The notes: a model not told the origin generated them from the letters alone. A stretch of DNA of 64,000 nucleotides from Bacteroidales bacterium (GCA_027064095.1 JAMOQI010000006.1:258-64257); one strand, 5' to 3'; counted from the first letter of the stretch, positions 1-64,000 are shown. Numbers and translations are program-made.

Positions 1-1375
1 TCATGATACAAATACAGTAAAAAACACTGCTTTAACAGAAAAGTATTTCCTGGAATTAATTCAAAATAACCCATATTTAATTTCTATTATTTTTATTCAA
101 AACAATAATAAGTTTATTATAAACAAATCTAATGATAGCTATATTCTTGCTTTCGACAGCACTAATAAAACAGATATTATTAAATGGAAAAGGTATAAAA
201 ATAACAAAGTAGTAAGTAGCTGGGATGAAAGCCATGAACTTAGTATTAGGCAATTGCAATGGTTTAAAAACTTAAAAAATAAGCAAAATAGAATATCTTG
301 GTTTTTTAATACCAACAATAAAAATATCAATATTGAAAATGGTGATAATGAACTTTTTTATATGGCATACCCATACAATTCTAATGGAACCAATAATTTA
401 ATTTTACTACGTTTCTCCAGATTAGGATTACTAAAAGCATTTTCTACTTACTCAAAATATGATAACGTTAACCTGTTAATCCAAACAAATGATAGTAATA
501 ATCTAAATCTTAGCTCTGGAATAACCGAAACATTTAAAAATATTTCACAAGACACATTACCAAATGACAGTTTAAAAATTCTCACATTGAAACATTATTA
601 TAAGTTTTCTAATTTAGATTCCGGAATATTTAATTTCAACTATCAAAATAGCATAATATGGAATTATTTTAAAAAGCCTATAGAAAATATTGGGATAAAT
701 TTTTATTTACTGAGTATCAACAATCAAGATCTACTTGAAAAGGCAACTAAAAACAGCAATTCAAATATAGTATTTTGGTTTGCTATTTTTACAATTTTGA
801 TTTCAATATTATTATTTATATATAAATTCTCTAGAACTTCGAAAATTTCACAAAATGACATCCCTAAATGCCATAAAATTCTTAATGAAGATGAAAGTAG
901 AACCTTAGAATTTAAATCATCATTAAGGTGGGATTATAGGCAGGAAAAGGTGAATCCTGAATTAGAGAAGGTTATCTTCAAGACTATTGCTGCTTTTGGT
1001 AATACCGATGGTGGAATATTACTAATTGGCGTTGACGACGATAAAAATATTTTAGGCTTAGATGCTGATTTAAAAACACTTAAAAAAAGCACCACAGACT
1101 TTTTCGAAATACATTTACGCAACTTACTTCATACACAAATGGGTGTTAATTATGTAAGTAAAAATATAAGAATGCAGTTTGAAGAAGCTGAAGAAGGTAA
1201 ATTTGTTTGTAAAATATTGGTATTAGCAGCTGATACGGCATTATTCTTAAAAATGAAGAATAAAGATGGCCAATCGATTGAGAAATTCTATGTAAGAAGT
1301 GGGAATTCTTCACAAGAAATCAAGTCTATTGCTGACATAAATGACTATATCAACAGTAGATTTATTAAAAATTAA
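1..1375 (+). CDS. Membrane-anchored protein with extracytoplasmic N-terminal region, one TM helix and C-terminal AlbA_2 (Schlafen-like) domain; 5'-truncated by window edge
   Basis: Frame is open from position 2 (cat gat aca aat...), so the TTG at 254 is not the true start. TM segment IVFWFAIFTILISILLFIY, then AlbA_2 motifs ESRTLEFKSSLRWD, IAAFGNTDGGILLIGVDD and FYVRSGNSS. Confidence 0.8.
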   Translation, partial: HDTNTVKNTALTEKYFLELIQNNPYLISIIFIQNNNKFIINKSNDSYILAFDSTNKTDIIKWKRYKNNKVVSSWDESHELSIRQLQWFKNLKNKQNRISWFFNTNNKNINIENGDNELFYMAYPYNSNGTNNLILLRFSRLGLLKAFSTYSKYDNVNLLIQTNDSNNLNLSSGITETFKNISQDTLPNDSLKILTLKHYYKFSNLDSGIFNFNYQNSIIWNYFKKPIENIGINFYLLSINNQDLLEKATKNSNSNIVFWFAIFTILISILLFIYKFSRTSKISQNDIPKCHKILNEDESRTLEFKSSLRWDYRQEKVNPELEKVIFKTIAAFGNTDGGILLIGVDDDKNILGLDADLKTLKKSTTDFFEIHLRNLLHTQMGVNYVSKNIRMQFEEAEEGKFVCKILVLAADTALFLKMKNKDGQSIEKFYVRSGNSSQEIKSIADINDYINSRFIKN

Positions 1376-1495
1376 TATCGAATTTAATATATTTTTTCAT
1401 CCATCTATTTACAATAATTTCACGCATCTAAAAATATTATTGAACAACATCTAAAAACAAGTAAATTGCTTGACTAATTATATCAATAAAATAAT

Positions 1496-1503
1496 TATCT
1501 TTG
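1496..1503 (+). promoter_or_regulatory. Bacteroidota primary-sigma -7 box (TATCTTTG)
   Basis: Matches TAnnTTTG ~48 nt upstream of the ATG at 1551. Confidence 0.6.
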
Positions 1504-1550
1504 CCACGTTGAGGTATATTTTTCAGACTTGTAAATAAAATTTGTCACAA

Positions 1551-2426
1551 ATGAAATTAAGAGTTTTACTTTTATCTACTGTTTTATTATTTTTCTTTTC
1601 TAAAGTTGAAGCCAAGAGATATAACCCATACGGAACAGATTGGGCAGTTGGATTTCATTTAGGCGGAACTTCTTTCTTTGGGGATTTAAGAGCTGAATCA
1701 GGAGGATTAAACGCCACTCCATTTTCTAAATATTTTTATCAGGATATGCAAATGATGGGTGGTATTAATTTAGAAAAGTGGTTTGGTCCCTATGTTGGCT
1801 TATTGGGAAATATTCAGTACGGTTATATACAAGGAACAAAAGAAACTAGTTCGGCCTGGTTTGAGGCATGGCTTTTTGAATATAATTTAAACATAACCTC
1901 AAACCTTACAAATATCATTCTTGGTATTGATCGCAGACGTCATTGGATGGCCTATACTTCTTTAGGTATTGGAATGTCAAATTCTCGCTCATGGAAATAT
2001 TCTACTACTACAGGTAAATTAATAGGCACCAATGGTTTTGGAGTTCCTAAAACAGAAGGAGGACCTTTTATCCCAATGACAGAGACTATTGGAAATATTG
2101 CTTTTGGTGCAAAGTTTTATATTGGCGGAAACTTATCAATTAATCTCGAAGGCAGCATGCACGTTATTAATTCTGACAAGCTCGATGCTACTCCTAATGA
2201 TAACTCGTCCTACTTTGCTGGAATTGAAGGTTACAATTATTACAATATTGGACTTCAATATCACTTTGGATTTAATGGATACCATATTACAAATAGGTAT
2301 AAACATAAAGCTCGATATAATGGAGGTCGCTCTGGTTATGTGAGAATTAATTCAAGAAAAACTGGCCGAAAAAATCGTAAGATTTTTAAAAAAGGCAGAA
2401 AAAGATTTAAATTTACAAGAAGATAA
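1551..2426 (+). CDS. Outer-membrane beta-barrel protein (DUF6089/OmpA-barrel-like) with polybasic C-terminal tail
   Basis: Signal peptide MKLRVLLL..., GGTSFFGDL motif, alternating beta strands, SDKLDA motif, last strand YNIGLQYHF, then ~50 K/R-rich residues. Confidence 0.65.
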   Translation: MKLRVLLLSTVLLFFFSKVEAKRYNPYGTDWAVGFHLGGTSFFGDLRAESGGLNATPFSKYFYQDMQMMGGINLEKWFGPYVGLLGNIQYGYIQGTKETSSAWFEAWLFEYNLNITSNLTNIILGIDRRRHWMAYTSLGIGMSNSRSWKYSTTTGKLIGTNGFGVPKTEGGPFIPMTETIGNIAFGAKFYIGGNLSINLEGSMHVINSDKLDATPNDNSSYFAGIEGYNYYNIGLQYHFGFNGYHITNRYKHKARYNGGRSGYVRINSRKTGRKNRKIFKKGRKRFKFTRR

Positions 2427-2443
2427 TTTTATAGATTTAACTT

Positions 2444-3664
2444 TTGCATAATACTCATATCTTTATCGCTATTCCTCTTCTGGATGAACTTGATAATATT
2501 CATTCATTGTTGGAAAGAATCAAATCTCAAACTCACACAAATTTCACAATTTATTTCTGTGTAAATCAACCTGATAATTGGTGGAAAGATAATGCAAAGA
2601 TTGATATTTGTAAAAGAAATGTAAAAACGATAGAATACATTCAAGATTTCTCCAAAACTACTAACAATAAAATTAATGTAATAGATAAATGTACACCGGG
2701 AAAAGGTTGGCAAGGCAAAAAGTTAGGAGTAGGTTGGGCAAGAAAAATAATAATTGACGAAATCAATAATGTAGCTAATGATGAAGATATTATTATTAGT
2801 CTAGATGGAGATACCGAATTCTCATCAAATTATTTTCAGTCTATTAATGATAATTTTACTCAGAACAAGAATTATGAGACTATCTCAATACCATATTATC
2901 ATCCTTTAAACGATGACCCAAAAGCAAATAAGGCTATACTTAGGTACGAAATTTACATGAGAACTTATTTACTTAATTTATTTAAAATTTCGAGTCCATA
3001 TTCATTTTCAGCTTTAGGCTCAGCAATTGCATTTAAAGTTAAGGCCTTAAGAAAAATCGGAGGTTTTACACCTAAAAAAAGTGGCGAAGATTTTTATTTT
3101 CTACAAAAAATGGTAAAATATAAACCCATAAACAATTGGAATAAAGAAATTGTAAAACCTGCTGCAAGATTTTCTGATAGAGTTTTTTTTGGCACTGGTC
3201 CAGCAATGATAAAAGGCAGCAATGGAGACTGGAACTCCTACCCTATATACTCTACATATTCTTTTAATGAAATAAAAATATTCTATTCCCTAATCCCTCA
3301 ACTTTTTATTAGGAATATTGAAACACCAATTGATACTTTTTTGTTGCATAATTGTATTGATATAGATAACCTTTGGAATAAGTTAAGAAAGAACAATAAA
3401 GATTTATTTCATTTTACCAAAGCAATACATGATTATTTTGATGGTTTAAAAATATTACAATTTCTCAAATTCTCAAATACCGGATCCAATGATAATAAGA
3501 ACTTGATCACTTTTATTCAACAACTTGAAAGCTATAAAGTAAGTAAACCAAATATTAATAATTTTAATTTTGAAAACTGTAATATCTCTCATTTAAATGA
3601 AATAAGAGATTATCTTTACCAAATCGAAAATATTGAAAGAACATTAAATACTAATGGAAAATAG
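2444..3664 (+). CDS. Glycosyltransferase family 2 (GT-A fold)
   Basis: IAIPLLDE start, GVGWARK, SLDGDT (DxD), IGGF...GEDFYFLQK motifs; TTG start. Confidence 0.8.
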   Translation: MHNTHIFIAIPLLDELDNIHSLLERIKSQTHTNFTIYFCVNQPDNWWKDNAKIDICKRNVKTIEYIQDFSKTTNNKINVIDKCTPGKGWQGKKLGVGWARKIIIDEINNVANDEDIIISLDGDTEFSSNYFQSINDNFTQNKNYETISIPYYHPLNDDPKANKAILRYEIYMRTYLLNLFKISSPYSFSALGSAIAFKVKALRKIGGFTPKKSGEDFYFLQKMVKYKPINNWNKEIVKPAARFSDRVFFGTGPAMIKGSNGDWNSYPIYSTYSFNEIKIFYSLIPQLFIRNIETPIDTFLLHNCIDIDNLWNKLRKNNKDLFHFTKAIHDYFDGLKILQFLKFSNTGSNDNKNLITFIQQLESYKVSKPNINNFNFENCNISHLNEIRDYLYQIENIERTLNTNGK

Positions 3665-4565
3665 ATTAATAAGTATTTTAGGCACCACAGCAAGTGGTAA
3701 AACCAAATTAGCAACTAATCTTGCTGCAATGATTGGAGGAGAAATTCTCAGTGCTGATTCAAGACAAGTATATAGAGGTATGGATATAGGTAGTGGCAAA
3801 GACCTAAAAGAATTTAATGTCAACGGAATTGAAGTTCCATACCATCTAATCGACATTGTTGATGCAGGATATGAGTACAATGTATATGAATACCAGAAAG
3901 ATTTTTTTAAAGCATATAAGAAAATAAAAGAAAATAATAATATTCCGATATTATGTGGTGGTACAGGAATGTATGTAGAATCAGTACTTAAAGGATATAA
4001 ACTTGCGAAAGTACCCCGTGACGAGTCACTGAGAATAAGACTAGAAAAGAAATCTGACGAAGAGCTTAGACAGATGCTTTATAAAACCAGAATTCCTCAT
4101 AACTCTTCTGACCTAAGTGATAGAGAAAGAAGCATTAGAGCTATTGAAATTGATGTTTATTATCAAGAACATCCAGAACTATTAGTTGATGTCCCAAAAC
4201 TAAAATCTATTAACTTTGGTATCAAATACGACCGTCAAGAGATTAGAAACAGAATTACAGAACGTTTGGATCAGAGACTTAGTGAAGGACTTATTGAAGA
4301 GATTCAAGGCTTGATGGACAACGGAATTGATGCCGATAAATTAAAGTTCTATGGATTAGAATACAAATTTATCACTCAATATATTCTTGAAGAGATAGAT
4401 TATAACCAAATGTTCTCATCGCTAAATACTGCAATACACCAATTTGCAAAAAGGCAAGAAACATGGTGGCGTAAAATGGAAAAATCAGGAACAAAGATAC
4501 TTTGGATTAATGGAAACATATCTATGGAAGAAAAAATAGCATTTATTATAAGCCAGCTGAGATAG
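3654..4565 (+). CDS. miaA: tRNA (adenosine(37)-N6)-dimethylallyltransferase
   Basis: GTTASGKT P-loop, SADSRQVYRGMDIGSGK, CGGTGMY, FAKRQETW. Confidence 0.95.
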   Translation: MENRLISILGTTASGKTKLATNLAAMIGGEILSADSRQVYRGMDIGSGKDLKEFNVNGIEVPYHLIDIVDAGYEYNVYEYQKDFFKAYKKIKENNNIPILCGGTGMYVESVLKGYKLAKVPRDESLRIRLEKKSDEELRQMLYKTRIPHNSSDLSDRERSIRAIEIDVYYQEHPELLVDVPKLKSINFGIKYDRQEIRNRITERLDQRLSEGLIEEIQGLMDNGIDADKLKFYGLEYKFITQYILEEIDYNQMFSSLNTAIHQFAKRQETWWRKMEKSGTKILWINGNISMEEKIAFIISQLR

Positions 4566-4582
4566 ATATTTTATAGAAATAA

Positions 4583-4612
4583 AAAAGAGTACTTTATAAA
4601 AAGTACTCTTTT
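4583..4612. terminator. Bidirectional intrinsic terminator between convergent miaA and FKBP genes
   Basis: AAAAGAGTACTTT-ATAA-AAAGTACTCTTTT perfect inverted repeat with A and T tracts. Confidence 0.8.
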
Positions 4613-4618
4613 AAATTA

Positions 4619-5812
4619 TTAGAACGTTACTTTGCCTTTCTTAATATCTTGTAAATAAATATCAAAAATCAAGTCAGATTTTGCTGGAATTAATGGCTCA
4701 CGGCCTTTTTCTCCATAAGCTAATTTATAGGGAATAATAAATCTAACTTTCTCACCTTTTCTTACCATTAATAAACCTTCATCGAGTCCTTTAATAACTT
4801 TTTGAGCAGCAACTTCAAATGCCAGACTATCATTTCTATCATAACTTGCATCAAATACTTTTCCATCCATAAATCTGGCAACATATTTTATAACAACAGT
4901 ATCATGAGGAAGTGGTTTAGCCCCTTGAGTTGATTCAAAAACGATATATTTTAAACCATCAGGTAAACTAATAGTATCATTTGTTAATTTTCCATAATCA
5001 GGATAATTTATCTTTTCAAATTTAGATAATTCAACATCAAAAATAAGATCTGACTTAGGAGGTATTGGTGCTCTACCAGACTCACCATAAGCAAGTTGAT
5101 ATGGGATTAACAAGCGTCGTTTCTCCCCTTTTTTCATTCCAACCACAGCAATATCCCAACCTTTGATAACTCTACCTCTACCAAGAATAAAATCAAAATC
5201 TCTACCACCATTATCGTGTGATGAGTCAAATTTCTTTCCATTAGTAAAATAACCTGTATATTGCATATAAGCTTTATCACCACTAGAAACAGCCTCACCT
5301 TTGCCTTTTTCAACAACAATATAAGCTAGATTATTTTCAAGTTTCACTGTATCAAGACCTGTACAATCAAAAGGCTTTACTGCTTTTTTTAAATCAACAA
5401 CTTTCACAGTAAAAAACAATGTGGAATTAGCCGGAATAGAACCCATTTTTCTACTACCATAAGCAATATCAGCAGGAATTGTAAATAAAGCAGAATCACC
5501 AACATGAAGGTATTGTAGTCCTTCGTCCCAGCCTTTAATTACTCTTCCTACTCCTAAAGGAAAAGTTATTGGTTGTTTTCTATCATAAGAAGCATCGAAT
5601 TTTGTTCCATCAGATAATTTACCTACATAATGCACACTTATTACATCTCCGCTATCAGCTTTAGGTGCTTTTTTATGCAAATCATAAATAATAAACTTAA
5701 GACCACTTTCAGTAGTGTACTCCTTATTCTTTTTAATCTTCTTAGAAACAACTTGGGCGTAATTACTTACGCCCAAAATGCTTAATAATACTATTATTAA
5801 TAATTTTCTCAT
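4619..5812 (-). CDS. FKBP-type peptidyl-prolyl cis-trans isomerase (three FKBP domains, signal peptide)
   Basis: Three repeats of V(H/Q/K)Y.G...G.KFD(A/S)S...VIKG(W/L)D...IP..(I/L)AYG. Confidence 0.93.
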   Translation of the reverse strand: MRKLLIIVLLSILGVSNYAQVVSKKIKKNKEYTTESGLKFIIYDLHKKAPKADSGDVISVHYVGKLSDGTKFDASYDRKQPITFPLGVGRVIKGWDEGLQYLHVGDSALFTIPADIAYGSRKMGSIPANSTLFFTVKVVDLKKAVKPFDCTGLDTVKLENNLAYIVVEKGKGEAVSSGDKAYMQYTGYFTNGKKFDSSHDNGGRDFDFILGRGRVIKGWDIAVVGMKKGEKRRLLIPYQLAYGESGRAPIPPKSDLIFDVELSKFEKINYPDYGKLTNDTISLPDGLKYIVFESTQGAKPLPHDTVVIKYVARFMDGKVFDASYDRNDSLAFEVAAQKVIKGLDEGLLMVRKGEKVRFIIPYKLAYGEKGREPLIPAKSDLIFDIYLQDIKKGKVTF

Positions 5813-5829
5813 ATCAAATTATCATTAAT

Positions 5830-7155
5830 CTAATCAACAACTTCTATTAGTTCAACATCGAATACCAAACTAGAGTTAGGAGGAATAGATTGTCCTGCAC
5901 CTCTAGGTCCATATCCTAATTTTGAAGGAATAATTAGTTTAGCTTTACCACCTTCTTTCATTAAAGCAACACCTTCATCCCAACCTGGAATAACTTGTCC
6001 TTGTCCTAAAGTAAACTCAAAAGGAGTTCCTCTATCTACAGAGCTATCGAATTTTGTTCCATCTAATAAATAACCGGTATAGTGTACTTTAACTTTCTTT
6101 CCAGCAGTAGCTTGTTTACCTGTACCAGCAACTTCCTCTACATAATAGAGTCCTGAAGCTGTAGGCGTTACAGCTATTTTATTATCGGCAAGATATTTCT
6201 TAAGACCTTTCATTTCAGCAGCTTCAGCTTTGGCAATTTCTTTTTGACGATCTGCTACCATTTTTTCTTTTGTAGTTAAACTTTTAAGTTCAACATCGTA
6301 AACGATAGTAGCAAATGGAGGAACATATCCGCGCATTCCTTGTGCTCCAAAAGCTAAACTGAAAGGTGCAATAATTGTTGCTTTATCACCAACTCTCATT
6401 TTCATTAAACCAGTTTCAAAACCTATTCCCAATTGTCCAGTTCCAACTTCTAAATCAATAGGTTTTCCATCGTTATAGGTATTTATAAATTCTTGACCAT
6501 TAACACCAATAGTTTTAGCAACGATATGCATCTTTGCAAACATACCTGCAGTTACTTTCTCTCCATTTCCTTTTTTTGTTTTAATAAAGAAGATACCACT
6601 AGGGTCAGCTTCTACATTTAGATTATTTGAAGCAATATATTCTGCGATAGTGCTTTTTTCAATTTCAGACATTTCTTTTTCTTGCTCCATTCTTTCTTTA
6701 TCCATTTGTTCCGGAGTCATAATTTTAGTAACTTTTACATCTAAATAAAAAGTTGAACCACTATCCAATAGCTCTGGTCTTGGAGCTCCTACAGTCTTTG
6801 TAAAAAATGAATCACTATTAAGAATAAAAGTAGCACTATCGCCTGGATGCATCATTGATAATGCAGCAAAAACATCACCTTTATATGTTGACTTCATCAT
6901 AGGAAGTTCAAAAGGAGTTCCTTCCTGAGAATGACTAAAAGTTGAATCATCCATAGTTCTGTACGTCATATAAGCGGATATTTTATCTCCCTCTCTTGCA
7001 GTTGTAGTATCACTACTTTGATTATGAAATTTGTAAAATAACCCATCTTCTGTTTTTGCGAAACCAGGATATTTATTCTCAGTATTACATGCTACTGTAA
7101 TTAATGCCAGTAACACAATAGTTACTAATCCTTTAGATAAATTCTTTAGATTCAT
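5830..7155 (-). CDS. FKBP-type peptidyl-prolyl isomerase lipoprotein (multi-domain)
   Basis: Lipobox ITVAC; C-terminal [20 protein letters not shown]...VIPGWDEG. Start moved to the ATG at 7155 because a TAAATTTG promoter box lies at 7188-7195. Confidence 0.92.
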
Positions 7156-7263
7156 TATTGTCTGTCTTTTTAATATTTTAATAAAGCGCAAATTTACAAA
7201 TTTTTTAACATAGAATTACATCTTAACTTTAATTAACTTTGAACTTGGTTATAGCTTTTATAA

Positions 7264-7590
7264 TTAAAAAATTAACACCCTAACTTCACGTGTTTGTTCT
7301 TCTGCTGAATTACCTGCTGCATCTATAACATTATACTTTCTTTGATATGTTCCTTCAGTGTGAATATCTATATTATCTTGTATTTTAACTAAATCAGTGA
7401 TGTCACCATCAACATCATCATTGGCTGTATAGCCTGGTTCAACATATACAGAATCCTTAGCAACATATTGGGGATTTCCACCCTCCAAAATAATTACAGG
7501 AGCAGTAGTATCCTTTTCCTTCTCGGTACACATAGTTAAGGATACAATTACTATTGCTAAAATTGTTAATATTATGCTTGTCTTTTTCAT
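7264..7590 (-). CDS. Lipoprotein with Ig-like DUF5011 domain
   Basis: Lipoprotein-type signal ending in SLTMC; DTTAPVIILEG...EPGYTANDDVDGDIT...GTY...YNVIDAAGNSA. Confidence 0.8.
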   Translation of the reverse strand: MKKTSIILTILAIVIVSLTMCTEKEKDTTAPVIILEGGNPQYVAKDSVYVEPGYTANDDVDGDITDLVKIQDNIDIHTEGTYQRKYNVIDAAGNSAEEQTREVRVLIF

Positions 7591-7629
7591 AATTATAGTC
7601 TTTAAATAGTTTAATAAAATATAATAATT

Positions 7630-9183
7630 CTACTTCTCATCCTCCGGTATTTCAACCCAATCTAATTTATTGAACTTAAATTCCGTGAAATCGAAATCCG
7701 GATTTGGGACATCAATCACAAATGATTGAATCGTATTGGTAGATTTATCAATTGTAAAAGTAATAAACCCTTGGGGTAAAGATGGAACTTTAGTAAATTC
7801 AACAATAAAAGTATCTGCATTATATTTTGTAATATTTCCTTCCCACAATACGGTATGCAAAAGATTCACTTTCATTTTCCAGGCTTTCACAGTTATTAGC
7901 GCATTACCATAAAGTTCACTCTTATACAAACCTGCATACTCTTTTAACTTAAAACTAGGTTCAATTGCATTTTCAGGAATTTCAATCGGTGTTTTCTTTT
8001 CAACTCTTTGTTGATATGGCAAGAAGAGTGAAGCCCAATCAATAGTATCCGTAGCCAAAAAATTATCTAGAATCCTATATGACAATGCATTATAAAGCGA
8101 GTTTGTAGAATTTGTAAGAATTACAAAACCTAATTTTTCTTCTGGCACCAAGCAAGTATATGTAATAACACCATCATAACCACCACTATGACTTACAATA
8201 AGTCTTCCATGATAATCTTCCAGACTCCAGCCCATGCCATAAGATTTAAAATGAGTACTAGGCCAATAATGCTTTGCCAAATCACTTACCATAAAATTAG
8301 TATGAGGACTTCGCATTTGATTAAATTGAGATGGTGAAACTATAGTATCATTATGCCAAATGCCATTATTTAGTTGTAATTTCACCCATTTACTCATATC
8401 TTCAATATCAGAATTTAATATTCCTGCACCTCCAATATTATCCCAATTTAAAAACTCAATAGGGATTATTTTATCATTTACCTTGTTATAAGGTGTACAA
8501 ACATTATCAACATTCTTTAAATCATCAACACTGGTATATGTTCTTTTCATACCTAAAGGTTGAAAAAAATGTTTCTGCAAAAACTCTTCATAAGTCACCC
8601 CCGACACTTTTGCAATAATCTCACCAGCGGCTATATACATTATATTACTATATCCAAATTTTGTCCTAAATTCATACTTAGGTTTAAGCATATGCAGTTT
8701 ACGAACAACAGCTTCTCGTGAATAATCAGAACCATACCATAGTAAATCACCACTAAAAGTCTTCAAGCCGCTTCTATGGCTTAACAAATCAGCAATGGTA
8801 AAATGCTGTGTTACATATGGATCATAAAGCTGAAAATAAGGCAATATATCAACCACCTTAGTATCCCATGTCAATTTACCTTCATCAACAAGTATTGCTA
8901 TTGCAGCAGCTGTAAAAGCTTTTGTATTGGAGGCTATTGGAAAAATAGTTTGAGTGTTTACTTCCTTCTTTTTTGCAATATTTCCATATCCATATCCTTT
9001 AGCAAAAATCAAACTATCATCCTTAATGATACCGACAGCTAAACCTGGAACATCCCATTGTACTCTACTCCTAGCAAAATATTTGTCTAAGCTATCTATA
9101 TTTGTAGTCCATGATTGAGACTTTATCTGAAATGATAAAAGAATTGTAACAATCAATAAAAAAATATTAATATTATTATTCAT
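7630..9183 (-). CDS. Serine hydrolase (beta-lactamase/AmpC-like family) with C-terminal DUF3471
   Basis: SxxK motif IASNTKAF, LLSHRSG, YSN, HSGG; signal peptide from the ATG at 9183. Confidence 0.88.
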   Translation of the reverse strand: MNNNINIFLLIVTILLSFQIKSQSWTTNIDSLDKYFARSRVQWDVPGLAVGIIKDDSLIFAKGYGYGNIAKKKEVNTQTIFPIASNTKAFTAAAIAILVDEGKLTWDTKVVDILPYFQLYDPYVTQHFTIADLLSHRSGLKTFSGDLLWYGSDYSREAVVRKLHMLKPKYEFRTKFGYSNIMYIAAGEIIAKVSGVTYEEFLQKHFFQPLGMKRTYTSVDDLKNVDNVCTPYNKVNDKIIPIEFLNWDNIGGAGILNSDIEDMSKWVKLQLNNGIWHNDTIVSPSQFNQMRSPHTNFMVSDLAKHYWPSTHFKSYGMGWSLEDYHGRLIVSHSGGYDGVITYTCLVPEEKLGFVILTNSTNSLYNALSYRILDNFLATDTIDWASLFLPYQQRVEKKTPIEIPENAIEPSFKLKEYAGLYKSELYGNALITVKAWKMKVNLLHTVLWEGNITKYNADTFIVEFTKVPSLPQGFITFTIDKSTNTIQSFVIDVPNPDFDFTEFKFNKLDWVEIPEDEK

Positions 9184-9194
9184 TTTTAAATATT

Positions 9195-12023
9195 TTAATG
9201 TGCGTCTAACCAATTTTTTCCATTATTATAATCCACAACAACTGGCACCTTTAAAGGCATTGCCTTACTCATTAAATCAACTACCAATTCTGTAAGCTCT
9301 TCTTGTTCTGATAATAAACAATCGAATATCAATTCATCATGAACTTGCAAAATCATCTTAGACTTTAAGTTACGCTTTTGCATCTCAGCATAAATATTTA
9401 TCATTGCTATTTTAATCATATCAGCAGATGAACCTTGAATAGGTGCATTTATTGCATTTCTTTCGGCAAAAGCTCTTACAACGGCATTTGAAGAATTAAT
9501 ATCACGAAGATAACGTCGTCTTTTCAGAATTGTTTCAACAAAAGAATGTTCTTTAGCAAAATTTATTTGGGAATCCATATAGGTTTTAATCCCTGGATAT
9601 TGAATAAAATATTGCTCTATTATTTCCTTTGCCTCTTTTCTAGAAACACCTAAATTTTCTGATAGTCCAAAAGCTGATTGTCCATAAATAATACCAAAGT
9701 TTACACTTTTTGCTTTACTCCTCATTTCTTTGGTAACATCTTTCTCATCAACATTATATACTCTTGCAGCCGTAGCAGTGTGAATATCTTTACCTGAAAT
9801 GAAATCGGCAAGCATATTTGCATCTTCGCTCAAATGTGCAATTATCCTTAATTCTATTTGTGAATAATCAGCAGCCAGCAAAGTATGATTATCATCACTA
9901 GCTACAAATGCCTTACGAATTTCCCTTCCTTCAGCAGACCTAATAGGAATATTTTGCAAATTAGGATTATTAGAACTTAATCGTCCAGTTGATGCAACAG
10001 CCTGATTATAAGACGTATGTATTTTGTTTGTACGTGGATTTACCAATTTTGGTAATGAATCTACATATGTACTTTTAAGCTTTGTTAAAGATCTGTATTC
10101 TAAAATAAAACTAATAATTGAATGCTTATTTACTAATTTAACAAGGATTTCTTCTCCCGTCTTATATTGTTTAGTTTTTGTAAGCTTAGGTTTTTCAACA
10201 ATTTTCAATTCTTCAAAAAGAACCACACCTAGTTGTTTTGGTGATGCAATATTAAAACTATGCCCTGCTTGTTCGTATATAGCATTTTCAAGAGAAGTTA
10301 TTTTCTTTCCCAACACTTTAGAATAATTGTTCATTGCATCTACATCTAGCCTAACACCTTGTGTCTCTAATGCTGCCAATACTGACAATAATGGAATTTC
10401 CACCTCTTGATACAACTTTAAAGTATTTGTATCTCTTAACTTTGATAATAATTTTTGTTGCAATTTAAATAAAACATCGCATCTTTGACAAGCATATTCA
10501 GAAGTTAATTCAGTACGAACTTCCCTAAAAGTAAATTTAATAGTCTTCAGTCTTTTATAAGCTTCTGATTTTCTTCCTAAAAGCTCATCCGAAACAATAA
10601 TTTTATAATTTAGAAATACTTCAGCCAGAAGTGATAAATCATGTTTCATATCTGGCTCAATAAGATAATGGGCTAGCATTACATCAAAAAGCTCATTCCT
10701 TACATCCATTTTATACCAACGTAAGATAGAAATTATATATTTTAAATTAAAGCCAATAAGTTGAATATCAATATTATGAAAAAAATCATTAAATAACGAT
10801 AACAACTCTACTCCTTCGTCATAATCGTCTGAAAATGGAATATAATAAGCTTTATTTTCAGAAAATGACAAGGCCATTCCTGCTAATTCAGCTTGGTGAG
10901 GATTGGTATTGGTAGTTATTAAATGTATTGATACTTTCTTTTTAGTAGTGAGAATATTCACCAATCTCTCTATCTCATATTTTTGTTCTATAATTTGATA
11001 ATCAGTGTCTTTATCAGAGAGAACGGATAAAGAAGTCAAACCGGAACTTCCAGGATTACTTTCATCCAAAACAGCAAACATATCTAAAGTTGAATTTAGC
11101 TCACCATTATCCTTCTTGCTTTTACTTTCAGTAGTCTTATTTGAAGTATTTAAATCTGAAAAAATTCTTTTTGCCAGTGTTCGAAATTCTAATTCTTCAA
11201 AAATTTCTTTTAATTTATCATAATCAGGCTCTTGATATTTCAATTCATTTTCATCAAAAGATATCGGAACATCAAGTAAAATAGTCGCTAACTTTTTAGA
11301 AAGCAAACCTTGCTCAGCAAAGTTAATTACATTTTCTTTCATTTTACCTTTTAGGTCGTTAGCATTCTCTATCAAACCTTCAATACTTCCATACTTAGAA
11401 ATTAGATCCTTAGCACGTTTCTCTCCAATTCCCGGAATACCCGGTATATTATCCACAGCATCACCCCAAAGTCCAAGAATATCAATAACTTGCTCTGGAG
11501 TCTCGACGCCAAATTTATCTTGTACTTCTTTGACACCTATTATTTCAGGCTTATTTCCCATTCTAGCCGGCTTATACATAAATATATTTTCACTAACCAA
11601 CTGCATATAATCCTTGTCAGGGGTCATCATAAAAGTTGTAAAGCCTTTCTTTTCAGCCTTTTTAGCCAAAGTTCCGATAATATCATCAGCTTCATAACCA
11701 TCTAATACCAATTTAGGAATATTAAAAGCATCTACAATTTTATCAATATAAGGCAATGACTTCACCAAATCTTCCGGCATAGCCTGACGATTAGCTTTGT
11801 AAGCTTCAAAATCTTTATGTCGTTGAGTGGCAACTTTAGTATCAAAAGCTATACCTATATGTGTTGGTTTATTGGTTTTCAACACTTCATAAAGTGTATT
11901 CGTAAAACCCAACATCGCTGATGTATTTAAGCCTTTAGAATTTATTCTTGGATTTTTACTAAATGCAAAATACGACCTGTAAATCAAGGCCATAGCATCT
12001 AATAAGAAGAGTTTTTTTTCCAT
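9195..12023 (-). CDS. polA: DNA polymerase I
   Basis: 5'-3' exonuclease (LLDAMALIYR, GYEADD, GDAVDNIPG), motif A ADYSQIELR, motif B RSKAKSVNFGIIYG, motif C LQVHDEL. Confidence 0.98.
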   Translation of the reverse strand: MEKKLFLLDAMALIYRSYFAFSKNPRINSKGLNTSAMLGFTNTLYEVLKTNKPTHIGIAFDTKVATQRHKDFEAYKANRQAMPEDLVKSLPYIDKIVDAFNIPKLVLDGYEADDIIGTLAKKAEKKGFTTFMMTPDKDYMQLVSENIFMYKPARMGNKPEIIGVKEVQDKFGVETPEQVIDILGLWGDAVDNIPGIPGIGEKRAKDLISKYGSIEGLIENANDLKGKMKENVINFAEQGLLSKKLATILLDVPISFDENELKYQEPDYDKLKEIFEELEFRTLAKRIFSDLNTSNKTTESKSKKDNGELNSTLDMFAVLDESNPGSSGLTSLSVLSDKDTDYQIIEQKYEIERLVNILTTKKKVSIHLITTNTNPHQAELAGMALSFSENKAYYIPFSDDYDEGVELLSLFNDFFHNIDIQLIGFNLKYIISILRWYKMDVRNELFDVMLAHYLIEPDMKHDLSLLAEVFLNYKIIVSDELLGRKSEAYKRLKTIKFTFREVRTELTSEYACQRCDVLFKLQQKLLSKLRDTNTLKLYQEVEIPLLSVLAALETQGVRLDVDAMNNYSKVLGKKITSLENAIYEQAGHSFNIASPKQLGVVLFEELKIVEKPKLTKTKQYKTGEEILVKLVNKHSIISFILEYRSLTKLKSTYVDSLPKLVNPRTNKIHTSYNQAVASTGRLSSNNPNLQNIPIRSAEGREIRKAFVASDDNHTLLAADYSQIELRIIAHLSEDANMLADFISGKDIHTATAARVYNVDEKDVTKEMRSKAKSVNFGIIYGQSAFGLSENLGVSRKEAKEIIEQYFIQYPGIKTYMDSQINFAKEHSFVETILKRRRYLRDINSSNAVVRAFAERNAINAPIQGSSADMIKIAMINIYAEMQKRNLKSKMILQVHDELIFDCLLSEQEELTELVVDLMSKAMPLKVPVVVDYNNGKNWLDAH

Positions 12024-12175
12024 AATATAATTTATAATAATATGGTGATAAAGGTATACTTTTTTAAGTAAAAAAAATTAAACCATTTTAATCTATCAAA
12101 TTAAATATTATAATAATTATCATATTAATAATTTATTATTAACTTTGTTGATAATTATTGTAATTATTTCAAATT

Positions 12176-13231
12176 ATGAAAAAGATATTACTTTTATTGT
12201 TCGTTCTTACTTCATCAAATATATTTTCACAGATAAATTCCATTGGAGAACTAATAAGAGGAGGAGTTGAGGATGGACAAAAATTAATGAAATCATATCT
12301 ATTTCCATATGAAAAAGCTTTGGGCTATACAGCTGTAGACAATTGCAAGATATATTTATCAAACAATAATGATGATGCTTTCCATCTGGGGATTGGTTTA
12401 AAGGTTAATTCAATTTTTATATCTAAAGAAAATTTAAGTTTTGATGTAAACTCTCTTAACTTAACAAGAATGGAACCTGCAGATAATAATTTTCATATTA
12501 CACCTACCCTATTTGGAGACACAACATCCATTGCTATGAAAAGTAAAGATTCATTTAAGCCTCCATTTAAACCTTCACAAGCTGTTGCTACATTTCAAAC
12601 ACCACAAGGTATTGGTTTTCATGCGTTACCAATGCCGGAATTACAGTTAGCAGCTTCATATAAAAATTCACAAATATTATTATCGGCATATTACTTACCT
12701 TATAAAAACGTTACGTTAATAGGATACAATATAAGTATTAACAGTCAAATATCTTCATATTTTGATTTAACAAAAGATTTCCCTGTACAATTTGATATCT
12801 CAGCTGCTTATGGAGGTTCATATCAAAGAGTAGACCTTGACGTTCAACCTGACGCTATTTTCGAAGCATTTGCAAAGGGGCCTTACGACGATCAAAAGTT
12901 TTTACTTAATTTACAAGGATTTAGTATAGGAATGGGAGCCAATTATAGGATAATAAATTTTACAGTATACTCAAATTTTTATTTCCAAAGTTTTAAATCA
13001 AGAACACAAGTTCTAGGGAACTTTCCCATAAATGTAAAAGACCCTTCGGGCACTTTCGGAGCTAATATTGAAGATGTTACCGACCCAATAGACTATAACA
13101 TAAGTCTAAATAGTTTTAGATTTAATTTTGGGACACAGTATGATTTTCTAAAAATTATGTATGTTAAGATTGACTACTCCATATCTTCGTATAATAGTTT
13201 AGGCATTGCTTTTGGTGTTAAAATATTGTAA
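12176..13231 (+). CDS. DUF6588-like outer-membrane protein
   Basis: Signal peptide, GGVEDGQKLMKSYLFP N-terminus, beta-rich body, C-terminal strand; TAACTTTG promoter box at 12140-12147. Confidence 0.6.
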   Translation: MKKILLLLFVLTSSNIFSQINSIGELIRGGVEDGQKLMKSYLFPYEKALGYTAVDNCKIYLSNNNDDAFHLGIGLKVNSIFISKENLSFDVNSLNLTRMEPADNNFHITPTLFGDTTSIAMKSKDSFKPPFKPSQAVATFQTPQGIGFHALPMPELQLAASYKNSQILLSAYYLPYKNVTLIGYNISINSQISSYFDLTKDFPVQFDISAAYGGSYQRVDLDVQPDAIFEAFAKGPYDDQKFLLNLQGFSIGMGANYRIINFTVYSNFYFQSFKSRTQVLGNFPINVKDPSGTFGANIEDVTDPIDYNISLNSFRFNFGTQYDFLKIMYVKIDYSISSYNSLGIAFGVKIL

Positions 13232-13260
13232 ATAGACACTATTTAAATATAAAATTGTAT

Positions 13261-13268
13261 TACTTTTG
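13261..13268 (+). promoter_or_regulatory. -7 promoter box (TACTTTTG) for ssrA
   Basis: TAnnTTTG match ~52 nt upstream of the tmRNA 5' end; a short hairpin (TTACCCCACT...AGTGGGTAA) follows in the leader. Confidence 0.6.
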
Positions 13269-13319
13269 CATTCCTTCTTAAATCAATATTTACCCCACTA
13301 GCAAAGTGGGTAATAAATT

Positions 13320-13715
13320 GGGGCTGACTGGATTTGACAGCAAGATGAAGAGGTATGTAAGCATGTCGTGCTTTGAGAATTCGCACGTAAATCTTGGTTC
13401 TCAACTTTCAATTGGCGAAAATAATTTTGCTCTTGCTGCTTAATCGAAGTTTAGTAGATTAGCTTTATCCCGAAGCTAGGCTTTGGGACGAGACATCTCT
13501 CGGAAGGTTTAGTTTCACCCCATTCCGATATAGAGGTGCTAGCAATGTGAAACTAGATAAAATGATGTTCGTGCATTTTATCGAAATTTTATCGAACTAA
13601 GAAGTATGTTGGTTGTTTATCGCCGGCATGCTTTCGAAAATCCAAGAATAAACTAAGCATGTAGAAAGCATATTGCTTCCTTGTTTGGACCGGGGTTCGA
13701 TTCCCCGCAGCTCCA
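13320..13715 (+). ncRNA. ssrA: tmRNA; tag peptide (A)GENNFALAA* at 13414-13443
   Basis: 5' GGGGCTGACTGGATTTGAC; 3' T-arm GGGGTTCGATTCCCC and acceptor strand CAGCTCCA with a G3.U pair. The tag ORF ends in ALAA. CCA is not encoded (followed by CTT). Confidence 0.97.
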
Positions 13716-13720
13716 CTTTC

Positions 13721-13760
13721 GAGGGGAAATCATTAATAATGGTTTCCCCTCTTTTATTTT
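13721..13760 (+). terminator. Intrinsic terminator of ssrA
   Basis: GAGGGGAAATCATT-AAT-AATGGTTTCCCCTC followed by TTTTATTTT. Confidence 0.85.
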
Positions 13761-13781
13761 TAGCCTTATATGTTTTTGAAA

Positions 13782-13972
13782 AAGAAGGGTTTAACAAAAA
13801 ACAAGGTGTTGATTTTCTTGTTTCGATAAAGTTGATTTTTTCGGTTATACCTTATTCCACCAGGAAAAAGCAATTTTGGATATTCCCTCTGCTAAAGCAA
13901 GAAATTGAAAATTCAACAAAACAGTCATACTAAGCAATTTATTTTGTTTCGAAAAAATAATAAGCACTTCTT
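13782..13972. repeat. Possible degenerate miniature inverted-repeat element downstream of ssrA
   Basis: Ends AAGAAGGGTTTA / TAAGCACTTCTT are 10/12 complementary; nested internal complementary segments. Single copy in the window. Confidence 0.3.
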
Positions 13973-14161
13973 AACTAGCAAATTAGCGTTGAATTATTAG
14001 GAAATATCAAAAGGCATAAACACCTTGCATCCATACAAAGCTGAAATTAATTAAAAATAAATTTAATAAAATTATTATTAATTGTTGAAATATGTATTTT
14101 TGTGCTTCCTATTTATGGAAGAATAACAAAATTAGGTTATAAATTTATTTACTTAGTATAT

Positions 14162-15256
14162 ATGAAAAGATTATTATTGGCAACAGGAGGTGGAGATTGC
14201 CCTGGATTAAATGCGGTAATACGTGCAATTGTTCATAGAGCATCTCAAGAAAAAGACTGGGAAATTTTAGGAAGTATTCAGGCTTATAATGGTATACTGT
14301 GGGAACCTTCGGAAATAATCGTCTTGGATTTGCAGAAAGTTTCAGGAATTCATTTTCAAGGAGGAACAATTATAGAAACCACAAATAAAGGAGGACCTTT
14401 TCACTGGCCTGTAAAACAAAAAGATGGAAGCTGGATAGAGGTTGACAGGTCAGATGAAATGATTAGAAAGATCCAATATATGGGAATTGACGGTGTTATA
14501 AGTATTGGAGGTGATGGGTCTCAAAGAATATCACAGAATCTTTTTGAGAAAGGATTAAATATTATTGGAGTACCTAAGACTATCGATAATGACCTTTCAT
14601 CCACAGACTCTACTTTTGGTTTTCAAACTGCTGTGCAAATAGCGACAGAATCAGTAGATAAGCTTGTAACTACTGCTGCTAGTCATAATAGAGTATTTGT
14701 AATGGAAGTGATGGGTCGTGATGCAGGTTGGATAACTCTAAATGCAGCAATTGCAGGCGGAGCAGATGTTGCCCTTATTCCAGAATTTGATTATGATATA
14801 GATATCGTAAAAGAGGCTTTAGAGAAACGCTTTCATCACGATAGAGGTTTTGCTGTTGTAGTAATTTCAGAGGGAGCAAAGAAAAAAGGTGGCAAAGTAT
14901 CCACTCAAGATATTGATGAAGTAGGGTATCATAATCCTAAACTTGGAGGTTCAGCCAGCAGACTTATAAATGAATTAAAAGAAGCCGGTTTTAAACATGA
15001 TTTACGAAAAACAGTACTTGGTCACTTACAAAGAGGCGGAGTTCCAACTGCCTACGACAGAGTTCTTTCAGCTCAATTTGGTGTTAAAGCTTTTGAAATG
15101 GCATTAGAAGGTGATTATGGGAAAATGGTATCATATCGACATCCGAATTTTATTTCAGTACCGCTAATTGATGCTATTGCAGAACCTAATCTCGTTACTA
15201 AAGACAATCAATTAGTAATAACAGCTAATGGATTGGGTATAAGCTTAGGAATTTAA
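14162..15256 (+). CDS. pfkA: 6-phosphofructokinase (PfkA family, GGDG/PKTIDND type, probably ATP-dependent)
   Basis: TGGGDCPGLN, IGGDGS, PKTIDND, EVMGR, LGHLQRGG; TATTTTTG promoter box at 14095-14102. Confidence 0.92.
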   Translation: MKRLLLATGGGDCPGLNAVIRAIVHRASQEKDWEILGSIQAYNGILWEPSEIIVLDLQKVSGIHFQGGTIIETTNKGGPFHWPVKQKDGSWIEVDRSDEMIRKIQYMGIDGVISIGGDGSQRISQNLFEKGLNIIGVPKTIDNDLSSTDSTFGFQTAVQIATESVDKLVTTAASHNRVFVMEVMGRDAGWITLNAAIAGGADVALIPEFDYDIDIVKEALEKRFHHDRGFAVVVISEGAKKKGGKVSTQDIDEVGYHNPKLGGSASRLINELKEAGFKHDLRKTVLGHLQRGGVPTAYDRVLSAQFGVKAFEMALEGDYGKMVSYRHPNFISVPLIDAIAEPNLVTKDNQLVITANGLGISLGI

Positions 15257-15319
15257 TATTTCTTCTTCTTTTATCAACTTCCCATTAAACTTTATCTAAA
15301 ATTATTATAGATATTTTTA

Positions 15320-16147
15320 TTAGGAATTGCAAATATTACTAATAACTGACTGCCAGATGAAGTATTCTGAAGGGAATGTTGAAATATCAATTTCATTGGG
15401 AAATATTCCATAAATGGAGGAACCACTCCCACTCATAGATGCATAGACAGCACCTTTAGTATAAAAATTCTCTTTAATTTTATTTAATACATGATTTTTT
15501 ATAAATACTTGTTTTTCAAATACGTTACGCACTTTACCTTTCCAATCACTTAAAGGTATTTTATCAATATTTCTTAAATCTACTTTTGCTTCTTGAGGTG
15601 AAATACCCGAATAGGCTTCCTGAGAAGAAATTGATAATTCAGGCTTAACAATTACAATATAATATCCTGATAAATCAAGTTTTGATGGTTTAAATTCTGT
15701 ACCTGTATTATATGCAAAAACAGGTGTATTTTGTATAAAAAAAGGGCAATCAGAACCTATTTCTGAGGCTATTATTTGAAGTTCAATATCTGTAATTTCC
15801 AAACTAAATTCCTTATTTATCATTTGTAGAACCTTGGCTGCATTTGCAGAACCACCACCTAAACCGGCACCCATAGGTATAGTTTTATGAAGATGTATTT
15901 TTACACCTCCAAAATTATACTTCTGATTAAGCAATTTCCACGCTTTGTAAACTAAATTATCCTCAACCTTTCCTTCTACAATAACACCACTTTGTATAAG
16001 TTCAAAACCATTGTCATTAGGCAATAGTTCAATAATATCAAATAAAGGAATAGGATAAAATATCGATTCTATATTATGGTATCCGTCATCTCTTTTTGAA
16101 ATTATTTCAAGGCCGATATTAATTTTACAATTAGAATAATCTATCAT
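15320..16147 (-). CDS. ispE: 4-diphosphocytidyl-2-C-methyl-D-erythritol kinase
   Basis: CKINIGL, KRDDGYHNIES, IPMGAGLGGGS, IGSDCPFF, MSGSGS. Confidence 0.95.
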   Translation of the reverse strand: MIDYSNCKINIGLEIISKRDDGYHNIESIFYPIPLFDIIELLPNDNGFELIQSGVIVEGKVEDNLVYKAWKLLNQKYNFGGVKIHLHKTIPMGAGLGGGSANAAKVLQMINKEFSLEITDIELQIIASEIGSDCPFFIQNTPVFAYNTGTEFKPSKLDLSGYYIVIVKPELSISSQEAYSGISPQEAKVDLRNIDKIPLSDWKGKVRNVFEKQVFIKNHVLNKIKENFYTKGAVYASMSGSGSSIYGIFPNEIDISTFPSEYFIWQSVISNICNS

Positions 16148-16156
16148 GGCAAAAAA

Positions 16157-16807
16157 TTATGGAATACGCATGTACTTATGACTCTGTATAGATACTTTCC
16201 ATTTAGGATTTTCCAAAGCATAATCTACAATTGTGTGCATTATTTGTTTTGATTTGCTCCATTCGGGCTGCAAAAACAATTTACAATTCTCTCCTACCAA
16301 TGCAGCATTTTTCTCTGCCCATTCAAAATCATTTTCATTTTCAATAATAACTTTTAACTCATCAGCTAAGTCAAGTGACGACTGAAGCGGAATTTTATTT
16401 CTTTTTGGAGAAAGGCATACCCAATCCCAATCACCAGTCATTAAAGAAGATCCGGAAGTTTCAAGATGGGTTTGAAATCCTTTTTCTTTAATAATCTTTG
16501 TAAAATAACTCATATTATAGTTCATAGGCTCACCACCGGTTACCACCACTACCTTAGCCTTACAACTTAGTACATTTTCTATTATTTCATCAGTTGGAAC
16601 AGGAGGATGCAATTTTGCATTCCATGATTCCTTTACATCGCACCAATGGCAACCGACATCACAACCTCCAATTCTAACAAAATATGATGGTAAACCACTA
16701 TGAAAACCCTCACCTTGAATAGTATAAAACGCTTCCATTAAAGGAAGAACCTCACCTTTTACCAACAAACCATTTGTTTGATCATCAATATCTTTAAAGC
16801 CTTTCAA
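16157..16807 (-). CDS. queE: 7-carboxy-7-deazaguanine synthase (radical SAM)
   Basis: EAFYTIQGEG, CxxxCxxC (CDVGCHWC), TGGEP, ETSG, LQPEW, QSHKY. Confidence 0.92.
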   Translation of the reverse strand: MKGFKDIDDQTNGLLVKGEVLPLMEAFYTIQGEGFHSGLPSYFVRIGGCDVGCHWCDVKESWNAKLHPPVPTDEIIENVLSCKAKVVVVTGGEPMNYNMSYFTKIIKEKGFQTHLETSGSSLMTGDWDWVCLSPKRNKIPLQSSLDLADELKVIIENENDFEWAEKNAALVGENCKLFLQPEWSKSKQIMHTIVDYALENPKWKVSIQSHKYMRIP

Positions 16808-16815
16808 AATATAAT

Positions 16816-17700
16816 TTAATTTATTCCACGATTAATTTTAGCAGCTTTTAAAGTATTTGCCAATAAGCCAGCTATAGTCATTGGTCCTACTCCTCCAGGA
16901 ACAGGTGTTATATAAGATGCTTTTTTAGAAACTTCGTCAAATTTCACATCTCCAATTAACTTAAATCCTGACTTAGTTTTTTTAGATGGTACTCTATGAA
17001 TTCCCACATCAATAACCACAGCATCAGGTTTTACCATATCAGCTGTTACAAATTCCGGCTTACCAATTGCTACTATCAAAATATCTGCACTAGCAGCTAT
17101 CTGTTTGATATTCTTAGTTTTACTATGACATAATGTAACTGTAGAATTTCCCGGATTCTTCTTCTGCCCCATCATAATGCTTATTGGAGAACCTACAATA
17201 TTAGAACGACCAAGAACAACACAATGTTTTCCTTCTGTTTCTATATCATATCGTTTCAATAATTCAATAATACCAGCTGGTGTGGCAGGCAAATATGCAT
17301 CTATTCCTAAAGCCATTTTACCAACATTAACAGGATGAAAGCCATCAACATCCTTTGCAGGATCTATACTCTCTATTATTCTTTGTTCATTAATATGTTT
17401 AGGTAATGGCAACTGAACAATAAAACCATCAACTTCTTTATCATTATTTAAAAAATCCACAGTTTGCAAAAGCTCCTCTTCTGTTGTTTTGCTTGGCAAC
17501 CTATATATCGATGAGGTAATACCAACAGATTGACACGCCTTCTCTTTTGCTGAAACATATGTTTGACTAGCAGGATCATCCCCTACTAAGATAGCAACAA
17601 GATGTGGCGCTTCTATCTCATTATCAATCATTTGAACAACGTCTTTTGCAATCTCATCCTTTAAACTTTTTGCTGTCTTTTTACCATCTAATAATACCAT
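16816..17700 (-). CDS. folD: Bifunctional methylenetetrahydrofolate dehydrogenase/cyclohydrolase
   Basis: [41 protein letters not shown] at 17700 is preferred because a TACTTTTG box overlaps the annotated upstream start. Confidence 0.96.
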
Positions 17701-17845
17701 AATATTATGAATTAATTTAAGCCGCAAAAGTAATCATATTTAACAGAAATAATGCAATATCAATAATAAAATAATTAAGACTAATTACTATTTAAACGGT
17801 ATAATTATTGATATAGATCATAACCTAAATTTAATATTTTTTATT

Positions 17846-18184
17846 ATGAAAAGATTGAGCTTACTATTAATTATTTTCTTCATTAGCATACTAACAACAA
17901 CTGCGCAAAAGGTCTATTCTGTTAATTATGACAGTCAAGCTGATATTAAGGTATTTGTGGTAAAATACGAAAGTCAAGCCGATTTAAAAGTTTACAGAGT
18001 AAAATATGACAGCCAAGCAACAGGAAATAAAGGGTTATGGTTCTTTACAGATTATGATAGTCAAGCACAAAAGAAAATATTCTTTGTGGATTACGAAAGT
18101 CAAGCCGATTTGAAAATATATTTTGTGGAATATGAAAGTCAAGCTGGTTGGAGGAATAAGAATAAAATATATTTAATGTTTTAA
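17846..18184 (+). CDS. Small secreted repeat protein (DUF6150-like)
   Basis: Signal peptide plus six Y(D/E)SQA repeats with K(V/I)(Y/F)xV spacers and GLWFF. Confidence 0.7.
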   Translation: MKRLSLLLIIFFISILTTTAQKVYSVNYDSQADIKVFVVKYESQADLKVYRVKYDSQATGNKGLWFFTDYDSQAQKKIFFVDYESQADLKIYFVEYESQAGWRNKNKIYLMF

Positions 18185-18248
18185 TAAATTATATATTTTA
18201 TAACCAGCAAAATATTCTGCTTATTATCCGTTAAATCAAACAAATAAA

Positions 18249-19343
18249 TTAATCAAAATATAATTCAACCAAAGTAGCACCAACACCGTAATCGGTCATA
18301 CTTGCAGGCCGGTAACTTACATTATCTTTTTCATCAAGTATTTGCTGAATCTCCTCTTTGAGTCTTCCTGTTCCTACACCATGAATAAATACCACCTTCT
18401 TGAATTTATGGTCGATAGCACTTTGCAAACATTTATCAAAATACCCTAACTGAATATTTAGCATTTCTGAATTTGTAAGCCTAGAGTGGTCGTCAATTAA
18501 TTCCCAAATATGCATATCTACAACAGCTTCATACTTACCGGTTTTATGTTTAAGGATTGCATCATTTTTAACATAAGCCTTTGCTTTAGTTATATGATTT
18601 TCAATATCTTCAGCAATACTTAATTGATTAATAACAGGAATATTTCTAAATTTAAATAGCTCATAAATAATTGCTTTCTGATGTAAAGTTTTAACATCAA
18701 TATATGATGTCTCTTTATAGAACTTACTTCCTCTAATTTGCATATCAGCACTTATAGGTGCTTGAATCTGCTTGCTTTGATGATTTAAAACAAGAACTTG
18801 TATATGAGCAGCAAGAAAAGAATCTAATTCTTCTCGAGAGATGCTTGTAATAAAATACTTTGAAAAAGCCGGCACTTTACCGGAACATACCAAATTATAA
18901 GCTTCTCCATTTTGATTATGAATACTAAATAATGCATCATTAGCTGAATAATTCATCAAATATATAAACAATTCGCCAGTAACAGGCATATTTTGTTGAT
19001 CAGGAACAAAAGCTATATTCATTTGATACTTATCAGGATTCCTATCTGACGGATACACTATTAAAGAACTAACTACAGAATTGTCTTCGTGAATATTATC
19101 ATCTAAAGGATCATTATTCTCTTGAATAATCTCTTCCTTTTCTTTAACATTATCAAAACCATCAGCAAATAATTTTTCAGCAGGTGTATTTGAGCTCACC
19201 AAAATAATATCTCTGGTTAAAGTCGGAACTTCAAAACCATCTTCAGTTTCCACATTAACCAAATTAGGACCAACAATTTTTCGAATTATTCCTCCTCCAC
19301 TTTCCGTTAAAAACTTAACTCTATCTCCTACATTATATTTCAT
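18249..19343 (-). CDS. DUF2027/Smr domain protein
   Basis: N-terminal VGDRVKFL..GGG..EDGFEVP; C-terminal Smr VDMHI...FIHGVGTGRLK...YGVGAT. Confidence 0.88.
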   Translation of the reverse strand: MKYNVGDRVKFLTESGGGIIRKIVGPNLVNVETEDGFEVPTLTRDIILVSSNTPAEKLFADGFDNVKEKEEIIQENNDPLDDNIHEDNSVVSSLIVYPSDRNPDKYQMNIAFVPDQQNMPVTGELFIYLMNYSANDALFSIHNQNGEAYNLVCSGKVPAFSKYFITSISREELDSFLAAHIQVLVLNHQSKQIQAPISADMQIRGSKFYKETSYIDVKTLHQKAIIYELFKFRNIPVINQLSIAEDIENHITKAKAYVKNDAILKHKTGKYEAVVDMHIWELIDDHSRLTNSEMLNIQLGYFDKCLQSAIDHKFKKVVFIHGVGTGRLKEEIQQILDEKDNVSYRPASMTDYGVGATLVELYFD

Positions 19344-19416
19344 AGTTCGGTATTTATATTTTGACAACAATAATATGCAAAGATAATAATGATTATAAGG
19401 GATAAAACATTTTTAA

Positions 19417-19620
19417 CCCTGATTATTCACAATTAATCCTGACAATTAAGTAAACCTAACAACCTCAGTTCGACATAAGATTTCACTCACAAAAAGCCAA
19501 TAGTTCATTAGATTTATTGCTAAAATCACTAAATTTTTTCGGGATGTATTTTCCACATTACACCCCACTATTCATTGCTTATTCATACAATTTGCTTTGC
19601 TTTTGTATTAATAATGCGGA
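19417..19620 (+). mobile_element. MITE-like repeat, copy A (TTAA-flanked)
   Basis: TTAA|CCCTGATTATTCA...TTAATAATGCGGA|TTAA; homologous to copies at 26597, 30220, 37804 and 60702. Confidence 0.75.
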
Positions 19621-19679
19621 TTAATTGGCTAATTTATGCAGTAAAAGAAATCTCAATAATAACTCTTTGGTTTAGAGCT

Positions 19680-20255
19680 TTATTTTATAATGATATCAAA
19701 TTTTTCCAGCAATGACAATGCTCCATCTATGGAGAATTTAGCTTTCTTAATTTTATTTCTATTTACATCAATACTATAATTTAATGATGTTGACAGGTCA
19801 GCTTTATTAAGGATAGTATTCTCAAAGACTGTCGCAGATAAATCACAATTTTCAAATTTAGAAGCAGTTAGATTTGTTTCTGCAAAATCTACTTCCTGAA
19901 GAATACAGTTTACAAAATGAGTTTTTTTCAAATCTAACTTATAAAAAGAAGAAAACCTAAGATTGCAATTTTTAAAATTCACCTCCAAAAGAAAAATATT
20001 ACAGTCATTAAAGTTTATTCCCAACATTTTAGAATCGATAAACTTCACCTTTTGAAAAGCTACTCCTGTAACATTTGCATTGCTCAAATTACATGAAATA
20101 AAGTTACAGTTGTAAAAAGAAGAATTCACAAAGTTTTGGTTTGCAAAATTACAATTATCAAAACTACATTCCTCATAATCAGCAATTTCAAAAATATCTT
20201 TAGTAAAATCTACTTTAGAAAATATTTTGCTATCTATGTATTTTTTTTCATTCAT
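19680..20255 (-). CDS. Pentapeptide repeat protein
   Basis: Tandem (A/C/S)(D/N)(F/L)xx repeats. Confidence 0.9.
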   Translation of the reverse strand: MNEKKYIDSKIFSKVDFTKDIFEIADYEECSFDNCNFANQNFVNSSFYNCNFISCNLSNANVTGVAFQKVKFIDSKMLGINFNDCNIFLLEVNFKNCNLRFSSFYKLDLKKTHFVNCILQEVDFAETNLTASKFENCDLSATVFENTILNKADLSTSLNYSIDVNRNKIKKAKFSIDGALSLLEKFDIIIK

Positions 20256-20261
20256 AATAAT

Positions 20262-20591
20262 CTAAATCAGAATATTTGGTTGCCAAAATGATTCTTTAAA
20301 ATCTATTACAATATCATCAACAATTTTATGGCCTTCTTGTAATAATAATTCTTCCATTAAATGGGGGTGACTAAAAGCTTTTTTACCAGTCAACATACCA
20401 TTCCTATTAAGCACTCTATGAGCCGGTACAGGATTTTCTAATGACGAGGATTTATTTAATGCCCAACCAACCATACGAGCAGCCAAAGGAGATCCAACAG
20501 CCTTTGCAACAGCGCCATAAGTTGTTAACTTTCCGTATGGAATTTGTCGACAAACCTGATATACTTTTTCAAAAAAGTCTATTTTAGACAT
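20262..20591 (-). CDS. Alkyltransferase-like (ATL/MGMT family) protein
   Basis: IPYGKLTTYGAVA, ARMVGWAL, and PAHRV in place of catalytic PCHRV. Confidence 0.88.
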   Translation of the reverse strand: MSKIDFFEKVYQVCRQIPYGKLTTYGAVAKAVGSPLAARMVGWALNKSSSLENPVPAHRVLNRNGMLTGKKAFSHPHLMEELLLQEGHKIVDDIVIDFKESFWQPNILI

Positions 20592-20592
20592 A

Positions 20593-21294
20593 TTATTTTT
20601 TTGTATTAAAGTCAAAAAAGGCTTCAGGATTAAGTGTAAACTGCATAAAATTTATTGCAAATCCTTGATCCGAAAATAGCTTTTCATAATGTGTTTTTAT
20701 AGACTTCACTTCATCGAAATTATCTAATGAATATAAATCTTTGACAGAATTAATAAGCTTATGATTTCCTTCTTCAATTACCTCAAGCGTATAATCAAAA
20801 AGCGGTTCATTATCCGTTTTGAAATTTATTATACCATTCTTCTTAAGAATCTTAGAATATCTATACAGAAATGGAGGTGAAGTAAGCCTCTTATTAATCT
20901 TTATTTTCTTTGGCTGAGGGTCAGGGAAAGTAATCCACAATTCATCAATCTCATCTAAAGCAAAAATATTCGGCACCATTTGCACATAGTTTCTAACAAA
21001 AGCAACGTTTTTAAGGCCTTTATTAAACGAATCCTTGCATCCACGCCAAAGTCTTGCGCCTTTGATATCCATTCCTATAAAATTCCTTTCAGGGTACTTC
21101 TCTGCCAAACCAACAGTATATTCTCCCTTACCACATCCAACTTCAAGAGTAATTGGGTTATCATTATTAAAAAAATCTTTTCCCCATTTTCCTTGCATAT
21201 AATAACCATCTTTCAAATCGTCGTATTCTGGTTGAAATAAATGAGGAAAGTTTAGGTTTTCAGCAAAATGTGCTAACTTCTTCTTGGATCCCAT
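20593..21294 (-). CDS. trmB: tRNA (guanine-N7)-methyltransferase
   Basis: LEVGCGKGEY, DIKGARLW, WITFPDPQ, KRLTS, FKTD. Confidence 0.95.
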   Translation of the reverse strand: MGSKKKLAHFAENLNFPHLFQPEYDDLKDGYYMQGKWGKDFFNNDNPITLEVGCGKGEYTVGLAEKYPERNFIGMDIKGARLWRGCKDSFNKGLKNVAFVRNYVQMVPNIFALDEIDELWITFPDPQPKKIKINKRLTSPPFLYRYSKILKKNGIINFKTDNEPLFDYTLEVIEEGNHKLINSVKDLYSLDNFDEVKSIKTHYEKLFSDQGFAINFMQFTLNPEAFFDFNTKK

Positions 21295-21303
21295 AACTAA
21301 AAA

Positions 21304-22314
21304 CTAATGTATGATTTTTTGTATCCATAGACTTTTAGACTCTTTTTCTGCAGTCTCTTTCATGAAGATTTTTGCTTTGCTACGCTTTTCAAAACCTGCA
21401 TAGCAAACTCTTATTAACCCCCCACTGGTTTCACCTTCTATACTTGCATCAGAATATCCTTTTAGGATAATTTCTTGCAAATATTCCTGTGCTTTTTCTT
21501 CAGAACGGAAACATCCTGCTATCACAAAATATTTCTTCTTATTCTTATTTATTATTTCAGGTATCGGCTCTATTTCTGTTTTATCTTCAATTAATTCTGT
21601 GGTATCTACTTTAACGACTTCCTGGATTACAACACTGTCGCTCAAAACATCTTCTACAACAGTATCAACAACTGATGAGTTCTGGGATGCTGTATCAACA
21701 ACAGCAATTTCCGGCTGTGTTGCTGAATTATTAATTGGCTTATCGACTACTTTTACAATCAATGGAGGAGATTTTACAAAAAGTTGGTCTTTAAAAATTA
21801 TAAAGGCAGCAATAATAACTGCAGCTGCTACAAGAAATACCCAAAGCCAAACTAATTTTCTTTTTGGATTTTCTTCATCCACAATTACAGGCGCTGCTTT
21901 AATTTCTTCTTCTTTAACTATTGGTTTAGCCTCAAAAGCTTGCAGACCAAAATAAGTTTTCTCATAATTGAAATCTAAATTTTGTTCAAAAACTAATGCT
22001 CCGGAAGGATGCATCTTAACAATTCCTATATTTTCAAATTCGTATTGATTACTTTCTTTCAAAATTATTTTTATACTTTCAACAAAGTCTTCAATTGATT
22101 TATCTGAATTTGAACCAATAGATTTTTCTAACAAGTCATCAACAGCCTCAAAGTTCTTTGTAAACTTTATCACCTTATATTTAGGTGTAAACTCATTACT
22201 AACAGGGTGATTGTAAACCTCTTGAACTAACAGCTCAAAAACACCAAAATTCGGCACTACTACCCTATTATGAGTAAATAATAACTTACTGATATATAAA
22301 TTTATATCTATCAT
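21304..22314 (-). CDS. HU-like (CCDC81-type) N-terminal domains, TM helix and C-terminal SPOR domain protein
   Basis: LLFTHNRVVVPNFGVF N-terminus, single TM, C-terminal YFVIAGCFRSEEKA SPOR motif. Confidence 0.8.
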   Translation of the reverse strand: MIDINLYISKLLFTHNRVVVPNFGVFELLVQEVYNHPVSNEFTPKYKVIKFTKNFEAVDDLLEKSIGSNSDKSIEDFVESIKIILKESNQYEFENIGIVKMHPSGALVFEQNLDFNYEKTYFGLQAFEAKPIVKEEEIKAAPVIVDEENPKRKLVWLWVFLVAAAVIIAAFIIFKDQLFVKSPPLIVKVVDKPINNSATQPEIAVVDTASQNSSVVDTVVEDVLSDSVVIQEVVKVDTTELIEDKTEIEPIPEIINKNKKKYFVIAGCFRSEEKAQEYLQEIILKGYSDASIEGETSGGLIRVCYAGFEKRSKAKIFMKETAEKESKSLWIQKIIH

Positions 22315-23033
22315 AAATTTCTTATTGCATTTTCTAAATCTTCGGGAGTATCTATACCAATACTATCATATTCAGTAATCCCGACACCAATACTATAACC
22401 TGCATCGAGCCAGCGCAATTGCTCCAAGGATTCTGCTTTCTCTATTGTCGATATAGGTAATGTTATTAAGTTTTGTAAAATATCTGATTTAAAAGCATAC
22501 ATACCTATATGTTTGAAGTAGGTAATATCTTGAATATTTTGTCTATTGTAAGGAATAGGATATCTTGAGAAATATAAAGCTTTACCATTTTGCGATTTAA
22601 CGACTTTGACAACATTAGGAGATTCAATTTCTTCCTTATCAGATGTACTCTTTATCAATGTTGCTATTTGATAATTCTTTGTATCAATAATATTACAAAG
22701 ACTTTCAATTTGCTCAGGATTCAAAAAAGGCTCATCACCTTGAATATTAATTACAACATCAAACTTTTCCGGCAATTTCCTAACCACTTCAGCAATTCTT
22801 TCTGTTCCGTTATTATGTTCTTTTGAAGTCATCATTACTTCAGCACCAAATCCCATAACATGATTAAAAATTCTATCATCATCAGTGGCAATTATTACCC
22901 TACTAAGACAATCAACTTGACAGGCAATATCCCAGACATGGTGAATCATACTCTTGCCATTAATATCTGCCAAAGGCTTCCCTGGAAACCTACTTGACTG
23001 ATAACGTGCTGGTATAACTGCTATTACGGACAT
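22311..23033 (-). CDS. kdsB: 3-deoxy-manno-octulosonate cytidylyltransferase
   Basis: IPARYQSSRFPGKPL, NIQGDEP, ALYFSR, HIGMY, ESLEQLRWL. Confidence 0.96.
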   Translation of the reverse strand: MSVIAVIPARYQSSRFPGKPLADINGKSMIHHVWDIACQVDCLSRVIIATDDDRIFNHVMGFGAEVMMTSKEHNNGTERIAEVVRKLPEKFDVVINIQGDEPFLNPEQIESLCNIIDTKNYQIATLIKSTSDKEEIESPNVVKVVKSQNGKALYFSRYPIPYNRQNIQDITYFKHIGMYAFKSDILQNLITLPISTIEKAESLEQLRWLDAGYSIGVGITEYDSIGIDTPEDLENAIRNL

Positions 23034-23072
23034 AACGATTATCCTTATATAGAATTAATTTATCACTAGATA

Positions 23073-23687
23073 TTAAAATAAACCATGAATCTCACCATTT
23101 ATCTTCTCTATTATCATCCCTAAATCTTCGGGATTATTGAGAAAATCCAAATTATCAACGTCAATAATTAATAACTTTCCTTTAGAATAAGTTTTAATCC
23201 AAGATTCATAACGCTCATTAAGACTCTTCAAATAATCTAATCGAATAGAGTTCTCATAATCTCTTCCTCGTTTTTGTATTTGATTAACAAGGTTTGGTAC
23301 AGAAGAACGCAAGTAAATAAGCAAATCAGGAGGCTGAATAAATGAAGACATTAACTCAAATAATGACTGATAGTTCTCAAAATCACGAGAAGGCATAAGT
23401 CCCATTTCGTGTAAGTTGGGAGCAAAAATATATGCATCCTCATAAATTGTTCTATCCTGAATAACAGTCTTACCACTATTTCTTATTTCTACAACCTGAC
23501 GAAATCTACTATTGAGAAAATATATCTGAAGATTAAAGGACCATCGCTGCATATCTTCATAGAAGCTGTTAAGATAAGGGTTAGTTTCAACATCTTCGTA
23601 ATGTGCTTGCCACTTAAAGTGTTTTGCAAGTAATCTTGTCAAGGTGGTTTTTCCGGCACCAATGTTCCCTGCTATTGCGATATGCAT
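23073..23687 (-). CDS. Deoxynucleoside kinase
   Basis: AGNIGAGKTT, LQIYFL, QDRTIYED, IQKRGR. Confidence 0.93.
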   Translation of the reverse strand: MHIAIAGNIGAGKTTLTRLLAKHFKWQAHYEDVETNPYLNSFYEDMQRWSFNLQIYFLNSRFRQVVEIRNSGKTVIQDRTIYEDAYIFAPNLHEMGLMPSRDFENYQSLFELMSSFIQPPDLLIYLRSSVPNLVNQIQKRGRDYENSIRLDYLKSLNERYESWIKTYSKGKLLIIDVDNLDFLNNPEDLGMIIEKINGEIHGLF

Positions 23688-23909
23688 AATTCCTGTAATT
23701 TTATGATATTGTTAATATTAAGAACCAAATATTGAAGTAACATATCAAAACTATATCCAAAATTAACAAAAAATAATTCGAATTAATGTTTTTATTTATG
23801 CTTTGGCTCAATTATGTAAAAAAACTGCAATGATTTTAAAATTGCAAGGGACAAAGGTAAGAAAATTGTAGTATCTGATTAAGGATAAATATAGTTGTTG
23901 AAAAAATAT

Positions 23910-24716
23910 TTACAAATCGTGGTAGAAGAAATTATTTTTATTGTTTCTATAATAAATTCTATTTTTATTAATCCTGATTTCATTAACGTTATTATATAGC
24001 AACGGTATTGTATCTATCTGCATAGTAAGTGGATTAAAAAACAAATTAGTGTCGTTTTTAAGTATTTGCCACTGACCACTTCTAATATAAAGGTCATCAA
24101 TATTGACAAATGGTATTCTCTTTATGTAATTTCCAAATCTATCAAAAACAAAAATACCATACTTATTATCTCGTAATATAACCTGATTATCCCTTTCTAT
24201 TAATTGAACGGGTTGAATTTGATATCCTGTAACATTTAAAATATTTCCACTATTATCAGTTTCATCTAAAAGGTTGTTAAAACGAATCAAAGCTTGAGAG
24301 ATAGGATCAAATAACCAAAAACCATTATTATAAGATAAGCATACCAAACTAGCTTGTTCGTATCCTAATTCACTTAAATCTATAGGACTATTTTTCACAG
24401 CAAGCTGATTATCAAGCAATATTATTTGATTATTATCATCATAATACAATAAAATATTCATCGGATCACTAACATCAAGGGATGTAATATCACCTAAGTA
24501 CAGATTAGAAAATGTATTGAGTAATACAGCATCTTTAGAATATTTTTTAAGTTCTGAACCATTAACAAAATATAATTGTCCCAAAAGATCCAACTGAAAA
24601 AAATCAGTTTTTGAAGGGAATGAAGATTTAGCTTGAGCATATACTGATGACGAAACAAATGCTAAAGCAATAATCAACAACGGAATACCAACAAAAAATA
24701 TTTTTAAACTTTTCAT
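23910..24716 (-). CDS. Secreted conserved hypothetical protein (beta-propeller-like)
   Basis: Signal peptide; DLLGQLY, LGDITSLDVSDPMNILLYY, GIFVFDRFGNY repeats. Confidence 0.6.
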   Translation of the reverse strand: MKSLKIFFVGIPLLIIALAFVSSSVYAQAKSSFPSKTDFFQLDLLGQLYFVNGSELKKYSKDAVLLNTFSNLYLGDITSLDVSDPMNILLYYDDNNQIILLDNQLAVKNSPIDLSELGYEQASLVCLSYNNGFWLFDPISQALIRFNNLLDETDNSGNILNVTGYQIQPVQLIERDNQVILRDNKYGIFVFDRFGNYIKRIPFVNIDDLYIRSGQWQILKNDTNLFFNPLTMQIDTIPLLYNNVNEIRINKNRIYYRNNKNNFFYHDL

Positions 24717-26281
24717 TTTATCATATTATTAAGCCAATAATCTTCTATTTCAAAAACATTACCAACATTATTCTCCACAACAAGCACCTCTTTTAGTTCC
24801 TCAATAATATTTCTCTTATTAGAAAGTCGAGGCACCTTATACTGCCCTCCCAACCTTCCATTTTTAGAAAGCCACTTATAAAACGTATTTACCGGCAAAT
24901 TTACAACAATAGGTTTCTCTAAAACCATATTCTGAAAACGTTTTGCTTCGTAATCAGAGTTTTTTGTTTTAAGAGCATTATCCAACAATTCTGTAAAAAA
25001 CAATAAATCAGAAGGTTCTTTTTCAAATTCAATCAACCATTGATGTGTAATACGCTTATTAACATTATCGATTAAAGGTGCAGCTGTATATTCATTTACT
25101 ATTGCACCTGTATTCTGACAAGCATGATTAATTGCAAAATCAGCATTATCAACAATTAACTCTTCACCGGCAACATTTATATAACTCTTAGTTCGACCAC
25201 TTATACGAATCCTATAAGGTATTTTACTAGTAAAAATCACCGTATCTCCAATTAAATACCGCCATAATCCTGCGTTAGTAGATATTACCATGGCATAATT
25301 TTTTCCTAATTCTACCTGTTCAATTGTTAAAGCCTGAGGATTAGATTTTTCAAGATCTTCCAAAGCAATAAATTCATAGAAAATTCCATAATCTAACAAT
25401 AGTAGCAGCTCATCACTATCAGAGGAATCCTGAATAGCAAAAAAACCTTCAGAAGCATTATATACTTCCTGGTAATTAACATTGTTGTCCATTATTTTTT
25501 CAAAATGCTTGATATAAGGTGCCAAGCTCACTCCACCATGCATTACAAGCTCAAAGTTAGGCCAAACATCCCTAATTTTATTCTTACCGGAAACTTCCAA
25601 TACTTTTTCTAAAATCACCAACATCCACGATGGCACACCGGAAATAGCTCTAATATCAACATTTAAAGTGTTTTCGACAATTAATTCTAATTTTTTTGAC
25701 CAGTCTTCCATCAATGCAATGGATAAGTTTGGTGATTTAGTAATATGAGCCCATAAAGGTAGATTGCTCATAAGAATTGCTGATAAATCGCCAATGAAAT
25801 AATCATTAGTATCGCTTAATTTAGAACTTCCTGCTACTCCAATAGTTTTGCCGCTAAGAAATTCCGAATCAGGATTTTTATGTAAATACAAAGCCAATAA
25901 ATCCTTGCCTGCTTTATAATGACAATCATTTAAACTATCAATGGTAACAGGTATAAATTTACTTTTTGCATTGGTAGTTCCCGATGATTTTGCAAACCAA
26001 CGTGTTTCTGTTGGCCATAGCAAATTATGTTCACCATTTAACAAACGCGACACATAAGGTTCTATGTCTTCATATCTGGAAATTGGTACTCGTTGTTGAA
26101 AATCATCAATATTCTTAATATCAGAATAACGATAATTTATACCCCATTCTGTATCTTCTGCTTCAGAAATTAAATTGAAAAACAATTCGTTTTGAACATC
26201 ATGAGGAAACCGCATAAAAAGTTCCATTTGATGATAACGTTTTTTTAGAAACCACGATGTTAACGAATTTATTAAGGCCAT
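24713..26281 (-). CDS. GH3 family acyl-adenylate-forming protein
   Basis: FAKSSGTT, GDLSAIL, YNASEGFF, GLWRYLIGD, GQYKVPRL. Confidence 0.9.
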   Translation of the reverse strand: MALINSLTSWFLKKRYHQMELFMRFPHDVQNELFFNLISEAEDTEWGINYRYSDIKNIDDFQQRVPISRYEDIEPYVSRLLNGEHNLLWPTETRWFAKSSGTTNAKSKFIPVTIDSLNDCHYKAGKDLLALYLHKNPDSEFLSGKTIGVAGSSKLSDTNDYFIGDLSAILMSNLPLWAHITKSPNLSIALMEDWSKKLELIVENTLNVDIRAISGVPSWMLVILEKVLEVSGKNKIRDVWPNFELVMHGGVSLAPYIKHFEKIMDNNVNYQEVYNASEGFFAIQDSSDSDELLLLLDYGIFYEFIALEDLEKSNPQALTIEQVELGKNYAMVISTNAGLWRYLIGDTVIFTSKIPYRIRISGRTKSYINVAGEELIVDNADFAINHACQNTGAIVNEYTAAPLIDNVNKRITHQWLIEFEKEPSDLLFFTELLDNALKTKNSDYEAKRFQNMVLEKPIVVNLPVNTFYKWLSKNGRLGGQYKVPRLSNKRNIIEELKEVLVVENNVGNVFEIEDYWLNNMIK

Positions 26282-26345
26282 ATTCTTCAGTTTGATTGGC
26301 TAAAATACAAAAAAGCCTAATATATTTTTATTAAAATAAGGCAAA

Positions 26346-26519
26346 TTATAATTCAGTTTCTCTTTTTAGAATATCCTCAATATCTGAAATGCAAGATCCA
26401 CATCCAGTTCCTGCTCCTGTATTGCTAATTATATCTTGAAGATTCACTTCTTCATTATTGTTATTTATAGTGTAAACTATTTCATGTTCACTTACATCCA
26501 TACAATGACATATAATCAT
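26346..26519 (-). CDS. BFD-like [2Fe-2S]-binding protein, 57 aa (absent from ORF track); ancestral start probably 26542
   Basis: Hand translation gives MIICHCMDVSEHEIVYTINNNNEEVNLQDIISNTGAGTGCGSCISDIEDILKRETEL*, with the CxC...GxxCGxC signature. Confidence 0.85.
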   Translation of the reverse strand: MIICHCMDVSEHEIVYTINNNNEEVNLQDIISNTGAGTGCGSCISDIEDILKRETEL

Positions 26520-26596
26520 ATAATATTGTCTTCAACACTCATACTTAAATCTCTTTTTTAAAAAAATAAATTGCCTATATTTTCATCAGATATTAA

Positions 26597-26819
26597 TCCT
26601 GATTATTCATTAATAATCCTGACGATTAAGTAAAACTAATAAGCTCAGTTCGACATAATATTTCACTCGAGGTTAATAAAATTGGATATTTTTCAAATAC
26701 CCAAATTTGATTTTTTCTAAATCAGCCTGTACCAAACTTGTTTCGGGAGGTTTTTCCCAGCATTGCCTCCCACATTCATCGCTTTTTCATACAATTTGCT
26801 TTTGTATGAATAATGAGGG
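26597..26819 (+). mobile_element. MITE-like repeat, copy B
   Basis: TTAA|TCCTGATTATTCA...TGAATAATGAGGG|TTAT; shares CTCAGTTCGACATAA and the TTCATACAA..TTGTATGAA hairpin with other copies. Confidence 0.75.
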
Positions 26820-27066
26820 TTATATTGACGCAGAAGATAATAATTATTTATATAGATTAATTCTAAATAATAATAATATTTAGATTTAACTAAACCTTTT
26901 TTTGTTTATTTTTGTCTATCTATCGTTTAGAATACAAACAACTAAAATTATTTTGTTAATTTTATAACTCAATGTGATTTTAATTGATTAAACCAAATTA
27001 ATACAACATCAGTTAATTTCCATAATATTGTAATTCAACCAATTATATTAATTTAATATATTTTTT

Positions 27067-27495
27067 ATGAGACACTCCTTATTAATAATCATTTTCAGTT
27101 TAACAAGTATATTGCTAAGTAGTTTTAGCACAAAGGACCCTGATCCTAGAATTATTGATTATCTCGGACAGGAAAAGGTAGATATTATTTTAAAAAACAA
27201 TCCTGATTTAATAAATTATTATAACTTTTTTCTAGAAAATAGCTATATAATTTCAGAAGTACCTCAAGATAAATTAATAGATAATAACTTTACAGAAATA
27301 AAATTGCCCTTAGAAAACGGAAAAGTGGACAGAGAAAAGCTTAACGTATTAAAATTAAATATTCAAAGAAAATATGATAGCAGAATATATTTTAAAGTAG
27401 AAAATTCTAATGAAATTTTTATAATGTTAAGCGAAAAGGAATTTATTGAAAAATATAATGATTACCGAAAAAAACTTGGTTTAATAAATAAATAA
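27067..27495 (+). CDS. Secreted hypothetical protein
   Basis: Signal peptide, PDPRIIDYLG...NPDLINYYNFFLENSY; directly upstream of the T9SS cargo gene. Confidence 0.7.
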   Translation: MRHSLLIIIFSLTSILLSSFSTKDPDPRIIDYLGQEKVDIILKNNPDLINYYNFFLENSYIISEVPQDKLIDNNFTEIKLPLENGKVDREKLNVLKLNIQRKYDSRIYFKVENSNEIFIMLSEKEFIEKYNDYRKKLGLINK

Positions 27496-27501
27496 GAAAC
27501 T

Positions 27502-27586
27502 TATGAAACGAACATGACAATTTTTAATTATAAATTGACCCACAAGGTCATGATTAAAATATTGTTATGTGACTCCATATTACCAA
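27502..27586 (+). promoter_or_regulatory. Conserved leader element, copy 1: uORF MKRT* (27503-27517) within a long hairpin
   Basis: ~90% identical to the reverse complement of 51347-51432. Confidence 0.7.
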
Positions 27587-27605
27587 CTTAACAAATTTTG
27601 AACAT

Positions 27606-30188
27606 ATGAAATTATTTAAAAGTATATTAATAATAGCCTTAACAATATTTGCAATAAATATTAATGCTCAAATTTATAATATTGCAACTAATAATGGACA
27701 AACAATAAGTACATGTTCAGGAACATTCTATGATAGTGGTGGGCCTACCGGAGGTTATGTAGCTAACGAAACATATACTATAACTTTTTGTCCCTCAACA
27801 ACAGGAGCATCAATAAATGTAGATTTCACAAGTTGGAATTTGGGAGCGGGAGATAATTTGGAGATTTTTGATGGACCAACAATCTCTTCCCCTAGCTTTG
27901 GAGTATTAAGCTCTAATCTTTCCCCAGTAAATATGATTATAAGTGCGTCAGTGTTAAACACTAGTGGTTGTTTAACATTTAAATGGACATCAACGGGAAC
28001 AGGTGCAGGTTGGGTAGCTAATTTAAGTTGTGGTTTACCTTGTCAGAATTTTTATGTTGACATACTTTCTTCGACGCCACCATTTCATATAGATAGTGGA
28101 TTTTATTATATTGATATTTGTCCTGGAGACACTGTAAGCATAACAGCACAAGGCAACTATGGACTAAATGATTCTATATATCATCAAGATGATTTAACCT
28201 CAACATTTATGTGGGATTTGGGTAATTACACAACTGATACAGCCCAGACTGTAACTACTGTATATGATACAATCAAAGGCTATAATGTAGAACTTAGTGC
28301 TTTAGACACACTCGGCTGTCTAGCTTCTCAAACTCCAAAAATAAGAGTAAGATTAAGTACAAGACCAGATTTTGATGGCACACATCAGGTATTAAATGAA
28401 ATATGCCAAGGTGATAGCACTAGCTTGATAGGAGTAGCAACAACCAAAACATGGCAGGCTAACTCATCATTATCACATGCTGGAACAACTTATTTACCCG
28501 ATGGTAGTGGTGCTTCTTATACTTCTACATTAATATTTAATGTATTTGCACCAGGTCAAACTGTACAGAATGTATCAGATATATTATCTATAAATGCAAC
28601 ATTGGAGCATTCATATCTTGGTGATTTGAATATTACTGTTACTTGTCCTAATGGACAGAGTGCTACTCTGAAATCATACCCTGGCGGTTCCTCAACATTT
28701 CTTGGCGAACCTATTGATAATAATTCTCAGCAAGTAGCTGGATTAGGATATGAATATGCATGGAAATCAACAGGAACAACTACAATGCTTAATGCTGTAG
28801 GAACATACAATCACACCTTTACTGATGTACTGGGAACAACATATAGTAATCATTCTTATCTACCTCCATCCTATGCATATCCTGCAACATCTACTGCTCT
28901 TGGACCTTTTCCGTTGGTTACTTACCTTCCCGAAACTCCTTATTCTACATTTATTGGGTGCCCTTTAAATGGGTCATGGACAATTACTGTTACTGATAAC
29001 CTCTTTATTGATAACGGTTTTATTTTTGCTTGGGGAATTGATTTTTCACAAAGTGTACTCCCTGTATCTTGGTCGTATCAACCGGTTATCTCTTCGCAAG
29101 CATGGAATAATGCATCTTCTATTATTAGTACAACAGGAAGTAATGCTGTAATTATGCCCTCTGATAGTGGTCAGTATAATTATACATATACTGTAGTAGA
29201 TGACTTTGGATGTACTTATGATACAACAATCAGTGTAACAGTTGTTCCTACTCCCGAAGTAGATTTGGGAAATGATACTATTATTTGTGGATTCGGAATT
29301 GTAAATATTGATGCTGGTAATAATGTTCCAAATAGTACTTATTCATGGAATACAGGAAATACTAATCAAATTCAACAAACAAATATTAGTGGTGACTATA
29401 TTGCAACGGTTTCTTACTCCAATGGCAATATAGTATGTTCAAATACTGACACTATGCATGTTGACCAATATGATATGGCAGATATAAACCTTGGAGAAGA
29501 TACCTGCGTTACTGAAGACCTTGTTCTACATGCCGGTAACACTGGTCATAATCCTCCTTTTGTATATCTATGGTCTGATGGATCCACTCAAGAATCCCTT
29601 ACTGTTACTTCACCAGGAACATATTCCGTTACTGTAGCAATAGACCCCAACAGCCCTTGTATTGAAGAAGATGAAATCGTTGTCACTATGTTTCAACCTG
29701 ATTTCCTTGGTGATGATCAAGAGTTTTGCAGTTTCGAAGATGTAGGTGTTGTCGTACCTCCAGACGGAACCGGCATGTCACACCAATACAAATGGTCTAT
29801 GGATGGTAATATCTTGAACACTAATGATAATTTTATTGCTCAAAAATTTATTCCTGTTGGCGACCATATAGTCAAGGTAGAAGTTGACAACGGTTGTACC
29901 GATGAAATAAAACTAACTTCAAAAGACTGCCAATTGGAAATACCTAATATTATAACTCCTAATGGTGATGGAGCAAATGACAAATTTAAAATTGAAGGAC
30001 TCTTAGACTTATCTAATTCTACTCTAATAATATACAATAGATGGGGCAAGAAAGTATATGAAAGTTCAAATTATCAAAATGATTGGGATGGCGATAATCT
30101 TGCTGATGGGACATATTTCTATGTACTTAGGACAAATGAAGGTGTTGAAAAGGAATATAATGGAAGCTTAACAATAATGAGAAAATAA
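27606..30188 (+). CDS. T9SS type-B sorting domain (gliding-motility C-terminal/CHU_C) protein with CUB-like and P-proprotein-like domains
   Basis: Signal peptide; TCSGTFYDSGG CUB-like start; EHSYLGDL..GCPLNGSWTITVTD; C-terminal IPNIITPNGDGAND...IYNRWG..YQNDWDG..GTYFY. Confidence 0.88.
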   Translation: MKLFKSILIIALTIFAININAQIYNIATNNGQTISTCSGTFYDSGGPTGGYVANETYTITFCPSTTGASINVDFTSWNLGAGDNLEIFDGPTISSPSFGVLSSNLSPVNMIISASVLNTSGCLTFKWTSTGTGAGWVANLSCGLPCQNFYVDILSSTPPFHIDSGFYYIDICPGDTVSITAQGNYGLNDSIYHQDDLTSTFMWDLGNYTTDTAQTVTTVYDTIKGYNVELSALDTLGCLASQTPKIRVRLSTRPDFDGTHQVLNEICQGDSTSLIGVATTKTWQANSSLSHAGTTYLPDGSGASYTSTLIFNVFAPGQTVQNVSDILSINATLEHSYLGDLNITVTCPNGQSATLKSYPGGSSTFLGEPIDNNSQQVAGLGYEYAWKSTGTTTMLNAVGTYNHTFTDVLGTTYSNHSYLPPSYAYPATSTALGPFPLVTYLPETPYSTFIGCPLNGSWTITVTDNLFIDNGFIFAWGIDFSQSVLPVSWSYQPVISSQAWNNASSIISTTGSNAVIMPSDSGQYNYTYTVVDDFGCTYDTTISVTVVPTPEVDLGNDTIICGFGIVNIDAGNNVPNSTYSWNTGNTNQIQQTNISGDYIATVSYSNGNIVCSNTDTMHVDQYDMADINLGEDTCVTEDLVLHAGNTGHNPPFVYLWSDGSTQESLTVTSPGTYSVTVAIDPNSPCIEEDEIVVTMFQPDFLGDDQEFCSFEDVGVVVPPDGTGMSHQYKWSMDGNILNTNDNFIAQKFIPVGDHIVKVEVDNGCTDEIKLTSKDCQLEIPNIITPNGDGANDKFKIEGLLDLSNSTLIIYNRWGKKVYESSNYQNDWDGDNLADGTYFYVLRTNEGVEKEYNGSLTIMRK

Positions 30189-30219
30189 CTTAAGCTTTAC
30201 TCACAGTTTCAGATAATTA

Positions 30220-30374
30220 GTTCCTGTTCGACTCAAATCAGTGAAAGACTTTTGGGATAATATGAACAACTCAACCTGTCCCGAACTTGTTTTGGGAGGT
30301 TTTTTTTACAGATTGCCCCTGCTATTGAATGCTTATTTATACTATTCGTTTTACTTTTGTATAAATAATGCAAG
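30220..30374 (+). mobile_element. MITE-like repeat, degenerate copy C
   Basis: CCTGTCCCGAACTTGTTTTGGGAGGTTTTT matches copy B CCTGTACCAAACTTGTTTCGGGAGGTTTTT; right end TTTTGTATAAATAATGCAAG; left end decayed. Confidence 0.6.
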
Positions 30375-30406
30375 TAAATACAATAAAACAAGTTAAATCC
30401 CAATCT

Positions 30407-30443
30407 AAAAAAGGCTCTCAATAATAAATTGAGAGCCTTTTTT
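30407..30443. terminator. Bidirectional intrinsic terminator
   Basis: AAAAAAGGCTCTCAAT-AATAA-ATTGAGAGCCTTTTTT. Confidence 0.88.
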
Positions 30444-30463
30444 GTCTTTATTGTAAGCTATAC

Positions 30464-31210
30464 TTAAGTATGCATCCCTCCACAAACACTAATAACTTGT
30501 CCAGTTACATAACTAGAAAGTTCAGAAGCTAAAAATAAACAAACATTAGCAACATCTTCCGCTTGTCCTTCGCGACGTAATGGAATAGTTTGCACCCATC
30601 CTTTACGAACGTCTTCAGGTAATTTATCAGTCATAGCAGTGGCAATAAAACCAGGAGCTACTGCATTAACGCGTATGCTTCTGGAACCTAATTCTTGAGC
30701 AATTGATTTTGTAAATCCAATTAAACCGGCTTTTGATGCAGAATAATTAGATTGGCCAGCATTGCCTTCAATTCCTACAACAGAACTCATATTTATAATA
30801 GAACCACTTCTTTGCTTAAGCATAACTCTTTGAACTGCCTTAGTCATATTGAAAATAGATTTCAAATTAACAGTAATAACTGCATCCCAATCTGCTTCTG
30901 TCATTCGCATTAGTAAATTATCGCGAGTGATACCTGCATTATTAACTAAAATATCTATTCTTCCAAAATCAACCATTACATCAGCAATAAGTTTCTCAGC
31001 ATCATCAAATTTAGCAGCATTAGAAGCATAAGCTTTTGCCTTCACTCCCATTGCAGTAAGTTCTGCCTCGTTAGCAGCTGTATTATCATCTAAAGCTATA
31101 TCTGTAAATGCCACATTTGCGCCTTCACGACCAAAAGTCATTGCAATTGATTTACCAATACCTCTTGCAGCACCGGTAATTAAAGCTGTTTTTCCTTCTA
31201 ATAATCCCAT
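30464..31210 (-). CDS. fabG: 3-oxoacyl-[ACP] reductase
   Basis: TGAARGIG, NNAGITRD, NAGQSNYSASKAG, PGFIAT. Confidence 0.93.
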   Translation of the reverse strand: MGLLEGKTALITGAARGIGKSIAMTFGREGANVAFTDIALDDNTAANEAELTAMGVKAKAYASNAAKFDDAEKLIADVMVDFGRIDILVNNAGITRDNLLMRMTEADWDAVITVNLKSIFNMTKAVQRVMLKQRSGSIINMSSVVGIEGNAGQSNYSASKAGLIGFTKSIAQELGSRSIRVNAVAPGFIATAMTDKLPEDVRKGWVQTIPLRREGQAEDVANVCLFLASELSSYVTGQVISVCGGMHT

Positions 31211-31479
31211 GAAATTCTGTTTTTATAATTATTTAAAGTTTGTATTCAATTAATGGAAGCAAAGATAATATAAAAAACTCATTGCTACATTTAGTCCCTT
31301 ATTACTTCCATTTCCACGTAAAAACCATTTTTAAAAAGAATGATTTTTATTTAAATTCAAGTTAAACAGGTTAAATTAAATATTAAAATAAAACTTTAAT
31401 AAATTGGGAATCCTCAATTCATTTTTTGTACCTTTGTTTTTATCATCAATCTATTTATCACGCTAAATATTAGATACAT

Positions 31480-32988
31480 ATGAAGATACTAAACATAAAA
31501 AACATTAGACAAGGAGATTTATATACCATAACAAACGAACCTATTTCATCAATTGATTTAATGGAAAGAGCAGCTAAAGAGTGCTTCAACTGGATTACTA
31601 ATGAATATTCAAAACCTTCTCATTTTAGTATTTTTGCCGGTATAGGGAATAATGGAGGGGATGCACTTGCCATTGCCAGAATGCTTTCAGTAGAAAAACA
31701 TAATATTGAAGTATTTATAGTTGATTATTCGGACAAACACTCAGAAGATTTTAGTAGCAATTTACAACGAATAAAGGAATTAAATATTCCAACTACTACA
31801 CTAAATAAGGATAATTATTCTTTTAAATTAAAAGAAAAAACAAAAATCATTGAAGGTATTTTTGGCTCTGGTCTAAGCCGACCTATTAATAATTTTGTTG
31901 CAAATATCATTGACAAAATTAATAAATCCAAATTGGAAATTATTAGCATTGATATTGCTAGTGGGCTTTTTGCAGATAATTTAAATACCGAAAAAAAACC
32001 TATTATAATTCATCCAACACACACCTTAAGTTTAGCTTTTCCAAAGCTTGCTTTTTTTCTACCGGAGAATGAAATATTTGTAGGTCAATGGCATAATATG
32101 GATATTGGAATTTTAAAAGAGTTTGAAGAAAATGCAGAAGAAACCGCATATTTGATAGAAAGAAAAGACGTAAGACCATTATTAAGGCCAAGGTCTCGAT
32201 TTTCGCATAAGGGAAATTATGGTCACGGTTTATTAATAGCCGGAAGTTACGGTAAAATTGGCGCTGCTGTATTATCATCTAAAGCATGCTTAAGGACAGG
32301 AATAGGTTTATTGACAACACATATACCCTCATTAGCAGTTAACATACTTCAAACAGCAATTGCTGAAGCTATGCTAAGTATTGACAGTCACGAAAAGATA
32401 TGCACAGAAGTTAAGAATTTAGAGAAATACAATGCAATCGGTATTGGTCCAGGCCTGGGAACAGAAAAACAAACGCAGCTTGCTCTAAAGATAATTATAC
32501 AAAATACATCTAATCCTATGGTACTCGATGCCGACGCACTAAATATACTTTCTAAAAACAAAACATGGTTAGCTTTTTTACCAAAAAATAGTATTCTAAC
32601 TCCCCACCCTAAGGAATTTGAGAGACTTGCCGGTAAATCTTATAATAGTTTGGAAAGAATAGAAAAACAAAAGTCACTAAGTGTTAAGTTTAACATTTTC
32701 ATAATTCTAAAGGGCTCATATACAAGTATTAGTACTCCTGATGGTAAAATATTCTTTAATTCAACGGGAAATCCGGGAATGGCCACTGCTGGTAGCGGAG
32801 ATGTTCTTACAGGAATAATTCTATCTCTACTTGCACAAAAATATAGTCCTTTAGAAACTAGTATTTTAGCTGTATATTTACATGGATTAGCTGGTGACTT
32901 TGCTGCTTTAGAAAAAGGCTTTGAAGCACTAATTGCCAGAGATATTATTGACAATTTATCAAAAGCATTTATAGAAATACACAAATAA
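31480..32988 (+). CDS. nnr: Bifunctional NAD(P)H-hydrate epimerase/dehydratase
   Basis: LMERAA, GNNGGD, HKGNYG, GPGLG, DADAL, LTPHPKEF, GMATAGSGDVL. Confidence 0.93.
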   Translation: MKILNIKNIRQGDLYTITNEPISSIDLMERAAKECFNWITNEYSKPSHFSIFAGIGNNGGDALAIARMLSVEKHNIEVFIVDYSDKHSEDFSSNLQRIKELNIPTTTLNKDNYSFKLKEKTKIIEGIFGSGLSRPINNFVANIIDKINKSKLEIISIDIASGLFADNLNTEKKPIIIHPTHTLSLAFPKLAFFLPENEIFVGQWHNMDIGILKEFEENAEETAYLIERKDVRPLLRPRSRFSHKGNYGHGLLIAGSYGKIGAAVLSSKACLRTGIGLLTTHIPSLAVNILQTAIAEAMLSIDSHEKICTEVKNLEKYNAIGIGPGLGTEKQTQLALKIIIQNTSNPMVLDADALNILSKNKTWLAFLPKNSILTPHPKEFERLAGKSYNSLERIEKQKSLSVKFNIFIILKGSYTSISTPDGKIFFNSTGNPGMATAGSGDVLTGIILSLLAQKYSPLETSILAVYLHGLAGDFAALEKGFEALIARDIIDNLSKAFIEIHK

Positions 32989-33147
32989 TTATAAAAATAG
33001 AAGATAAGAATATGTACACAAAGCATTTAAACTATTGCAACATCTCATTTTATAACAACAGTATTTATTTCTATCTTTGGCGACTGATTTATAACAATCA
33101 TACCAGAAACTAACATATATAAGCAAGCAATTTAATATACCATTACC

Positions 33148-34611
33148 ATGGAAAACTATTTTGAACAATTTAGAGAAAATATTATAGGACAGAATCATAT
33201 TTTCAAAAGCCCTTATGGAGAACAAAAAATCATATATGCAGATTGGATTGCTAGTGGTAGATTATACCAGAAAATTGAAGATAAAATGTCAAAGACTTTC
33301 GGTCCGTATGTTGCAAATACACATACCGAAACCAGTGAAACCGGTACTATAATGACACGTGCATATCATCATTCAAAAGAAATTATCAGAAAACATATAA
33401 ATGCAAACAAAAACGATGTTATAATAACATCAGGCTTTGGAATGACCGGAGTTATAAATAAATTTCAGAGAATACTAGGATTAAAATCATGCGATAAAAT
33501 AATTAATAGCAAATGTATTCACGAGGATAAAGATAAACCTGTAGTTTTCATCACCCATATGGAACATCATAGTAACCAAACTTCATGGTATGAAACTATG
33601 GTTGATGTTGTGATATTGCCACCTACAGATGAAGGTTTGGTTGATTTGGAGAAAATGGAAGAAATCGTAAGTAGCTACTCCGACAGGAAGAAACTAATTG
33701 GCAGTTTCTCTGCATGTAGCAATGTTACAGGAATAGAAACCCCATACCACGAGATGGCAGAGATTATGCATAAACACGGCGGCTTATGCTTTGTTGACTT
33801 CGCTGCATCAGCACCATATGTAGATATAGATATGCATCCTGAGAATCCAAATCAAGCATTAGACGCTGTTTTATTCTCACCACATAAATTTCTTGGCGGT
33901 CCAGGAAGTTCAGGAGTATTAGCTTTCAATAAAGACCTTTATCTTTTAGAATCTCCGGATCAGCCTGGTGGCGGAACTGTTGACTGGACAAATGCTTGGG
34001 GAGAATATAAATATTGTGATGATATAGAATCACGTGAAGATGGAGGAACTCCTGGATTTTTACAAGCTATCCGTACAGCCCTATCCATTGAACTAAAAGA
34101 ACAAATGGGTACAAAAAATATTAGACAAAGAGAACATGAACTAATTGAAATTGCTTTTAAAGAATTAAATAAGGTTCCGGGATTGCATATTCTCGCCGAT
34201 AATATTAAAGATAGAATTGGAGCTATTTCATTTTATATTGATAATATTCATTATAACCTTATTGTTAAACTACTAAATGATAGATTTGGAATACAAGTGA
34301 GAGGTGGTTGTGCCTGTGCCGGTACTTACGGGCATATTTTGTTAGGTATAACTAAAGAAGAATCACATAAAATAACAGACAGAATAAACAAAGGAGACCT
34401 TAGCGAAAAACCAGGCTGGATAAGAATGTCAATACATCCAACAATGACAAATAAAGAACTTATGCATATTTGCTATGGCATTTCTGAAATACAAAAACAT
34501 CATGATGAATGGGAAAAGGATTATGTTTATGATAAATCCAATAATGAGTTTATTCATAGGAGTTTTTTAACTAAAGAAAGATACGAAATTTCCAACTGGT
34601 TTAAACTGTAA
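33148..34611 (+). CDS. Class V PLP-dependent aminotransferase (cysteine desulfurase-like)
   Basis: YADWIASGR, EHHSN, DFAAS, SPHK (PLP lysine), EDGGTP, RGGCACAG. Confidence 0.88.
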   Translation: MENYFEQFRENIIGQNHIFKSPYGEQKIIYADWIASGRLYQKIEDKMSKTFGPYVANTHTETSETGTIMTRAYHHSKEIIRKHINANKNDVIITSGFGMTGVINKFQRILGLKSCDKIINSKCIHEDKDKPVVFITHMEHHSNQTSWYETMVDVVILPPTDEGLVDLEKMEEIVSSYSDRKKLIGSFSACSNVTGIETPYHEMAEIMHKHGGLCFVDFAASAPYVDIDMHPENPNQALDAVLFSPHKFLGGPGSSGVLAFNKDLYLLESPDQPGGGTVDWTNAWGEYKYCDDIESREDGGTPGFLQAIRTALSIELKEQMGTKNIRQREHELIEIAFKELNKVPGLHILADNIKDRIGAISFYIDNIHYNLIVKLLNDRFGIQVRGGCACAGTYGHILLGITKEESHKITDRINKGDLSEKPGWIRMSIHPTMTNKELMHICYGISEIQKHHDEWEKDYVYDKSNNEFIHRSFLTKERYEISNWFKL

Positions 34612-34630
34612 AATATTCATATTCAAAGCA

Positions 34631-35533
34631 TTGAAAAAAATCAAATTTGATATTCTCAAACCATATATTATGGTTTTATTTGCCATGTTATTTTGGGGCT
34701 TATCATATGTTTGGATAAAAATTGCTTACCAATATCTCGGTCCGATTAGCACTGTGGTAATACGATTAATGTTATCTACAATTATAATGATTGTCATAGC
34801 ATGGGCTTTAAAAATAAAGATAGTCCCATATAAAGAAGACATTAAAGCTTTTTTACTATTAGCATTACTTGAACCATTTGGATATTTTATTGGAGAAAGT
34901 CTTGGGCTTCAATATGTTTCCAGCTCTATTGCAAGTATTATGATTGGAACCATTCCGCTATTTATTCCGATATTCGCATTTTTTATTCTTAAAGATAAAA
35001 TAACAGTAAATAACATTATTGGACTAATAATCAGCTTTGTTGGATTATTAATACTTATTGTAAACAAAGATTTTAGTTTTCAAGCATCACCATTAGGTAT
35101 TTCATTGATGCTATTAGCTGTATTCTCCGGTGCGTTATACACAATACAACTTAAAAAATTATCTAATAAATATAAACCGGAAACTATAATCATAAATATG
35201 CAAATAATTGGTTTGGTTTACTTTACACCTCTTTTCATATTAAAAGAATGGAATGATTTTGTAGAAGTAAGCTTTAATGCTGAACTAATCATTACTCTAT
35301 TAAAACTTGTGATATTCTCTTCATTAGGAGCATTATATTTCTTTATTCAAGCAGTAGAGAGAATTGGAGTAACAAAGACTAGTATGTTTACCAATCTAAT
35401 ACCTGTTGTAACAGCTATTTCAGCGTGGATAATTTTACCTGATGAAGAACTGAGTATAAAATTAGCTATGGGTATTTTTATTGTAATACTCGGTGTTTAT
35501 ATTGGCAACACTAATAAAATTAATTTATCATAA
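34631..35533 (+). CDS. DMT/EamA family transporter
   Basis: About ten TM segments in two EamA repeats; FWGLSY, NLIPV. Confidence 0.9.
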   Translation: MKKIKFDILKPYIMVLFAMLFWGLSYVWIKIAYQYLGPISTVVIRLMLSTIIMIVIAWALKIKIVPYKEDIKAFLLLALLEPFGYFIGESLGLQYVSSSIASIMIGTIPLFIPIFAFFILKDKITVNNIIGLIISFVGLLILIVNKDFSFQASPLGISLMLLAVFSGALYTIQLKKLSNKYKPETIIINMQIIGLVYFTPLFILKEWNDFVEVSFNAELIITLLKLVIFSSLGALYFFIQAVERIGVTKTSMFTNLIPVVTAISAWIILPDEELSIKLAMGIFIVILGVYIGNTNKINLS

Positions 35534-35589
35534 TAACTTTCTTAGTTGCACACTTTATAGGATAGCACCTAATAATAAAATAGAACTTT

Positions 35590-37668
35590 TTATGCTTTTT
35601 CAAGATAGAAACTAAATTCTGAACCTTCACCAACTTTACTTGCAATTTCTAATTTACTATTATTTCGTTTAAGCATATCAATTACCAATTTCAATCCAAA
35701 TCCACTACCCTTTTCATCATTAGTACCAACACTAGTACTGAAGGTATTAATATCTAAGGCATCTTGAATCTGTTTATCAGTCATACCTACTCCATTATCT
35801 TTAACTTTAATCAACACTTTATCTCCAGCACAAGAAGCATGTATAATAATACTACCTCCTTCCGGGGTAAATTTGATAGCATTACTCAATAAACTTCTAA
35901 TTATAGTTAAAAACATATTTTTATCAGAGTAAACATAGCACTTGAAATCAATTTCCTTTATTAGTCTAATTGATTTAGATTCAATGGAATGAATATGAAG
36001 AGATACAACACTTTCAAGCAATTCACCAACATTGAGCTTTATGGAATTAAAACTCATCTTTTCACCTTTTATTCTGGACCAATCTAGCAAATTATGCATT
36101 AATGAATTTGTTTGATTAAGAGTTTTATTAACAACTTCTAAATAATCAGGCCAATCTTCACGATCCGTATCACCATCAATCATAAGCTCAATCAAACCAA
36201 TGACACTGCCTAAAGGACCTTTAAGATCGTGAGCTATAATTGAATAAGTTTTATTTAGATGTTCGTTAGTTTCTTTAAGTTCTTTAAGTACTTCCTTTAA
36301 TCTATTATTTTGCTTTTTTCTTTTTATCTCAGCACGAAATACTAAAGCCAAAATTATTAATACTAAAACTATTATTATAATCAAAGAGATATTAATAATT
36401 CTATTTCTCTTCTTTTCAATTTCAAAAGAGTGTACTTCAAGTTTTCTGGCTTCCATTTCTTTTTCCAGTTGCAGCTTTGTGGCAGTATTATTCAACAACC
36501 ATTCTTTAACTTTAAGTAATTCTTCATAATAATAAGGAGTCTGTTCAAAACTACCTTCCCTTTTCAGAACTTTAATAATATTATTAAGTACATTACTATA
36601 AAAGCTGTAATTATTAATAATTTTGGCTTTATCTGCCGAACTCTTAAAATAATATAAAGCTGAATCTAATTTATTAAGACTGTAATAGCATCTTCCTAAA
36701 CTATTTAAGGCAAACATTAACTTAACATTATTAGAATCTTTTAATAACAATTTATAATTCTTTAATGCAACGCTCTTAGCCTCGTCATATCTTCCATTAT
36801 CTAAAAGGAATGAAATATAAGTTCTGTATGAACTATTTAAGTTCGAATTTGGTGCATTTTGCAAATCACTTTCAATTGCTTTTTTGATATAATATTCACC
36901 ACTATCTAATTGATTATTCTTTATGAAATAATTAGCTATATAGCTGTATGCAACAGAATAGTTTCCATACTGTTTTGCCTTTTTTCTACTTTCTAATGAT
37001 TTCATATAATATACGTAGGCTGAATCACGGTAGTTTAATTTTTCATTTGCTATACCTAAATTTTGATAGCATACTGCTAAGCCTCCATCAAGTTTTTCAT
37101 TATCATAATATTTTTGAAAAATATTTTTAGATTGGAAATAGTAATCTTTAGCCTTATTGTAAAACTCCTCACCAAAATATACATTACCGATATCTATCAA
37201 TAGCCATGCATAGGCTCCCCAATCTTTTACCGCTTTGAATATTTCAACATTTGATAAAAATATTTTTAATGCTTTTTCATATTCACCATTGTTGTATATA
37301 ATATTGGCCAAATCATTACTTATCAATGCTCCTGTTCTTTTATAACCATATTCTGAACAATAATTAAGACTTTCATCAAAAACATTTATTGCTTTTTCAT
37401 AATTTACCTCTATAATACCATTAGCATAATACCCTCTACCAAGCAAGTATTTTTTAGTGATGCCATTTTCAATTTTATATTTAGCTAAATTTTTATTAAA
37501 AAGCTCTAATTTCTGATAATATAAACTGTCGCTACAGTTTATTGCTAAATGATTTGATATATCGACTAAAGTACTATCAATGTATCTGTCATCTATTTTA
37601 GCATTACCTTTTTGGATATAACTAAAGAAAATAAGTATTGTTAATAAATATAGTGTTAAAAATTTCAT
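35590..37668 (-). CDS. TPR-containing sensor histidine kinase (no adjacent response regulator)
   Basis: Periplasmic TPRs, TM helix, IIAHDLKGP H-box, SNAIKFT, DNGVGM, EKGSGFGL. Confidence 0.92.
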   Translation of the reverse strand: MKFLTLYLLTILIFFSYIQKGNAKIDDRYIDSTLVDISNHLAINCSDSLYYQKLELFNKNLAKYKIENGITKKYLLGRGYYANGIIEVNYEKAINVFDESLNYCSEYGYKRTGALISNDLANIIYNNGEYEKALKIFLSNVEIFKAVKDWGAYAWLLIDIGNVYFGEEFYNKAKDYYFQSKNIFQKYYDNEKLDGGLAVCYQNLGIANEKLNYRDSAYVYYMKSLESRKKAKQYGNYSVAYSYIANYFIKNNQLDSGEYYIKKAIESDLQNAPNSNLNSSYRTYISFLLDNGRYDEAKSVALKNYKLLLKDSNNVKLMFALNSLGRCYYSLNKLDSALYYFKSSADKAKIINNYSFYSNVLNNIIKVLKREGSFEQTPYYYEELLKVKEWLLNNTATKLQLEKEMEARKLEVHSFEIEKKRNRIINISLIIIIVLVLIILALVFRAEIKRKKQNNRLKEVLKELKETNEHLNKTYSIIAHDLKGPLGSVIGLIELMIDGDTDREDWPDYLEVVNKTLNQTNSLMHNLLDWSRIKGEKMSFNSIKLNVGELLESVVSLHIHSIESKSIRLIKEIDFKCYVYSDKNMFLTIIRSLLSNAIKFTPEGGSIIIHASCAGDKVLIKVKDNGVGMTDKQIQDALDINTFSTSVGTNDEKGSGFGLKLVIDMLKRNNSKLEIASKVGEGSEFSFYLEKA

Positions 37669-37803
37669 ATTTGAGCAATTGAGCAAACTTTATTATAAAA
37701 TATTTAAAGCATACAAATATAATAATATTTAATTTATTTACCTAATTTGTTTTTCCATTATAATATAACAGATAATATTATTTACTCTTATGCCTAATTT
37801 TAA

Positions 37804-37847
37804 TCCGCATTATTCATACAAAAGCAAAGTGAATTAATTGTGAATAA
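37804..37847 (-). mobile_element. MITE-like repeat, internally deleted mini-copy D
   Basis: TTAA|TCCGCATTATTCATACAAAAGCAAAG is the reverse complement of the right end of copy A; it joins TTAATTGTGAATAA, the reverse complement of the left end. Confidence 0.6.
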
Positions 37848-37849
37848 AA

Positions 37850-39052
37850 CTAATTTTCCCAATCTAAAAGTCGTTTTTCCCCTTCAAGTAATTTTATATC
37901 GCTAATATCCTGCGACACTTCCAGAGTACCTCTAAATTTACCTTTATTATCACGTATTGCAAAATACCTAATAAGTACAAAATGCTGACCCATAGGGATC
38001 CAGAAACTAGCATCATCTTTTTTACCGTTTCTGAAAGCATCGACAATTTTCTCCACAACATGTACACTTTCAGGAGGATGACAATTCTGTACTTCACGCC
38101 CTATTATTGCTTTTGTTCTTGGAAAGATTCTATGTTTAGGAGTAGAAAAGTATTTTACCTTATCATTCTCGTCCACATAAGTAATATCTACAGGAAGGTG
38201 ATTGAAAATCATAATTATTTGTTCCGGGCTCATGCTTCCAGTATCAAGATTAACTTCGCCATTATTCTCTAACATTGGTTCACGACTAGTATTCTGCTCG
38301 ATATTTTGAATTTGAATAAAAGGAAAGTCGAATTGAGAAATTTCGTGCTTTAATCTATCCATTTCTTTGTCAGGAATACTTAAAAGCATTTGTGGAAAAA
38401 GTATTTTTTCATCACGAAAACGTATAGCTTTTAAATCAAAATATAACTTACTGGAAACAACATTAAATTGCTTTAAATCAAAACTATCAGCCTTAACAAT
38501 CTCCGGTATCTGCTTAAGATACATCCTAATATCATCATGAATAGACCACATTACCTGAACACATTTATAACTATCCCAATACTTCTCAATTAAAGGAAAC
38601 AACAAATTCTCTTTAATAGTGAAATAATTGACATAAGGCTTAATAGATTTGATATAACCTTCAATTTGAAGTAATGCTTCTTTAGTTACTCCTTCTTTAT
38701 TAATTATTTTTATAGGTTCTTTTAAGTCATTAAGTTTTTCTTCAAGAACGGTACTGCTTTGTTGCAGATAATCTAAAATATTACCAGCTACAGGCGCTGG
38801 TGTTTCAAAATTATTAAGAGCCTTGTAAAATAGATTAAGTAATTTAGCAATATGTTTCTTCAAATCATTTATTGGATAACCTTTCTCAACTAAGATATGT
38901 ACAATTTCTATCACATCTGATGGCATAATGGATTCTATGGTATCCATATTTTCTTTTACATAAGCTGCTGGCTTATTTTTATTGATAATAACTTCAGAGA
39001 GTTCTAAAAGCTTTTCAATCTTTTTAGAATTATGATTTGTAAATTGTGACAT
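37850..39052 (-). CDS. DUF438/hemerythrin-like plus PAS domain protein
   Basis: KENLLFP, VMWSIHDDIR, DEKILFP, LPVDITYVDENDKVKYF, IIGREVQNCHPPES. Confidence 0.88.
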   Translation of the reverse strand: MSQFTNHNSKKIEKLLELSEVIINKNKPAAYVKENMDTIESIMPSDVIEIVHILVEKGYPINDLKKHIAKLLNLFYKALNNFETPAPVAGNILDYLQQSSTVLEEKLNDLKEPIKIINKEGVTKEALLQIEGYIKSIKPYVNYFTIKENLLFPLIEKYWDSYKCVQVMWSIHDDIRMYLKQIPEIVKADSFDLKQFNVVSSKLYFDLKAIRFRDEKILFPQMLLSIPDKEMDRLKHEISQFDFPFIQIQNIEQNTSREPMLENNGEVNLDTGSMSPEQIIMIFNHLPVDITYVDENDKVKYFSTPKHRIFPRTKAIIGREVQNCHPPESVHVVEKIVDAFRNGKKDDASFWIPMGQHFVLIRYFAIRDNKGKFRGTLEVSQDISDIKLLEGEKRLLDWEN

Positions 39053-39113
39053 TATGTAGAACTTTAATAATTATGTATACAATTAAATAATGCTTAAAAC
39101 ATTATAATGACCT

Positions 39114-39893
39114 TTAAATAAAAGATTTTATAATTCTAAGCTTATGAGTGTATTTTCGTGTGTCAATATTGAAAATACCTTGATGATCGATAGCATCTAT
39201 TCTAACTTTCCCGGAAGCATGCAGAATTTTATTATCGCCAAGCAAGATACCGACATGAATAATATTACCGTCATTATTATCAAAGAATGCCAAATCTCCT
39301 ACTTTAGCATCAGTGATAAAATTGACAGTCTCGCCTTGGCTTGCTTGCATAGATGCATCACGAGCAAGACTAATACCACTGACTTTATAAACCATTTGAG
39401 TTAAACCAGAACAATCAATGCCAAAAGGATTTTTCCCGCCCCAAAGATATGGGGCATTAATAAATGTCATTGCATTTTCAATAATGATTTTCCTCTTTGG
39501 CTTTAAATTAGAAGGAACAGAACTACCTTCGTAAATATACTCATTTTCAGCAATTCTAAAAGTATTCTGCCTTAAATCAGGTAAATGACTTCCCATCAAG
39601 AGAGGAATCATTTGTTTACTTTTTTTCAAAGCAACAACCTGCACTAAATCAGTAGAATAAAAAATTGGAGAACTGCTAATTCTGTTCATTTCTTCATCAT
39701 CGATAATAGTAAACTGTTTGGGGTCAACCCAGCCTTGATAATGGTCATAACTTACTTTTATATAAGCCCAATTGGTACTTTGTTCCAACACTTCTATTGT
39801 TTCTCCAAACATTATTTGCGAAACCATTTCTGACCTATCATCAGATGCAGCCCTTAAAGGCATAATACTTACCGTACAAATTGCAAAAGCCAT
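39114..39893 (-). CDS. SH3 plus NlpC/P60 (C40) peptidase
   Basis: SEMVSQIMFGE SH3 region; PYLWGG, GIDCSG, HVG, LHASG. Confidence 0.92.
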   Translation of the reverse strand: MAFAICTVSIMPLRAASDDRSEMVSQIMFGETIEVLEQSTNWAYIKVSYDHYQGWVDPKQFTIIDDEEMNRISSSPIFYSTDLVQVVALKKSKQMIPLLMGSHLPDLRQNTFRIAENEYIYEGSSVPSNLKPKRKIIIENAMTFINAPYLWGGKNPFGIDCSGLTQMVYKVSGISLARDASMQASQGETVNFITDAKVGDLAFFDNNDGNIIHVGILLGDNKILHASGKVRIDAIDHQGIFNIDTRKYTHKLRIIKSFI

Positions 39894-40373
39894 ATTCTTG
39901 TTTTAAACTTCAAAAATACATTTTTTTTAAAACCATTATACAATAAACATTATTACCAATTTATTACTTTAATTCAACCGGCAAAAGCATCTTTTTAATA
40001 TTTAAAAAAAATAAATCCTGTAGATATCATTTTAGATATCTACCGGTTAAAATTGTCTCAACCTGCATTATAATTTTTTGATTTATAATTTAAAAACACA
40101 AAATTATTAAGAATAACAACGTTTAACGGAAAATATTTTCCTCTTAATTTAAATTTTATTAAAATTATCTTTACACATAAGCTTTATTGCTAAAGCCCAT
40201 AAATATAATAAGATATCTTCCTATTTCGGCACCATATAATAAAGCCAATTTTATGACTTATACGAATATAATTAAGTAATTCCATATTTTAAAAAAAATA
40301 ATTAATCTCAAATTTTGTATATTTGCAATTATAGATAATCTTACAACTAATTGTAACTAAATATAAGTTCATC

Positions 40374-40772
40374 ATGCAAGGTAAAAAAACGTATCAGGAG
40401 AAATTATTCACAACAATACAACTTTCAAAAAGAATTCCTTCTAATAATTATTATCGTAGGATGAAAAGATTAATAGATTTTAGTTTTATCTACAAAAAGA
40501 CTGAATCCTTATATGGTAAGAAAGGAAAAGAATCAATCGACCCAGTTGTTTTTTTTAAACTATGTTTAATAAAAAAAATAGAGAATATTTCCAGCGATAG
40601 AAAATTAATTGCTTTATGTAGACTACGCTTAGACTTATTATATTTTTTAGATTATAATCTCGACGAAAAATTGCCTGCTGCTACAACCATCAGCCACACT
40701 AGAAGAAACTACCCTGAGGAATTATACAATTCTATATGTGAAGAAATAGAGTTAAAAAGAAAAGACATATAG
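40374..40772 (+). CDS. Stand-alone N-terminal (DUF772) domain of an IS1182-family transposase; no DDE domain
   Basis: MQGKKTYQEKLF...SIDPVVFFKLCL...SDRKLI...LDLLYFLDY..DEKLP...TISHTR; stops after 132 aa; TATATTTG promoter box at 40318-40325. Confidence 0.8.
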   Translation: MQGKKTYQEKLFTTIQLSKRIPSNNYYRRMKRLIDFSFIYKKTESLYGKKGKESIDPVVFFKLCLIKKIENISSDRKLIALCRLRLDLLYFLDYNLDEKLPAATTISHTRRNYPEELYNSICEEIELKRKDI

Positions 40773-40842
40773 ATTATTCGCCAAAATTTTATTCTTAGAA
40801 TAAGGCTTTTACAAATTATTCTAATCTATCTATCACTTATAA

Positions 40843-41601
40843 TTATATCATCTCAAAATCATCTTTTTGCACCCAGCCTTCACTACCATTAGCAATCTTA
40901 ATTTTTTCCCAAGTAGAAGTATTTTCCAACAGCTGCACCTTAGACCCTTGATGTAAAATAAACAAAGTACTACTTCCTTCATCCGGAGCACTTTTAACAT
41001 TTACTGTTGGGGTAAAAATAATTGCAGTATTATGAGTAGTCTTTAATTTATAACTATTATAGCCAATCAATCCACTTAAAATACTTAAAACCATAAATAT
41101 AATTGAAAAAACGAAAGCTGTTTTCTTAGCACTAATACTTTTAGCTACAAAGAAAATAATCAAAAATAGTAAAAACACTATGTATACTCCAATGTTCACA
41201 ATTGTCCATTGTTTTTCATTAAGAGAATAAACAAGTTTTTTCCACCATGTTTTAAGAAAGAATTCCGGCACCGGCTCTATCCTATCAGCAATTTTGGTAT
41301 TAGCAATTTTAAGATTGTAATTTATATCTTCGTTATTTGGTTCTAACTTTTTAGCTTTCTCATAATAATATATAGCCTTAGGCACATCATCGAGCTTAAA
41401 CCAAGCATTACCAAGATTATAATATATTGCTGCCGATTCCACATTATTTTTAATCATAGAATCACATAGTGATATTGTCATTTCATAATCACCTTTTGCA
41501 TAATAATCATTAGCTGTATCAAATAATGTTTTTGCAGAATCTGCTAACATTATCAAAGGGATAAAAACTATTATCACAAAAATTCCATATACTTTTTTCA
41601 T
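40843..41601 (-). CDS. batE: BatE, TPR plus SH3 protein
   Basis: YYNLGNAWFK..AIYYYEKA, TM region, C-terminal VKSAPDE..LFILHQGSKV..GWV; last gene of the bat operon (alternative start 41619). Confidence 0.85.
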   Translation of the reverse strand: MKKVYGIFVIIVFIPLIMLADSAKTLFDTANDYYAKGDYEMTISLCDSMIKNNVESAAIYYNLGNAWFKLDDVPKAIYYYEKAKKLEPNNEDINYNLKIANTKIADRIEPVPEFFLKTWWKKLVYSLNEKQWTIVNIGVYIVFLLFLIIFFVAKSISAKKTAFVFSIIFMVLSILSGLIGYNSYKLKTTHNTAIIFTPTVNVKSAPDEGSSTLFILHQGSKVQLLENTSTWEKIKIANGSEGWVQKDDFEMI

Positions 41602-41718
41602 ATTCCTAAAGTTTTTCATCTAAAAAATATCAGACACTTTGCTTATAAATATTCTATTTAACTTTTTAACTTTTTAATCTTAACAATTGATTCTTAATAA
41701 ATTAGATATTACTAATTT

Positions 41719-43548
41719 CTATTTTAATGTTTTCTCAATTTTACTGATAATATTAATAGAACGATTATAAAGATTATTCAAATCACTTTGTTCCTGCGAT
41801 GGAGAATATCTTGCATATTCGCAAGTCTCTAAAATACTCTTTACTTCATTAATATCATTTTCATCAACACCTTGAGAAGCCAATTTTTCATTAATCAAAT
41901 CTATGCTAAGTTCAGCCATACTTAAATTAAACTTATCGGAAATATAACCCCATATTGCCTTTGAAGTTTCCTCATAAAAACTTGCTGTATCATTTGATTT
42001 CAAATAATTATGAGCATTTTTCAGCCTTTTCTTAGCCGCTTTAGTAGCTTTCTTAAGTCGCATATGACTAACATTTGCCTTTTTTATTTCGCGCTTACGC
42101 AAGAAAACAATAACAAATATTGCTAATAAAGGAGATAAAATTAAGCTTAAAATATGTCCAATGGAGTTAAAACTATGTGCTCCAAGTTCATCCAACTCCC
42201 CCATATTAAGCATAATATGTCTAATATCTTTTCCAACATATTTTACTTCATCTCTATTTACAGCAGCTCCTGAAGTCACAGCATAACTCTCGCCATCACT
42301 TGGCAATACATGTATTTTAAATTCTGGTGATGTACAGCTTTCGTAATGTTCGGTCTGAGGGTTAAAATAGGAAAAACTAATCTTTGGAATTTTGAAATCT
42401 CCAGGATTTCTAGGAATTATTAAATATTCATAGGTTTTGCTACCAGTAACTCCATTAGCTGTATTCTTACTATTCTTACTGATTTTTGGATCGTAAACTT
42501 CAAAATCAGGAGGAAAATTAAATTTTGGAGACTCTAAAAGGTCAACATTTCCTTTACCCATAATTTTTACTTTTAGGTTAAAGGCATCATTTGCTTTTAG
42601 TTCAGTCTTATCAACACTAGCATCCATAGTAAAATTCCCCACTACTCCGCTAAAGTTTTTTGGTTTTGGTGTTGGTAAGCTTTTAACATTAATATTCACA
42701 ACAGGTGAATTTAAGCTAAGATTTTTATTATCATAATATTGCACTATATTACCATACATCATTTGCTCAAACCTATCTCTAGCCTTACGTCTTTTAATAA
42801 TTTGAATCGCTACATCCAATTTGAATGACCCTAACTGCAATTTTCCACTTTTCTGAGGAAACAATATAACTTTCTGTAATACCACAACATTATATGATTG
42901 GCCATTTACAACTTCTTTGCTTAATTTTAAATCTCCAATATCAATATCTTCTTTCCAAAAGCCCGTATAAGAAGGTTCTTTAAAATCGGTAATATTACTC
43001 ACATTCTCTTTAGAATACAATTTCTGTGTAAGCAATATTGGTTCTCCAACATAAGCGTTCCTATGATTAACAATAGAGCGAACAAAAACAAGGCCATCAG
43101 GATTGAATTCCGGATTGGATATACTCTGTCCACTATTTGAAGTATTACTTTGTACACTTTTTACAACTTCAATTGCAAGTGGAGCAGATTTATAAATCTT
43201 AGATTTATATTTAAATGTTGCTACAGGCAATTTAAAAGAGCCTATTTTTGTGGCGCTAAGATAGTAAGTATAAGATTTTTTTGTAGAACGACTTGTTCTA
43301 CCATTAATTATTTGCATACTTGTTGAAGTACTTTGACTTGGACCTCCAAGTAATTTAAAATCACCAAAATCAGGACTGATAAATTCTCCATCTTGATTGA
43401 CACTATAGGTAATCCTAAACTGACCTCCCTGCTCAACTTTGGAAGGAGCATTTACGGTAAATTGGACATCCTGAGATTTAGCACTAATTGTAAAAATTAA
43501 AGCTAAAAGGAATATCCAAATTGCTATATTATTTCTTATCTTTCTCAT
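41719..43548 (-). CDS. batD: BatD family protein
   Basis: GPSQSTS, YVGEPI, LFPQKSG, GVVGNF, FEVYDPK, FSYFNP, CEYARYSP. Confidence 0.9.
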   Translation of the reverse strand: MRKIRNNIAIWIFLLALIFTISAKSQDVQFTVNAPSKVEQGGQFRITYSVNQDGEFISPDFGDFKLLGGPSQSTSTSMQIINGRTSRSTKKSYTYYLSATKIGSFKLPVATFKYKSKIYKSAPLAIEVVKSVQSNTSNSGQSISNPEFNPDGLVFVRSIVNHRNAYVGEPILLTQKLYSKENVSNITDFKEPSYTGFWKEDIDIGDLKLSKEVVNGQSYNVVVLQKVILFPQKSGKLQLGSFKLDVAIQIIKRRKARDRFEQMMYGNIVQYYDNKNLSLNSPVVNINVKSLPTPKPKNFSGVVGNFTMDASVDKTELKANDAFNLKVKIMGKGNVDLLESPKFNFPPDFEVYDPKISKNSKNTANGVTGSKTYEYLIIPRNPGDFKIPKISFSYFNPQTEHYESCTSPEFKIHVLPSDGESYAVTSGAAVNRDEVKYVGKDIRHIMLNMGELDELGAHSFNSIGHILSLILSPLLAIFVIVFLRKREIKKANVSHMRLKKATKAAKKRLKNAHNYLKSNDTASFYEETSKAIWGYISDKFNLSMAELSIDLINEKLASQGVDENDINEVKSILETCEYARYSPSQEQSDLNNLYNRSINIISKIEKTLK

Positions 43549-43549
43549 A

Positions 43550-44404
43550 TTACCAATCTTTCTCTACCTTAACTGAACTAACTTTCACTTTGCGTTTATC
43601 AACTTTATCTTTTGTCTCTTTCTCTTTTTCAGCAATAGCTCTCAATATCCGTTCAGCATCCTTCATATCTACTTTCTTTTGTTCCTTTTCCTGTTGAGCT
43701 TGTTGCTGTTTATCTTTATCGCCATTTTGCCTTTGCTGTTCTTCATTTTGTTTATCCTGATTTTGCTTATCTTGATTTTTTTTATCCTGATTTTGCTTAT
43801 CCTGATTTTGTTTATCTTGATTTTGTTTATCTTGATTTTGTTTATCCTGATTTTGCTTATCTTGATTTTGTTTATCTTGATTTTGTTTATCCTTGTTCTT
43901 TTTATCCTTGTTCTGTTTATCCTTGTTCTTTTTATCTTGATTTTGCTGCTTTTGTTTAAGCTTCATAGCATAAATAAGATTATATCTAGTTTCATTATCA
44001 TTTGGATTAATCTTTAATGCATTTTTATAAGCTTCTATACTTCCGTCAATATCTTTTTCGAGTAATTTACTATTTCCCAAATTATGATAAACATGAGATT
44101 TGATATTATCATTAGGCGCTTTTGCAATTAAAGACTCATAAGAAGCAGCAGCTTCTTTATATCTTTTTTGCTTAAATAAATTATTAGCAAGATTGTATTT
44201 AGCTTTAAAATAGTCATCATTTTCGATAAGTGCCAGTTGATATTTTTCTTCAGAAGTTTTAAAATCACCTTTTTTATAGGCTTTATTTCCTTCCCTCGTT
44301 AATTTAATAGATTTGCGGCTAATATCAGTTTGTGAATAACCAACATTAACAGATAAGTCCATAAGACCTAAGATTATAACTAAATACACTAATATTTTTT
44401 TCAT
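43550..44404 (-). CDS. batC: BatC, TPR protein with Q/K/D-rich linker
   Basis: GNKAYK, YNLAN, YHNLGN, YKNALKINP..TRYNL; ends in VEKDW. Confidence 0.9.
   Translation of the reverse strand: MKKILVYLVIILGLMDLSVNVGYSQTDISRKSIKLTREGNKAYKKGDFKTSEEKYQLALIENDDYFKAKYNLANNLFKQKRYKEAAASYESLIAKAPNDNIKSHVYHNLGNSKLLEKDIDGSIEAYKNALKINPNDNETRYNLIYAMKLKQKQQNQDKKNKDKQNKDKKNKDKQNQDKQNQDKQNQDKQNQDKQNQDKQNQDKQNQDKKNQDKQNQDKQNEEQQRQNGDKDKQQQAQQEKEQKKVDMKDAERILRAIAEKEKETKDKVDKRKVKVSSVKVEKDW
43751..43945 (-). repeat. 13 x 15-bp coding tandem repeat encoding (Q/K)N(Q/K)DK
   Basis: Imperfect repeats such as TTTATCYTGATTTTG on the + strand. Confidence 0.9.
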
Positions 44405-44418
44405 ATCATTAATATTAT

Positions 44419-45474
44419 TTAATTATTTCTGTTATTAAATAAATCAAAACGCTTATTAATTGATTTTCTCTCACCTAGAAGCAATTCAAGGATAAGGAAT
44501 AATATAGCGATAGCAGTAAAAATTTGAAAACGGCTTTCATAGTCCTTGAAAGTTTGTGTTTCAATTTCTGTCTTATTCATCTTATTAATTTCTCCTAGAA
44601 TAACTTTCAGACCGGCATTATTATTACTAGCACGCACATACTTTCCGTCAGCATTTTCGGCAATACTTCTTAATAAACTTTCATTAAAACGAGAAATAAC
44701 TGTATGACCTTCTCTGTCTTTTTTATAACCTATTCTTACATCATTTCTAAAAATAGGTATTGGAGCACCTTTCACTGTGCCCATTCCAATGGTATAAATC
44801 TTTATTCCCTCTTCTGCAGCTTTTTTAGCCTGTTCCAACGCACCATCTTCATGGTCTTCGCCATCGGTAATTATAATAATTGCTTTATTCCTATCAGAAT
44901 TCTTATCTTCAGAATTTTCAAAAGTTGTCCTTGCCATTTCTATAGCCGAAGATATACTAGTTCCTTGAGTACTAATAAAATCAGTACTTACTGAAGATAG
45001 AAACATTTTTGCAGCACTATAATCTGTTGTAATAGGCAATTGTGTATATGCTTTTCCAGCAAATACAATAATTCCTATTCTATCTCCTTCTAACTTATCA
45101 ACAAGCTTTGATATTTCTCTTTTAGCTCTTGAGAGTCTACTAGGTTTGATATCTTCTGCCAACATAGAATTAGATATATCAACAGCAATAATCATATCAA
45201 TCCCCTTGCGCTGCACCTTCTCTAATTTCGAGCCAATCTGAGGATTTGAAATTGCTACAAATAAACTACTAATGGCAATAATTATCAATAAGAATTTCCA
45301 ATTCTTTAAACGATAACTCACCCTTGGTATAAGTCTTGTAACAAGTGCTTTATCCCCAAAAGATAACCAATTTTTCTTTTGCAAACGAATAATAACAATC
45401 CATGCTATCCATAAGAATGGGACTATTATTAATCCATACAAATATTCTGGGTGTTCAAATCTAAAAATATCCAT
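44419..45474 (-). CDS. batB: BatB, vWA domain protein
   Basis: DISNSM MIDAS, GIIVFAG, LPITTD, ITDGEDH. Confidence 0.9.
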   Translation of the reverse strand: MDIFRFEHPEYLYGLIIVPFLWIAWIVIIRLQKKNWLSFGDKALVTRLIPRVSYRLKNWKFLLIIIAISSLFVAISNPQIGSKLEKVQRKGIDMIIAVDISNSMLAEDIKPSRLSRAKREISKLVDKLEGDRIGIIVFAGKAYTQLPITTDYSAAKMFLSSVSTDFISTQGTSISSAIEMARTTFENSEDKNSDRNKAIIIITDGEDHEDGALEQAKKAAEEGIKIYTIGMGTVKGAPIPIFRNDVRIGYKKDREGHTVISRFNESLLRSIAENADGKYVRASNNNAGLKVILGEINKMNKTEIETQTFKDYESRFQIFTAIAILFLILELLLGERKSINKRFDLFNNRNN

Positions 45475-45481
45475 AATGCAA

Positions 45482-46486
45482 TTAAGGTTTTATTCTAAAT
45501 ATACTCAAACGCAAAGCTACTTCAATGAGTAAAATTAACAATGCAGCAATTGCAAAATATAAAAACTCTTCGGACTTATTCATAAAAATATTCACATCTA
45601 TCTTAGATTTCTCTAGCTTATCAATTTCTTGATATACAGCCTTTAAGCTATTATTACTAGTAGCTCTAAAATACTTACCATCTGTTGCTTTGGCAACTTT
45701 CTTAAGAATATCCTCATCAATCTTTACCGGTACATTCATGATTTGTTCACCAAAGGCTGTTTGCACAGGCATTGGGGCTGTTCCTTTGCTACCAACTCCG
45801 ATAGTATAAATCCTTATTCCATAATTTTTTGCTATCTGCGCAGCAGAAAGCGGATCAATACTACCACTATTCTGCACGCCATCAGTAAGTAGTATAATCA
45901 CTCTACTAATAGCTTTGCTATCTTTAATTCTATTTATAGCTGTTGCCAATCCATCGCCAATTGCAGTACCATCTTCTATCATCCCACTCTTTATAGGCTT
46001 AAATAGGTTTTTCAACACATTATGATCGGTTGTCAATGGACATTGTGTAAATGCCTCACCACTAAAAATTACTAAGCCTATCCTATCGTTCTTTCTACCA
46101 TTAATAAATTCCTTGGCAACATCCTTAGCTGCCTCTAACCTATCTGGTTTTAAATCTCTTGCACGCATACTACCAGACACATCTAACGCCATAATAATAT
46201 CAATGCCTTCCACATTCACTTTGCGTTGACTACTATGAATTTGTGGCCTTGCCATTACTAAAATAAGTAAAGATAAGACTATCATTCTCAATACAAAAGG
46301 CAAATGTCGCAATCTTGTCCTTAGGTTTGGCTTTAAGTCTTTAGCCCATACCAAAGAAGGAATGCTTAAAGAAGCTGTTTGCTTTTTGTTCTTTAATATG
46401 TAGAAAACTATCAATAAAGGAATTGCAATAAATAGCAATAACCAATATGGATACCCAAATGTTATTTTATCTAAATAGGAAATCAT
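45482..46486 (-). CDS. batA: BatA, vWA domain protein
   Basis: GIDIIMALDVSGSM, QCPLTTD, GTAIGDG, LLTDG, YFRAT. Confidence 0.92.
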   Translation of the reverse strand: MISYLDKITFGYPYWLLLFIAIPLLIVFYILKNKKQTASLSIPSLVWAKDLKPNLRTRLRHLPFVLRMIVLSLLILVMARPQIHSSQRKVNVEGIDIIMALDVSGSMRARDLKPDRLEAAKDVAKEFINGRKNDRIGLVIFSGEAFTQCPLTTDHNVLKNLFKPIKSGMIEDGTAIGDGLATAINRIKDSKAISRVIILLTDGVQNSGSIDPLSAAQIAKNYGIRIYTIGVGSKGTAPMPVQTAFGEQIMNVPVKIDEDILKKVAKATDGKYFRATSNNSLKAVYQEIDKLEKSKIDVNIFMNKSEEFLYFAIAALLILLIEVALRLSIFRIKP

Positions 46487-47448
46487 GGTTCAACCTCCTC
46501 TTTTTTATCATTAAGTTTTTCTATTGGCTTAGTTTTTTCCACAAAATTATAAGCCCACTTTAGAGCCTGGCTGTTTTGATCTGCTAATGGCTGTACTTTG
46601 GCAAATTTCACAAAATCAGACAACTCCAGCACTTTACTTGTCTCATTTACAAGTTCTTTTTCTAATTCGAGTTTACTAAGGTTAGCAATAATATCTTCAG
46701 TAATCATCTCCATTGCTCCAAACTTAAAACGATCTTCCATATATGAACGTATAATTTCTGTAAGTTCTGAGTAAAACTCTTTTACAAATCCATTCTGCCA
46801 TAATTTCTTATCACTTAATAAATCAAGATTCTTCTTTGCAATGATATGTGGTGGAATTTTTGGTTTTTTAGGTAAACTAATAATAGGTTTATGGTTTTTA
46901 ATTCTTTTATAAACATAAATACCCACAATAAGTAACACGATGACTATCAATGCTATGATAATATAAGGGATTATCTCTTTAATACTAAAAGGCTCTTCGA
47001 TAATAGGTTTGATATCTGTAATACCTTTTTTCATATCTACCTTTAAAGGAAAAACTCCCAATAGAAGTGCATTTGTATTTACAGAAGAATATACAGAATC
47101 ATTAAGGACATTATATTTATACTCAAAAGGAGGAATAGCAAAATAACCAGTATCAAAACTTGTTATTAAAATACTCATTGATATCTGTAGCCTACCATCA
47201 CTTAAAACAGTAGTATCAGGCTCGCTAAAGCTCAACATATCAACTTTATCTCCTATTTTATCTGTTATCATTGGTAAATATACAGTCTTAGCTTTGGGCT
47301 GTATCATCTGCAACCTAATATTAGTTTGAGCGCCAATAAGTATCATATTGGTATCAAGGCTTGCCGAAACAGAGATATCCTGACTCCATAGCCTTGACGA
47401 CGTAAGCATTAAAAGAAAAAGTGTTATGTATATTTTAAAATGTTTCAT
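46483..47448 (-). CDS. Bat-operon membrane protein
   Basis: Signal peptide, ITSFDTG, DIKP, single TM, LSDFVKFAK. Confidence 0.75.
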   Translation of the reverse strand: MKHFKIYITLFLLMLTSSRLWSQDISVSASLDTNMILIGAQTNIRLQMIQPKAKTVYLPMITDKIGDKVDMLSFSEPDTTVLSDGRLQISMSILITSFDTGYFAIPPFEYKYNVLNDSVYSSVNTNALLLGVFPLKVDMKKGITDIKPIIEEPFSIKEIIPYIIIALIVIVLLIVGIYVYKRIKNHKPIISLPKKPKIPPHIIAKKNLDLLSDKKLWQNGFVKEFYSELTEIIRSYMEDRFKFGAMEMITEDIIANLSKLELEKELVNETSKVLELSDFVKFAKVQPLADQNSQALKWAYNFVEKTKPIEKLNDKKEEVEP

Positions 47449-47476
47449 TTAATAAAATATTTGAATATTTAATAAA

Positions 47477-48352
47477 TTAATAACGACTTTCACGCATTTT
47501 AAATAATTTAATCAATGGCTTTACATAATCCTGTCCTGTGAATATATTAATATTATCGACACCGGAATGACGGAATACATTTAGAGCATTTTTTTCATTT
47601 TCTGCATACCATCTAGCATAGGTTTTTTGGACCATTTCATCAGAAGAATCAATAAAGCTTTCATGACCTGTTTCTGCATCAACGACTTTTATCAAACCCA
47701 TTTTAGGAATCTCTTTTTCTCTTAAATCATTAATTTTAATAGCAGCTATATCATGCTTACGATTAGCTATTTGCAAAGGTGATTTAAAATCAGAATAATT
47801 AAAATCGGAAAGAATAAAAGCAGTACATTTCTTTTTTATAGCATTAGTTAAATATCGTAATGCCTCTTCGAGATTTGTACCTTTCTCCTCGGCTTTAAAA
47901 TCTACCAATTCTCTTATAATTCTTAGAATATGAGACCTTCCTTTTGCCGGTGCAATAAATTTCTCAATTTTACTGCTAAAGAATATAACTCCAACTTTAT
48001 CATTATTCTGAATTGCTGAAAAAGCTAATACAGAAGCGACTTCTGTTATTACCTCAGATTTAAAATTCGTCTGCGTTCCAAAAAGATTAGAAGCACTGAC
48101 ATCAATCAAAAGCATTACTGTCATTTCCCTCTCTTCCTCAAAAACCTTTATAAATGGTTGATTGAATCTAGCAGTAACGTTCCAATCTATATTCCTAATA
48201 TCATCACCAAATTGATATTCGCGAACTTCGCTAAAAGCCATTCCACGTCCCTTGAAAGCAGAGTGATAATGGCCTGAGAATATCTGATTTGACATTCTTC
48301 TGGTTTTTATTTCTATCTTCCTAACACGCTTTAATATATCTTTGGTTTCCAA
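47477..48352 (-). CDS. DUF58 domain protein (MoxR-associated vWA-like)
   Basis: FKGRGMAFSEVREYQFGDDIRNIDWNVTAR, EEERE; likely TTG start at 48352. Confidence 0.92.
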   Translation of the reverse strand: METKDILKRVRKIEIKTRRMSNQIFSGHYHSAFKGRGMAFSEVREYQFGDDIRNIDWNVTARFNQPFIKVFEEEREMTVMLLIDVSASNLFGTQTNFKSEVITEVASVLAFSAIQNNDKVGVIFFSSKIEKFIAPAKGRSHILRIIRELVDFKAEEKGTNLEEALRYLTNAIKKKCTAFILSDFNYSDFKSPLQIANRKHDIAAIKINDLREKEIPKMGLIKVVDAETGHESFIDSSDEMVQKTYARWYAENEKNALNVFRHSGVDNINIFTGQDYVKPLIKLFKMRESRY

Positions 48353-48413
48353 AGCATTAAGTTTTTCGTTAAACAATATAATTATTTATTCCAATGATTA
48401 AAAGAAATATTGT

Positions 48414-49409
48414 TTAGGGGACTTCTACTGTATTTAATATTTCACTTATAATATCAACAGTAGAAATATTTTCAGCTTCAGCTTCATAAGTTAATCCAAT
48501 TCTATGACGCATTACGTCAGCACAAACAGCACGTACATCTTCAGGAATCACATAACCTCTTCTTTTAATAAAAGCATACGCCTTTGCAGCTAAGGCCATG
48601 CTAATACTTGCCCTTGGTGAACCACCAAAACTGATAAAGTTTTTAAATTTATCTAAGCCGTATTTCTCAGGATAACGGCTTGCAAAAACAATGTCAGTAA
48701 TGTAATTCTCTATTTTTTCGTCGACATAAACTTTACGAACAACTTCTCTGGCCCGAATTATATCTTCGGCATTTAATATTTTCTGATTTTCAGGTTTTGT
48801 GTTTGTTATTTGAGAACGCAAAATAGATTTTTCCTCCTCTTTAGTAGGATAATCTATAACTACTTTCAACATAAATCTATCTACCTGAGCTTCAGGTAAC
48901 GGGTATGTACCTTCTTGTTCTATAGGGTTTTGAGTAGCAAGCACCAAGAATGGTTTTGGTAAATCATAAGTAACATCACCAAGGGTAACTTGTCTTTCTT
49001 GCATTGCTTCTAACAAAGCACTTTGCACTTTCGCCGGAGCTCTATTTATCTCATCAGCAAGTATAAAGTTAGCAAATACTGGACCTTTACGAGTTTCAAA
49101 AGTTTCTTTCTTCTGACTATAAATCATTGTTCCTAAAAGGTCGGCAGGAAGTAAATCTGGTGTAAACTGAATACGACTAAAATCAACATTTACAGCCTTG
49201 GCAAGTGAATTAATAGCTAATGTCTTTGCCAAACCAGGAACACCTTCCAAAAGTATATGTCCGTCTGACAAAAGGCCTATTAATAATCTTTCAACCATGT
49301 GCTTTTGACCAACAATAACTTTTCCCATTTCAATGTTAATCAAATCTACGAAAGAACTTTCCTTTTGAATAAGGTCGTTTAACTCTTTAATATCCATTTC
49401 CATTTCCAT
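48414..49409 (-). CDS. moxR: MoxR family AAA+ ATPase
   Basis: EGVPGLAKT, RIQFTPDLLP, DEINRAP, QSALLEAM, TQNPIEQEGTYPLPEAQ; TAACTTTG promoter box near 49447-49454. Confidence 0.95.
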   Translation of the reverse strand: MEMEMDIKELNDLIQKESSFVDLINIEMGKVIVGQKHMVERLLIGLLSDGHILLEGVPGLAKTLAINSLAKAVNVDFSRIQFTPDLLPADLLGTMIYSQKKETFETRKGPVFANFILADEINRAPAKVQSALLEAMQERQVTLGDVTYDLPKPFLVLATQNPIEQEGTYPLPEAQVDRFMLKVVIDYPTKEEEKSILRSQITNTKPENQKILNAEDIIRAREVVRKVYVDEKIENYITDIVFASRYPEKYGLDKFKNFISFGGSPRASISMALAAKAYAFIKRRGYVIPEDVRAVCADVMRHRIGLTYEAEAENISTVDIISEILNTVEVP

Positions 49410-49654
49410 AATTTATGTATTTGTTTGTTTTGTTTATCAAGTAAATGCAAAGTTATGATTTTCGCAAAACACATATTAGATACTCTTGTTAAATATCGTT
49501 AAGCAAATAAGAAGTATTTATTTAGGCTTAGGCTTTTGAAAACTACGAATTAAAATTATTACTACAATTAGCGGTATGCCCTAAATATTTAATTACGAAA
49601 CAAATAATTTTTTACATAATTTAGCGTTTTTAAATTCATTTGTAAAATACAATT

Positions 49655-50311
49655 ATGAAAACACGATTTAGTTTACTAATAATTATACTTTTTATATCAT
49701 CAACAAGCTTATTTTCTCAATTCAGATTTAGCTATGGAGGTAAACTTGGCGGTGCTTCAACTAATCTAACCGGAGTTGGATTAAAAGATTTTATTCCTGC
49801 ACCAAAAGTTAAATTTGTTGGAGGTCTCATTACTAATTTTGCCTATGGTAGTAGATTTGCACTGCAAATTGAAGCATTATATTCAGGAAAAGGTTCAGCT
49901 TTTAAATACTATGCAGATAATAGCATTTATGTAGGAAAAGCAAGCATAGAAGAGAAATTAGGTTATTTTGCTGTTCCTGTTATATTACAATTTAAAATGG
50001 GTGATAAAGATAATTATTTCCACTTCGACGGAGGTATTGTTTACAACACTTTAGTTCATGATAAATATAATGGAACAATTATTATTACTGATGATAAAGG
50101 TAATGAAATTGAACAAGAAATGACCATTGAAGAAGACCCTGCTAAAACAGATTTAAGCTGGGCAATTGGCATTGGACTGGTAGCTAATGGATTAAATTTT
50201 GATTTCAGATACGAAATAGGAACAGATGCTGTATTTCAACAAAAAGAAGGTAATCCTCAAATTAACAATCGATCATTTCAGGTTACTGTTGGCTATACTT
50301 TAGTTTACTAA
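49655..50311 (+). CDS. PorT-like outer-membrane beta-barrel protein
   Basis: Signal peptide, YGGKLG, LQIEALYSGKG, YFAVPV, terminal strand FQVTVGY. Confidence 0.75.
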   Translation: MKTRFSLLIIILFISSTSLFSQFRFSYGGKLGGASTNLTGVGLKDFIPAPKVKFVGGLITNFAYGSRFALQIEALYSGKGSAFKYYADNSIYVGKASIEEKLGYFAVPVILQFKMGDKDNYFHFDGGIVYNTLVHDKYNGTIIITDDKGNEIEQEMTIEEDPAKTDLSWAIGIGLVANGLNFDFRYEIGTDAVFQQKEGNPQINNRSFQVTVGYTLVY

Positions 50312-51328
50312 TTCTAAAGATGCGATTTTTATAACTAGTGAAGCATTAGCTTTAGCATCAAATTCTTCAGTTGGAATTATGATTTTTTTCACTCCTTCTC
50401 TTTTATCTATTCCATATTGGTATGCCTTATCGTAATAAGATAAACTAATATCCACAACTTTTCTAAAATCATTATTTTCTAATGCTTCCAAGGCCTCTTT
50501 AAGATTATTACCACCTATTCTCTTCTTTATTCTAACAAGTGCTTTCTCCAATTCACTTTTGTCTAAACCTGCATAATCATGTAACAAATGCCTAATTCTT
50601 AGCTCCTTAGATTTATTAATTATAAAAAGATCTGATTCTCTAATTCTATTAAAAAGCTCATCAACTATTCTAACTTTACCCATACCTTTACTTTCATCTT
50701 CAAACCAAACTACCCTATTTGGGTCTATATCAAGCCATTCTTCAGCAAGGTTATTTTCAAATTGTTCGTTTGTTGGTTGAGGTTCTAAACCAATTTGACC
50801 ATATGAACTACCTCGGTGACGTGCAAGTCCTTCCAGGTCGATAAACTGCTGTCCTAATTTCTTCATTTCAATAAGAATATCAGTTTTGTTGCTACCAGTC
50901 ATACCTCCAAGTATATTTATTTTTTGTGACCTTAGGAAAGACTGTCGAATATAGTGACGATATGCTTTATATCCTCCTTCTAAAGTATGAGCTTCGAGTC
51001 CGGCGGTATTAAATAACCAAGCCATACTTCCCGATCGCATACCTCCACGCCAACAGTGCACTAAAATTTTCATATCAATGGCAATTTCTTTTGCCTGTTC
51101 CACATATTTATACATTTTAGGTCCAACTATTCTTAATCCCTCCATTACAGCAATATCCTTACCTTGTCGCTTATAAATAGTGCCTATTATTGCCCTCTCT
51201 TCATTTGTGAAAAGTGGAATATTATATGCTCCAGGGATATGTCCTTGTGCAAATTCTGCCGGAGTTCTAACATCAATAATTGGATATTTTTTCGCCTCTG
51301 ACAAAAACTCTTTCGCTTCGTATTTCAT
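50300..51328 (-). CDS. mnmH: tRNA 2-selenouridine(34) synthase
   Basis: Rhodanese domain IDVRTPAEF..GHIPGA, HCWRGGMRS, LEGGYKAYR; P-loop GMTGSNKT; DLEGLARHRGS. ATG at 51328. Confidence 0.93.
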   Translation of the reverse strand: MKYEAKEFLSEAKKYPIIDVRTPAEFAQGHIPGAYNIPLFTNEERAIIGTIYKRQGKDIAVMEGLRIVGPKMYKYVEQAKEIAIDMKILVHCWRGGMRSGSMAWLFNTAGLEAHTLEGGYKAYRHYIRQSFLRSQKINILGGMTGSNKTDILIEMKKLGQQFIDLEGLARHRGSSYGQIGLEPQPTNEQFENNLAEEWLDIDPNRVVWFEDESKGMGKVRIVDELFNRIRESDLFIINKSKELRIRHLLHDYAGLDKSELEKALVRIKKRIGGNNLKEALEALENNDFRKVVDISLSYYDKAYQYGIDKREGVKKIIIPTEEFDAKANASLVIKIASLELVN

Positions 51329-51346
51329 ATATTTAATTTTCTTAAT

Positions 51347-51432
51347 TTGGTGATATGGAGTCACATAACAATACTTTAATCATAACCTTGTGAGTCTATT
51401 TATGATTAAAAAATTGTCATGTTCGTCTCATA
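51347..51432 (-). promoter_or_regulatory. Conserved leader element, copy 2: uORF MRRT* (51431-51417) within a long hairpin, 5' UTR of mnmH
   Basis: ~90% identical to 27502-27586; lies just downstream of a TACCTTTG -7 box (~51450-51457, minus strand). Confidence 0.7.
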
Positions 51433-51650
51433 TATAAATATTTATTCTGCAAAGGTATTAATAATGATATTAGCAGCAAATACAATTATATAATCTTACA
51501 AAACAGCTTACATATGACAATAAAATTAATTCTTTCAAAGTGAAATTTCAAACAAATAAATGTTAGTAAATACAAAGTATTGCTTATTTATTACAACTTA
51601 TTTTAAATATTTTTGGATTAATTATAAACGAAAAAAGTATTTTTACTTAA

Positions 51651-52772
51651 ATGCAAGAACAACTTTATCAAATCTTACTATATTTCTTTTATTTTATTGT
51701 AGCTATACAAGGAGTTTTCATTATTATTATATTTCCCCGAGTATTATTTTTTAATAAGAAGAAAAATGAAGAAAATACGGTCAAAGAAGCTGTGAGTGTT
51801 GTCATTGCTGCTAAAGATGAATACTATAATTTGAGAAACTTTCTTCCTAAAGTTCTAAATCAAGACTATCCTGACTTTGAAGTAATTGTTGTAAATAACG
51901 GAAGTGAAGATGATAGTGAATTCATATTAAGAGAAATGCAAACAAAATACTCTAACTTTAAATATATAAATGTACAGAGTAACGCAAATTTCTTTGATGG
52001 AAAGAAATTTCCTCTTTCAATAGGAATAAAATCATCAAAAAACGACTTACTACTTCTTACCGATGCCGATTGCTATCCCGCATCACCAAACTGGATTAGT
52101 AATATTGTAAAATCTTATAATGAAAACACTGAGATTGTATTGGCTTATGGAGGATATGAAGAAAGGAAAGGACTTTTTAATAAGATATTGCGATATGACA
52201 CTTTAAGAGTAGCCTTATTGTACTTTTCATTTGCAGCATGGAAAATGCCTTATATGGGAGTAGGAAGAAATTTATCTTATCGTAAATCATTATTTTACAA
52301 GCAAAAAGGCTTTACGAAGCATTACACAACAGCTTCAGGTGATGACGATTTATTTGTAAACAAAGCTGCTAATAAAAAAAATACTTCAATAAATATTGAT
52401 GCTGATACTAAAACTATTAGTCTTCCTAAAGAGACTTTTAAGGAGTGGATAAAACAAAAAAGAAGACATTACACCTCAGGAAAACATTATAAAAAGTGGC
52501 ATTTACTTTTCTTAGGCTTGTGGGAATCAAGTTCGGTATTTTACTTTATACTAACAATAGTGTTTATTTCCCTTAATTTTCATACCTATTTAGTTCTTTA
52601 TATTTTATTAACAAGAACACTCATTAATTATTTTTTAATAAAAAAATTAACAAAAATTTTGAAAGAAAGAAAATTGTTATTACTTTCGCCATTGTTAGAA
52701 TTTATAATGGTGTTATTGGGGACACTGTTAAGTATGTCGAACTTGCTATATAAACAACGTAAATGGAAATAA
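51651..52772 (+). CDS. Glycosyltransferase family 2, membrane-bound
   Basis: SVVIAAKDE, GKKFPL, TDADC, GRNLSY, SGDDDL, QKRRH. Confidence 0.88.
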   Translation: MQEQLYQILLYFFYFIVAIQGVFIIIIFPRVLFFNKKKNEENTVKEAVSVVIAAKDEYYNLRNFLPKVLNQDYPDFEVIVVNNGSEDDSEFILREMQTKYSNFKYINVQSNANFFDGKKFPLSIGIKSSKNDLLLLTDADCYPASPNWISNIVKSYNENTEIVLAYGGYEERKGLFNKILRYDTLRVALLYFSFAAWKMPYMGVGRNLSYRKSLFYKQKGFTKHYTTASGDDDLFVNKAANKKNTSINIDADTKTISLPKETFKEWIKQKRRHYTSGKHYKKWHLLFLGLWESSSVFYFILTIVFISLNFHTYLVLYILLTRTLINYFLIKKLTKILKERKLLLLSPLLEFIMVLLGTLLSMSNLLYKQRKWK

Positions 52773-53371
52773 ATCCAAACTTTACGGAAAAGGCTATTCG
52801 TGACTATCATTTAATACGCTCAGCATTGGATAATAAAGATAGGAACGCATATGCACAGCTTCTGAGTAATTATCGTGATTCAATATATTTTATGTTATTG
52901 AAGATGACGAATAATAAAGATGATGCTGAAGATTTAACTATTGAAGCTTTTGGGAAGGCTTTCAAGAAGTTAGAACAATATACTCCTGATTATGCATTTA
53001 GCACATGGCTTTTTAAAATTGCATCAAACAACTGTATCGATTTTATTAGGAAGAAAAAACAAAGAGTATATTCTTTAGATAAAGAATATAATGATGAAGC
53101 TGGTACCGAAATGGCAGCTAGAATTCCTTCTGACGCTCTCGACCCAGAAGAGTCTATGATTAAAATGCAAAAAATTAATATTTTAAGAGAAGTGGTTGAA
53201 AAATTAAAACCACACTACAGAATATTAATAGAACTTAGATATTTTAAAGAATATTCATACGATGAGATTGCTTCAGAATTAAATTTACCTCTGGGAACTG
53301 TTAAGGCTAAACTTTTTAGAGCCCGAGACTTACTTTACAATATCATACAAACTGATGAAAGTATTATTTAA
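52763..53371 (+). CDS. ECF-type RNA polymerase sigma-70 factor
   Basis: DAEDLTIEAFGKAF, FSTWLFKIASNNCID, SYDEIA..LPLGTVKAKLFRAR. Confidence 0.93.
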   Translation: MEINPNFTEKAIRDYHLIRSALDNKDRNAYAQLLSNYRDSIYFMLLKMTNNKDDAEDLTIEAFGKAFKKLEQYTPDYAFSTWLFKIASNNCIDFIRKKKQRVYSLDKEYNDEAGTEMAARIPSDALDPEESMIKMQKINILREVVEKLKPHYRILIELRYFKEYSYDEIASELNLPLGTVKAKLFRARDLLYNIIQTDESII

Positions 53372-53436
53372 TTTTGAGCTAGTACAACTCAACGAACAAC
53401 AATAGCCAGTCGAAATAAGAAAAATATCATTTTAAA

Positions 53437-54378
53437 TTAAGGATTAATAGTATAAATATATGCTATTGAGAATGTATGATATTTATAATCATAAATTCCT
53501 TTCTGATATCTAAAAACCCACTCATGCTTTGTTCTAATAAGTCCATATTGAAACCTGACTACAGCAGGCCTGTCCCCAATATTCAAATAACCATGATATG
53601 CTGACAATTCTGCAGTTGCATAAAACTTAGGACTATATAATTTTGCACCAAAACCATATACAAAAGCATCATCTTGACTATTTTTTTCAGACCAAGTTTG
53701 CCAAATATAAACACCTAAATGCCCATATAAACGCAATTTAGTTTCTCCATACTGCTTCACATCTTTTCCTCCATTCAACAACAAATAATAAGCTGGTGTA
53801 TCAGTATATCTTGCATCCGATAATGTTGTTCCCGATGCGGTTTTGAAATAAGCCGAAAAAACTAAATCAGGGAATCTTCTATCTTTAATTACCTGAACAT
53901 TAGTTCCAAACCAAAAATCTCCACCAGCGTAACCCTCAGCATTAACATGCCTTGCAAATCTTTCATCACGAGTAATAGTATCCATTTTATAGTATTCAGA
54001 AGGGACCAAAAAAACTTGAAAACTGGCTACTTTAGCAAGTGGAATAATAATTGAAGTATATAAATCATAAGTTTTATCACCTTTTGAAATATGAGCTTCA
54101 GGTCTTAATTCAAAACGATAATCACTTTCTACCCTACCATCTCTTAAATCAGGAACTGGTAATGCATTTGGTCCAAAATACGCCGCTGATGTATTCATAT
54201 AATGATTCCACTGAGTATGATAATCCCAATTGTGTTTAACAACCCACCATTCATAATCATCTTCTTGAGAATATACATTCACCACAAATAATATTCCCAG
54301 CAATAAAAAAGAAACCCTTTTCAATACAATATCCAAAAAAATATTCACCATAACATTTATAAAAAAAAACAAACTCAT
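53437..54378 (-). CDS. Hypothetical outer-membrane protein (start uncertain)
   Basis: Long ORF, signal-like segment, YFGPNALPVP, aromatic beta-rich C-terminal half. Confidence 0.6.
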   Translation of the reverse strand: MSLFFFINVMVNIFLDIVLKRVSFLLLGILFVVNVYSQEDDYEWWVVKHNWDYHTQWNHYMNTSAAYFGPNALPVPDLRDGRVESDYRFELRPEAHISKGDKTYDLYTSIIIPLAKVASFQVFLVPSEYYKMDTITRDERFARHVNAEGYAGGDFWFGTNVQVIKDRRFPDLVFSAYFKTASGTTLSDARYTDTPAYYLLLNGGKDVKQYGETKLRLYGHLGVYIWQTWSEKNSQDDAFVYGFGAKLYSPKFYATAELSAYHGYLNIGDRPAVVRFQYGLIRTKHEWVFRYQKGIYDYKYHTFSIAYIYTINP

Positions 54379-54408
54379 AATATCATTATAAAATTCTGCA
54401 AACTATTC

Positions 54409-56760
54409 CTACTGCTTCTTTCTCTTTAAAGCATTTTCAGCAAGCTTTAAATTGTTTTGTGCTAACTCACTTTCCGGCGATAATTTAACCGCCATTTTAC
54501 CAGCTTTGATAGCATGATCCCAATCTTTCAAGGAATTATATGCAGAACACATATTATTATAGGCTACAAAGTTAGTAGAGTCTATATCAATAATTTTTTC
54601 ACATGTTTTAATACACCATTCAAAGAGACCTTCTTTATAAAAACTTAAACTTAAATCTATTAATTTATTAACATCTTCCTCAGTTTCAAGCTTTTGTTGC
54701 AGCTTCTTTCTTCTATACGACACTGCTAAATTATTCTTTGCTAATTGATTATCAGGATCCAATTTAAGAGCTTTTTCTCCAGCAGTAATAGCTTCATCCC
54801 AATTTCCCAAAACATTATTCGCAGCACAAATATTTATATAAGCTGCTGTATTATTCTTATCATATTTTAAAATATTTTTAGCTGCATACAAACTTGAATC
54901 AAACTTATTAGCTTTATAATAATATAGGCTAAGTTCTGTAAAAGCATCTGCAGATGGATAATCTTTTACTTTTAAACGCGCCCGTTCCAAATTAGTCATC
55001 TTTCCTTTCACAAAATCTGCATAATAAATTGCCGTTGGGTCATTAGGAAAATCCGAAATAACATCTTTAACAATTTCTCTTAAATTAACCCAATCCTGTA
55101 GCACTGAATATATCTCCATTAACTTATATTTACTATAAATATACTTAGGTGCCATTTCTAAAGAAATCTTATATTCTTTTATTGCTTCTTTATAACGTTT
55201 TTGAGAAAGCAGAAAACTACCATAATAATAATGTGTTTTGTGGTTATAATATCCATACTTCAATGAGTTTTTATAGTTCACCTCTGCATTTTCAACATCT
55301 CCCATTGCCTCATAACAAATAGCCATATTGGTATATAAGTAAGAATAATATGGACTGTAAACCAATGCTTTTTGGTAATATTCCATTGCTTCATCATACT
55401 GTTTATTACCCATCAAATGCAAACCATAATTCATTAATCCTCTCCCATTATGTGGACTTTTAATTGTAACATCGTGCCAAAGGGATTTACCATTTTGCCA
55501 TACTTCAGTACGAACTCTAACTCCATAAAAATGGCCTCCTAAAACGCCAATTACAAATAGCATTAGTATAATTTTAAACAGCTTGGATTCTTTAATATGA
55601 TATTCATATTTAATAATAAAAATTGATAAAACATTTACAATAGCAAAACTAAAACCTATAAGTGGATAAAACATTCTGTGGTCGTTCATAACTTCTGCAA
55701 GTGGAATAAAACTTGAAGTAGGAGCCAGAGTAAAGAAAAACCATAAAATACCAAAGCTAACTGGTTTTAATTTCTTATTTTTCATGCTAATAAAAAAAGC
55801 GGCAACCATAAAAGCAATAAAAAGCATCCCTATAATAAACTTTGCATCCAGAACGGAAGTAATTACTGTCCAGTCAGTGTCGGCACTGAGGAGGTATGGA
55901 TAAAAAAATGAAATGAAATAATGTAATAACACATAAGGCATTGTAATAAGGTAATGCCAACGACTATGAGTACCGGGAACAAATGTATCTGATTGCATAT
56001 TCATTACAAATATTACCAGCAGTATCATAATAGCAACTAATGCTAATACCTGTAAAAGAAGTTCTTTTCTCTTAATTTTTCTAGATACAATATCTAGCTT
56101 AAGGTATTCAAAAATATAATAATAGCTTATTAAAAGTGGGATAAACATTGCTGTTGTGAGCTTGGTAAGCATGCCTAATAGAAATGGAATTAAAAATATA
56201 CCCCATTTACGCAGTTTTGGGAAATAAATAAATATATCAAAAGCTGCTATTACAAAAAATGTAGAAAGTAAATCAGAACGTGAGATAATATAATTAATAG
56301 TTTCTGCATTTATTGTATGTAGCCCAAAGAATGCGGTGGCAAAGAATGCAAAATAAATATTCCAATGATGTTTATATGTTTTATTAAAAATCTTTAAAAT
56401 AAATGCAAACACTAACACCAACAATAGTATATATGTTATCATCATGGAATAATGATAATAATGTACATCATATCCGCTATGAGAATCAGAAAAATGCTTA
56501 CTCAACCAATAATCTATTGCTAAAGTGCTCGTTACAATGGGTCTATAGACTTGATTTGCAGGCAAACTACTAAAAGTTTGAGAACCCAAAGTAAAGAATT
56601 TAGGCAAATTAGAAATATCTCTAATGTATGGGTTATCCTGGATAGTATGCGAATCGTCAAAATGAAAATTGTTATCATATAAATTCTGATAAGCTAACAA
56701 AACGCTGATAACTATCGATAAAGCAATTGCGATACTAATAATTCTTTTATTCATATTCAC
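54409..56760 (-). CDS. TMTC-like GT-C fold glycosyltransferase with C-terminal TPRs
   Basis: FHFDDSH first loop, YRPIVT, HTINAETINYIISRSD, DHRMFYP, VW..G.SLW, followed by TPR repeats. Confidence 0.8.
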   Translation of the reverse strand: MNMNKRIISIAIALSIVISVLLAYQNLYDNNFHFDDSHTIQDNPYIRDISNLPKFFTLGSQTFSSLPANQVYRPIVTSTLAIDYWLSKHFSDSHSGYDVHYYHYSMMITYILLLVLVFAFILKIFNKTYKHHWNIYFAFFATAFFGLHTINAETINYIISRSDLLSTFFVIAAFDIFIYFPKLRKWGIFLIPFLLGMLTKLTTAMFIPLLISYYYIFEYLKLDIVSRKIKRKELLLQVLALVAIMILLVIFVMNMQSDTFVPGTHSRWHYLITMPYVLLHYFISFFYPYLLSADTDWTVITSVLDAKFIIGMLFIAFMVAAFFISMKNKKLKPVSFGILWFFFTLAPTSSFIPLAEVMNDHRMFYPLIGFSFAIVNVLSIFIIKYEYHIKESKLFKIILMLFVIGVLGGHFYGVRVRTEVWQNGKSLWHDVTIKSPHNGRGLMNYGLHLMGNKQYDEAMEYYQKALVYSPYYSYLYTNMAICYEAMGDVENAEVNYKNSLKYGYYNHKTHYYYGSFLLSQKRYKEAIKEYKISLEMAPKYIYSKYKLMEIYSVLQDWVNLREIVKDVISDFPNDPTAIYYADFVKGKMTNLERARLKVKDYPSADAFTELSLYYYKANKFDSSLYAAKNILKYDKNNTAAYINICAANNVLGNWDEAITAGEKALKLDPDNQLAKNNLAVSYRRKKLQQKLETEEDVNKLIDLSLSFYKEGLFEWCIKTCEKIIDIDSTNFVAYNNMCSAYNSLKDWDHAIKAGKMAVKLSPESELAQNNLKLAENALKRKKQ

Positions 56761-56783
56761 AAAAAATATTTTCTATAAACCAA

Positions 56784-57458
56784 CTAATCACCTAGTTTAA
56801 TTGCATCATTTAGATAATCATTCATATTTTTAAGTACCGAAAATCCACGAAGTATATTATTAATAGCACCTGAACTCATTACTTCTTCATCAGTTAATTT
56901 ATGAGCTACAGCAAAGCTTTTATATTTCAATAACTCAATTGCAGGCGAATCCTTTGGAAAATCTTTTGGCCCATTTTTTAATTTATCATCTATCAAACTT
57001 GGATATATATTTTTGAATTCTTTATCATTAAGTATTTCTTCAAATTTTTTATATGAATAATAAATCTCTTGCCTTATAGCCTTAAGACTATCTTTATCAG
57101 GACGATACACTCCCCCTCCAAAAAAAGACTCTCCTCTTTGTAAATGAAAATAATAACCCGCTAATGGTGATTTGCGCCCTCCTACTGAAAAAAATGCACC
57201 AAAATGATTCTTATAAGGAAGTTTATTTTTAGAGAAACGTACATCTCGATATATCCTAAAAGTATAATTCTTTGCTGTACTATATTTAAATTCCGGATCG
57301 AACTTTTCAATCTCTTTACCAATAAAACAAACTATTTCGTCAAATCTTTCTTTAGCTTCAATATAAATATTTTTATTTTCATTAAACCATTCCCTATTAT
57401 TATTAGATTCAATAAGTTTTATAAAATCAAATATTTTCCTAACAGCAAATTCTTTCAT
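56784..57458 (-). CDS. DUF2461 family protein
   Basis: NNNREWF, FRIYRDVRFSKNKLPYK, GYYFHL; ATG at 57458. Confidence 0.9.
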   Translation of the reverse strand: MKEFAVRKIFDFIKLIESNNNREWFNENKNIYIEAKERFDEIVCFIGKEIEKFDPEFKYSTAKNYTFRIYRDVRFSKNKLPYKNHFGAFFSVGGRKSPLAGYYFHLQRGESFFGGGVYRPDKDSLKAIRQEIYYSYKKFEEILNDKEFKNIYPSLIDDKLKNGPKDFPKDSPAIELLKYKSFAVAHKLTDEEVMSSGAINNILRGFSVLKNMNDYLNDAIKLGD

Positions 57459-57483
57459 TAGATAATTATTTATAATATAAAAA

Positions 57484-58017
57484 CTAAAATCCTGATGAAA
57501 AGCCAATTTGAATTATTGGATTGTCACCAAAGTAAAAATCGGATCTTTCAAGGTCGAAAAGAACCATTACAAATATAAAAGAGTTGACACCCACCCACGA
57601 TCTATACCCACCTCCTGCATAATAATGCGATTCAGAAATCATTTCAGTAGGGTTAAGAGAATTATAGACATTTTTATAATATATCTGCTGAAATTCAACA
57701 TGCGCAAAAAAATCTTTATAATAATATCTGGCAAAAACCTTAGGCGCCCATATAGAGCCTTCATAAATATAAGAAAATGAATTTCTAGAATCCCTGAAAT
57801 AAGTATAATCCAATCCGGTACCTACATAAAAATTATCATTTACTGCATATGAAACTACTGGAGATACTTGTATATATGTATATGTTCCAAATGATAAACC
57901 AAAATTACCTCCCCAGTAGAGTTTATCAGTAAACTTATTAAAATCTTGAGCCTTAATACTTAATGACGTCATTATCACTAAAAATAAAACAGAAATTTTA
58001 CTAATTCTTGAAATCAT
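57484..58017 (-). CDS. Small outer-membrane beta-barrel protein
   Basis: Signal peptide, GGNFGLSFG, C-terminal IQIGFSSGF. Confidence 0.7.
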   Translation of the reverse strand: MISRISKISVLFLVIMTSLSIKAQDFNKFTDKLYWGGNFGLSFGTYTYIQVSPVVSYAVNDNFYVGTGLDYTYFRDSRNSFSYIYEGSIWAPKVFARYYYKDFFAHVEFQQIYYKNVYNSLNPTEMISESHYYAGGGYRSWVGVNSFIFVMVLFDLERSDFYFGDNPIIQIGFSSGF

Positions 58018-58095
58018 AACATATTTTTATATTTATAAATGACAAAACTAAGGATTATTTTAATACCCTAATTTTGTTTTTCTTACTTTTGCACT

Positions 58096-58728
58096 ATGAT
58101 TAGTTTTATGAAAAGCGTACCAAAACCTACATATTTACTCATAAGTATTCTAATTTTTATATTTGGAAGTTTTATATTTGAGTATTATCAAGTTACAAAT
58201 TACTCAACTATCATATTATATTCTTTAATATTTATAAGTACTTATTTTTCAATGGAAAAGAAAAGTAATGTAATGAAAGCACTCCTATTTATCGGGCTAT
58301 TTTTAAATCTATTTATATTTGTAAGTTCGAATAAATATTTACAATTATCAGTATTATTAATTTCTGCATTAATATTTACTTTTATCGCTTTTGTACTTAT
58401 AGGCCAAATAGCAAAATCTAAGAAGGTAAACTCTTACATTCTTATTGAAGCCATTAATGGATATTTACTTATTGGCATAATAATCACATTACTTAATTCA
58501 TTATTATTATTGACTGATAATAATGCTATTAATTTCACAACTAAACCCAATCTTTCTGATATTATATATTATAGCTACATAAATTTGACAAGTATCGGCT
58601 TTGGTGATATAGTTCCAAAAGCTCAATTTGCAAAAAAAATCAGCATCTTTACCGGAATATCAGGGCAACTTTATTTGGCAATTATTATTGCCTTAATAGT
58701 TGGTAAACTAAATACTTCAAAACAATGA
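58096..58728 (+). CDS. Potassium channel family protein (Ion_trans_2)
   Basis: Multiple TMs, pore helix YYSYINLT, filter TSIGFGD, GQLYLAIIIA. Confidence 0.85.
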   Translation: MISFMKSVPKPTYLLISILIFIFGSFIFEYYQVTNYSTIILYSLIFISTYFSMEKKSNVMKALLFIGLFLNLFIFVSSNKYLQLSVLLISALIFTFIAFVLIGQIAKSKKVNSYILIEAINGYLLIGIIITLLNSLLLLTDNNAINFTTKPNLSDIIYYSYINLTSIGFGDIVPKAQFAKKISIFTGISGQLYLAIIIALIVGKLNTSKQ

Positions 58729-60662
58729 TAAGAAAGACAATTTTATTTAATATAGTATTATTATATTTATTTAGCTTTAATCTTACAGCTAAGGATAGAT
58801 GGAAGTTTTCAAACTCTACACCTCGTAAATTAGTAAAATCACATTTCTATTTTGTAGAAAAAGAACATCGCAACTTAGATATTGCCATATATTCTTTTCA
58901 AAACAACGATCTAAAACAAGGCGTTCAAAAGATTAGAATACGTGAACTTTACGAAATTCTTAAGAGTCAGAAAATAAATTTAAAAAATATTTCAAATTAT
59001 AGAAAAGGTATTTCAAAAGATAACATATACTATTTAATTCCTAAAGAAAAAAAAATATACCTTATAAGAATAAATAACGGCTGGTATTATTCTTTAGAAA
59101 CAATTAATAGTATACCATCATTATACGACAAATATGTTTTAAAAATAGACAGAAACCTTACCTCTAAAAATAAAATAATAACTAAAGATATTGAAATACC
59201 ACATAATAAAAAAATAAAGCTAAACCTATCTACCCCTTACAATACAATACTTTCGCATATATTATTTACTAGCGATTCTCTTTTTGATGCAAATTTAGCT
59301 GCTAAATGTATTAAGTTTAGTGATGCTGACTCTGCTCAAAAAGAAACATTAGCATTAAAACTATCTCAAATCTTTTATGGTGCTAAAACTCATTTATTTT
59401 CTTTGAACGAAATAAGCAAAGATTCGTTTTATCTTGACTCTGCAACAAATTCTCATATTTATTACCCAAATAAAAATTTTAATAAATTATTTCTTAAAAA
59501 ATACGGTGATGAATGGAAATACTCATTAACAACTTCAGAATTAATAGAAAGTATACACGAAAGCATGTATGGAAATGATGCTGAGGATATATTTAGTTTT
59601 GGTGATAGATTTAAAAGGATACTTGGAGTAAATAGAAATATTAAGATTGCCAACTTATTTCTATGGCAAGTGATGATGCTATTATTTTTTATTTCCATTT
59701 TTATTATCGTTTTTATATTTAACAAATATCTTATTCAAAAACTTATAAAAAAGTTTTCTAATAATAGGCGTCTAAATAAAAACATTTATCCTCTAATAAA
59801 TACACTGAGTTTTTTTGTAATTGCCAAAATAGCTGCCTCCTACGGACCAGCATTTGAATTTTCTATTGATATTAACCATCTATTTCTAAAATCTATTGAT
59901 ATATTAGAAGTTTTCTTACTTACTGCAACAGCAATTTATATCGTAAATATTTTGACAGTTGTACTTACAAAAGAAGAAAAATATGATAATAAATATGGCT
60001 TGATATATTTCTTAAGTTTAATAACAAAACTTATAATTTTTACTATCAGCTTAGTTGTAACCATTAGAACCCTCGAATATGATTTAATAAGTGTTCTAAC
60101 TGGTCTGTCAATAGGTGGTTTTGCTATTGCATTAGGGGCGCAAGATACTATGAAAAACTTCTTTGGTTCACTTATGATATTTGCAGATCATCCCTTTAGT
60201 GTAGGTGACTGGATAGAAGTTGAAAAGGTTAGCGGTACAGTGGAGCAAATTGGACTAAGGTCAACCAGAATAAGGACCTTCTATAACTCTTTGGTAACAG
60301 TGCCTAATAGTAAACTTTCTGATAATAATATCGATAATATGGGAAAAAGAAAATTTCGTCGATATAAAGGTAATATACTTATTAAATATGGTACACCTAC
60401 AAATAAAATTGAGCTCTTTATTTCTAAAATACGTGAAGAAATAAATAAGACAAATACTATACGCCAAGATTTTAACATGGTATATATCAACAACTTTGAT
60501 AAATATGGCTTAGAAATTTTAGTATATGTTTTCTTTATAGTGCCTGATTGGAATGAAGAAATGAAAGCAAAGCATAATTTAATAACAAAAATTTTAGAAT
60601 TTAAAGAAGAACTGGAAATAGAGTTTGTACGTATTCCATTGCTGGAAAGTAAAGATAATTAA
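58725..60662 (+). CDS. MscS family mechanosensitive channel with large periplasmic N-terminus
   Basis: GLSIGGFAIALGAQD, PFSVGDWI, GTVEQIGLRST, VPNS. Confidence 0.9.
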   Translation: MIRKTILFNIVLLYLFSFNLTAKDRWKFSNSTPRKLVKSHFYFVEKEHRNLDIAIYSFQNNDLKQGVQKIRIRELYEILKSQKINLKNISNYRKGISKDNIYYLIPKEKKIYLIRINNGWYYSLETINSIPSLYDKYVLKIDRNLTSKNKIITKDIEIPHNKKIKLNLSTPYNTILSHILFTSDSLFDANLAAKCIKFSDADSAQKETLALKLSQIFYGAKTHLFSLNEISKDSFYLDSATNSHIYYPNKNFNKLFLKKYGDEWKYSLTTSELIESIHESMYGNDAEDIFSFGDRFKRILGVNRNIKIANLFLWQVMMLLFFISIFIIVFIFNKYLIQKLIKKFSNNRRLNKNIYPLINTLSFFVIAKIAASYGPAFEFSIDINHLFLKSIDILEVFLLTATAIYIVNILTVVLTKEEKYDNKYGLIYFLSLITKLIIFTISLVVTIRTLEYDLISVLTGLSIGGFAIALGAQDTMKNFFGSLMIFADHPFSVGDWIEVEKVSGTVEQIGLRSTRIRTFYNSLVTVPNSKLSDNNIDNMGKRKFRRYKGNILIKYGTPTNKIELFISKIREEINKTNTIRQDFNMVYINNFDKYGLEILVYVFFIVPDWNEEMKAKHNLITKILEFKEELEIEFVRIPLLESKDN

Positions 60663-60701
60663 TATTTTACTATTTTGTCAAAGAACAATTTAGACAATTA
60701 A

Positions 60702-60894
60702 CCTGCATTATTCATACAATAAACAAAGCGAATTGTACGAATAATCAATGAATAGTCGGGTGTAATGCGGAAAAAACCTCATGAAATAAGTTCGAGACAG
60801 GCTAATTCAGAAAAACTCAAATTTGAGGTATTTAAGAAATAATTATATTTATGATTTTACTTAATTGTCAGGATTATTATATAAATAATACGGG
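60702..60894 (-). mobile_element. MITE-like repeat, copy E (inverted)
   Basis: TTAA|CCTGCATTATTCA...TAAATAATACGGG|TTAA; internal segments match the reverse complement of copies A and B. Confidence 0.75.
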
Positions 60895-60968
60895 TTAATT
60901 ATCATTTTTGATATTTAGTCTATTATATTTAATCTAAGTATAATAAACTTATTATTTCCTAGCATTTA

Positions 60969-63452
60969 TTACATTGGATCAACGTCAGGATTTATATACA
61001 CCGAACGATATTCTTTTTTTTCGTGTATTTTATTTATAGCATCATTAATAATGTCTTTTACAGCTTTATGAGAAGCTTTAATCTCAAATTTTATTAATAT
61101 ATTCTTGATATATAAATTTCTAATTCTGCTTACCATCGGATATTCCGGTCCAAGTACTCTTGTTCCAAGTTTTGGCCTAAGCAAGTCAGCAAATTTACCA
61201 GCTACTTCATTCAACAAACTATAATCTTTATGCTTAAGTGAAATTTTAATAATTCTATAAAATGGTGGATATTTATAATTCACTCTTTCTTCCATCTGAC
61301 TATTATACATACTCTTATAATTATTATCGATAACATCTCTAATAACAGAGTGATATGGTTGAGAAGTTTGAATTATCACTTTTCCTCTTTTGTTTTTACG
61401 TCCGGACCTGCCACTAACTTGTGTCAACTGCTGAAAACTTCTTTCATAAGCTCTAAAATCTGGATAATAAAGCATATTATCAGCATTCATAACTCCAACT
61501 AATCCTACATTTTCAAAATCCAAACCCTTAGAAACCATTTGTGTACCCACAAGTATATCAATTTTCCTATCTTGAAAATCATTGATAATCTGAATATAAG
61601 AATTCTTATTTCTGGTAGTATCCAAATCCATTCTCTTAACAATAGCTTCTGGAAAAAATAAAGGCAATTCTTCCTCTATCTTCTCTGTTCCAAACCCCTT
61701 CATTGATAATTTATGACTACCACAATTTGGACACATCGTCGGTACTTCTTTTGAGGAACCACAATAATGACATTTTAATTTTCCTAATTTTTTATGATAA
61801 GTCAGAGTAACATCACAATGATTACATTCTGGTGTCCATTGGCACGAATCACATACAATCCTTAAACTAAATCCTCTCCTATTCTGAAAAAGAATAATTT
61901 GCTCATTATTATCCAATGCTTCTTTGATATGTTCCAAAAGAAATACTGAAAAATGCGACTTCATCTCTTTCTTTCTAAACGCCTCTACCGTATCAACAAT
62001 AAGTATTTCAGGCAAACTAACTTTGGAATATCTTTCTTTTAACTCAACAAATCCATAATCACCTTTTAGAGCTTTATGATACGACTCTAATGAAGGCGTT
62101 GCAGAGCCAAGCAAACATTTAGCATTGTGAAATTTTGCCAATACTAGAGCAGAATCTCTTGCATAATAACGTGGAGAAGGGTCGTATTGTTTATAAGAAG
62201 CATCATGCTCTTCATCTATTATTACCAAACCCAAATCAGAAAAAGGTAAAAATATTGAAGACCTGGCTCCAATAATAATTTTATAGCTTTTGCTAGAATT
62301 CAATATTAAATTTTGCCATACTTCTACTCTCTCATTATTACCATATTTACTATGATAAAATCCAAGTTCATCACCAAAGTATTCTTTCAAACGATTAATT
62401 ATCTGAGCTGTAAGGGCAATTTCAGGTACTAAATATAATACTTGCTTGCCCATTTTTACTTGTTCTTCAATAAGTTTAATATAAATCTCAGTTTTTCCAC
62501 TTCCTGTAATACCATGCAACAAACACACATCCTTTGTCTCAAAGAATGAATTTATTAACCTTAAAGATTCTTTTTGTTTTTCACTAAGAATAAGATTCTC
62601 CACGGATTTACTTGAGGTAAACTTTTTTAAACGAGATTGATTCTTTTCATATATTTCAAATATACCTTTTTTAACCAATGATGTTAAAATACTTTGGGAG
62701 ATTCCAGATTCTTTAATTAATTTTGACTTACTTATCTCCTGTGGTTTCCCAGAAAAGAAATTAGTATATTTCAAATAAGCCAACAAAAGTTCAAGCTGTT
62801 TAAAAGCTCTTTTCTCCAATTCTTTTGAAATCTCCTCTAACTTGCTTTCTTGCTTATACAGGTCTGACAATCTAATATATGCCTCTGTTTTTGGCCTATA
62901 TTTCTCTATAATATCTTCCTCAGGAATCACAAATCCTTTTTCAATTAGAGTTTTTACAATTGGCATAACCTTCTTTTGCTCAACTATTTCACTCACTTCT
63001 GTTAAAGTTATAATATGATTCAACTCTAAGGCCTGAACAATCAAAAACTCTTTATCTGTAAGTTGGGCTTGAGGTATATCACAATCAGGATTTAATAATA
63101 GTTTGGATTCACTAGCCAGTTTTAAGGCTGTAGGCAAAGCAGCATTCATTACTTCACCCTCATGAGCCATATAATACTCTGAAAGCCATTTCCAAAATCT
63201 TAATTGAAGATTTGTAACAATAGGCTCATTATCGAGTATGTCGAGAATATATTTTACATTACTTTGGTTAGGAATTCTCTGATGAATATTGACAATAATA
63301 CCTGCATACAATTTTTTGCTACCAAATTGTACAACCACCCTTTTGCCAATAGCTACAATCTCATTAAACTTAAATGGAACTCGATAAGTAAAATATGAAG
63401 CTAATGGTAATGGCACCAATACATCCACAAAGTAGGTTTCTCTATCAACCAA
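60969..63452 (-). CDS. priA: Primosomal protein N'
   Basis: HGITGSGKT, VPEIALT, DEEHD, GSATPS, four CxxC motifs, GTQMVSKGLDF, QVSGRSGR. Confidence 0.97.
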   Translation of the reverse strand: MVDRETYFVDVLVPLPLASYFTYRVPFKFNEIVAIGKRVVVQFGSKKLYAGIIVNIHQRIPNQSNVKYILDILDNEPIVTNLQLRFWKWLSEYYMAHEGEVMNAALPTALKLASESKLLLNPDCDIPQAQLTDKEFLIVQALELNHIITLTEVSEIVEQKKVMPIVKTLIEKGFVIPEEDIIEKYRPKTEAYIRLSDLYKQESKLEEISKELEKRAFKQLELLLAYLKYTNFFSGKPQEISKSKLIKESGISQSILTSLVKKGIFEIYEKNQSRLKKFTSSKSVENLILSEKQKESLRLINSFFETKDVCLLHGITGSGKTEIYIKLIEEQVKMGKQVLYLVPEIALTAQIINRLKEYFGDELGFYHSKYGNNERVEVWQNLILNSSKSYKIIIGARSSIFLPFSDLGLVIIDEEHDASYKQYDPSPRYYARDSALVLAKFHNAKCLLGSATPSLESYHKALKGDYGFVELKERYSKVSLPEILIVDTVEAFRKKEMKSHFSVFLLEHIKEALDNNEQIILFQNRRGFSLRIVCDSCQWTPECNHCDVTLTYHKKLGKLKCHYCGSSKEVPTMCPNCGSHKLSMKGFGTEKIEEELPLFFPEAIVKRMDLDTTRNKNSYIQIINDFQDRKIDILVGTQMVSKGLDFENVGLVGVMNADNMLYYPDFRAYERSFQQLTQVSGRSGRKNKRGKVIIQTSQPYHSVIRDVIDNNYKSMYNSQMEERVNYKYPPFYRIIKISLKHKDYSLLNEVAGKFADLLRPKLGTRVLGPEYPMVSRIRNLYIKNILIKFEIKASHKAVKDIINDAINKIHEKKEYRSVYINPDVDPM

Positions 63453-63621
63453 AATTTATAATATTTATATTAGACAAAATTTATGTCATCCTTAATAGAT
63501 TTTATCAATTTCAATTTAACTTTAAAATAGCATCTCCACAAGTGCTATCTATTATAGTTTATCATTAATAATACAAAACATTTCGTCCTATTTTATGTTA
63601 TATTCTATAAATTCAATAAAA

Positions 63622-64000
63622 TTAATCTCTTTTTCTCTTTCGCTTAGGTTTGTCATCATCTTTCCTGTAACCCCAGTCTTTCCTCGACTTTAAACCTTCT
63701 CCTCCAGATTTGAATTCTTTCTTATCCTTCCAGTCTTTTCCGGGTGTTGAATCTCCTCCTTTTGATTTAAAATCTTTCTTATCCTTCCAGTCTTTTCTTG
63801 GAGAATTAGACCTTTCACCTCTTGACCTAAAGCCCTTATTATCTTTTTTATCTTTCCACTCTCTTCGTGGAGAAGTTGCTCCCTCTCCTTTAGACTTAAA
63901 ATCTTTTTTATCCTTCCAGTCTTTTCTTGGAGAGTTAAACCTTTCACCTCTTGACCTAAAGCCCTTATTATCTTTATCTTTCCACTCTCTTCGTTTTGAA
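63622..64000 (-). CDS. C-terminal charged repeat tail of a protein that starts beyond the window
   Basis: Open frame 63999->63622: SKRREWKDKDNKGFRSRGERFNSPRKDWKDKKDFKSKG...KPKRKRKRD*. Confidence 0.7.
   Translation of the reverse strand, partial: SKRREWKDKDNKGFRSRGERFNSPRKDWKDKKDFKSKGEGATSPRREWKDKKDNKGFRSRGERSNSPRKDWKDKKDFKSKGGDSTPGKDWKDKKEFKSGGEGLKSRKDWGYRKDDDKPKRKRKRD

Follow-up and report, generated by a model that had tools for sequence, protein, structure and literature searches.

The mnmH gene (tRNA 2-selenouridine synthase) of this Bacteroidales genome is preceded by one copy of a multi-copy repeat unit that is fused to gene starts and that has been gained and lost between close species. 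The repeat belongs to an apparently undescribed family of the Bacteroidia, with units of ~85–105 nt that are interspersed, sometimes tandem and patchily distributed in the class, and it is probably mobile. We consider it likely that the unit lands on gene starts and brings its own initiation region with it, and that the mnmH leader is a passenger of this process and not a sensor of selenium or of UGA. The evidence comes from the structure of the unit, from its placement in this genome and in related ones, and from orthologous genes that stand without it.

Results

Two units in the window

The window, a 64,000-nucleotide stretch of Bacteroidales DNA, carries mnmH on its minus strand (50300–51328, 342 aa), and the encoded protein matches the MnmH model NF008750 with 374 bits against a cut-off of 241. 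The −7 consensus of Bacteroides promoters is TAnnTTTG. A box of this Bacteroidetes type, TACCTTTG (51457–51450, minus strand), was found upstream of mnmH, as had been proposed; it lies in native flanking sequence outside the repeat and is followed, after an 18 nt spacer, by an upstream ATG (51431–51429). This ATG forms the 5′ junction of the unit, as either a duplicated or the native start codon, and opens a four-codon mini-ORF, ATG AGA CGA ACA TGA (MRRT*, 51431–51417). The long imperfect hairpin spans 51433–51353 and consists of an AUAUG/CAUAU foot, the stem segments ACAUGACAAU/AUUGUUAUGU and UUUUAAUCAUAA/UUAUGAUUAAAG and an apical loop; in the predicted fold the AUG of the mini-ORF is paired within the foot. 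The 3′ arm ends with UCCAUAU (51359–51353; family consensus GUUCCAUnn), which is complementary to the AUG region of both junctions and which we refer to as the anti-start. Beyond it lies an A/U-rich tail with two G residues, CACCAAAUUAAGAAAAUUAAAUAU (51352–51329), which is predicted to be unpaired and is the putative translation initiation region of the repeat itself. Finally, the 3′ junction ATGAAA (51328–51323) provides the last 6 nt of the repeat and, at the same time, codons 1 and 2 of mnmH, the ATG of which occupies 51328–51326.

The second unit is on the plus strand (27503–27611), where it begins 8 nt past the end of the upstream ORF and leads into a gene for an 860-aa secreted protein with a T9SS type B sorting domain. 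It comprises the mini-ORF ATG AAA CGA ACA TGA (MKRT*, 27503–27517), a hairpin at approximately 27502–27579, a tail (27580–27605) and the terminal ATGAAA (27606–27611), with which the gene starts at 27606. The hairpin parts of the two units differ at eight positions (seven substitutions and one indel), while the comparison from ATG to ATG shows 12 substitutions and two indels that cancel out, leaving a spacing of 103 nt in both. Each unit folds into one long hairpin, with a minimum free energy (MFE) of −24.4 kcal/mol (z = −4.64) for the mnmH copy and −21.6 kcal/mol (z = −3.70) for the second, and in neither case did any of 200 shuffled sequences fold as well. The elements of the original prediction, namely two copies with eight differences, a long hairpin, an MRRT-UGA mini-ORF and a 103-nt spacing, are thus all present in the sequence; its coordinates are right to within one base, the mnmH ATG starting at 51328 and not at 51329. 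The similarity of the two copies is far above chance because both belong to a multi-copy repeat family.

Units stand at the starts of unrelated genes

The genome assembly (2.13 Mb, 84 contigs, 85.6% complete) was searched with BLAST and nhmmer, which yielded 14 full-length units at 11 loci and about five partial loci. Three of the 11 loci are tandem pairs with the common junction …AAACAT/ATGAAAC…. Public contigs end inside the element, over which the summed depth is 236 compared to 10.6 alongside. The genes behind the units are unrelated and include, besides mnmH, those for a short-chain dehydrogenase (SDR), RimO-, Mpl-, FabK/NMO- and HypE-like proteins, a nucleotidyltransferase, S41 and M23 peptidases, a HAD hydrolase, a lipase-like protein and several secreted or T9SS proteins. 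In all, units precede at least 14 unrelated genes other than mnmH in this genome. Partial copies are mostly 3′ parts (six or seven, against a single 5′ part), an excess that is expected if loss of the tail and its ATG would kill the gene.

To describe the placement of the unit we took 76 distinct 3′ ends from this genome and seven congeners. Sixteen are followed by another unit. Among the remaining 60 non-tandem ends, 50 continue at the unit's ATG without a gap into an ORF that has at least 60 codons or has no stop before the locus ends (one of the 50 is a reverse-strand self-match of the palindrome and has to be discounted); four enter a shorter ORF (<60 codons) and six have lost their ATG. 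The gene begins with ATGAAA in 52 of 54 gene-adjacent units of the genus. For a rough background we took 1039 long ORFs of this genome from their first ATG, and 17% of them have AAA as the second codon. The original prediction had named random orientation or position relative to genes as the mark of a plain repeat; the copies found here are co-oriented with the downstream ORF and abut it. The exception is locus L005 (C21:2163–2382, plus strand), where a tandem pair lies between two minus-strand ORFs with no gene behind it and the 3′ ATG has decayed to ATAGG. It is the one locus of its kind in this genome.

We also examined the transcription context. A TAnnTTTG box is present inside none of 65 units, while such boxes are found 25–32 nt upstream of the 5′ junction ATG at three of the 11 loci, and two or three of the 11 have an intercistronic location inside operons, including one unit between hypD and hypE. 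From the lack of an internal box and the presence of boxes upstream or an operon location, it follows that the unit is probably transcribed as a leader or as intercistronic RNA.

Orthologous genes without the unit

Upstream sequence of mnmH was readable in 10 other species of the genus, and eight of the 10 orthologues have no unit. The closest species, G001, is among those lacking it (mnmH 77% identical at the amino acid level); there, an orthologous box, TAACTTTG, stands 17 nt before the native mnmH ATG. Given the corresponding spacing of 18 nt between TACCTTTG and the upstream ATG in the present genome, the ATG of the "uORF" occupies the place of the original mnmH start. In two closely related species, G007 (L055) and G014 (L059), mnmH is preceded by two to three tandem units of a different subfamily that has a CATATGGCC tail. 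In these units an ORF that starts at an internal AUG ends in a UGA overlapping the mnmH AUG (AUGA). In G013 (L057), a species without the element, the region upstream of mnmH contains two or more copies of a direct repeat (ATCCGCATAATCCATAGCATCCGTGTTCCCCAAAAAA-like) that is unrelated to it.

Other genes show the same variation. The unit in front of the RimO-like gene is absent in all five relatives examined and that of the nucleotidyltransferase gene in both of two relatives. In G001 the Mpl gene has a tail-like remnant alone, directly before the ATG, and similar hairpin-less remnants that keep the tail stand before apparently intact genes. Among the public DNA contigs examined, none joined across an empty mnmH site. 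The ATGAAA at both ends of the unit is compatible with a target duplication, with a target preference or with sequence belonging to the element, and the species are too diverged to tell these apart.

The distribution of the unit bears directly on the proposal that it is a leader peptide specific to mnmH that senses selenium or the efficiency of termination at UGA. MnmH uses selenophosphate, selD is present in the genome (393.9 bits), and related units precede mnmH in G007 and G014 as well, all of which would suit such a role. The same unit, however, precedes SDR, RimO-, Mpl-, FabK- and HypE-like genes, peptidases and T9SS proteins, whereas most congeners have an mnmH without it, as described above. 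In addition, element searches gave no match on C65, the contig that holds selD; the best SelB match reaches 195.6 bits, below the cut-off of 242, in this 85.6% complete genome; and there is no Rfam or SECIS match. The TGA itself is replaced in part of the copies and the mini-ORF is not conserved in the family (see below). We therefore reject this reading, to which we assign next to no probability. The selD match (C65:19373–20296, plus strand, L203) falls within a 738-codon open frame; this exceeds twice the length usual for SelD and may encode a fusion protein.

One architecture across the class

By BLAST the unit is found in seven of 14 other species of the genus and yields at most one weak match in 26 other families. 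An exact degenerate pattern searched against species representatives matched only a handful of MAGs, labelled Bacteroidales, Bacteroidetes and Paludibacter, and under-reports the family relative to covariance models. Two such models were used. The first, R1, was built from 48 units of the genus and has matches in 18 of 149 genomes from other genera of the order; the second, R2, was built from the order-level matches of R1 and has matches in 23 of 150 other genomes across the class (22 of 149 without the unpublished G255). The carriers include two complete genomes, G119 and G277, the latter with six hits.

All 48 units that were read outside the genus (38 from the order and 10 from the class) share one architecture. 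It consists of nnATGAAAC(G/A/C)A(N)CATG, a variable stem and loop, CATG(N)G(N)GTTCCATnn(G)ACC, an A-rich spacer of 20–25 nt and C-nn-ATGAAA. ORFs of at least 60 codons are abutted by 25 of the 38 order units and nine of the 10 class units. The stems can be wholly different between lineages yet complementary, for example AACCAACAUG/CAUGUUGGUU in G233 and G308. Within the genus, 83.6% of the alignment cells assigned to stems are paired, compared to 30–47% when the partners are slid by one to three columns; seven pairs change on both sides, and subfamilies have wholesale compensatory stems. This pairing was scored on a hand-set structure; RNAalifold returned no consensus from the MAFFT alignment because the subfamilies are out of register in it.

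The original prediction did not recognize a named family, and we found no Rfam match either. With Rfam 15 at gathering scores the window gave no match except to tmRNA (RF00023, 156.9 bits), the gene for which is located at 13320–13718 on the plus strand. The element region gave only chance miRNA and snoRNA matches of 12–14.5 bits at E values up to 10, and 19 loci from other genera gave nothing at E up to 0.01. Literature on MITEs and start-codon repeats in Bacteroidetes, searched together with the motif strings, contained no description of the family within a scope that left most subscription journals outside.

Variable mini-ORF and conserved ends

The features conserved across the family are the two copies of ATGAAA, the GTTCCAT and the spacer. 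The mini-ORF is variable. In the genus it mostly reads MKRT* or MKRA*, with TAA in place of TGA in copies whose stem has ACATAACAA. Outside the genus the uORF has four codons in 20 of 43 units, the rest having 2–30 codons or reading through into the gene (four units); CATG is kept in 29 of the 43 and CATGA in 20, and the distances from ATG to ATG are spread evenly over the three frames (15/13/15). Thus, the MRRT-UGA uORF, which had been taken for a conserved feature, keeps neither its length nor its stop nor its frame family-wide. Given the UAA of several copies, the limited share of four-codon uORFs and the random frame, we read the uORF with its stop as an apparent by-product of start-codon duplication and of the palindromic CATG rather than as a sensor. 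In L191 (G308), L161, L163 and L169 no stop separates the 5′ junction ATG from the gene, with which it shares its frame, and an N-terminal extension of ~30 residues is formally possible.

A second ORF, starting from an AUG that overlaps the UGA of the uORF, was considered as a relay for translational coupling and rejected. It is open for 25 codons in subfamily A, reads MTIF* in the mnmH copy and ends on the AUGA of the gene in seven of 65 units. There is no avoidance of stops (four stop-creating variants observed, 2.2 expected), and frame-breaking indels are frequent.

The tail resembles the initiation regions of this genome, which have no Shine-Dalgarno (SD) sequence and show a peak of A at −11 to −13. 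The consensus tail of the genus has A at these same positions, and the last 26 nt hold no or one G in 48 of 65 units.

Pairing of the anti-start

Because the anti-start is complementary to the AUG region of both junctions, we considered whether the unit might be a portable translational switch. The anti-start GUUCCAUnn would pair either with the decoy AUGAAAC, leaving the AUG of the gene free, or with the gene's own CnnAUGAAA, which would be occluded; the balance would be set by ribosomes on the mini-ORF, by temperature, by a helicase or by a loop-binding protein, and the repeat would spread a common post-transcriptional control to many genes. In 65 of 74 units, the dinucleotide that follows GTTCCAT can form Watson-Crick or wobble pairs with the one preceding the gene ATG, in five pair types (AT/AT, CT/AG, AC/GT, GT/AC and CC/GG); 2000 shuffling trials gave 43.9 such units on average and never more than 52. 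The dinucleotide before the 5′ ATG is complementary to that of the anti-start in only 43 of 74 units. The same holds outside the genus, with 30/32 for the gene ATG versus 18/32 for the 5′ ATG. The hairpin foot is therefore matched to the element's own 3′ end, and the bases 5′ of the upstream ATG look native. This preference favors a switch; direct repeats at the two ends, one of which makes up the hairpin foot, would however produce the complementarity automatically. Furthermore, it does not extend into gene-specific codons, where the contiguous run is 0.74 versus 0.60 in shuffled sequences (p 0.08) and 1.97 versus 1.93 of five positions are paired (p 0.38), and the pairing of anti-start and start comprises only ~5 bp in this genus.

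Folding gives a similarly mixed picture. Of 27 folded units, 22 have a fully paired 5′ AUG; the mnmH copy is among these, and its main AUG is unpaired. The MFE structure pairs the anti-start with the gene's own start codon in nine of the 27, and blocking of the 5′ arm draws the main AUG into pairing in 25; both results favor a switch. At columns 10 and 112 of the order-level alignment A3, 35 of 40 units retain an A·C mismatch in the foot, AUGAAA:UUCCAU, where a U instead of the C would restore pairing; read on the other strand, these two bases form a G·U wobble. The sense strand folds better in 46 of 65 genus units, while at the order level the two strands are equal (18 versus 21 of 40), which counts against a switch; the strand asymmetry as such is uninformative on whether the constraint is on RNA or on DNA.

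Two further points favor the switch: the architecture is kept across the whole class, and initiation in Bacteroidetes is sensitive to structure, according to PMC6847099. Against it stand the lack of a common function among the downstream genes, the lack of conservation in uORF length, stop and frame, and the hairpin-less tail remnants before apparently intact genes. On balance we regard a switch as rather unlikely. Of the original proposal of a translation-coupled cis-regulatory RNA, then, a structured and non-randomly placed element is retained and the pairing around the AUGs could, by the folding models, be remodelled; the tie to mnmH and selenium and the role of the uORF as a sensor are not.

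Candidate routes of spread

No autonomous copy of the element was found, and the nhmmer matches contain no longer element with the same ends. The examination of transposases covered Y1/RAYT enzymes. This genome encodes a RAYT (NF047646, 82.6 bits, cut-off 80) at C7:179–727 on the minus strand (L062), with GC-rich palindromes of its own in inverted orientation on either side (CCGCACGAATCCTTTCGTGTGG-like); these are different from the element and mark a separate REP/RAYT system. RAYT was a promising candidate for the mobilizing enzyme in the genus, where it occurs in seven of eight element-bearing species versus one of seven others, although these kin are not independent. It was rejected at the level of the class, where homologues are present in 14 of 23 element-bearing genomes versus 50 of 127 others; since nine of the 23 lack it, RAYT is not required.

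The units might alternatively be a non-mobile 5′ cassette, made up of leader and start codon, that is copied by gene conversion or illegitimate recombination at ATGAAA and forms arrays by slippage in the manner of a minisatellite. The terminal direct repeats, the tandem arrays with common junctions and the lack of a linked transposase are consistent with this, as is the finding that copies are more alike within one genome than between genomes. The tandem pair on contig C67, however, combines two different subfamilies, as independent arrivals would produce more readily than slippage. For a homology of 6 nt, tens of loci in one genome would be many, and a patchy class-wide distribution together with conserved ends and free interiors is what transposon ends display. 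A cassette of this kind is accordingly a poor candidate, and we think it very unlikely.

A mobile element could also find start codons by base-pairing, with GTTCCATnn guiding it to ATGAAA in analogy to the guide sequences of IS200/IS605, and the same anti-start, once transcribed, would toggle between decoy and gene AUG. If so, one and the same sequence would direct transposition to its targets and control genes in bacteria that do not use SD sequences. We rate the chances of this idea as low.

Discussion

We propose that each unit, reading ATGAAAC, 5′ arm, loop, 3′ arm, GTTCCATnn(G/C)ACC, an A/U-rich and G-poor spacer of 20–25 nt and C-nn-ATGAAA, would arrive by insertion or recombination at the ATG(AAA) of a gene. 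The old start codon, still behind the native promoter and initiation region, would thereby become the 5′ junction AUG; buried in the hairpin foot, it would in this lineage open only a mini-ORF of two to four codons. The gene would then be translated from the repeat's own AUG, which would lie in an unstructured spacer of the kind used by the SD-less ribosomes of Bacteroidia, and the mnmH unit would be a 5′ UTR passenger that keeps the gene expressible. As described in PMC6847099, Bacteroidetes lack SD sequences, tune initiation by mRNA structure and are depleted of extra AUGs near starts. Translation from the repeat's AUG fits this account; the present genome is likewise SD-less and A-rich at its gene starts.

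Three observations run counter to this proposal. The predicted pairing of the anti-start with the gene start, seen in one third of the MFE folds, would hinder translation rather than keep it intact. Hiding a decoy AUG does not explain the A·C mismatch that is kept in the foot. Finally, the C21 locus has two units and no gene behind them.

The closest functional parallels are REP2 of Neisseria and the inverted repeat (IR) of Borrelia plasmids, which are described in PMC3184786 as carrying a promoter, a ribosome binding site (RBS) and an ATG directly upstream of many ORFs. According to the same source, these are interspersed repeats of 100–150 bp; like the present units they form internal stem-loops, stand with a constant orientation right before many unrelated ORFs and have their initiation region and start codon fused to the gene. 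REP2 is, however, said there to have its own promoter, an SD-type RBS and two small stem-loops and to lack terminal inverted repeats (TIRs), whereas our family has neither an internal TAnnTTTG nor an SD sequence. Also unlike REP2, it has a single long hairpin that pairs the second copy of the start codon, a covarying anti-start, tandem arrays and a class-wide spread. The likeness is one of functional kind, as judged by architecture, and we claim no relation in sequence.

MIRUs, too, are presented in PMC3184786 as units of 40–100 bp that are often tandem, co-oriented with the genes beside them, transcribed within operons and overlapping the codons of adjacent genes with their ends, and for which empty versus filled sites suggest insertion, as here. 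MIRUs carry ORFs that bridge their neighbors, unlike the present units, in which an ORF seldom ends on the gene's AUGA and stops are not avoided; they are also GC-rich and come from another phylum. With MITEs and REP/RAYT systems (IS200/IS605-like Y1) the family shares short, non-coding, multi-copy, palindromic and patchily distributed units with conserved ends and variable interiors. In our unit ATGAAAC…GTTCCAT forms an inverted repeat, beyond the 3′ arm of which lie a conserved spacer of 25–35 nt and ATGAAA; unlike in MITEs and REPs, therefore, the 3′ third of the unit (spacer and start codon) is outside the inverted repeat. The BrickBuilt MITE of P. gingivalis has IS5-type ends that are unrelated to those of our unit. 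The unit also recalls uORF or leader-peptide attenuators and bacterial SECIS elements, which likewise place a short ORF ahead of a hairpin in the 5′ leader. It differs from these in that peptide, stop and frame are not conserved, no terminator U-tract follows the hairpin and SelB has no match above the cut-off.

Recognizing the repeat removes a tempting mis-annotation, that of a selenium riboregulator upstream of mnmH. Each copy is moreover a natural experiment that confronts a working gene with a foreign initiation region and a decoy AUG in front of it, in an SD-less lineage that is sensitive to AUGs and structure. Should the element prove mobile, such precise targeting of ATG(AAA) would be unusual. 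In practice, the units break metagenome assemblies and will confuse start-codon calling as well as screens for uORFs and riboswitches in Bacteroidia genomes.

The units themselves appear to be invaded in some relatives. At L037, L038, L086, L087, L089, L092, L093, L095 and L096 a GC-rich palindrome of ~19–20 nt (CCTGCCTGCGGTAGGCAGG-like) sits inside the anti-start, at CCAT/AT, and another small palindrome (CCCGATAGCTATCGGGG-like) is present in the loop or 3′ arm of L037, L093 and L084. Both seem to be nested small repeats that target the element.
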